The position numbers and the translations under genes are program-made. The notes beneath the pieces were generated by a model that searched no databases, was not told the DNA's origin, and saw nothing but the letters and a program-made list of their open reading frames with translations. Shown here one piece after another: positions 1 to 24,000 of a stretch of 24,000 nucleotides of DNA. The first letter of the stretch is position 1, and every line of letters begins with the position of its first letter. Location: contig NZ_CP032416.1 in NCBI RefSeq assembly GCF_003600355.1, positions 306,183 through 330,182 on the forward strand, written 5' to 3'. This stretch comes from Clostridium fermenticellae (GTDB lineage: Bacteria; Bacillota; Clostridia; Clostridiales; Clostridiaceae).

Positions 1-176
1 AAAGTATTGCACTTAGTTAATTCAGATATTTCTTTGTCATCCAACTGAGGTTTTCTAAAACAGTATTCATAAATTGTATTATCATCATTTTTTAAAAGAT
101 TTTTAAGTTCCTTTAATATGTAACCAGAGGCGCTGTTTTTAAATTTAGGACTCCCATTTATAAGAGCTATTTTCAT
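1..176 (-). CDS. Flavodoxin-like / NAD(P)H-dependent FMN reductase family protein, N-terminal fragment (continues past window start)
   Basis: Absent from the ORF track (<60 aa). The reverse complement of 176..3 reads MKIALINGSPKFKNSASGYILKELKNLLKNDDNTIYEYCFRKPQLDDKEISELTKCNT with no stop. The 'ALINGSP(K/R)' N-terminus is typical of FMN-reductase/flavodoxin_2 folds. A GGAGG (186..190, minus strand) lies 10 nt upstream. The ATG overlaps the TGA of the upstream gene (ATGA at 173..176). Confidence 0.55.
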   Translation of the reverse strand, partial: MKIALINGSPKFKNSASGYILKELKNLLKNDDNTIYEYCFRKPQLDDKEISELTKCNT

Positions 177-676
177 ATTATACCTGCCTCCAATTCTGTA
201 ATGTCATGAATAAATGTGATTCCTGTGACATTGCAATACAGATTGATTGAATTTGCTTTTATTAACTTTTTAGCAGTTTGTTTTTCTTTTTTTGTCATAG
301 CATTGCTATAAAAATATACTCTCATATTTATATTATTCTGATATCTTCTCATATGATGCATTTCTTTATTTCGTATTACAAAATTAGGCAGTATATAAGA
401 TATACTTCGATCTAATACATTCTTAATGAATGGACTAAACCCGCCATAACAACATTTGCTTATGATAATTAATTCATTACATTTTGACAGAAGCTCTCCC
501 ATATCTCCATAATTATCACGTATCACACAAGCTGCAGGTGTTTTTACCCAGCAGCCAAAACATCCTGTACAATTATGGATTATTCCGTCATTCGAAATAA
601 TCTCTGTATCTTTTAATGGATCCGGAAATAATTTTTGAAAGTCACTTATTTCCAAATCATGTATTATTAATTTCAT
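173..676 (-). CDS. Flavodoxin-fold protein with compact 4-Cys motif (iron-sulfur flavoprotein-like)
   Basis: ORF track gives 173..682. The first codon at 682 is TTG and sits too close to the GAGG (685..688, minus). The ATG at 676 (MKLIIHDL...) lies 8 nt after it and is preferred. CTGCFGCWVKTPAAC is C-x2-C-x2-C-x7-C, the compact cluster motif known from iron-sulfur flavoproteins. The gene is translationally coupled to the downstream flavodoxin-like gene. Confidence 0.7.
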   Translation of the reverse strand: MKLIIHDLEISDFQKLFPDPLKDTEIISNDGIIHNCTGCFGCWVKTPAACVIRDNYGDMGELLSKCNELIIISKCCYGGFSPFIKNVLDRSISYILPNFVIRNKEMHHMRRYQNNINMRVYFYSNAMTKKEKQTAKKLIKANSINLYCNVTGITFIHDITELEAGII

Positions 677-745
677 TTTCAATACCTCGTTTATTTATAA
701 TTATACCATTTAAACTCCATTATGGTTACTAACTTTTGTAAACCA

Positions 746-1018
746 TTTTATTTATAGGGTTTGTAATTACAAGCTTAAATTATACTTCAGTTGACATTTC
801 CAAAATTCGTCACCTAAAAAATTTCTAGTAAGTCTAAGTTTGTATTTATAAAAATCTAAGCAGATTTTATAAACTCGCAGACTCAAACATATAAAATCTA
901 CTAAGATTTTCAAAAATGCTTCACTAAAACTTACTAAAAAATTTTTTAATGTGCCTACATTTTGGAAATGTCAGCTTACGTATAACTTAATCCTGGAATT
1001 ACAAACCCCATAAATAAA
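746..1018 (+). repeat. Long-hairpin intergenic repeat, subfamily 1, full-length copy A (about 273 bp imperfect palindrome)
   Basis: Left end TTTATTTATAGGGTTTGTAATTACAAGCTTAA pairs with right end TTAATCCTGGAATTACAAACCCCATAAATAAA. The inner box TGACATTTCCAAAAT pairs with ATTTTGGAAATGTCA. The central apex AAACTCGCAGACTCAAAC (871..888) sits exactly at the midpoint. The element is collinear with 12946..13209, with roughly nine of ten positions identical by eye. No ORF. Confidence 0.9.
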
Positions 1019-1098
1019 GACATTTTTAAAAATAAGCAGATATGGAGTAAATAAGTAATTAAATAAAGTAAGGCTGGCAGATGACCTAACTTTATACA

Positions 1099-1127
1099 TG
1101 TACACTTAAAAAATCGTATGCTAAAAT
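1099..1127 (+). promoter_or_regulatory. Candidate sigma-A promoter of the asparaginase operon
   Basis: Extended -10 TGcTAAAAT at 1119..1127. TGTACA at 1099..1104 (4/6 match to TTGACA) with a 17-nt spacer. This would give a leader of about 25 nt to the ATG at 1159. Confidence 0.4.
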
Positions 1128-1158
1128 TAAGTTAATTTAAATGAGAAGGGGCAGGTCA

Positions 1159-2139
1159 ATGAAAAGAGTTATTGTTATATTTACCGGCGGAACGATATCC
1201 ATGAAAAAAAATGAGAGTAATAGATCAATGCCATCTATGAGTGGAGAGGATATATTAAAAATTATTCCGGGAATAGATGAAGCTGCCAATGTGGATTGCA
1301 TGGATTTTTCAAAAATATCAGGTCAGCAAATGCCTCCAGAAAAGATGTTTGAGCTGTCCGGTGTAATAAATAAAAAGATTAAAAATGGAGGATATGACGG
1401 AATAGTTGTTACTCATGGTACCGATTCAATTGAAGAAACTGCATATCTTGTGGATTTAACCTATAATGAATCAAAACCGGTAGTATTTGTAGGGGCAATG
1501 AAAATAAGTTCTGATCCCGGATGGGATGGGGCAGGCAATTTGATAGATGCAGTCAAGGTAGCAGCATCAGATGATGCAAGAAGTAGAGGTGTTATGCTTG
1601 TTATGAATAAAGAAATACATGTGGCATCTCAAGTTACAAAGACTAATACATGTTCTCTTAATACATTTAGAAGTTTGGATTTCGGACCAATAGGATATGT
1701 GGACAATGGAAAGCCATATTTTTACTATAAATATACTAAAAGGCAATATATTGATACAGATAAAATTGATACTAAAGTAGATCTTATAAAGACATGCTGT
1801 GGTATGGATGATAAAATGTTAAAATTCTGTATTGATTCAGGAAGCCATGGAATAATAATTGAAGGAATGGGAAGAGGCAATATTCCTCCAAAAATGGTAA
1901 GAGGTGTTGAGTACGCAATAGAGAAAAATGTTCCTGTAGTTCTAGTATCGAGATGTATATCAGGAAAGGTCACCGATGATTATGGTGATGAGGGTTCAGG
2001 AGGAGAACTTAGGGAAAAAGGAGTGATCTTTGGAGATAACCTTCCCGGACAAAAAGCTAGAATAAAGCTGATGGCTGCTCTAGGATATACAAAAAATGTG
2101 GCTGAAATAAAGAAGATTTTTGAGGAAAATTATTATTAA
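1159..2139 (+). CDS. ansA: L-asparaginase, type I (cytoplasmic)
   Basis: VIVIFTGGTISM (catalytic Thr motif TGGTI) and VVTHGTDSIEETA (HGTD motif). About 326 aa. GAAGGGG lies 8 nt before the ATG at 1159, so the track start at 1141 is probably an over-extension. Confidence 0.88.
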   Translation: MKRVIVIFTGGTISMKKNESNRSMPSMSGEDILKIIPGIDEAANVDCMDFSKISGQQMPPEKMFELSGVINKKIKNGGYDGIVVTHGTDSIEETAYLVDLTYNESKPVVFVGAMKISSDPGWDGAGNLIDAVKVAASDDARSRGVMLVMNKEIHVASQVTKTNTCSLNTFRSLDFGPIGYVDNGKPYFYYKYTKRQYIDTDKIDTKVDLIKTCCGMDDKMLKFCIDSGSHGIIIEGMGRGNIPPKMVRGVEYAIEKNVPVVLVSRCISGKVTDDYGDEGSGGELREKGVIFGDNLPGQKARIKLMAALGYTKNVAEIKKIFEENYY

Positions 2140-2159
2140 TAATAGAAGGTGAGCCGGCA

Positions 2160-2618
2160 GTGGATAGTACTGATTACAATATAATAAAAATATTACTCGA
2201 AGATGGAAGAATATCTATGAAAGAACTGGCAAAAAAAGTGTCTTTAAGTCCTCCGGCAGTTGCAGAAAGAATGAAAAGACTTGAAGATGCAGATATTATA
2301 TCCGGATACAAGGCAGTTATAAACTATAAGAAACTAGGCAAAACTATCGATGTACTTATAAATGTAGACATGAAGGTTCAGAAAACGGCAAAGTTTATGG
2401 AATTTATAAAGCATGAGGATTCTATAGTTGAATGTCATCATGTTACAGGACCTTATTGTAAAATATTGAAGGCAAGGGTAAGTGATATCAAAAGTCTTGA
2501 GATACTTGTTGAAAAAATACAGAGATTTGGGAACACAGAAACGTTTATAGTGCTCTCTTCAGTTGTAAAAAATCAGATAGAATTTGGTTCTGACGAAAAA
2601 TTAGATAAAGATAAATAA
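2160..2618 (+). CDS. Lrp/AsnC family transcriptional regulator
   Basis: GTG start with AAGGTGA upstream. The N-terminal winged-HTH pattern LDSTDYNIIKILLEDGRISMKELAKKVSLSPPAVAERMKRLEDADII and a C-terminal RAM/AsnC_trans_reg-like domain are present. 152 aa is typical of the family. Confidence 0.88.
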   Translation: MDSTDYNIIKILLEDGRISMKELAKKVSLSPPAVAERMKRLEDADIISGYKAVINYKKLGKTIDVLINVDMKVQKTAKFMEFIKHEDSIVECHHVTGPYCKILKARVSDIKSLEILVEKIQRFGNTETFIVLSSVVKNQIEFGSDEKLDKDK

Positions 2619-2632
2619 TTAGGAGGGAAATT

Positions 2633-4270
2633 ATGGGAAATTGTAATCTTCAACGTGAGGAAATAGAAAGAGTTTATGGAAAAATAAGTCCTTTTGAACT
2701 TAAAAACAGGCTTATAAACCTGGCAGGAGAGGCAAAAAAAAGAGAAGCTCATACACTTTTAGATGCCGGAAGGGGAAATCCCAATTGGATTGCGGCATCA
2801 CCAAGGGAAGCTTTCTTTACATTTGGACAATTTGCTGTAGAAGAGAGTAGAAGAACCTGGAACGATAATGATTTAGGCGGTATGCCTAAAAAAGATGGAA
2901 TTGCAAAACGTTTCCTTGAATTTATAGATAGAAGTAAAAATGCAAAGGGAACTGAACTTTTGAAGAAAATGATAAACTATGGTGTTACAATAAAAAGATT
3001 TGATCCAGATGATTGGATATATGAACTTGCAGACGGAATAATAGGGGATAACTACCCTGTTCCGGATAGAATGCTTAAGCATGTAGAGAGTATTGTACAT
3101 GATTATTTAATTCAGGAATTATGTTATAATGAGCCGCTTGAAAGAAAGTTTGATCTCTTTGCGGTAGAAGGTGCTACTGCGGGAATGTGTTATATTTTTG
3201 ACAGTTTGATTGCAAATAATATATTGTCAAAGGGAGATAAAATTGCAATTATGGCTCCTATTTTCACCCCTTATCTCGAGATACCACACCTTCCAAGGTA
3301 TAATTTTGAAGTCGTGGAGGTGGTGGCAAATGAGGAATATAAAGATGGCACGTGCAGTGGACAGTATTCCGATGAAGAACTTCAAAAATTGTGCGATCCA
3401 AATATAAAAGCACTATTTGTTGTAAATCCAAGCAATCCACCATCTGTTGCAATTAAACCTCAAATAGTAAGTTACTTAAAGGAGATAGTTGAAAAACATA
3501 ATCCTGATCTTATGATCATTTCGGACGATGTTTATGGTACATTTGTAGATAATTTTCATTCTTTAATGGCAGATCTGCCTTATAATACAATAGGAGTTTA
3601 TTCATTCTCAAAGTACTTTGGAGTGACTGGCTGGAGACTTGGAACAATAGCATTATATGAAGACAATGTATTTGATAAACATTTAAAAGAACTTGACTGC
3701 GATAAAAAAGAGAGGGCGGCAAGGAGATATGCAGCGTTATCAACTAACCCGGAGACAATACCATTTATTGATAGAATTGTCGCAGACAGCAGACAGGTTG
3801 CATTAAATCATACAGCAGGATTGTCAACGCCCCAGCAGGTTCAGATGGCATTTTTCTCATTATTTGCATTGGTAGACAAAGGAGACAGGTATAAAAAACT
3901 CACAAGGAGTATATGTCACAGACGCCAAAAATTATTGTTTGACGGACTTGGACTTAAAGTGAATGATAATCCTTATGACGCTGCTTATTACACGCAGTTT
4001 GACCTCCTTGAATGGGCAAAACATAATTATAGTGAAGAATTTGTGAGATATCTTGAAAGCAATTACAAACCGATTGATGTGTTAATGAAACTTGCAGAAG
4101 AATCATCAATTGTACTTTTGGGTGGAAGTGGTTTTCACGGACCAGAGTGGTCTATAAGAATATCACTTGCAAACCTCAGTGACGAGTCCTATTCTGTCAT
4201 CGGAGAGGTAATTCACAAGATACTGGAAGGTTATGCACAGGAGTGGAAAAAATCAAAACCTATTTTATAA
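2633..4270 (+). CDS. asdA: Aspartate 4-decarboxylase (bifunctional aspartate aminotransferase/aspartate beta-decarboxylase)
   Basis: 545 aa fold-type I PLP enzyme. PLP-lysine motif YSFSKYFGVTGWRLG. The N-terminal ISPFELKN...LLDAGRGNPNW and the extra length (versus about 400-aa class I aminotransferases) are characteristic of AsdA/AspD. AGGAGGG lies 6 nt before the ATG. Confidence 0.8.
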   Translation: MGNCNLQREEIERVYGKISPFELKNRLINLAGEAKKREAHTLLDAGRGNPNWIAASPREAFFTFGQFAVEESRRTWNDNDLGGMPKKDGIAKRFLEFIDRSKNAKGTELLKKMINYGVTIKRFDPDDWIYELADGIIGDNYPVPDRMLKHVESIVHDYLIQELCYNEPLERKFDLFAVEGATAGMCYIFDSLIANNILSKGDKIAIMAPIFTPYLEIPHLPRYNFEVVEVVANEEYKDGTCSGQYSDEELQKLCDPNIKALFVVNPSNPPSVAIKPQIVSYLKEIVEKHNPDLMIISDDVYGTFVDNFHSLMADLPYNTIGVYSFSKYFGVTGWRLGTIALYEDNVFDKHLKELDCDKKERAARRYAALSTNPETIPFIDRIVADSRQVALNHTAGLSTPQQVQMAFFSLFALVDKGDRYKKLTRSICHRRQKLLFDGLGLKVNDNPYDAAYYTQFDLLEWAKHNYSEEFVRYLESNYKPIDVLMKLAEESSIVLLGGSGFHGPEWSIRISLANLSDESYSVIGEVIHKILEGYAQEWKKSKPIL

Positions 4271-4345
4271 TAAAATAGGTGGGGCGAATTTATTACCCGC
4301 TAAGTAGTTACTTATTAAGGTTTATGTTTAAGAATTTTTAATTAA

Positions 4346-4388
4346 AAAAATGCACACTTCCGCAAGTAGAGTGCATTTTTAGTTTTTT
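4346..4388 (+). terminator. Rho-independent terminator of the ansA-asnC-asdA operon
   Basis: Stem TGCACACT (4351..4358) pairs with AGAGTGCA (4368..4375) with one mismatch. It is followed by TTTTTAGTTTTTT and preceded by an A-run, so it may act bidirectionally. Confidence 0.75.
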
Positions 4389-4482
4389 GAGTTTTTTCTT
4401 TAAATACGAAGAAAATAGGAGCATATAAGATATATTATAGTTAATTGAACTTATGCAATTAAATACTAAAGTTAAAATATAT

Positions 4483-4511
4483 TAGAAAATGTTTTCAGGT
4501 TATGATATAAT
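4483..4511 (+). promoter_or_regulatory. Candidate sigma-A promoter of the NTPase/oxidoreductase operon
   Basis: Extended -10 TGaTATAAT at 4503..4511. TAGAAA at 4483..4488 with a 17-nt spacer. Confidence 0.45.
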
Positions 4512-4519
4512 ATAGATGA

Positions 4520-4620
4520 AAATAGAAATAATTCATCGAAGCCAAAAAATGAATAAAAAAATTCATACACTCAAAATACTGCATTATTTGAATTGGCTTT
4601 TTTGAATGGATTTCTATTAA
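4520..4620 (+). promoter_or_regulatory. Structured, AU-rich 5' leader (multi-stem) upstream of the NTPase gene
   Basis: Outer stem AATAGAAAT (4522..4530) pairs with ATTTCTATT (4610..4618). Second stem AAGCCAA (4540..4546) pairs with TTGGCTT (4593..4599). Inner hairpin ATGAAT-AAAAAA-ATTCAT (4549..4566). I recognise no known riboswitch motif. Confidence 0.3.
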
Positions 4621-4682
4621 ATTATATAAAATTAATTGAATACGTTTACTTGAAATGTTTCTTAATGTAAGAGGTGATTTAT

Positions 4683-5345
4683 ATGAGCCGTATAAATATT
4701 TTAACGGGACATGCTGGCAGTGGAAAAACTGAGATAGCCATAAATTGTGCAGTTAACTTAGCTAAACGCGGGGAAAAAGTTGCAGTTGTAGATATGGATA
4801 TTGTAAACCCGTATTTTTGTATCAGAGATATAAAAAAAGAACTTGAAGACACCGGCGTAAGGGTTATAGCTGCAGATGCAAAGCTTTCAAATGCAGAGCT
4901 CATGGTAGTGCCACCAGAAGTCATATCGGTATTTGACGATAAAAGTTATAAAGTCATTATGGATGTAGGTGGAGATGATAGAGGAGCCATAGTCTTAGGC
5001 CAGTATAACGGATATTTTAAAAAAGAAGAGTATTCAATGTATTTTGTTATAAACAATAACAGGCCATTAACCATTCAAAATAAAAGCGTAGAAGATTATA
5101 TGCAATCCATAGAAAGAGCTTCAAGGCTCAAAGTAACACACCTTATATCAAACACAAATATGTCATATGAGACGACCCCGTTAGATATAATAAAAGGGGA
5201 CGGGAAAGTTTTAGAATTGTCTCAAAAAATCAATATACCATACAAATATGTAGTTTGCTTAAAGAAGCTTGAAGAAGAAGTAAAAAATAAAGTTCATGCA
5301 GAATTACTTACAATAGATACTTATATGAAGCCGCCTTGGGCGTAA
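4683..5345 (+). CDS. P-loop NTPase of unknown function (SIMIBI/MinD-GPN-like)
   Basis: Walker A GHAGSGKT near the N-terminus and a Walker-B-like hydrophobic strand VIMDVGGDD. AGAGGTG lies 6 nt before the ATG at 4683, so the track start at 4674 is probably too early. It is the first gene before the oxidoreductase cluster. Confidence 0.7.
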   Translation: MSRINILTGHAGSGKTEIAINCAVNLAKRGEKVAVVDMDIVNPYFCIRDIKKELEDTGVRVIAADAKLSNAELMVVPPEVISVFDDKSYKVIMDVGGDDRGAIVLGQYNGYFKKEEYSMYFVINNNRPLTIQNKSVEDYMQSIERASRLKVTHLISNTNMSYETTPLDIIKGDGKVLELSQKINIPYKYVVCLKKLEEEVKNKVHAELLTIDTYMKPPWA

Positions 5346-5366
5346 AATATAATTTTATTTCGACTG

Positions 5367-5400
5367 TTTCGCGGATATATGTAAAAGTATATTTGCGAAA
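5367..5400 (+). promoter_or_regulatory. Intercistronic palindrome TTTCGCGGATATA-N8-TATATTTGCGAAA
   Basis: The inverted repeat TTTCGC..GCGAAA with ATATA/TATAT extensions lies between the NTPase stop (5345) and the ferredoxin-subunit start (5447). There is no U-tail. It could be an operator or an mRNA processing/stability hairpin. Confidence 0.25.
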
Positions 5401-5446
5401 TTATATAAATAATATGTTTTATAAAATTTAGGGAGGGAGTTTTGTT

Positions 5447-5656
5447 ATGCCAAAAGTAACTTTTAGGGAAGAAAGATGCAAAGGCTGTGGGCATTGTATA
5501 AATGCGTGTCCTAAGAAAATCATAGATTTTTCAAGTAAACTTAATTCCAAAGGATATCATCCAGCAGCAATAATTAAAGACAAAGCTAAAGAGTGTATAG
5601 CATGTGCATCATGTGCAAGAATATGTCCTGACTGTGTAATAACAGTTGAAAAGTAA
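5447..5656 (+). CDS. 2-oxoacid:ferredoxin oxidoreductase delta subunit (2x[4Fe-4S] ferredoxin)
   Basis: Two CxxCxxCxxxCP motifs (CKGCGHCINACP, CIACASCARICP). 69 aa. Strong RBS GGGAGGGAG. Confidence 0.9.
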   Translation: MPKVTFREERCKGCGHCINACPKKIIDFSSKLNSKGYHPAAIIKDKAKECIACASCARICPDCVITVEK

Positions 5657-5677
5657 ATAAAAGGAGGGTTCTTTTAT

Positions 5678-6748
5678 ATGGGAGATAAGGTATTAATAAA
5701 AGGTAGTGAAGCAATTGGCGAAGCTGCAATAAGAGCTAACTGCAAAGCATTTTTTGGTTACCCTATAACACCGCAGACAGAAGTTGCGGCTTATATGTCA
5801 AAGAAAATGCCTAAAATAGGAAGAATATTTATACAGGCAGAGAGCGAAATAGCTGCTATAAATATGGTATATGGAGCAGCAGGAAGTGGAGTTAGATGTA
5901 TGACTTCATCAAGTTCCCCTGGAATAAGTTTGAAATCAGAAGGAATATCATATATTGCGGGAGCAGAACTTCCATGTGTAATAATAAATATAGTAAGAGG
6001 CGGTCCTGGACTTGGAAGTATACAGCCTGCTCAGTCAGATTATTTTCAAGCAACAAAAGGTGGAGGCCATGGTGATTACAGGATGCCCGTATTTGCACCA
6101 TCATCAGTACAGGAAATGGTTGATGTACTTCAGGATGCTTTTGATGTAGCAGACACTTATAGAACTCCATGTATGGTAATGGGTGATGGAATGCTTGGAC
6201 AGATGATGGAACCAGTAGAATTCAAAGAGAGAAAACAAAGAAAACTGCCGGAGAAAGATTGGGCAGCTAATGGACTTGGAGGCAGAAAAGAGCATAATAT
6301 CATAAATTCCTTGTACCTCTCACCAGAAGTACTTGAGCAGCACAACATACATCTTCAAAAGAAATTCAAAAAAATAGAAGAAGAAGAAGTAAGATATGAA
6401 ACATTCAACTGTGACAGTGAGTGTGATCTTATAATGGTTGCGTATGGAACAACCTCAAGAATATGCAGAAATGTAATAAAGCTTGCAGAGAAAAAGGGAA
6501 TAAAACTAGGACTTATAAGACCTATAACTCTTTGGCCATTCCCGAATGAAGCATTTGAAAAGACAGTAGATAAAACTAAATATGGCTATCTCTCAGTAGA
6601 GATGAGCTGTGGACAAATGGTCGAAGATGTAAGGCTTAGTGTAAATGGGAAAAAACCTGTATATTTTTATGGGAGAACTGGAGGAATGGTTCCAGATCCT
6701 CAAGGTATATTTGAGAAGGTTGAAAGTATAATAGGAGGTGTGAAATAA
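5678..6748 (+). CDS. 2-oxoacid:ferredoxin oxidoreductase alpha subunit (KorA/VorB type)
   Basis: N-terminal GSEAIGEAAIRANCKAFFGYPITPQTE, typical of the alpha (pyrimidine-binding) subunit. 356 aa. RBS AAGGAGGG. Substrate (2-oxoglutarate versus branched-chain 2-oxoacids) cannot be decided by eye. Confidence 0.9.
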   Translation: MGDKVLIKGSEAIGEAAIRANCKAFFGYPITPQTEVAAYMSKKMPKIGRIFIQAESEIAAINMVYGAAGSGVRCMTSSSSPGISLKSEGISYIAGAELPCVIINIVRGGPGLGSIQPAQSDYFQATKGGGHGDYRMPVFAPSSVQEMVDVLQDAFDVADTYRTPCMVMGDGMLGQMMEPVEFKERKQRKLPEKDWAANGLGGRKEHNIINSLYLSPEVLEQHNIHLQKKFKKIEEEEVRYETFNCDSECDLIMVAYGTTSRICRNVIKLAEKKGIKLGLIRPITLWPFPNEAFEKTVDKTKYGYLSVEMSCGQMVEDVRLSVNGKKPVYFYGRTGGMVPDPQGIFEKVESIIGGVK

Positions 6749-7497
6749 TGACTGTAGTATATGAGCCACCTAAAGCATTACTTGATGTACCAACACATTA
6801 TTGTCCTGGATGTACTCATGGAATAATTCATAAGTTGGTAGCTGAAGTTATTGATGAACTTGGAATACTTGATAAAACAATAGGAGTTGCACCTGTTGGA
6901 TGTTCTGTACTTGCCTATAACTATTTTGCATGTGATATGTTTGAAGCTGCCCATGGCAGAGCACCTGCATGTGCTACAGGTATAAAGAGAACAAATCCGG
7001 ATAAAGTTGTATTTACTTATCAGGGAGATGGAGATCTTGCAGCCATAGGTACTGCAGAGATAGTACACGCAGCTACAAGAGGCGAAAATATATCAACTAT
7101 ATTTGTAAACAACTGTATATATGGTATGACAGGAGGACAGATGGCACCGACAACACTTCCAGGACAGGTTACAGAAACGACACCATATGGAAGAGATACA
7201 GAGTTAGCTGGATATCCGATAAGGGTTTCGGAAATGATATCCACATTAACTGGTGCTTGTTATGTTGAGAGAGTTTCTGTAGACACTGTACCTAACATAT
7301 TAAAAGCAAAGAAAGCAATAAAAAAAGCATTTCAAAATCAATTGGACGGAAAAGGTTTTTCACTCATAGAAGTACTTTCCATATGCCCAACTAACTGGGG
7401 ACTTGCACCTTCAGAGGCAATGGACTGGCTCAGGGATAATATGATTCCATACTATCCGCTTGGAATAAAAAAAGATACAACTTCGGAGGTGAAATAA
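6748..7497 (+). CDS. 2-oxoacid:ferredoxin oxidoreductase beta subunit (TPP-binding)
   Basis: The Cys-containing N-terminus YCPGCTHG and the TPP motif GDGDLAAIGTAEIVHAATRGENISTIFVNN are present. The start overlaps the alpha subunit stop (TAATG). Confidence 0.9.
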   Translation: MTVVYEPPKALLDVPTHYCPGCTHGIIHKLVAEVIDELGILDKTIGVAPVGCSVLAYNYFACDMFEAAHGRAPACATGIKRTNPDKVVFTYQGDGDLAAIGTAEIVHAATRGENISTIFVNNCIYGMTGGQMAPTTLPGQVTETTPYGRDTELAGYPIRVSEMISTLTGACYVERVSVDTVPNILKAKKAIKKAFQNQLDGKGFSLIEVLSICPTNWGLAPSEAMDWLRDNMIPYYPLGIKKDTTSEVK

Positions 7498-7498
7498 T

Positions 7499-8026
7499 AT
7501 GGCATCGCAACAAATAATTTTTGCCGGTTTTGGAGGACAGGGTATATTATCAATGGGAAAATTCTTAGCATATGCAGGGATGGATGCTAACTTAAATGTT
7601 TCATGGCTTCCATCATACGGACCTGAAATGAGAGGAGGAACTGCCAACTGTTCTGTAATACTCACGGAAGATGCGATAGGTTCACCTATAGTTACAATGG
7701 CTAACAGCATAGTTGTAATGAACAGGCCGTCACTTGAAAAATTTGAAGATAAGCTTGAACCTAACGGAGTTGTGATCTTGGATTCTGATTTGGTTGATGT
7801 AATGCCTAAGAGAAAAGATGTAAAGGTAATAGCAATACCTGCCCAGTCTGTAGCTGAAAAAATAGGAAGCAAAAAGATTGCAAATATGGTTCTTTTAGGA
7901 GCACTAGTTAAGCAGACAAACATAGTTTCAATGGATTTGCTCTTAAGTGCACTAAAAGCTCACGGAAAAGAGAAGTTCTTTGAGTCAAATAAAGAAGCAG
8001 TTTTAAAAGGAACTGAATACGTATAG
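7499..8026 (+). CDS. 2-oxoacid:ferredoxin oxidoreductase gamma subunit
   Basis: FAGFGGQGILSMG motif. 175 aa. The start is 1 nt after the beta subunit stop. Confidence 0.9.
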   Translation: MASQQIIFAGFGGQGILSMGKFLAYAGMDANLNVSWLPSYGPEMRGGTANCSVILTEDAIGSPIVTMANSIVVMNRPSLEKFEDKLEPNGVVILDSDLVDVMPKRKDVKVIAIPAQSVAEKIGSKKIANMVLLGALVKQTNIVSMDLLLSALKAHGKEKFFESNKEAVLKGTEYV

Positions 8027-8115
8027 GGTTATACTTAAGTAAAAGTTAATTTACCCTTCGGGACGTGTCGCCAAAGTTCAGTACTATAAGTACTTTCGTA
8101 TTGGTAACATGTCCC
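8024..8115 (+). repeat. Long-hairpin repeat, subfamily 2, centre-deleted derivative; probable terminator hairpin of the oxidoreductase operon
   Basis: TAGGGTTATACTTAAGTAAAAGTTAATTTACCCTTCGGGACGTGTCGCCAAAGTTCAGTACTATAAGTAC is collinear with the left arm of copy C (14591..). The imperfect hairpin GGGACGTGTCGCCAA...TTGGTAACATGTCCC (8060..8115) is followed by TTT. The gamma subunit TAG stop (8024..8026) forms the first bases of the element. Confidence 0.6.
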
Positions 8116-8123
8116 TTTACATA

Positions 8124-8152
8124 TTGTCGCATTCTAATAATTGTAATATAAT
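8124..8152 (+). promoter_or_regulatory. Candidate sigma-A promoter of glmM
   Basis: TTGTCG (8124..8129), an exact 17-nt spacer, then TATAAT (8147..8152). Confidence 0.5.
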
Positions 8153-8233
8153 AATATAATGTGGTTTATAAATTAAACTATACTTGAATATTACAAAACG
8201 GTATACTAATAAAAAAGAGAGGTATTGTTCGTT

Positions 8234-9586
8234 ATGCATAGAATGTTTGGAACTGATGGAGTAAGAGGAATTGCGAATAAGGAACTAACATCAGGGTTAG
8301 CCTATAATTTAGGAAGAGCGGGAGCATATGTACTCACAGAGGGGGCTCACAAGCCAAAGATATTAGTAGGAATGGATACAAGAATATCAAAAGATATGCT
8401 CGAAAGTGCTTTGGTGTCTGGTATACTTTCGGTTGGAGCACAGGCTTTATGTGTAGGAATTATTCCCACTCCAGCAATTGCTTATTTAACTAGAAAATAC
8501 GGCGCTGATGCCGGCGTAGTTATATCTGCATCACATAATCCAGTTGAATATAATGGAATAAAATTTTTTAACAGTAAAGGTTATAAATTGTCAGATGAAT
8601 TAGAAGACAGGATACAAAACGTTATCGAAAGTGACTTTGAAGAAGTTCCACTTCCTACAGCTTGTAAAATTGGAAGAAAAATAGAAGAATCCTGTGAAGC
8701 TATAAGAGATTATATTGATTTTGCAAAATCAACTATAGATGTTGACTTGAGCGGACTTAAGGTGGCACTTGATTGTGCAAATGGTGCTTCATATATAACT
8801 TCTGTCAGGGCATTTGAAGAGCTTGGGGCAGAAGTATCAATTATAAACGCTGAGCCGGACGGAACAAATATAAATAAAAATTGCGGTTCAACTCATCCGG
8901 AGGGACTTATGCAGTATGTTGTAGAAAACGGATGTGATTTTGGACTGGCATTTGACGGAGATGCCGACAGATGTCTTGCAGTAGATGAAAAGGGAAATCT
9001 TATAAATGGCGATTTTATAATGGGCATAATAGGAAAATATTTAAAAGATCAGGGAAAGCTTGATAGAAATGTAGTAGTTGTCACCGTAATGAGTAACCTT
9101 GGACTTGATATAGGACTTAAAAAAGAAAATATAAAAACTGTAAAGACAAAAGTCGGTGATAGATATGTGCTTGAAGAAATGATAAAAGAAGGATACAAAT
9201 TAGGGGGAGAGCAGTCAGGTCATATAATAATGCTCGATCATAATACAACAGGTGATGGATTGATTACAGCACTTCAAATATCTGCAATAGTAAAAAAGAG
9301 CGGAAAGAAGTTATCTTCTCTTGCATCCATGATGAAGGAATTTCCGCAGGTGCTTGTAAATGCAAAAGTTCCAAATGATAAAAAGGATATCTATCTTAAT
9401 GACAGCGAAATAGCAAGTGAAATTAAAAAATTAGAAAAAACTTTAGATGGAAGTGGAAGAGTGCTTATAAGACCATCAGGCACAGAACCTCTTGTAAGAG
9501 TAATGCTTGAAGGTGAAGTGCAGAGTGAATTGAACAGCATGGCACAAAATCTTGCTGGTTTAATTGAAAAAAAGGCTAATTTATAG
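8234..9586 (+). CDS. glmM: Phosphoglucosamine mutase
   Basis: N-terminal MFGTDGVRG, the active-site phosphoserine loop [15 protein letters not shown], the Mg-binding FDGDADR motif and GGEQSGH are all present. The ATG at 8234 follows AGAGAGG. The track start at 8225 (TTG) abuts the RBS. Confidence 0.95.
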
Positions 9587-9596
9587 AAAATGTGAG

Positions 9597-9642
9597 AAAA
9601 ATAAACTATCAGTTATATTAATTGATAGTTTATTTATTTTTA
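9597..9642 (+). terminator. Rho-independent terminator of glmM
   Basis: Perfect 11-bp stem ATAAACTATCA (9601..9611) / TGATAGTTTAT (9623..9633), extended by AA/TT and followed by a T-rich tract. Confidence 0.8.
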
Positions 9643-9656
9643 TGTAAAAAAAGATA

Positions 9657-9685
9657 TTTACTTATTATTGAGCAAATGCTATAAT
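9657..9685 (+). promoter_or_regulatory. Candidate sigma-A promoter of the agr operon
   Basis: TTTACT (9657..9662), a 17-nt spacer, then the extended -10 TGcTATAAT (9677..9685). Confidence 0.5.
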
Positions 9686-9724
9686 TTTACTCATAAGAAC
9701 ATATTTTTGAAGGGGTAGCATATT

Positions 9725-10186
9725 ATGCTAAAATTAACGGGAATAGATATATTATTGCGAACAATTCCAGAAGCTTTTTTATTTGTCCTTTCTGCTTATT
9801 TATTTAGTTTCAAAAAGATAAATAAAAAGGACTTTAGTATATCAGTTTTATTATTAAGTATATGTACATATTTGGTAAGGGAACTCCCAATACATTATGG
9901 GGTTCACATAATAATAAATATAGCTGTATTTGGTTTAATAATGGTATTTATAGATAAGATTGACCTTGCTAAAGCAATGACGTATTCTTTTGGCGTAATG
10001 ATGATTCTTTCAATATGTGAGTGGCTAAACTTGTTTGTACTTGATATCTTAGCAAAAAATAGTGTGCAGTATATATTAAAAGATCCAATAATTAAAAATT
10101 TATGTTTTTTACCATCCTTAGTTTTGTTCTTGATAATTGTACTTTTAATTAGATTTTTAATAAAAGAAAGAGTTGACTGTGTATGA
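9725..10186 (+). CDS. Small polytopic membrane protein (4-5 predicted TM helices), first gene of the agr operon
   Basis: 153 aa, almost entirely hydrophobic segments. GAAGGGG RBS. Its TGA overlaps the agrB ATG (ATGA at 10183..10186), which implies translational coupling. I recognise no family motif. Confidence 0.7.
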   Translation: MLKLTGIDILLRTIPEAFLFVLSAYLFSFKKINKKDFSISVLLLSICTYLVRELPIHYGVHIIINIAVFGLIMVFIDKIDLAKAMTYSFGVMMILSICEWLNLFVLDILAKNSVQYILKDPIIKNLCFLPSLVLFLIIVLLIRFLIKERVDCV

Positions 10187-10839
10187 ATATAAATTTCATA
10201 CAAAAAATTTCAAGTTTGATTGGTCTTAAGATTTCTTATAGTTTAAGTTTAGATGATGATGTGAAAGATATAATAATATATGGTGCATATAATTTATTTC
10301 AAATGGTATGGAGTTTGCTATGTGTACTGATATTAGGCATTGTATTTAATGTTGCTGCTCAAGCCATTTTAGTATGTGTTTCGATAGCTATTCTAAGGAA
10401 ATATTCTGGAGGTGTACATGCACCATCATCTAATAGTTGTGCTGTGATCGGTGCGGTGATTTCGGTTGGAATTGCATTTATTAGTCAATTAAAATTATAC
10501 TTATCAATTCAAAATATATTTTTAATTGAGGTATTTGTGTTTTTAATATCTTATTATTTTGTTTATAGACTTGTTCCGGTAGACAGCGAAGCTAAAAGGA
10601 TAAATAATATTAATACAAGAAAGAAATTTAAAAAATACTCAATATTAGTGTTAAATCTATTTGCAATCGTAATTATGATATTGGATGTATGTTATATAAA
10701 ATATAATAAAGAATACTTTTTTATATTAATTAGGTGTATATCTTTGGGAATGTTATGGCAAGTATTTACATTAACTTCTGTAGCACATAAGTTGATGTCC
10801 TGTATAACTAATATTTTAAATTTACAAAGGAGTGATTAA
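10183..10839 (+). CDS. agrB: Accessory gene regulator B (AgrD-processing membrane endopeptidase)
   Basis: 218-aa polytopic membrane protein. It has the AgrB signature RKYSGGVHAPSSNSC, with His79 and Cys86 spaced 7 residues apart as for the catalytic His77/Cys84 of S. aureus AgrB. An AgrD-like ORF follows directly. Confidence 0.88.
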   Translation: MNINFIQKISSLIGLKISYSLSLDDDVKDIIIYGAYNLFQMVWSLLCVLILGIVFNVAAQAILVCVSIAILRKYSGGVHAPSSNSCAVIGAVISVGIAFISQLKLYLSIQNIFLIEVFVFLISYYFVYRLVPVDSEAKRINNINTRKKFKKYSILVLNLFAIVIMILDVCYIKYNKEYFFILIRCISLGMLWQVFTLTSVAHKLMSCITNILNLQRSD

Positions 10840-10840
10840 A

Positions 10841-10981
10841 TTGAAAAAAAATTTGAGAAAGAAGAGTGCAATTATATGTGCAAAAGTTTTAAAACATTTT
10901 GCGGTATCAACATCTGCGTCTGCTTGTAATTTGAGTTTATATCAACCTAAAGAACCAGAATGTTTGAGAAAAGACAAATAG
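10841..10981 (+). CDS. agrD: Autoinducing-peptide precursor AgrD (46 aa)
   Basis: Absent from the ORF track. TTG start 8 nt after AGGAG (10828..10832) and 1 nt after the agrB stop. Translation: MKKNLRKKSAIICAKVLKHFAVSTSASACNLSLYQPKEPECLRKDK. It has a basic/amphipathic N-terminal leader, a central Cys (SACNLSL) and a charged C-terminal tail with a Q-P-x-E-P...LR motif, as in clostridial AgrDs. Confidence 0.85.
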   Translation: MKKNLRKKSAIICAKVLKHFAVSTSASACNLSLYQPKEPECLRKDK

Positions 10982-10988
10982 ACTTATG

Positions 10989-11029
10989 ACATAAATATAA
11001 GGATCGTTTACCGGTCCTTATATTTATGT
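10989..11029 (+). terminator. Strong hairpin after agrD (terminator/attenuator, no canonical U-tail)
   Basis: 18-bp stem ACATAAATATAAGGATCG / CGGTCCTTATATTTATGT (one G-U pair) with loop TTTAC. The downstream sequence AGCTGATTTAC is not a U-run. Confidence 0.55.
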
Positions 11030-11068
11030 AGCTGATTTACATAATTAAATTTTTATGAAAAAAGGTAG

Positions 11069-12943
11069 ATGGATGTGAGTTTTATGGATTTTACCCGGGG
11101 GAGCAGACAGAAAAATGTATGGGATATGATATTTATAGTTAAAATCTTATCACTGCTTTTTTGTGGGATTATAGTTTGCAGTCAGTTCTTTATGAAAAAT
11201 AAATATATAAACTCGACGGATCTAAAAAATTATAATATGGGAACCTTTGGATTTATGGTATGTGTGACATTGGCAATATTTTGCTTATGGATATTAATTT
11301 TAAAAAACATGGATAAATGGAAAGGAAAAAAAGTGTTCGTTACTATAGAAGATATATGTTTTATGATTATATTCTCAGCTATAGTATTAAAAACACAACC
11401 TTACTCTGATCAGTACAATTTTATATTTTTATTTATCATAATAATATCGACTATACAATCCGGTAAGAAGTATGGAATGACATTAGCATTTATGTCATCT
11501 GTCATAATATTTCTTGTAGACATACTTTCTAAGAAGAGTCCGCTTGATGCAAATACTTATTTTGAAAGTGATATGATTTTGTCATCTATATTTATGGTAA
11601 TATCATGGATAATCGGCCATTATGTGGAGATTGAAAATAGAAATATAAGAGAAAAAAATATTCAGCTCTCCAGATTAAACAGTAAATTGAATAAACAAAA
11701 GGAACACCGCAGAAATATAGAGAAAATACTTTTAAAGAATGAGAAATGTTATAACTTATTGATAGATAACTCAAATGAGGTAATATTTATTCATGATTTT
11801 AACAGAATAATATTTGGAAATGAAAGTGCTGCAAAAATTGTTGGACTTTCTACGCCGGATGATCTGGGTGGAAGATCTATATTCGAATTTATACCTAAGG
11901 ATGAAAGAGAAGCTATAAGAAAAAAGTTCTCGAGGTTATACAGAGAGCACGAGATAACACTTGTGTTTAACCAAAAAATAGTTAATAAGGATTCTACTGT
12001 AAGTTTAGTTGAAAATTCATCTACTTATATAATGTATGATGGAAGACCGGCAATACTTACTATAATTCATGATATAACACCCGAAGAAGAAGTCAAAAAG
12101 CTTAAACACGATGTTGAAGAAAATGTTAAACTTTTAAATGAAAGCAGGGAATTCAATAAACTTATTACTCAATTCTTTACTAATATATCGCATGAACTTA
12201 AGACACCTTTAAATGTGATATTTTCAGCAATACAGATGCTTTCTATATATAATTCGGAAAGTAGAAATGATAAGATGGAAAAATATATAACGGTTGTGAA
12301 ACACAATTGTTATAGACTGATGAAACTAATAAATAATTTACTTGATGTTACTAAACTTGATTCCGGATTTTTAAAATTAGGACTTAAAAATTATGATATA
12401 GTGAGTGTTATTGAGGAAATATCATTATCTGTTGGTCCTTATTTAAAAGCAAAGAATATGTCGATAACCTTTGACACCAATGTTGAGGAAAAGATAATGG
12501 CTTTTGATTTAGAAAAACTCCAAAGAATAATTTTAAATATAATATCAAATGCAGTTAAGTTTACAAACAAAGGCGGAAGCATATTTATAAATTTAACTGA
12601 CAAGAAAGATGTAATGTGCATAAGCATAAGGGATACGGGGATAGGAATACCAAAAGATAAATTAGATGTCATATTTGAAAGATTTGGACAAGTTGATAAG
12701 ACCTTAAATAGAAATTGTGAGGGAAGCGGAATGGGACTTTATCTTGTAAAGTCTTTTGTAAATATGCATGGCGGTAAAATACATGTTAAAAGTAAAGTTG
12801 GAATAGGAACAGAGTTCATTATAGAACTTCCGGTAGTTATATCAGATGAAAGTGACGTGTCCGGCAGAACACTGTGCGAAGACAACATTGAAAAGGTAAG
12901 TATAGAGTTTTCTGATATATACTATGATACAGCTGTAAATTAA
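11069..12943 (+). CDS. Orphan sensor histidine kinase: 6-TM N-terminal domain, PAS, HisKA, HATPase_c
   Basis: Six hydrophobic helices in about aa 20-190. PAS-like region about aa 225-335 (NLLIDNSNEVIFIHDF...ILTIIHDITPEEE). H-box FFTNISHELKTPLN (His codon 12191..12193). N/G boxes NIISNAVKFT, DTGIGIP and GSGMGL. The start is ambiguous (ATG 11069, GTG 11075 or ATG 11084). No response regulator lies adjacent. Confidence 0.88.
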   Translation: MDVSFMDFTRGSRQKNVWDMIFIVKILSLLFCGIIVCSQFFMKNKYINSTDLKNYNMGTFGFMVCVTLAIFCLWILILKNMDKWKGKKVFVTIEDICFMIIFSAIVLKTQPYSDQYNFIFLFIIIISTIQSGKKYGMTLAFMSSVIIFLVDILSKKSPLDANTYFESDMILSSIFMVISWIIGHYVEIENRNIREKNIQLSRLNSKLNKQKEHRRNIEKILLKNEKCYNLLIDNSNEVIFIHDFNRIIFGNESAAKIVGLSTPDDLGGRSIFEFIPKDEREAIRKKFSRLYREHEITLVFNQKIVNKDSTVSLVENSSTYIMYDGRPAILTIIHDITPEEEVKKLKHDVEENVKLLNESREFNKLITQFFTNISHELKTPLNVIFSAIQMLSIYNSESRNDKMEKYITVVKHNCYRLMKLINNLLDVTKLDSGFLKLGLKNYDIVSVIEEISLSVGPYLKAKNMSITFDTNVEEKIMAFDLEKLQRIILNIISNAVKFTNKGGSIFINLTDKKDVMCISIRDTGIGIPKDKLDVIFERFGQVDKTLNRNCEGSGMGLYLVKSFVNMHGGKIHVKSKVGIGTEFIIELPVVISDESDVSGRTLCEDNIEKVSIEFSDIYYDTAVN

Positions 12944-12945
12944 AT

Positions 12946-13209
12946 ATATATAGGGTTTGTAATTTCAAGCTTAAGTTATACTCCAGCTGACATTTCCAAA
13001 ATTCATCACGTAAAAAATTTCTAGTAAGTCTAAGTTCGTATTTATAAAAATCTAAGCAGATTTTATAAACTCGCAGGCTCAAACATATAAAATCTACTAA
13101 GATTTTCAAAAATACTTCACTAAGACTTATCACAAAACTTTTTAATGTGCCTACATTTTGGAAGTGTCAGCTTATGCATAACTTAAGCTTGGAATTACAA
13201 ACCCTATAT
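12946..13209 (+). repeat. Long-hairpin intergenic repeat, subfamily 1, full-length copy B
   Basis: TATATAGGGTTTGTAATTTCAAGCTTAAG...CTTAAGCTTGGAATTACAAACCCTATAT. Apex AAACTCGCAGGCTCAAAC at 13067..13084, the exact midpoint. It has the same orientation and order as copy A and begins 3 nt after the kinase stop codon. Confidence 0.9.
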
Positions 13210-13222
13210 GCATTACTGGTAT

Positions 13223-13274
13223 GGGGCTTATAAATAAAAGCTTAAGTTGTACGTAAACTTAGACTTGTAAACCC
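13223..13274 (+). repeat. Miniature (termini-only) hairpin derivative of subfamily 1
   Basis: GGGGCTTATAAATAAAAGCTTAAGTTGTACGTAAACTTAGACTTGTAAACCC. The left half resembles the left terminus AGGGTTTGTAATTACAAGCTTAAATTATAC and the right half resembles ...CTTGGAATTACAAACCC. It folds on itself. Confidence 0.6.
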
Positions 13275-13495
13275 TAATATTTTTAGATAAAGGTTTATTT
13301 ATTCTTTTGTATAAACTAACTTTAAAGTTAATTCATAAACCCTGGCTTGAAGAAAAAAATAAATTGCCCGCTAGAACTTGACACAAACGAGAGAAACGCA
13401 GAGGTGGAAAAAATCTTAAAATTAATATATAATATGATAATATAGTGTATAATGTTGAGATATGTTAAACTAATATAATTATAGGAGGTTTTCAT

Positions 13496-14548
13496 ATGAT
13501 AAGGAAAAGGAAATGTTTGAGTTCTGCACTTGCAGCACTTGTTCTTTCTGCTGCATTTTCGCTTGGTACAACTGTACAAGCGGCAGATGTAACCAGGACT
13601 GATGGTGGTGCAGGTGGAAGAATAGGAACAGCGGATAGTGTTGCTCTAAGTGCATTTGGAACAGCTAAGAATGTAATACTTGTAAATGGATATGGATACG
13701 CTGATGCTGTAAGTGCAACACCTCTTGCAAAACAGTTAAATGCACCTATACTTTTGACGGCAGGAGGTACACTTGAATCAGAGGTAGCCTCAACAATAAA
13801 AAGTCTTGGTGCAACAAATGTATACATAGTTGGAGGAACGGGAGTTGTATCTGATGCAATTGAAAATACATTAAAATCATCATATACCGTACAGCGTATA
13901 GCAGGGGTTACAGATACCACAAGAATGGGAACAAACTCAGAGGTTGCTAAAAAAGTATTAAGTCTAAGCGGACAAAAAACAGCAGTACTTGTAAATGGAC
14001 AAGATGGATATGCAGATGCACTGTCAGTTGCATCACTTGCTGCGCAAAAGGGATACCCGGTTTTATTTTCAACATCACAGAATATAGCATCTGTAGTTAA
14101 AGATGTCGTAAATTCAAATTCACTTAGCATATTAGCTGTAGGTGGAAACGCAGTTTTACCTCAATCTGTTGTAGATAGTGTTTCAGGTAAAAAAATAACT
14201 CAAAATACTGCAGATAGATTTGCAACTAATCTTGCGGTCTTAGATTATTTTAAAAATAATGGTGGAATAGATTTCAGTAATGTTTACATAGCAGCAGGCG
14301 GAGCAGAAGAGGATCAATTTGCAGATGCATTAGTTGCTTCAGCCGCTGCAGCAAAGACAGGATCACCACTAGTACTTACAGGACTTGGAGCAAATACAGA
14401 TCAGATAGCAGCAGCACAGGATTATATAGCATCTAATGCCAGCGAGGATTCAAAGCTTATCGTTGTTGGAGGAACAGCTTCTGTATCTGATGCTATACTA
14501 GAACAACTTAAAAATTCTGACACACTTGAAGTTATAGGAATAGAATAA
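13496..14548 (+). CDS. Secreted cell-wall-binding protein made only of a signal peptide plus three CWB2 repeats
   Basis: Signal peptide MIRKRKCLSSALAALVLSAAFSLGTTVQA|AD. Three CWB2 (PF04122-type) modules, each with ...(D)R..T...V... plus V.LVNG.GYADA(L/V)S...LA......P(I/V)L(L/F). Strong RBS AGGAGG. No additional effector domain. Confidence 0.88.
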   Translation: MIRKRKCLSSALAALVLSAAFSLGTTVQAADVTRTDGGAGGRIGTADSVALSAFGTAKNVILVNGYGYADAVSATPLAKQLNAPILLTAGGTLESEVASTIKSLGATNVYIVGGTGVVSDAIENTLKSSYTVQRIAGVTDTTRMGTNSEVAKKVLSLSGQKTAVLVNGQDGYADALSVASLAAQKGYPVLFSTSQNIASVVKDVVNSNSLSILAVGGNAVLPQSVVDSVSGKKITQNTADRFATNLAVLDYFKNNGGIDFSNVYIAAGGAEEDQFADALVASAAAAKTGSPLVLTGLGANTDQIAAAQDYIASNASEDSKLIVVGGTASVSDAILEQLKNSDTLEVIGIE

Positions 14549-14552
14549 TATG

Positions 14553-14586
14553 AAATCAACGTATTTGTATGCGTTGATTTTTTATA
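14553..14586 (+). terminator. Rho-independent terminator of the CWB2-only gene
   Basis: AAATCAACG (14553..14561) pairs with CGTTGATTT (14572..14580), followed by a TTTTTTA tail. Confidence 0.85.
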
Positions 14587-14590
14587 TTAT

Positions 14591-14849
14591 GGGGTTTATA
14601 AGTTAAAAAGTTAGTTCATCCCCCGGGAGATACTGCCAAAATCTGGTACTATAAATGCTTTTAGTAATTCTAAAGCCCGGTATTTTGAAAATCTAATAAA
14701 GATTGATAAACTCGCTATGCTCAAACAGTATCAATCTTTATATATTTTTTAAAATACCAGGCTAAGAATTATAATAAAAGTATTTAATGTACCTATATTT
14801 TGGCAGTACCTCCCTCAGGTATAAATTAACCTTTAAAATTACGACTCCC
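14591..14849 (+). repeat. Long-hairpin intergenic repeat, subfamily 2, full-length copy C (about 259 bp)
   Basis: GGGAGATACTGCCAAAATCTGGTAC pairs with GTACCTATATTTTGGCAGTACCTCCC. GCTTTTAGTAATTCTAAAGCCCGGTATTTT pairs with AAAATACCAGGCTAAGAATTATAATAAAAGTA. Apex AAACTCGCTATGCTCAAAC at 14708..14726, the exact midpoint. It has the same architecture as copies A and B but a diverged sequence. Confidence 0.85.
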
Positions 14850-15170
14850 TATAACTATATAGGAGTTAAGCTTAGATCCGTAAACCTTATAATTATAAAT
14901 TATATTTTGTCATTTTTTTATATTTAAAGAGGATATTTAAAATAAATGTAGAATAATATAAAAGAATATTTTTATGTAAATTTTATTAAAATTAACTTTA
15001 TGGTTTTATATACATTAAAATCCTTAAATTACTAGTGACAAAGGTATGGAAAATCTAAAAAAACTGTTGTATAATTTATTTATAACTTAATATTGTTAAA
15101 TAATATAGTTTTTTCTCGCATAAATATATTTATGAATATTAAACATACTATAGAAGTAAATCCATATATA

Positions 15171-15179
15171 TGATATAAT
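15171..15179 (+). promoter_or_regulatory. Candidate distal promoter upstream of the S-layer gene
   Basis: Extended -10 TGaTATAAT. It is followed by the perfect 9-bp hairpin GTAAATAAA-TGGGATG-TTTATTTAC at about 15203..15227. Confidence 0.35.
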
Positions 15180-15294
15180 AAAGTTTGAATTTGAAATGGA
15201 AGTAAATAAATGGGATGTTTATTTACATAATTTAAAATTCGGAGAAAAAAATATAAAAATTTATATAATATACTGGAAAAGTGTTGTACAAGTA

Positions 15295-15337
15295 TGGTAT
15301 AATAAATTTTGTTTCTATATCATGGAATTACCATGAT
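15295..15337 (+). promoter_or_regulatory. Candidate proximal promoter plus 5'-proximal stem-loop of a long S-layer mRNA leader
   Basis: Extended -10 TGgTATAAT at 15295..15303. The perfect stem ATCATGG-AATTA-CCATGAT at 15319..15337 would lie within about 10 nt of the predicted 5' end. The leader would then be about 185 nt up to the strong RBS GAGGAGGG before the ATG at 15495. Confidence 0.4.
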
Positions 15338-15494
15338 GATTTTGAATTGACAAGCTTAACATTTTAAGTCAAATTGCTATTTAAAATACATTAAGTAAAA
15401 AATGTATTTTTAAATATTTAAAAATGTATATATTAAAAAATATATATAACTAAGAATTCAATTAAATTCACTTAATCGAGGAGGGTATTACAAT

Positions 15495-18400
15495 ATGAGT
15501 AAAAAAGGTACAAAGGCACTTGCTAGTGCTACACTTTTGTCCTTAGTTTTAACTACAGCTTTATCAGCTGGTCCAGTTAAAGCTGCAGCAACAGGACAAA
15601 CTACAAGAATCGCTGGTGCTGATAGATATGCAACAGCAGCAGCAGTTGCTACAAAAGACGGAAAGACTAATGACAATGTAGTTTTAGTATCAGGTGAAGG
15701 ATATGCAGATGCTGTAAGCGGATCTGTATTAGCAAAGACAATAGATGCACCAATACTATTAACTCAATCAAACACTCTTAGTGCAGATACTACAAAAGCT
15801 TTAAATACATTAAAACCAAAGAACATATATGTTATAGGTGGAACAGCTTCAGTATCCAAGTCAATAAGAGATCAACTAAAAGATGGCGGATATAACCTAG
15901 TAGAATTAGGTGGAGCAAACAGATATGAAACTAACGTAGCAGTTGCTAATGAATTAGTTAAAAATCATGGAATAAGTGCTGACAAAGTAATGGTTGTTGG
16001 CGGAGAAGGTTTCTCTGATGCTCTTTCAGTAGCACCAGTTGCAGCTGCAAAAGGACAAATCCTTTTACTTGGAAGCAATAATCAGAATGACATGAAATCA
16101 GTTATTGATTTCGTAAATACAAATAAATCAAATGCTACAGTAGTTGGAACAAGCAATATAATGAATGATTCAATACTAAAAGCTTTAGGTGTAAATCCAT
16201 CCACAAGAATAAACGGTGGAGCAGACAGATTTGCAACTAACTTAAATGTATTAAAAGCATTCAGCAGCGATTTAAAAGCTGACAGCATTTATGTTGCAAA
16301 TGCAACAGCAGATGATGGATATGCAGATGCATTAGTTGCTTCAGCATTAGCTGGAAAAACAGCATCACCATTAATATTGGTTGATACTGATGATTCATCA
16401 GCTACATCAAATGCTTTAAGTTACTACAACAGTGAAAAAACAGATTCTACAAGCACTTACGTTGTAGGTGGAGAAGGAGTTATTTCAAAAGATTTATATG
16501 TAAAATTTGGTGGAACTGATAACTCTACACCTGGTACAGGTGAATCTAGTGTTAAATCAATAGATTCAGTTGATTTGAATCAGATTAAAATTGTGTTTGG
16601 TACTGACGTTGATAGTGATTCAGCTGAAGCTATTGGAAATTATAAAGTAGATGGTACAACTTTAACTAATAAGGATGCAGTAGCACAGTTACAAGATGAT
16701 AATAGAACTGTTTTGATTACATTAAAACAACCCAAAGAACAAAATAAATCATATACAGTTTCAGTTAAGAGTGGAATTTTAACTGCAGATAAGACTGGTA
16801 ATATTGATTCTAAAGAACAGTCTATTACATTTGGTGATACAGCTGCTCCAACAGTGACTTCTGTTACTCCACGTGGAGGCAATAAATTAACTGTTAAGTT
16901 CTCAGAACCAATAAAAGTGCCTGTAAAGAGTCTTACTAAATTTGGTGATAATAATGATGATGTTATTGCTAAGGATGGTAAATATAATCCAGCAACTGAT
17001 TTTACATCGAAGTTTAAGATTAATGGACAGAACATTGCAAGTTTTGGACTTAGTTCAACAAATACGGTTACTAAGTATGCTGTCCCAACAACTACAGGGA
17101 CATCAGTTTGGGCAGATGAAGTAGATTTTTATTTTTCATCACAGCTTCCTTCAGGAAGTAATACATTGGAAATTAATGATGGAACTTCAGATGCTAATTC
17201 CAGCAATAATAGTGGTGTGTTAGTGGATTCTGCTGGCTATATATTCAAAGATTCGACTCAAAGTTTTACTATAGATTCAGTTACTAGTAAACCTACAGTT
17301 AAATCGGTTGATGCCGAGGCAGATGGAACAATCTGGGTAAGATTTGATAGACCTATGGATGATGTTACAGCAAGAAATAATACTAACTATGAAGTAAATA
17401 GTGAATCAATAAGTTCAGGTAATAATAAATATGGAAAAGGAACTATTAGTTTAAAGGAAGGAGATACTGCAGTTAAAATAACTGGATTAACCTCATTACC
17501 TTTTGGATCCAATTCAATATATATTAAGAACAATGTGAAAGATGCTTATGGGAATACAGTGGATGATGATACAAGAAAATCATTTGATGTTGAAAAAGAT
17601 GAAACTAAGCCAACAGTCAATAGCGTAACTATGGTTGATAGTGAGACTATTAGAATTGTATTTAGTAAGGATATAAATAAAGATTATGCTGAGAACCATA
17701 GTAACTACACTTTGAAGGATTCAGATGGTGTAGATATAACTGATCGTATAAGACTTATAAAACCAGCTAAAATGAGTGATGTAGATAGTGATACTCAGAC
17801 TGATATAAATAATAGTAGTGATAATGACAATGATAGTGTATGGGATATAAAGATGAAAAAGCATGATCCAAACAATCAAAATGATGATTGGAGATTAACA
17901 GGGTCTAAGTATACTTTAACTATCAAAAATTTAGTTGATACTACATTCAAACAAAATGTTATGGATGATAAAACAGTAACATTAAATGGTTCTGATGATG
18001 TATCACCTAGATTGACAGGAGCTTATAGAAAAACTAAAGATGCTGACAGCAATGATAATAGTTATAAGCATAAGGTTGTTTTAACTTTTTCAGAAGCAAT
18101 GGATAGCAGTACTTTAAACGATATAAGTAACTATCAATATAAAAATGGAGCTAATGATAGTAAAACTCTTCCTTCGGGAACAACTGCTACTCCAGGAAAT
18201 GATAATAAGAGTGTAACATTAGAATTCCCAACGAGTTATTATATATATGATGGCAAGGACACTACTACTACAGTAGACAGTAGTTCTACCCTTATTAAAG
18301 ATTTAGACAATGATGATTTAGTAAAAGGTATTCTTGCTTCTGGATTAAAAGATGTTGCTGGAAATTCTATAGATTCATTTAATAATAGTTTTGGTGTTAC

Positions 18401-19298
18401 TTATGACAATACTAGTAGTTCTTTTGCATATAAGAATAGTACTTATACTATGGAGAATTCAGGAGATGACTTGTTAGTAAAAGTTCAGTTTGCAAGTGCT
18501 TTGGATTCAAATAGTCTTATACCGGAAAACTTCAAAGTAGCAGGACAGAAACCTGATGCTGTATATATGGATGGATCCAATGTTGTATTAAGATTCAATA
18601 AAGGCACAGCTTCAGATAAGAAAGCTAAAGCATTATATAATTTACCAGATGAACAAGCGAATAAAGAAGATCCTCTTGACAGATGTGATGTTGTTAGACA
18701 TGCAGGTGCCAATGCTGTGCTTTCTGTAAATGGAAATGTTAAAGACATAACTGGTGCTAGTATTTCAAATGCAACTACTGGTGGAGCTATAAGTGTTGAT
18801 CCTAGTGATTCTAAGTGGTATACTGTTTCTAATAATATTGGACATGACAGTACAGCTAATAAGGATGTTCAAGTATATTCATATAATGCAGCTCCAAAAA
18901 CTACTTCTGATTATTGGTATGCAACAGCTGATCAGAATATTGCTTCAGGAACAAGCCAAGCTGCTATTGTATTAACTTTCGATACTCAACTTGATCAAGT
19001 TTATTCTAGTGTTTCACCTGATAACTTTAGGTTTAGTGCTTCAAATGGTGAATTAATACCTTCATCTATGAAGATTAAAGGAAATTCATTAGTATTCTTA
19101 TTTAATAATGATGATGTTAAGAAGGCTAATTCTATTAATGTATCTGTTAAGAATGATGATTCATTAAAATTAAAATCATTAAGAGATGCTAACGGTGGAA
19201 ATGCTACTTATGTTCCAACTGATAGTGATACAGGTACAAGAAATGTTAAAGTTATTTCATCTTCTTCAACATTTATAAATGACTTATTAAATAACTAA
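15495..19298 (+). CDS. Large CWB2-anchored surface (S-layer-type) protein, 1267 aa
   Basis: Signal peptide MSKKGTKALASATLLSLVLTTALSAGPVKA|AA. Three N-terminal CWB2 repeats (RIAGADRYATAAAVA...YADAVSGSVLAKTIDAPILL; GGANRYETNVAVA...FSDALSVAPVAAAKGQILLL; GGADRFATNLNVL...YADALVASALAGKTASPLILV). After these come at least 6 tandem beta-sandwich-like modules starting (A/K)PTV.SV and containing x-NY-x motifs (GNYKVDG, TNYEVNS, SNYTLKD, SNYQYKN). Strong RBS and a strong terminator. Confidence 0.9.
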   Translation: MSKKGTKALASATLLSLVLTTALSAGPVKAAATGQTTRIAGADRYATAAAVATKDGKTNDNVVLVSGEGYADAVSGSVLAKTIDAPILLTQSNTLSADTTKALNTLKPKNIYVIGGTASVSKSIRDQLKDGGYNLVELGGANRYETNVAVANELVKNHGISADKVMVVGGEGFSDALSVAPVAAAKGQILLLGSNNQNDMKSVIDFVNTNKSNATVVGTSNIMNDSILKALGVNPSTRINGGADRFATNLNVLKAFSSDLKADSIYVANATADDGYADALVASALAGKTASPLILVDTDDSSATSNALSYYNSEKTDSTSTYVVGGEGVISKDLYVKFGGTDNSTPGTGESSVKSIDSVDLNQIKIVFGTDVDSDSAEAIGNYKVDGTTLTNKDAVAQLQDDNRTVLITLKQPKEQNKSYTVSVKSGILTADKTGNIDSKEQSITFGDTAAPTVTSVTPRGGNKLTVKFSEPIKVPVKSLTKFGDNNDDVIAKDGKYNPATDFTSKFKINGQNIASFGLSSTNTVTKYAVPTTTGTSVWADEVDFYFSSQLPSGSNTLEINDGTSDANSSNNSGVLVDSAGYIFKDSTQSFTIDSVTSKPTVKSVDAEADGTIWVRFDRPMDDVTARNNTNYEVNSESISSGNNKYGKGTISLKEGDTAVKITGLTSLPFGSNSIYIKNNVKDAYGNTVDDDTRKSFDVEKDETKPTVNSVTMVDSETIRIVFSKDINKDYAENHSNYTLKDSDGVDITDRIRLIKPAKMSDVDSDTQTDINNSSDNDNDSVWDIKMKKHDPNNQNDDWRLTGSKYTLTIKNLVDTTFKQNVMDDKTVTLNGSDDVSPRLTGAYRKTKDADSNDNSYKHKVVLTFSEAMDSSTLNDISNYQYKNGANDSKTLPSGTTATPGNDNKSVTLEFPTSYYIYDGKDTTTTVDSSSTLIKDLDNDDLVKGILASGLKDVAGNSIDSFNNSFGVTYDNTSSSFAYKNSTYTMENSGDDLLVKVQFASALDSNSLIPENFKVAGQKPDAVYMDGSNVVLRFNKGTASDKKAKALYNLPDEQANKEDPLDRCDVVRHAGANAVLSVNGNVKDITGASISNATTGGAISVDPSDSKWYTVSNNIGHDSTANKDVQVYSYNAAPKTTSDYWYATADQNIASGTSQAAIVLTFDTQLDQVYSSVSPDNFRFSASNGELIPSSMKIKGNSLVFLFNNDDVKKANSINVSVKNDDSLKLKSLRDANGGNATYVPTDSDTGTRNVKVISSSSTFINDLLNN

Positions 19299-19387
19299 GT
19301 TCGGAAACATTTCAAGACAGAACCACATCAAATTTCATAAAATAATCAGGTCATATTCTGATTGAAAACTAAATAGTCATATCTAAG

Positions 19388-19425
19388 GAAATAGAGTATC
19401 CACCGGGGATACTCTATTTCTTTTA
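19388..19425 (+). terminator. Rho-independent terminator of the S-layer gene
   Basis: Perfect 14-bp stem GAAATAGAGTATCC / GGATACTCTATTTC, loop ACCGG, then a TTTT tail. Confidence 0.9.
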
Positions 19426-19454
19426 GATTTTCTATATTCTCTGTAACATAAAAA

Positions 19455-19490
19455 ATCCAGTCTACTTATAAAAGCAAACTGGGTTTTTAT
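19455..19490 (-). terminator. Possible weak terminator of alsS
   Basis: The minus strand reads AAAAACCCAGTTTGCTTTTATAAGTAGACTGGATTTTTT. The stem CCAGT/ACTGG has partial extensions and is followed by a U-run. The stem is weak. Confidence 0.35.
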
Positions 19491-19520
19491 TATGGAGTTT
19501 ACAAATTTAAGCTTTCATTT
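19491..19520. repeat. Solo terminus fragment of the subfamily 1 repeat abutting the alsS stop codon
   Basis: TATGGAGTTTACAAATTTAAGCTTTCATTT compares with the copy D terminus TATAGGATTTACAAGTTTAAGCTTAAACTT. No partner arm is evident. Confidence 0.4.
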
Positions 19521-21195
19521 ATAAATCTTTTATTCTGTATTTTAATTTTAAGTTTTCAGAGTAATCAACACGGCAGTCGATAACAGCAGGAATTTTTTGC
19601 TTAAATGCATCTTCAAGAGTAGGAATAAGTTCATCACTCTTGTGAATTGTGTAGCCTTTAAGTCCCATACTTTCTGCTAAAGCCTCAAAATCTGGATTGT
19701 TGAAGTTTATGAATTCTGAGTTACCAAACTTTTCTTCCTGTTTCCATTTTATAAGTCCATAGTTGCTGTCATTAAATATAAGTGTTACAAAAGGTGTTCC
19801 TATTCTTAGGGCTGTTTCAAGTTCCTGTGAGTTCATCATGAAACCGCCGTCTCCTGTTACTGCAAGTACCTTTCTGTTTGGATGGACAAGTTTTGCGGCA
19901 ACTGCACCCGGGATGGAAATACCCATTGAAGCAAAACCATTTGATATTATGCAGGTATTTGGCTTGTAACAGTGATAATTTCTTGCAACCCATATTTTGT
20001 GTGCGCCAACATCCGATATTACGACATCATCTTCTCCCATGAATTTTCTTACATCATAGAGTATTTTTTGAGGCTTCATGGGGAAAGATTCATCATTTGC
20101 GAATAATTCGTAATCTTTTTTCATATTTTCTCTAAGTTCAAAGGCATAATGAGGCTCACTCTGTCTGTCAGAACGCCTTAATATTTCGTATATTGAATCA
20201 GAAATATTTCCAACGACCTCAACCATAGGCTGATAATTTTTATTTATTTCTGCTTTTTCAACTCCTACATGAATTACCTTTATCTCTCCATTAGGGTTCC
20301 ACTTTCTAGGAGAGTACTCTATAAGATCATAGCCGACAGCTATAACGAGATCCGTCTTTTCAAATATTTTATTAATATAGTCTTTTTGGAAAAGCCCTAT
20401 ACTCCACAGTGAATATTTGCTTGTGAAGGGAACTATTCCTTTACCCATAAAGGTGTTTGCAACAGGTATTTTAAGTCTGTTTGACATTTCATTTATGGAA
20501 CTGCTTGCATTTGCCCTTATTGCTGCGTTGCCAACCAGTATTATTGGATTTTTTGCTCTAGATATTGCAACGGAAGCTCTTTCTATACTGCTGTAATTTG
20601 CAAAACTCTTTTCAAGTGTTGGTTTTTCAAGAGGTTTGCCGACTACCGGCATAGCTGCGATATTCTCAGGGAGATCTATATGAACTGCGCCTGGTTTTTC
20701 ACTTACAGCCTCCTGAAAGGCTTTTCTTACTATTTCCGGAGTTGTATCCGGCCTTACAATTTGTTTATTCCATTTTGTTACAGGTCTAAACATTGAGACA
20801 AGGTCTAAATATTGGTGGGAGATTATATGCATTCTATCTGTACCAACCTGACCTGTTATAGCAATAAGTGGTGCACCATCCAAATTTGCATCTGCGACAC
20901 CTGTCATTAAATTTGTTGCTCCAGGTCCCAGAGTTGAAAGACATACACCTGGTCTACCCGTAAGTCTTCCATATACATCTGCCATAAATGCGGCACCCTG
21001 TTCATGCCTTGTTGTGATAAATTTTATGGAAGAGTTATGGAGGGCGTGTATCACATCAAGATTTTCCTCTCCAGGTATTCCAAAAATATATTGAACTCCC
21101 TCGAATTCAAGACATTTAACGAGGAGCTCTGCTGTACTCATAGTATTTTTTTCATCCTTATTTACTTTGGATTTTTGGTTCGATTCCGTTGACAT
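19519..21195 (-). CDS. alsS: Acetolactate synthase, catabolic (AlsS) type, TPP-dependent
   Basis: AELLVKCLEFEGVQYIFGIPGEENL at the N-terminus and the TPP motif GDGGFMMNSQELETALRIGTPFVTLIFNDSNYG are present. About 558 aa with no adjacent small regulatory subunit or ilv genes. A GGAGG lies 8 nt before the ATG at 21195, so the track start at 21210 itself contains the RBS. Confidence 0.82.
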   Translation of the reverse strand: MSTESNQKSKVNKDEKNTMSTAELLVKCLEFEGVQYIFGIPGEENLDVIHALHNSSIKFITTRHEQGAAFMADVYGRLTGRPGVCLSTLGPGATNLMTGVADANLDGAPLIAITGQVGTDRMHIISHQYLDLVSMFRPVTKWNKQIVRPDTTPEIVRKAFQEAVSEKPGAVHIDLPENIAAMPVVGKPLEKPTLEKSFANYSSIERASVAISRAKNPIILVGNAAIRANASSSINEMSNRLKIPVANTFMGKGIVPFTSKYSLWSIGLFQKDYINKIFEKTDLVIAVGYDLIEYSPRKWNPNGEIKVIHVGVEKAEINKNYQPMVEVVGNISDSIYEILRRSDRQSEPHYAFELRENMKKDYELFANDESFPMKPQKILYDVRKFMGEDDVVISDVGAHKIWVARNYHCYKPNTCIISNGFASMGISIPGAVAAKLVHPNRKVLAVTGDGGFMMNSQELETALRIGTPFVTLIFNDSNYGLIKWKQEEKFGNSEFINFNNPDFEALAESMGLKGYTIHKSDELIPTLEDAFKQKIPAVIDCRVDYSENLKLKYRIKDL

Positions 21196-21265
21196 AACGA
21201 AAACCTCCATTCAATTTTGTATACTTAATTCAAAATTATGCATGAAATCATTCAATATCAAAATT

Positions 21266-21274
21266 ATTATAGCA
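21266..21274 (-). promoter_or_regulatory. Candidate promoter of alsS
   Basis: The minus strand reads TGcTATAAT (extended -10). I see no good -35. Confidence 0.35.
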
Positions 21275-21341
21275 CAATAACCTAAACTGAGGAATAAAAT
21301 TTAAAAAAAGTTTTGGTATCAGGGTTTAAAAATATAATAAA

Positions 21342-21448
21342 TATAGGATTTACAAGTTTAAGCTTAAACTTACTAGAAATTTTTTACGTGACGTATTTTA
21401 GAAATCCCTGCCGGAGCATAAGTTACGCTTTCATTTGCAACCCTATAT
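21342..21448 (-). repeat. Long-hairpin repeat, subfamily 1, internally deleted copy D (inverted orientation); probable ldh terminator hairpin
   Basis: The minus strand reads ATATAGGGTTGCAAATGAAAGCGTAACTTATGCTCCGGCAGGGATTTCTAAAATACGTCACGTAAAAAATTTCTAGTAAGTTTAAGCTTAAACTTGTAAATCCTATA. This is collinear with the left arm of copy B as far as TTCTAGTAAGT, then joins directly to a right terminus. It begins 1-2 nt after the ldh stop. Confidence 0.7.
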
Positions 21449-21449
21449 A

Positions 21450-22409
21450 TTATTTTTCAAAACCGGCAACCTCTATGGTGCTTTTTATACTCTCAGCACT
21501 TGCCTTTAACTTTTTAACCTCGTCAGGAGTTAGTGGGACATCAAGTCTTTTTTCGACACCGTTTTCTGAAATTATACAGGGAAGACTCAAGGCAATATCT
21601 GTAATTCCATATTCACCTTCAAGAGTAGTTGAAACTGGTAAAATACTATGTTCGTTTAAGACAACTGCTTTTGCAAGTCTGCATGCAGCCATGGCTATTC
21701 CAGAACTTGTAAAACCTTTTAATTTGTTTACCCTGTATGCAACATCAACTGTTTCTTCTGCTATTTTATCCCGGTCTAAAGGTTCCTCTGCCTTAAAGTA
21801 TTTATCAAAATTATCTGAAGTTATTCCCTGAATATTTAAAAGACTCCAGGCAGGAAAAGCTGTATTTCCATGTTCCCCGAGCATATATCCTGTAACATCT
21901 TTAGGATCTACTCCGTATTTATTTGCAATTGTTCTCTTAAGACGTGAAGAGTCAAGTGTTGTTCCTGTGCCAAATATTTTTTCTTTAGGGTATCCAAAGA
22001 AGTTTTGGGCATAATACACCATCGTGTCTAAAGGATTGGTTATAAGTATTATAACTGCATCCTTAGTGTATTTTACAATTGAACTCATTACGTCTTCAAT
22101 TACTGATGTGTTTGTTTTTGCAAGGACGGTTCTGTCTTCTATATCTCCACCTATACTTGGACCTGCTGCTACAATAATAACTTTGGCATCCGTACATTCT
22201 TCATAGTCCCCGGAATGAATGTATGTATTAGGATTATAAGTGAAAGGTGTTGTATGGGTTGAGTCAAGTGCTTCACCCTCTGCAACCTCTTTGATTTTGT
22301 CAATGGTTACTATTTCAGAAAATATTCCAGGTGAAAGAGCAGTATTGAGTACCGCCGATCCTACATGACCTACACCTACAACCACAAGTTTGTTTTTCTT
22401 ATTATTCAT
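21450..22409 (-). CDS. L-lactate dehydrogenase family NAD-dependent L-2-hydroxyacid dehydrogenase
   Basis: Rossmann motif KLVVVGVGHVGSA, substrate Arg in GTTLDSSRLKR, and catalytic His in LGEHGNTAFPAWS. The substrate-specificity loop (AAGPSIGGDIEDRTV) is atypical compared with canonical AGANQKPGETR. RBS AAGGGGG. Confidence 0.85.
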   Translation of the reverse strand: MNNKKNKLVVVGVGHVGSAVLNTALSPGIFSEIVTIDKIKEVAEGEALDSTHTTPFTYNPNTYIHSGDYEECTDAKVIIVAAGPSIGGDIEDRTVLAKTNTSVIEDVMSSIVKYTKDAVIILITNPLDTMVYYAQNFFGYPKEKIFGTGTTLDSSRLKRTIANKYGVDPKDVTGYMLGEHGNTAFPAWSLLNIQGITSDNFDKYFKAEEPLDRDKIAEETVDVAYRVNKLKGFTSSGIAMAACRLAKAVVLNEHSILPVSTTLEGEYGITDIALSLPCIISENGVEKRLDVPLTPDEVKKLKASAESIKSTIEVAGFEK

Positions 22410-22439
22410 ATATATATGCCCCCTTTAATTTTGTATTTT

Positions 22440-22468
22440 ATTATAGTAAATAAAGGGTTAATTTACAA
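22440..22468 (-). promoter_or_regulatory. Candidate sigma-A promoter of the LDH-family gene
   Basis: The minus strand has TTGTAA (22468..22463), an exact 17-nt spacer, then TATAAT (22445..22440). Confidence 0.55.
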
Positions 22469-22560
22469 GTGGCAATTAATATTTTTATATGGTAAAATTA
22501 TAATACTATTGATATTTTAATATACCTAAGAAAATAAAACCATTGGGGGGAGGAAAAGGA

Positions 22561-23709
22561 TTGAAAAAATTAAGGATTTTTGTTGCTGCACTTATTATAG
22601 CATTTTCAACTGGTAGCACTGTTTTTGCAGATAGTATAACCCTGGATATAGATTCCCGGATGGAAAATGCGGTAAATAACAATTACAATGTAAAAACTGC
22701 AGATATAAAAATACAGCAGAATCAAAATTCATATGACAAGTCCCAAAAAGATGCGGCTATTATAGATGAGGAGCTTTCAAGCGGAACTATTCCTGAAAAT
22801 CAAGTGCTTCAATATGTACAGCAGAGGGATTATCCTCAGATGCAGTATAAGTATGCCATATACGAGTATACAAATACTAAAGAGGTAGCTAAAAATCAGG
22901 CAAAGTTCTCAATATACAGGGAATATGAAACCCTTTTGAATTATAAGGACAATCTGGATCTTGAGCAGGTAAAGCTTAATAACGCAAAGGATAACCTAAA
23001 TACTGCAAAGCTTAAGCTTAGTCTTGGAACAATTTCTGCAACAGATGAAAAACAGGCAGAGGCAGCTTATACGGCAGAGCAGGCACAGTTTAATACAGTT
23101 CAAAGGCAGTATCAAAGTGAGGTTTTAAACATGAATAAGACCTTAAATCTTCCACTTGATACCACATATAAAACTCTTTTGAAGGACAAACTTACTCCAT
23201 CACCGTATATAAGGTCATATGATAACTATAATGCCGACGCAGTTAAAAATAGAGTTGAAGTTTTAAATGGTAATGAGTATATAAAACTTATGAAGTCTGA
23301 GTTTGATACTACAAGTGGAATAGATCCATATACCATGGATGCACCGTATAAAATTGCAAAGTACAACTGGGACATGTCAAAAGAACAGCTCGACATCGAA
23401 AAAATAAATATTTCCCTAGAAATAAACAGTCTTTATAATGACCTTCAAAACAAATCACAGCAAATTGACTCATTAAACGACAGTTATAATCTGGCAGAGG
23501 ATCAGTATAACAAGGCACTTTTAAAATATAATGTCGGTGTAATGAGTAAAATAGACAAGGATCAGTATTATATAAAGGTACTTTCAGCACAGAACAGCTT
23601 AAAGGCTGCACAAAGGGAAGTTTGGCTTGCCCAGATAAAAATCAACTATGCGTGTGGACCTGGATATGATACTTCAAGCTTACTTGGAAGTGGAAGTACA
23701 GCACAGTAA
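22561..23709 (+). CDS. TolC-like (outer membrane efflux protein family) secreted protein
   Basis: A TTG at 22561 lies 7 nt after GGGGGGAGG and gives MKKLRIFVAALIIAFSTGSTVFA|DS (signal peptide). The track start at 22543 lies inside the RBS. The protein has a long coiled-coil-prone, Q/N/K/L-rich sequence with two similar halves and an N-terminal ITLD...ENAVNNN pattern typical of the TolC/OEP family. Confidence 0.7.
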   Translation: MKKLRIFVAALIIAFSTGSTVFADSITLDIDSRMENAVNNNYNVKTADIKIQQNQNSYDKSQKDAAIIDEELSSGTIPENQVLQYVQQRDYPQMQYKYAIYEYTNTKEVAKNQAKFSIYREYETLLNYKDNLDLEQVKLNNAKDNLNTAKLKLSLGTISATDEKQAEAAYTAEQAQFNTVQRQYQSEVLNMNKTLNLPLDTTYKTLLKDKLTPSPYIRSYDNYNADAVKNRVEVLNGNEYIKLMKSEFDTTSGIDPYTMDAPYKIAKYNWDMSKEQLDIEKINISLEINSLYNDLQNKSQQIDSLNDSYNLAEDQYNKALLKYNVGVMSKIDKDQYYIKVLSAQNSLKAAQREVWLAQIKINYACGPGYDTSSLLGSGSTAQ

Positions 23710-23749
23710 AATTTTAAATGTGCAATATATTTTGTGAGGAGTGAAATAA

Positions 23750-24000
23750 GTGATAAATAAGAAATTGGCAGCTGCACTTGCACTGACCTTTGTTATGAGT
23801 ACAGGGGGGGCATGCTTTGCAGCTGATGCAAGTACAAGCACAGGAACATCGCAGAGTACTACAGATGTTTCAAATCCATCGACGGTCAATTTAACGTTAG
23901 ATGATGCTTTAAACAGCATAGAGAAAAATAATAGAAGCATTGGACTATTGGATCAGCAGATAGATTTATGTAATAAACAGTATGACAGTGCACATTCAAA
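23750..24000 (+). CDS. Second TolC-like secreted protein, N-terminal part (truncated by window end)
   Basis: Absent from the ORF track. GTG at 23750 lies 8 nt after GAGGAG (23736..23741). Translation: MINKKLAAALALTFVMSTGGACFA|ADASTSTGTSQSTTDVSNPSTVNLTLDDALNSIEKNNRSIGLLDQQIDLCNKQYDSAHS, open to the window edge. LTLDDAL..IEKNN is a typical OEP-family N-terminus. Confidence 0.65.
   Translation, partial: MINKKLAAALALTFVMSTGGACFAADASTSTGTSQSTTDVSNPSTVNLTLDDALNSIEKNNRSIGLLDQQIDLCNKQYDSAHS

Follow-up and report, generated by a model that had tools for sequence, protein, structure and literature searches.

Background

Dispersed palindromic repeats are normally lineage-specific and defined by their ends. 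The Correia elements (CREE/NEMIS) measure 100-155 bp, occur in Neisseria only and share a conserved 26-bp terminal repeat, TATAG(C/T)GGATTAACAAAAATCAGGAC, together with a putative TA duplication; they are not known to have a cognate transposase. The ERIC/IRU, YPAL, RUP and bcr1 repeats are imperfect palindromes of 100-300 bp that lie at gene ends, show compensatory changes and probably act as hairpins in transcripts. REPINs are about 100 nt long, and RAYT genes are flanked by REPs. Integron attC sites (57-141 bp) are imperfect palindromes that are recognised in a folded, single-stranded form whose polarity is set by unpaired bases, and the Tn3-derived TIMEs carry a 38-bp end (GGGG...ACGYTAAG) and a 5-bp duplication. 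REPs are units of 20-40 nt with a GTAG or CGTC tag (PMC3733652). In the stretch of 24,000 nucleotides of Clostridium fermenticellae DNA analysed here (the window) we found foldback repeats that are organized the other way round: a 20-nt tip is invariant, and the arms and termini are free.

Foldback repeats in the window

The window holds three full copies (A, B and C) and at least three truncated copies of a non-coding element. The strand stated for the copies is that on which the apex has the sequence ATAAACTCGC; for copy A it is the complementary minus strand that folds better. The features are:

720-746, no strand assigned: possible terminus-type mini-palindrome (GGTTAC..GTAAACC) just left of copy A, weak assignment
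753-1012, plus strand: copy A, full-length foldback repeat of 260 bp (covariance model 44.6 bits, E 9e-7)
869-889, plus strand: apex of copy A, ATAAACTCGCAGACTCAAACA, a variant with 1 base less than the family consensus ATAAACTCGC-TNYG-CTCAAACA
12949-13208, plus strand: copy B, 92% identical to copy A (covariance model 48.7 bits)
13065-13085, plus strand: apex of copy B, ATAAACTCGCAGGCTCAAACA
13220-13279, plus strand: short derivative 11 bp after copy B, consisting of the two termini and about 25 nt per arm, no apex
14588-14853, plus strand: copy C, diverged full-length copy with consensus apex (63 bits, E 7e-11)
14706-14727, plus strand: apex of copy C, ATAAACTCGCTATGCTCAAACA
14856-14891, plus strand: short derivative 2 bp after copy C, TATATAGGAG...GTAAACCTTATA
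19490-19527, plus strand: possible terminus-type fragment (TTATGGAGTTTACAA...ATAAATC), weak assignment
21342-21448, minus strand: half element (about 107 bp) that lies between two genes of the minus strand and has terminus motifs at both ends

The initial annotation had described a whole-length palindrome at 746-1018 with a near-identical collinear copy 12 kb away, and both claims were borne out. On the plus strand, the RNA of copy A folds into a single, near full-length hairpin (-87 kcal/mol, z -13.0) and that of copy B reaches -106 kcal/mol (z -16.4), with 0 of 200 shuffles folding as well for either copy; the z values of the hairpin folds of these two copies range from -13 to -17. The two copies lie within a direct repeat of 264 nt (749-1012 and 12945-13208) with 92% identity. 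The pairings that had been quoted were all found in the sequence, as were the unpaired apex at the midpoint (871-888) and the TATAGGG...CCC(C/T)ATA termini. The count of two copies was right as to copy B, and it missed the third full copy, C, and at least three truncated derivatives.

Copy C shares the plan of A and B: related ends, an identical architecture and a non-palindromic apex. When the three copies are aligned, about 60% of the columns are identical, the block CTGCCAAAAT..ATTTTGGCAG in copy C corresponds to GACATTTCCAAAAT..ATTTTGGAAATGTC in copy A, and between A/B and C compensatory double changes keep the pairing at 14 of the 94 predicted pairs. Outside the element, the flanks of the three copies are without any common sequence. 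The apex of A and B is shortened (CTCGC-AGA/AGG-CTC) and devoid of the GC-RNA-GC core that is present in C, and A and B may be inactive for that reason. The copies in the window end in TATAGGGTTTGTAA ... TTACAAACCC(C/T)ATA; the motifs TATAGGGTTTGTAATT..AATTACAAACCC(C/T)ATA constitute terminal inverted repeats, and the element as a whole is an inverted repeat. The terminus motif TATRGGRYTTRYAA was matched 12 times in the window (0.74 expected), and between the half element at 21342-21448 and the left arms of A and B there is 76-77% complementarity.

The surrounding genes are ordinary chromosomal ones. Copy A is flanked by a gene on the minus strand (173-682) and by the asparaginase gene (1141-2139), which agrees with the earlier placement between the flavoprotein and asparaginase genes; the histidine kinase gene (11069-12943) reaches its stop codon a few bases before copy B begins; and copy C directly adjoins the T-run of an intrinsic terminator (14552-14581), downstream of it. 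Besides the asparaginase, the genes around the copies encode a flavodoxin-like protein, an AsnC regulator, an aminotransferase, 2-oxoacid:ferredoxin oxidoreductase, GlmM, an agr-like locus, a PAS histidine kinase, two CW_binding_2 proteins, acetolactate synthase and lactate dehydrogenase. No transposase, integrase, reverse transcriptase or cassette array was found in these 24 kb. The copies (260-266 bp) have no real ORF, as had been stated; copy B is overlapped only by a mechanical ORF (12837-13133, minus strand), and the ORF translations across the repeat gave no match in Pfam.

A family across phyla

A scan with the apex pattern ATAAACTCGC-N3-4-CTCAAACA recovered at least 240 stretches, at least 120 of them in genomes (one per species) and at least 120 in metagenomes, where the apex lies between stems that are unrelated across lineages and complementary within each copy. 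The genome matches listed include: i) on the Firmicutes side, several Clostridium species, Tepidibacter, Lachnospiraceae and Selenomonas; ii) among the Bacteroidota, Flectobacillus, Flavobacterium, Saprospiraceae and Bacteroidales; and iii) Neisseria, Pasteurellaceae, Neptuniibacter, Elusimicrobia, Melainabacteria and a Nomurabacteria MAG. In plasmids the pattern was present in nine records, mostly of very large replicons, by which the list is extended to Ralstonia, Variovorax, Parabacteroides and Butyrivibrio. Around ten genome matches are without a stem and, judged by eye, look like chance matches. The pattern had no match in 2.9 million viral contigs and the element core none in 5,426 E. 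coli genomes. Many of the genomes among the matches listed contain numerous copies, often located at the end of a contig. The arms measure 120-150 nt and the elements about 270-320 bp in Clostridium, Lachnospiraceae and Neisseria; shorter or composite forms occur in other lineages. The termini vary from lineage to lineage:

Clostridium: TATAGGG..CCCTATA
Neisseria: GTTACGCAC..GTGCGTAAC
Lachnospiraceae: TGACAG..CTGTCA
Flectobacillus: GAAGCTGTTTAAAC

On the evidence of the shared apex sequence, the element is to be seen as part of a cross-phylum family that is defined by its apex, and not as a clostridial family. Within that family copy A is an ordinary insertion; it is the family itself that is unusual and apparently uncatalogued. 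A screen of the window against Rfam 15 gave no match at the gathering threshold, and a screen of 15 loci of the family gave only an unrelated T-box, with weak miRNA-hairpin look-alikes as the only matches in E-value mode. Literature searches on the apex string, on the extra-hairpin string of some members and on cross-phylum MITEs found no description, which does not disprove that one exists. The initial remark that the repeat is unfamiliar for clostridia agrees with the lack of an Rfam, Pfam or literature match, and was too narrow in that the family reaches far beyond Clostridium.

The clustering of at least seven pieces within 24 kb, upstream of or between genes, could also be read as a purely local feature, i.e. 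as a segmental duplication or as operator-like palindromes for the asparaginase and surface-protein loci. That reading is extremely improbable: the same apex and architecture recur at hundreds of unrelated loci in many phyla, no sequence beyond the element is common to the surroundings of A, B and C, and relatives with the same genes are without it (see below).

A conserved tip on covarying arms

The scanned set was selected by the apex pattern, and the conservation of its 18 positions there is a matter of construction. Across 56 diverse aligned members, the 9-bp stem adjoining the loop is paired in 83% of the cells (57% in shuffles) and contains 129 double-change cells (42 in shuffles); 0 of 500 shuffles reach the observed value and slid controls were lower. 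Read from these paired changes, the hairpin is evidently under selection. From the same loci, a covariance model built from the alignment recovered another 13 copies in which the exact pattern is missing, and their loop still reads AACTCGC-T-N-CG-CTCAAACAG. In two rare loop variants, CTCGT..CACTC and CTCCC..CGGTC, a 2-bp inner stem is kept via double changes. The tip module can be described as a variable stem of about 9 bp that closes a 20-nt loop, AACTCGC-T-N-Y-G-CTCAAACAG.

The sequence of the loop on the better-folding strand is TGAGC-RNA-GCGAG, in which we would see a 2-bp GC stem with a GNA triloop and tandem G.A flanks; a fuller reading, CTG-TTT-GA-GC-RNA-GC-GA-G, would add a T.G pair. 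The family may also bear some likeness to a hammerhead core, a K-turn, boxA, dif and a stretch of 23S rRNA. In its sequence the loop bears a resemblance to the GCGNAGC 'mini-hairpin DNA', which, as such or in close variants, occurs in the phage G4 primase start site, RSF1010 ssiA and the phage N4 hairpin promoter (PMC13037366).

Folding and strand asymmetry

The foldback element is not a symmetric palindrome. With RNA parameters the minus strand of copy A folds at -115.4 kcal/mol, 28 kcal/mol better than the plus strand, and with DNA parameters at -61.6 versus -56.6 kcal/mol (a gap of 5). In 94 of 96 elements the more stable fold is that of the strand complementary to the apex strand, with a mean advantage of 10.8 kcal/mol in RNA energies, and this still holds for 81 of the 96 (mean 7.2 kcal/mol) when the apex is swapped for GAAA. 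G-U pairs number 588 on the better-folding strand and 433 on the other. Short motifs are likewise polarized: CTTNACG (CTT(A/C/T)ACG) was found 39 times on the apex strand versus 3 for the complement, TCTAAG 30 versus 1 and CTTCAC 28 versus 3, and both CTTNACG and TCTAAG occur in the same sense on both arms, at unpaired positions. The same-sense motifs and the better-folding strand together imply that selection on structure sees one strand, which in the window is the minus strand.

The asymmetry could mean that the element acts as a structured RNA: either a cis hairpin in UTRs (3' end protection, termination or an RNase III site) or a small RNA, with an apical loop that binds a widely conserved protein or RNA, and with dispersal by duplication or by hitch-hiking on MITEs as a secondary matter. 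The strong covariation, the invariant loop, the large strand gap in RNA energies and the excess of G-U pairs speak for this. However, wobble pairs exceed A-C mismatches only by a ratio of about 1.3 (435 vs 326), and structured RNAs usually show a far higher one. A scan for a conserved promoter or U-tract terminator at the copies in the window found none above shuffles, the better-folding strand is antisense to the genes that flank B and C, copy C lies downstream of a terminator, and no Rfam family was matched at either threshold. The initial annotation had listed an RNase III target and a structured ncRNA among its alternatives; neither is favoured here, and the structured-RNA reading as a whole, with the gene orientations considered below, appears unlikely.

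One strand that consistently folds better and motifs in the same sense on both arms would also suit a single-stranded DNA signal, either hairpins exposed in replication and mobilised by an HUH enzyme as for REPINs, or a tip that serves as a priming or hairpin-promoter signal. The likeness of the tip to GCGNAGC mini-hairpin DNA (PMC13037366) and the retention of its inner stem by double changes point the same way, and a linked gene is not to be expected if the enzyme is single-copy. Against these stand the absence of HUH, RAYT and Rep genes among the neighbours in at least 240 loci, of the apex from the viral contigs and, apart from the nine plasmid records with their mostly very large replicons, from plasmids; A and B, moreover, are without the GC-RNA-GC core. 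Together with the duplications in Flectobacillus (see below), these findings lead us to regard a single-stranded DNA signal as quite unlikely.

Position, orientation and neighbours

According to the distances to the flanking ORFs, the copies are mostly intergenic and located at gene ends, where the element often fills the spacer. Relative to the apex strand, the setting of the loci with callable context is convergent in 13 cases, co-oriented in 19, anti-oriented in 20 and divergent in 7; for the genome set alone the numbers are, in the same order, 20, 18, 19 and 7. Convergent settings are thus more frequent than divergent ones, which together with the position at gene ends would suit hairpins at the ends of transcripts, but an overall orientation bias as expected for a structured RNA is missing (19 co-oriented versus 20 anti-oriented). 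In the Clostridium-type loci the apex strand is, by our reading of a small sample, co-oriented with both neighbours in 11 cases versus 2, a point in favour of an RNA; copies B and C follow this co-orientation, as does the half element that lies inverted at 21342, and the trend is reversed or absent in other lineages.

Clustering of the neighbouring ORFs showed no gene family that is shared over the at least 240 loci, the neighbours being housekeeping genes. No shared small ORF was found either: the small-ORF clusters consisted only of ORFs that run across the repeat itself.

Insertion and target duplication

The initial annotation had proposed a non-autonomous mobile repeat. The proposal is supported in part: a multi-copy, strictly intergenic distribution, absence from the syntenic sites of relatives, short-read contigs that break off inside A and B, and target duplications in Flectobacillus speak for it; an autonomous partner, on the other hand, was not recovered, as neither an autonomous element nor a transposase was present among the neighbours of the at least 240 copies.

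The Flectobacillus-type copies have 14-bp inverted ends, GAAGCTGTTTAAAC..GTTTAAACAGCTTC, and all 9 of the 9 complete copies are flanked by an exact 3-bp direct repeat (AAT, TAT, ATT, AAT, GAT, ATC, ATT, ATT and ATA), with a 4-bp repeat in none. On account of these inverted ends and duplications, we take the Flectobacillus members to be true transposon-derived MITEs. Inverted ends with short duplications are typical of DDE-type and not of HUH enzymes, so that the 3-bp duplications point to a cut-and-paste DDE-type enzyme rather than to an HUH enzyme and count against a REPIN-like mobilisation of single strands. On the TA or TATA duplication considered in the initial annotation the copies in the window are uninformative: their ends fit TA|TAGGG..CCCTA|TA, a fit that looks the same as an extension of the palindrome, given that the ends are palindromic and the flanks AT-rich. 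An automated search for target duplications in all lineages performed no better than shifted controls.

In Clostridium sp. JN-1, whose genome is the nearest complete one (74% identity in the asparaginase), gene order is conserved over 21 kb, and in that syntenic region the covariance model gave no match and the terminus motif occurred at chance level. In a related metagenome species (kinase 74% identical) the spacer between the kinase and CW_binding_2 genes measures 142 bp, compared to 552 bp in the window, where it holds copy B and its stump. Judged by synteny, the element is missing from the corresponding sites of the two nearest relatives of C. fermenticellae; these empty sites are between species only, at a divergence too great to place exact boundaries.

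Comparison with described elements

The element works in the manner of Correia, ERIC or REPIN elements, but it displays the defining features of none of these, nor those of attC, ssoA and TIME elements or of any Rfam family. The Correia elements, like the family described here, are non-coding, multi-copy, intergenic inverted repeats able to form a hairpin, and they share with the window element ends that start with TATAG as well as full-length and internally deleted size classes. One Clostridium relative (L079) even reads TATAGTGG, as does the Correia end. The window ends GGGTTTGTAATT, however, have only TATAG in common with Correia elements, the Neisseria members end in the different sequences given above, and the termini of our family vary between lineages with conservation in the tip, so that identity with Correia elements was rejected.

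The ERIC/IRU, YPAL, RUP and bcr1 repeats resemble the family as imperfect palindromes at gene ends in which the structure is kept by compensatory changes. They are lineage-restricted and defined by their overall sequence, whereas the present family spans phyla via a 20-nt loop, and ERIC/IRU (a 127-bp enterobacterial consensus) was rejected on the lack of a core match in the E. coli genomes. With REPs and REPINs the family shares gene-less hairpin repeats, both of which probably act as single strands, and short palindromic units (here the GGGTTTGTAA..TTACAAACCC stumps) beside larger composite forms. A REP/REPIN-RAYT system was nevertheless dismissed on the length of 260 bp and the lack of a conserved nuclease or transposase gene near at least 240 copies; HUH transposition, moreover, is at odds with the 3-bp duplications of the Flectobacillus copies.

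In attC sites, as here, structure is conserved more than sequence, but attC has a conserved base (RYYYAAC/GTTRRRY) and a variable tip and our family the opposite. The CTTAACG-like motifs are unpaired, internal and on the same strand on both arms, which, with the conserved tip and the length of 260 bp, excludes attC. The ssoA origins, G4-type ssi signals and N4 hairpin promoters are, like the family, long orientation-dependent hairpins with a conserved terminal loop sequence, and a GCGNAGC-type mini-hairpin at the tip is common to the family and to the G4-type ssi and N4 signals; there is one such signal per plasmid or phage, in contrast to a chromosomal, multi-copy element. An ssoA origin was rejected on that ground, and the RSB (TTATGCCGAGAAAATTT) and CS-6 (TAGCGT) sequences that mark such origins on rolling-circle plasmids were unseen by eye in the elements, which adds to the points against a single-stranded DNA signal. 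For Tn3-derived TIMEs, one arm end of copy A is, by eye, loosely alike (GGGGTTTG...TACGTAAG, 35 nt), but the other ends are not and there is no 5-bp duplication. The Bacteroides FopS sRNA family was set aside as a different element that is restricted to Bacteroidaceae. What the element does share with MITEs in the generic sense is a small size (< ~600 bp), a non-coding and multi-copy nature, terminal inverted repeats and, between species only, empty and filled sites.

A side observation concerns the Bacteroidota and Ralstonia members, in which an extra conserved hairpin occurs beside the long one; in the Bacteroidota it may resemble the pC194 nick site, CTTGATA.

A foldback element probably read at its tip

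The account towards which we lean, with slightly better than even confidence, is that of a non-autonomous MITE-like foldback element of about 265 bp whose conserved tip is recognised in the single-stranded hairpin form. An enzyme supplied in trans would copy or move the element, and either this enzyme or a host factor that it needs would read the tip when one strand folds. The arms would then only need to be complementary, so that arms and termini could drift and co-vary. New copies would persist where an insertion costs little, in the AT-rich spacers found at the ends of genes and beside terminators, and old copies would decay via internal deletion to terminus-only stumps such as those beside A, B and C. 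We infer the mobilisation in trans in Clostridium and the recognition of the tip, as well as the DNA or RNA nature of the active strand. Such a model accounts for the multi-copy intergenic spread, the insertion differences between species and the decay to stumps, and also for the covariation, the free termini and the strand polarity.

What the MITE-like account leaves unexplained is an invariant tip with changing ends across phyla. Ordinary MITEs have conserved ends and a free interior, and the family is reversed in this respect; we know of no transposition mechanism that explains an invariant tip with varying termini. The 20-nt tip is common to Firmicutes, Bacteroidota, Proteobacteria, Elusimicrobia and others, and its invariance on free arms implies a conserved partner, be it an enzyme or a host factor, that reads the folded single strand. 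The MITE, RNA and single-stranded DNA readings are not mutually exclusive, and different transposon families may share one hairpin module. We therefore also entertain, as a tentative and rather doubtful possibility, a new type of element that is defined by its tip, with arbitrary arms and a universal 20-nt loop that is read by machinery in most phyla. This could be a case of structure-directed mobilisation, or of a portable single-strand signal (priming, termination or protein binding) that was picked up repeatedly; repeated capture by transposon families fits the differing ends and possibly differing duplication lengths. The partner, if found, would reveal either a new mobilisation route for small elements or a portable nucleic-acid signal with a very broad host range.

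The repeat also has practical consequences for genome analysis. The family is absent from Rfam, and the mechanical ORFs that run across the repeat could be mistaken for genes by gene callers. It also breaks short-read assemblies: contigs of the same species assembled from short reads run 35-50 nt into A and B and then stop, as is usual at repeats.

Genetic context of the repeat copies in Clostridium fermenticellae

When window positions 1-1140 were compared with the syntenic stretch of Clostridium sp. JN-1 (L251), C. fermenticellae was found to contain two additional minus-strand genes (encoding proteins of 167 and 212 aa) together with repeat copy A, all located between the gene encoding a DUF8436 oxidoreductase and the asparagine operon. 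The surroundings of copies B and C comprise the following features (window coordinates):

9725-12943, agr-like quorum-sensing locus: membrane protein, AgrB (10183-10839) and PAS histidine kinase
13496-14548, CW_binding_2 surface protein of 350 aa, with repeated modules inside the protein
14552-14581, intrinsic terminator (13-bp stem and T-run), 3' of the first CW_binding_2 gene
15495-19298, CW_binding_2 surface protein of 1267 aa, with repeated modules inside the protein

The first CW_binding_2 gene is bracketed by copies B and C, and the T-run of its terminator directly adjoins the start of copy C. In relatives, a 46-aa ORF lies between the AgrB and kinase genes, the position expected for the gene encoding the AgrD propeptide.

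The spacer at 13280-13400 is some 130 bp of additional sequence that is absent from the related species, and it holds additional terminus-like fragments (GGTTTAT..ATAAACC and CATAAACCCTGG). At the site equivalent to copy C, that species carries a small palindrome, TGCAATTTGTAATTTGCTAAATTACATTGCA (L253, 4085-4120), which is similar to the element termini and could therefore be either an element stump or a favoured target.

Family members in other lineages

In plasmid 9 of Parabacteroides distasonis (L128, 2410-2960), a gene for a 32-aa 'smalltalk protein' is situated between two inverted, GC-rich family copies, next to genes for an amidase and an HU-family protein; in two Bacteroidales MAGs, HU genes were found ~270 bp away from family copies. 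In family members from Bacteroidota and Ralstonia (L009, L053, L110, L127 and others), a second hairpin, TTACTTTTnTCTTGnnAAAAGTAAC, is also conserved, and CAAAAGnTCAAG comes after it. Complementarity between the loop of this hairpin, CTTGAT, and the downstream ATCAAG makes a pseudoknot or an alternative pairing possible. Finally, members ending in TGAGTCTACTCCG..CGGAGTGGACTCA appear to be bordered by direct repeats of 9 bp and 6 bp in the metagenome contigs L177 and L215, which hints that sub-families use different transposases.

Follow-up and report, generated by a model that had tools for sequence, protein, structure and literature searches.

A 26-nt tip is conserved across at least six phyla on hairpins that are otherwise unrelated, and was not found in Rfam or in the searchable literature. 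One of its carriers is copy C, a palindromic element in the window (the whole 24-kb stretch of DNA that was analysed), which may be a MITE-like, TA-flanked, non-autonomous repeat belonging to a superfamily that is set by the tip and is recognised as folded single-stranded DNA (probability roughly 0.45). As a rule, an interspersed hairpin repeat is restricted to one lineage and is defined by its ends, whereas the constrained part of this one is a 26-nt tip that extends from Firmicutes to a CPR bacterium. Such a pattern implies a conserved partner, which could be a protein or some activity that is self-contained. A mobilising enzyme in this role would make the tip part of a structure-guided system working across phyla, and an RNA core at the tip would amount to a new widespread RNA class. 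The 26-nt motif, its covariance model and the two candidate strands provide a testable handle on these possibilities.

Copy C and related copies in the window

Copy C, with TA/TAT flanks on both sides, occupies 14588..14853 of the forward strand, as indicated by its sequence, its fold and its alignment with two other copies, A and B. As the sequence-only reading of this DNA had claimed, its G...C core (14591-14849) is a 259-bp imperfect palindrome that has the centre of the apex, TATG (14716-14719), at its midpoint. Folded as a single strand, positions 14585-14855 reach -100 kcal/mol, compared with -44 +/- 4.4 kcal/mol for shuffled sequences (z = -12.8; 0 of 200 shuffles equal or better). The ends read TATGGGG...CTCCCTATA, the inner box GCCAAAAT (14635-14642) pairs with ATTTTGGC (14797-14804), and the midpoint reads ATAAACTCGC-TATG-CTCAAACAGTAT, with the same tip in copies A and B. 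Every sequence quoted in that earlier reading was found exactly in the window.

In the predicted fold, the 5' strand of the apical stem (TAAAGATTG plus AT, 14697..14707, forward strand) pairs with the 3' strand (AT plus CAATCTTTA, 14730..14740, forward strand), enclosing the conserved apex core (14708..14729, forward strand). The core agrees with the pan-phylum consensus ATAAACTCGCTNYGCTCAAACAGTAT at every specified position, and scores 68.2 bits (E = 5.6e-13) with the covariance model. Its internal loop, composed of AAACTC (14708-14713) and TCAAACAG(T) (14721-14729), surrounds a mini-helix of GC (14714-14715) with GC (14719-14720) that has a TAT triloop (14716-14718). What had been described as an unpaired loop is conserved in sequence as claimed, but it holds this 2-bp helix with its 3-nt loop, which covaries or is lengthened in relatives.

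An intrinsic terminator of the CWB2 gene (13496-14548) lies outside the element at 14552..14589 on the forward strand (terminator scan; DNA fold z = -7.6), and copy C begins directly after its T-run. The scan placed this terminator at 14552-14581, upstream of copy C, and found none in the element or in copy B. An intrinsic terminator consists of a short GC-rich stem with a T-run behind it, and an identity of the element as one was rejected.

Copy A (749..1012, forward strand; apex 869-892), identified by fold (z = -13.7) and alignment, is located in a divergent promoter region. Its apex centre, GC-AGA-C, is one base shorter, and a G-to-A change breaks the mini-helix. Copy B (12945..13208, forward strand; apex 13065-13088), identified by alignment, is 92% identical to A, with 92% identity in the arms as well, and starts 2 nt past the stop codon of a histidine-kinase gene (11069-12943). 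A mechanically called 98-aa ORF (12837-13133, reverse strand) overlaps copy B. With 68.2 bits versus 55.4 bits for B and 49.5 bits for A, it is copy C and not A or B that lies nearest to the pan-phylum consensus. The apices of A and C are identical at 19 of 22 positions (86%) and the arms at 150 of 242 (62%), in agreement with the claim that most of the arm sequence differs. Folds and alignment bear out that the closing stem changed on both sides and still pairs (AGATTTTAT/ATAAAATCT in A, TAAAGATTGAT/ATCAATCTTTA in C). The pattern AAACTCGC-N3-4-CTCAAAC has three matches in the window, all on the forward strand, versus 0.00 expected from 100 shuffles. The right-arm block TTTAATGTACCTATATTTTGG (14783..14803, forward strand), which includes the partner of the GCCAAAAT box, has a sliding identity of 86% between A and C, and related (T)YAAATGYA blocks are present in other Clostridium families.

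The three apex-bearing copies are accompanied by at least three apex-less remnants within the 24 kb. A C-like remnant at 8024..8115 (forward strand; repeat family D10), from which an internal deletion took the apex, has a left arm 71% identical to 14606-14661 and a residual hairpin (z = -2.9). A short A/B-like terminal fragment (TATGGGGCTTATAAA...GTAAACCCTAATA) lies beside copy B at 13220..13290 (forward strand; inverted repeats I7 and I12), and an apex-less fragment at 21329..21443 (reverse strand; inverted repeats I1 and I2) is 76-77% complementary to the left arms of A and B; neither has a significant fold. The features of a MITE are present in size (259-266 bp, where MITEs stay below about 600 bp), in coding content (no ORF of at least 80 aa in C or A), in terminal inverted repeats (TAT(A/G)GGG...CCCTATA) that are paired over the whole length, and in dispersed copies and subfamilies (three full copies and at least three remnants here, and related families in other Clostridium genomes). 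An IS200/IS605-derived PATE, which has dissimilar subterminal hairpins at its two ends, lacks inverted repeats and is oriented with the replication strand, was rejected: the window copies form palindromes from end to end, and the orientation of copies with respect to GC skew is 54:52.

The apex in other phyla

The same apex is carried by hairpins in Bacillota, Bacteroidota, Pseudomonadota, Elusimicrobiota, Melainabacteria, and Patescibacteria. Its pattern matched at least 120 loci in one-genome-per-species contigs, with about 35 chance matches estimated for the whole collection. Among the pattern matches listed, 107 distinct apex regions have complementary flanks and 8 matches were rejected; the Bacillota among them are Clostridium, Tepidibacter, Alkaliphilus, Lachnospiraceae, and Selenomonas, and the other carriers are many Bacteroidota, Neisseria, Pasteurellaceae, Neptuniibacter, Ectothiorhodospiraceae, Elusimicrobia, Melainabacteria, and Nomurabacteria. 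The apex is also found on replicons of Ralstonia, Variovorax, Aureibacter, Parabacteroides, and Butyrivibrio. The matches are intergenic and, among those listed, often multi-copy and often at contig ends; the family breaks MAG assemblies, and may be used to annotate such breaks.

The hairpins of most copies have 60-120 enclosing pairs around a tip with the consensus AT-AAACTC-GC-TNY-GC-TCAAACAG-TAT. The mini-helix has compensatory variants, and in relatives it is found as GCC/GGC, as GT/AC or with a 6-bp extension. The 8-bp stem homologous to the apical stem of copy C covaries in 108 copies, in which 91.9% of it is paired versus 42-57% in slid controls, and each variable pair is found in all four Watson-Crick types. 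Covariation across many aligned copies, which the sequence-only reading had anticipated, is strong (score 0.78 versus 0.15 in shuffles), and its expectation of an apex conserved beyond the arms held as well: copies found via their arms keep the apex with one to three changes. Compensatory change alone is no proof of selection on the fold, because DNA-level processes can also fix two-sided changes in a palindrome. The data support the conclusion that the tip is constrained in sequence and the adjacent stem is free to change while pairing, of which the two diverged copies in the window give a first hint. Apart from the tip, only a few short arm blocks are constrained in sequence, and the arms mainly must pair.

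Covariance model scores range from 31 to 78 bits in the family, and the window copies (49-68 bits) fall within this range. The clostridial families are alignable along their arms, and the apex alone is invariant. The ends of the element differ between lineages: they read TA-TAGGG...CCCTA-TA in the window copies and ClosX, and TA-TGACAG...CTGTCA-TA in Lachnospiraceae. TA flanks A, B, C, and the majority of the ClosX and Lachnospiraceae copies on either side; being palindromic, it could belong to the inverted repeat.

Several searches set bounds on the distribution of the apex. Its pattern had no match in 2.9 million viral contigs, and a blastn comparison of copy C with phage and plasmid collections gave no match. 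The apex consensus is absent from 5,426 E. coli genomes, which excludes an origin in a universal rRNA or tRNA segment, as far as E. coli represents these. An arm-based pattern for the window's own family yielded two chance matches in metagenomes and nothing else. At the gathering threshold of Rfam 15, whose families include hammerhead, pistol, twister, 6S, and HEARO, the window had no matches and 118 kb of loci had only two tRNAs; at permissive thresholds, the window and loci from four phyla gave only generic miRNA-like hairpin noise. Searches of the accessible literature by sequence string and by concept found no published description of the apex module.

Gram-negative relatives possess a further, pseudoknot-like domain. 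In Bacteroidota, Ralstonia, Pasteurellaceae, Ectothiorhodospiraceae, Elusimicrobia, and Melainabacteria, a polypyrimidine/polypurine hairpin always precedes the apex hairpin on its 5' side and shares its strand, and the loop of this 5' hairpin is complementary to a tail that follows an A-run (CTTGAT/ATCAAG, CTTGAC/GTCAAG, CTTGAA/TTCAAG, GTGGCC/GGCCAC, TCACC/GGTGA, CGTG/CACG). Loop-tail complementarity of at least 5 nt was found in 28 of 35 copies, versus a mean of 19.8 and a maximum of 24 in 200 permutations. The helix that links the pseudoknot hairpin to the apex domain ranges from 8 to more than 100 bp. The 5' hairpin is absent upstream of A, B, and C, and was not detected in Firmicute loci.

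The proposal that a folded tip is under selection is upheld by a constrained tip and a stem that is free to change if paired, in 108 copies from at least six phyla, but the RAYT-like protein or transposase suggested with it did not emerge: all-versus-all blastp of the ORFs of the 120 loci listed revealed no RAYT, transposase or other gene that is consistently linked, and there is no RAYT gene, which REP/REPIN repeats usually flank, among the large ORFs of the window. The neighbours that recur in the 120 loci listed resemble, by eye, pilins, sugar epimerases/dehydrogenases, and HU-like proteins; the flanking genes in Pasteurellaceae, also read by eye, are unrelated. Neither a parent element with the same ends nor solitary termini flanking a parent IS were found in the 120 loci listed and the window. 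A search for empty sites in the loci and in Ralstonia megaplasmids returned nothing but occupied orthologues, or loci so diverged that the ends could not be defined. The copies are oriented almost at random with respect to the genes beside them, the asymmetric pseudoknot-type copies included (11:10 and 12:10 against flanking genes). Gene 3' ends face the element more than 5' ends do (convergent 18 versus divergent 8; for the non-pseudoknot type, 69 versus 48). A promoter scan of the element found nothing above chance.

The folded molecule and the rival explanations

Copy C would, on the preferred explanation, be a non-coding interspersed repeat, MITE-like in this genome and located in AT-rich intergenic DNA, with subfamilies and decayed remnants, and membership of its superfamily would be defined by the tip rather than by the ends. 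The element would act in single-stranded, folded form, as a hairpin that is extruded from the duplex or exposed as single-stranded DNA, and its tip may be the recognition determinant for a widely distributed trans-acting protein that propagates or maintains it. Recognition of the tip on a folded single strand by a trans-acting factor is probable. We infer that DNA is more likely than RNA to be the folded molecule, that a protein recognises it, and that it is mobile by transposition.

The apical stem contains 5 G-U pairs, compared with 594 Watson-Crick pairs and 10 A-C oppositions. Isolated mismatches in the arms show a weak asymmetry (19 G-U versus 36 A-C, p = 0.03; by clusters 7 versus 17, p = 0.06), and the quoted strand shows no enrichment of wobble pairs. 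Because G-U pairs are rare and orientation is near random, an RNA lacks its usual signature. The apex centre GCTNCGC, present in 72 of the 108 copies, is GCGNAGC on the opposite strand, where another 25 copies, including copy C (GCATAGC), have GCANAGC. The accessible part of a published account describes GCGNAGC as an extra-stable DNA mini-hairpin motif (PMC13037366). On that strand, the tip may stack compactly, with a GCGNAGC/GCANAGC mini-hairpin resting on two tandem G.A pairs and then T.G and T.T pairs, and on the quoted strand it would be an open C/A-rich loop. Nearest-neighbour DNA folding gives the two tip strands equal energy, so the stacked-tip model rests on the known behaviour of the motif.

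Some observations sit uneasily with mobile folded DNA. Differing ends between lineages would be unusual if one enzyme family moved all copies, and the pseudoknot-like domain of the Gram-negative relatives, an arrangement better known from RNA, counts against DNA. It is conceivable, although rather unlikely, that the functional form is RNA: a mobile or multi-copy non-coding RNA gene would specify a long hairpin RNA whose internal loop and mini-hairpin serve as a protein site, tertiary contact or catalytic core, joined in Gram-negative bacteria by a 5' pseudoknotted hairpin. Such an RNA would account for the loop-tail pairing of that hairpin (28 of 35 copies, versus no more than 24 in permutations), for some 16 near-invariant loop nucleotides among freely covarying helices, as in ribozyme or protein-binding cores, and for a layout of hairpin, A-rich linker, loop-pairing strand, helix, internal loop, and short hairpin that resembles the pistol ribozyme. 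However, the strand that has the pseudoknot in a sterically sensible order shows no excess of G-U pairs, orientation to flanking genes is random even for the asymmetric pseudoknot type, there is no promoter-like signal above chance, and no Rfam model scores, ribozymes included. The variable length of the inter-domain helix argues against a fixed tertiary fold, and the Firmicute copies, those of the window included, have no pseudoknot hairpin. It is also possible, if doubtful, that the apex and the covarying pseudoknot-like hairpin together constitute an undescribed, phylum-spanning selfish structured nucleic acid, the loop being the catalytic or priming/recognition core of a self-processing RNA or of enzyme-handled single-stranded DNA, and not that of a mere transposase-binding MITE.

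Another reading is that a host use keeps the repeat, as a hairpin at gene 3' ends (terminator or stabiliser) or as a site for a nucleoid or topology protein of the kind proposed for REP/BIME, ERIC, and Correia repeats, with the apex as the host factor's site; we consider this quite improbable. Copies B and C are directly 3' of forward-strand genes, B without any other terminator, 3' ends predominate among the gene ends that face the element, across loci and for the non-pseudoknot type, and a hairpin of 100 kcal/mol would block 3' exonucleases, an effect that is established for REP elements. Nevertheless, copy C sits behind a good intrinsic terminator, copy A is in a divergent promoter region, and a T-run is lacking in the element itself. 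The stem alone would suffice for a terminator or stabiliser, which leaves the conservation of a 26-nt tip across phyla unexplained, and we know of no single nucleoid protein of the IHF or Fis kind (as in REP and Correia repeats) that is common to all of the carrier phyla. An ordinary young MITE family, in which A, B, and C inherited the apex from one ancestor and the stems have drifted neutrally within a palindrome, would fit the window taken by itself: A and C can be aligned along their arms, and the right-arm block TTTAATGTRCCTAYATTTTGG (14783-14803) equals the apex at 86% identity, so that the claimed conservation of the apex was decided by other genomes and not within the window. Those genomes make it very improbable. 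It is contradicted by the apex on hairpins with unalignable arms in at least six phyla, by pattern matches far above chance and nearly all with complementary flanks, by the strong covariation statistics, and by the retention of the apex in copies found via their arms.

Comparison with known systems

Several candidate identities were rejected. An integron attC site, in which paired R''/R' core sites (RYYYAAC/GTTRRRY) form the hairpin foot and the cassette adjoins an integron, does not fit, as CTTAAC in the relatives faces an unpaired TA rather than GTTAAG, and there is no integron context. The nick site CTTGATA of pC194/pUB110 matches the Bacteroidota pseudoknot loop only. Likenesses to NusB boxA, RfaH ops, and the hammerhead core, to IHF, Fis, and dif/Xer sites, to sigma-70, sigma-E, and sigma-54 promoters, and to T7 promoter and terminator motifs are too weak or at odds with the variable positions. 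A resemblance to Tc1-like terminal repeats we take to be a lead only.

In the pistol ribozyme, a hairpin loop pairs with a downstream strand, followed by a helix, an internal loop and a short closing hairpin. The Gram-negative relatives are similar in whole-loop pairing after an A-rich linker, helix, conserved internal loop, and short hairpin, but differ in having no Rfam ribozyme match and a helix of 8 to more than 100 bp, and the window copies lack the pseudoknot hairpin. The GCGNAGC mini-hairpin is known from Hirao and co-workers. In the accessible account (PMC13037366), it corresponds to the motif found at the exact tip, on the opposite strand, in 72 of 108 copies of the present element. 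It is a physico-chemical curiosity at scattered natural sites, however, and is not known as the tip of a repeat family.

The MRSC-65-2 motif, one of the mobile/repeat sequence candidates of the Breaker laboratory, resembles the element, as far as the accessible part of the paper describes it, in its long single stem, strong covariation, presence in many phyla, inconsistent orientation, possible relevance as DNA, and multiple copies, of which there are dozens per genome (PMC11109978). It has a repeated UYCCGG (PMC11109978) that is absent from this element, and the apex strings are absent from the accessible supplement of that paper.

REP/REPIN repeats are likewise non-autonomous and hairpin-forming, and accessible parts of the literature propose that a RAYT (TnpA-REP) tyrosine transposase, a trans-acting enzyme present in single copy, recognises them in the form of folded single-stranded DNA (PMC2817692, PMC3337134, PMC8266576). 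REPs are described, in the accessible text, as GC-rich sequences of 20-40 nt with a GTAG or CGTC tag at the foot (PMC3733652). The conserved part of a REPIN is in its arms, whereas here it is in the tip of AT-rich hairpins of 200-330 nt; identity with REP/REPIN was rejected on the AT-rich arms, the lack of a GTAG/CGTC tag at the foot, and the conservation at the tip.

The palindromic MITEs, such as Correia/CREE of Neisseria, ERIC/IRU of enterobacteria, and RUP of pneumococcus, resemble copy C and its relatives in being intergenic, multi-copy sequences of 100-300 bp with no ORF, with long hairpin potential, several subfamilies, and decayed copies. Correia and RUP are flanked by TA on both sides, as is this element. 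Terminal inverted repeats define Correia, ERIC, and RUP, each of which is bound to a genus or family, whereas in the present superfamily the ends vary and the centre is kept across phyla.

Hairpin copies of the window and their gene neighbours

The window is low in G+C content (26-39%), and its + strand holds most of its genes. Pfam matches comprise an asparaginase, an aminotransferase, a phosphoglucosamine-type mutase, a PAS histidine kinase, two CWB2 (cell-wall-binding repeat 2) proteins, a TPP enzyme and a lactate dehydrogenase. Composition and gene content are those of a Clostridium-like chromosome; no tRNA or Rfam family was found in the window at curated thresholds. The non-coding palindromic repeat is present on the + strand as copies A (749-1012), B (12945-13208) and C (14588-14853). 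The sequence at 14591-14849 is exactly as quoted by the sequence-only reading, and its palindrome is borne out: as a single strand, 14585-14855 folds into one long hairpin of -100 kcal/mol, versus -44 +/- 4.4 kcal/mol in dinucleotide shuffles (z = -12.8). Copy A shares this architecture, forming a comparable long hairpin (z = -13.7). The string AAACTCGC-N3-4-CTCAAAC of the apex, the conserved 26-nt centre of the hairpin, occurs three times in the window, always on the + strand, with 0.00 occurrences expected. Copies A and B are 92% identical; their identity to copy C is 62-63% across the arms and 86-91% over the apex, and the closing stem has changed on both sides between copies yet is paired in every one. 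Because a right-arm block (14783-14803) is conserved as well as the apex when compared within the window, these three copies alone do not prove that the tip is special.

Apex-less remnants are located at 8024-8115, 13220-13290 and 21329-21443. A repeat finder detected an inverted repeat of copy A (729-806 / 959-1036, 79%) that is ~20 nt longer than the part common with copy B; this outer extension (729-748 and 1013-1036) either arose by chance, the DNA being AT-rich, or marks an older palindrome into which copy A inserted. Copy B starts 2 nt past the point where the PAS histidine-kinase gene ends in its stop codon (12943-12949); the interval 12850-13520 yielded no terminator, and transcripts of that gene probably continue into copy B. 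The CWB2 proteins are encoded by adjoining genes at 13496-19298 (350 + 1267 aa, with a Big_5 domain in the second). Direct-repeat families D3, D4, D6, D13 and D17 of the repeat scan lie inside both genes, and are probably CWB2 protein repeats unrelated to the hairpin element. One CWB2 gene has a strong intrinsic terminator (14552-14589), and copy C begins right where the T-run of this terminator ends. GC-rich hairpins are also found upstream of the element in Ralstonia (L121) and at locus L011, and terminator hairpins may be preferred insertion neighbours.

Spread, covariation and anatomy of the apex

GTDB representatives (one genome per species, 596 Gb) contain the pattern ATAAACTCGC-N3-4-CTCAAACA in at least 120 loci, where by our own estimate ~35 would be expected by chance for the whole collection (18 specified bases in 596 Gb). 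Among the matches listed, 107 distinct apex regions have at least 6/8 complementary bases on each side, and 8 matches were rejected. The carriers among these listed matches include Firmicutes (several Clostridium species, Tepidibacter, Alkaliphilus, Lachnospiraceae, Selenomonas), many Bacteroidota (including Flectobacillus, Saprospiraceae, Bacteroidales and Flavobacteriia), Neisseria, Pasteurellaceae, Neptuniibacter, Marinobacterium, Ectothiorhodospiraceae, Elusimicrobia, one melainabacterium and one Nomurabacteria (CPR) genome. Multiple matches per genome are common, and contig ends are frequent. Searching plasmids and chromids extended the carriers to Aureibacter, Ralstonia, Variovorax, Parabacteroides, Butyrivibrio and Chondrinema; there were no matches in 2.9 million viral contigs or in E. 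coli genomes. Several positions left free in the search pattern are conserved (T after CGC, Y-G before CTC, (G)TAT after ACA), and 60-120 enclosing pairs lie below the apex in the hairpins of most copies. In the uncultured bacterium binchicken_co113_13, the whole element occurs in tandem in the same orientation (L011:2475-3056 and L094:2718-3211, 508 and 420 bp apart). One copy on Aureibacter plasmid pAT6 (L122:1400-1670), between cas5d and cas7d of a type I-D CRISPR-Cas operon, is an example of insertion inside an operon.

In an alignment of 108 distinct apex regions (A2), including C, A and B, 91.9% of cells of the 8-bp apex-closing stem are paired, a percentage slightly inflated by the inclusion rule of 6/8 pairs, which removed only 8 matches. 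AU, UA, GC and CG all occur at each variable pair, and pairing falls to 42-57% when the 3' partner is shifted by 1-3 columns. The covariation score of the stem is 0.78, versus 0.15 in column shuffles, none of 500 of which reached 0.78. Copies found by their arms alone keep the apex with 1-3 changes. The observation of the sequence-only reading, a conserved loop on a compensatory stem, is confirmed, and is much stronger than its basis could show.

A covariance model built from A2 adds about a dozen variant copies in the loci, and in the window recognizes exactly three modules, C (68.2 bits), B (55.4) and A (49.5), which are themselves 3 of its 108 training sequences; the next-best match (21.7 bits) is the reverse strand of C. 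Copy C had been taken for a diverged subfamily, but its score, the highest of the three, places it nearest the pan-phylum consensus. The centre of A and B is one base short, with an additional G-to-A change in A. It reads GC-AGG-C, or GC-AGA-C in A (879-881, 13075-13077), and a GC/GC mini-helix with a 3-nt loop is impossible there. Copies A and B may be decaying; C has the canonical tip.

The apex centre is GC-TNY-GC, with variants GCC-TNC-GGC (a compensatory insertion in three Bacteroidota loci), GT-TTC-AC (C-G to T-A in two loci) and GC-ACAT-TTT-ATGT-GC (an expanded centre in one copy). These variants show GC/GC to be a real distal mini-helix, so that AAACTC and TCAAACAG face each other across an internal loop as its strands; the supposed unpaired loop is conserved as claimed, but not featureless. 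Its halves are near mirror images in all copies (AAACTCGC / CGCTCAAA), so that facing bases are mostly identical and lack Watson-Crick pairing on the quoted strand, the one written out originally. On the opposite strand the centre is GCGNAGC in 72 and GCANAGC in 25 of the 108 regions (GCATAGC in copy C). On that strand GCGNAGC sits between T-GA-G and C-GA-G, a setting where tandem sheared G.A pairs arise, and further out lie T.G and T.T oppositions. GCGNAGC has been published as an unusually stable DNA mini-hairpin motif (PMC13037366). Since the nearest-neighbour model, which gives about -8 kcal/mol for the tip of either strand, cannot score GCGNAGC or sheared G.A motifs, the stacked tip on the opposite strand is one that we infer. 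Directly below the apical stem, an asymmetric internal loop of UA versus CUUAAC (A2 columns 16-18 and 58-65; L017, L042, L065) recurs in Clostridium, Tepidibacter and Bacteroidota, and appears flipped, with CUUAAC lying 5', in Pasteurellaceae and further down the same hairpins; at this place the window copies have CTAAG/CTAAG (A and B) or CTAA/TATA (C).

Folded strand and pseudoknot-like domain

Oppositions in the apical stem, read on the quoted strand, are 594 Watson-Crick, 5 G.T and 10 A.C. Isolated arm mismatches (three pairs flanking each side, de-duplicated within families) number 19 G.T versus 36 A.C (binomial p = 0.03), or 7 versus 17 by family (p = 0.06). RNA folding selected on the quoted strand should produce the opposite, G.T above A.C, and the mild A.C excess favours, if anywhere, the opposite strand as the folded one. 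Orientation is near random relative to flanking genes (++ 23, -- 18, convergent 18, divergent 8) and to GC skew (54:52), and a promoter scan detected no promoter-like signal above chance. Taken together, they make a cis-acting RNA less likely than a palindrome at the DNA level that has a degree of strand polarity.

Gram-negative relatives (Bacteroidota, Ralstonia, Pasteurellaceae, Ectothiorhodospiraceae, Elusimicrobia and Melainabacteria) possess a pseudoknot-like domain: a 9-14-bp hairpin that invariably precedes the apex hairpin on its 5' side, on the same strand, and pairs a polypyrimidine 5' strand with a polypurine 3' one; after it come an A/G-rich run and then a stretch complementary to its loop (L009, L011, L017, L036, L042, L109, L121:1395-1440, L122:1425-1466 and ~30 more loci). 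Loop and tail covary (CTTGAT/ATCAAG, CTTGAC/GTCAAG, CTTGAA/TTCAAG, GTGGCC/GGCCAC, TCACC/GGTGA, CGTG/CACG), and exact complements of at least 5 nt are present in 28 of 35 distinct copies, versus a mean of 19.8 and a maximum of 24 in 200 permutations. This asymmetric domain reveals the superfamily to be polar and to fold as a single strand. The purine tail repeats the 3' strand of the hairpin (CAAAGAAAG twice, for example), which makes a triple helix or alternative pairing possible.

The claim that copy C reflects selection on a folded nucleic acid is partly supported, in that a constrained tip sits on a freely covarying stem. Our leading interpretation, to which we assign a probability of roughly 45%, is that the element is a MITE-like, non-autonomous repeat from a superfamily that spans phyla, and that its tip would be recognized on a folded single strand, likelier DNA than RNA, by a putative trans factor. 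The pseudoknot-like domain is the main argument that the element is instead an RNA module, a less likely alternative. Three points limit this argument: the helix between domain and apex varies from 8 to >100 bp, copies with the domain are still randomly oriented with respect to genes, and window copies A, B and C lack it. Exaptation by the host as a 3'-end or nucleoid element is more doubtful still, and an ordinary MITE is very improbable.

Ends, mobility and comparison with known systems

Several features are those of a selfish repeat: several subfamilies and apex-less remnants in the window, AT-rich intergenic sites, and relatives elsewhere in Clostridium, present as multi-copy families whose arms can be aligned (blocks TTAAnTTATAC, TTTCCAA, YTAAGA and AAATGYA) and in which only the apex is invariant. 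The ends are TA|TAGGG...CCCTA|TA in A, B, C and most copies of ClosX, a related Clostridium family, TA|TGACAG...CTGTCA|TA in Lachnospiraceae, TGAAGCTGTTTAAAC... in Flectobacillus and GATGTTACGCA... in Neisseria. The TA flanks are compatible with a TA target like that of IS630/Tc1-type MITEs, but TA is itself palindromic, and no empty site was found for the element. The terminal 25 nt of Clostridium families (such as AGGGTGCTAGGCCAAAAGTTAAC; left ends of L003 and L100, window 749-790) presumably resemble the Tc1 terminal repeat CAGTGCTGGCCAAAAAG, which, with the TA flanks, hints at an IS630/Tc1-type transposase as a lead for these families. The loci have no consistently linked gene, and no parent element bearing the same ends was seen in them; recurrent neighbours, judged by eye, encode pilin-, sugar-nucleotide-enzyme- and HU-like proteins, and Pasteurellaceae copies apparently lie between unrelated housekeeping genes.

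The element is not a REP, as it lacks the GTAG/CGTC tag and is not a short GC-rich palindrome; nor does it have the defining features of IS200/IS605 PATEs, attC sites or intrinsic terminators, and no Rfam family matched it. Literature searches by sequence string and concept found no description of the apex, which is only provisionally undescribed because most subscription journals lay outside the search. Within the C. fermenticellae genome its behaviour is MITE-like; with REPIN/RAYT systems the element shares a hairpin form that is probably recognized as a folded strand. The nearest published concept found is the 'mobile/repeat sequence candidates' of the Breaker laboratory, among them MRSC-65-2, which has a long covarying stem, dozens of copies per genome and a distribution over many phyla, is possibly relevant as DNA, and differs from this element by its UYCCGG mark (PMC11109978).
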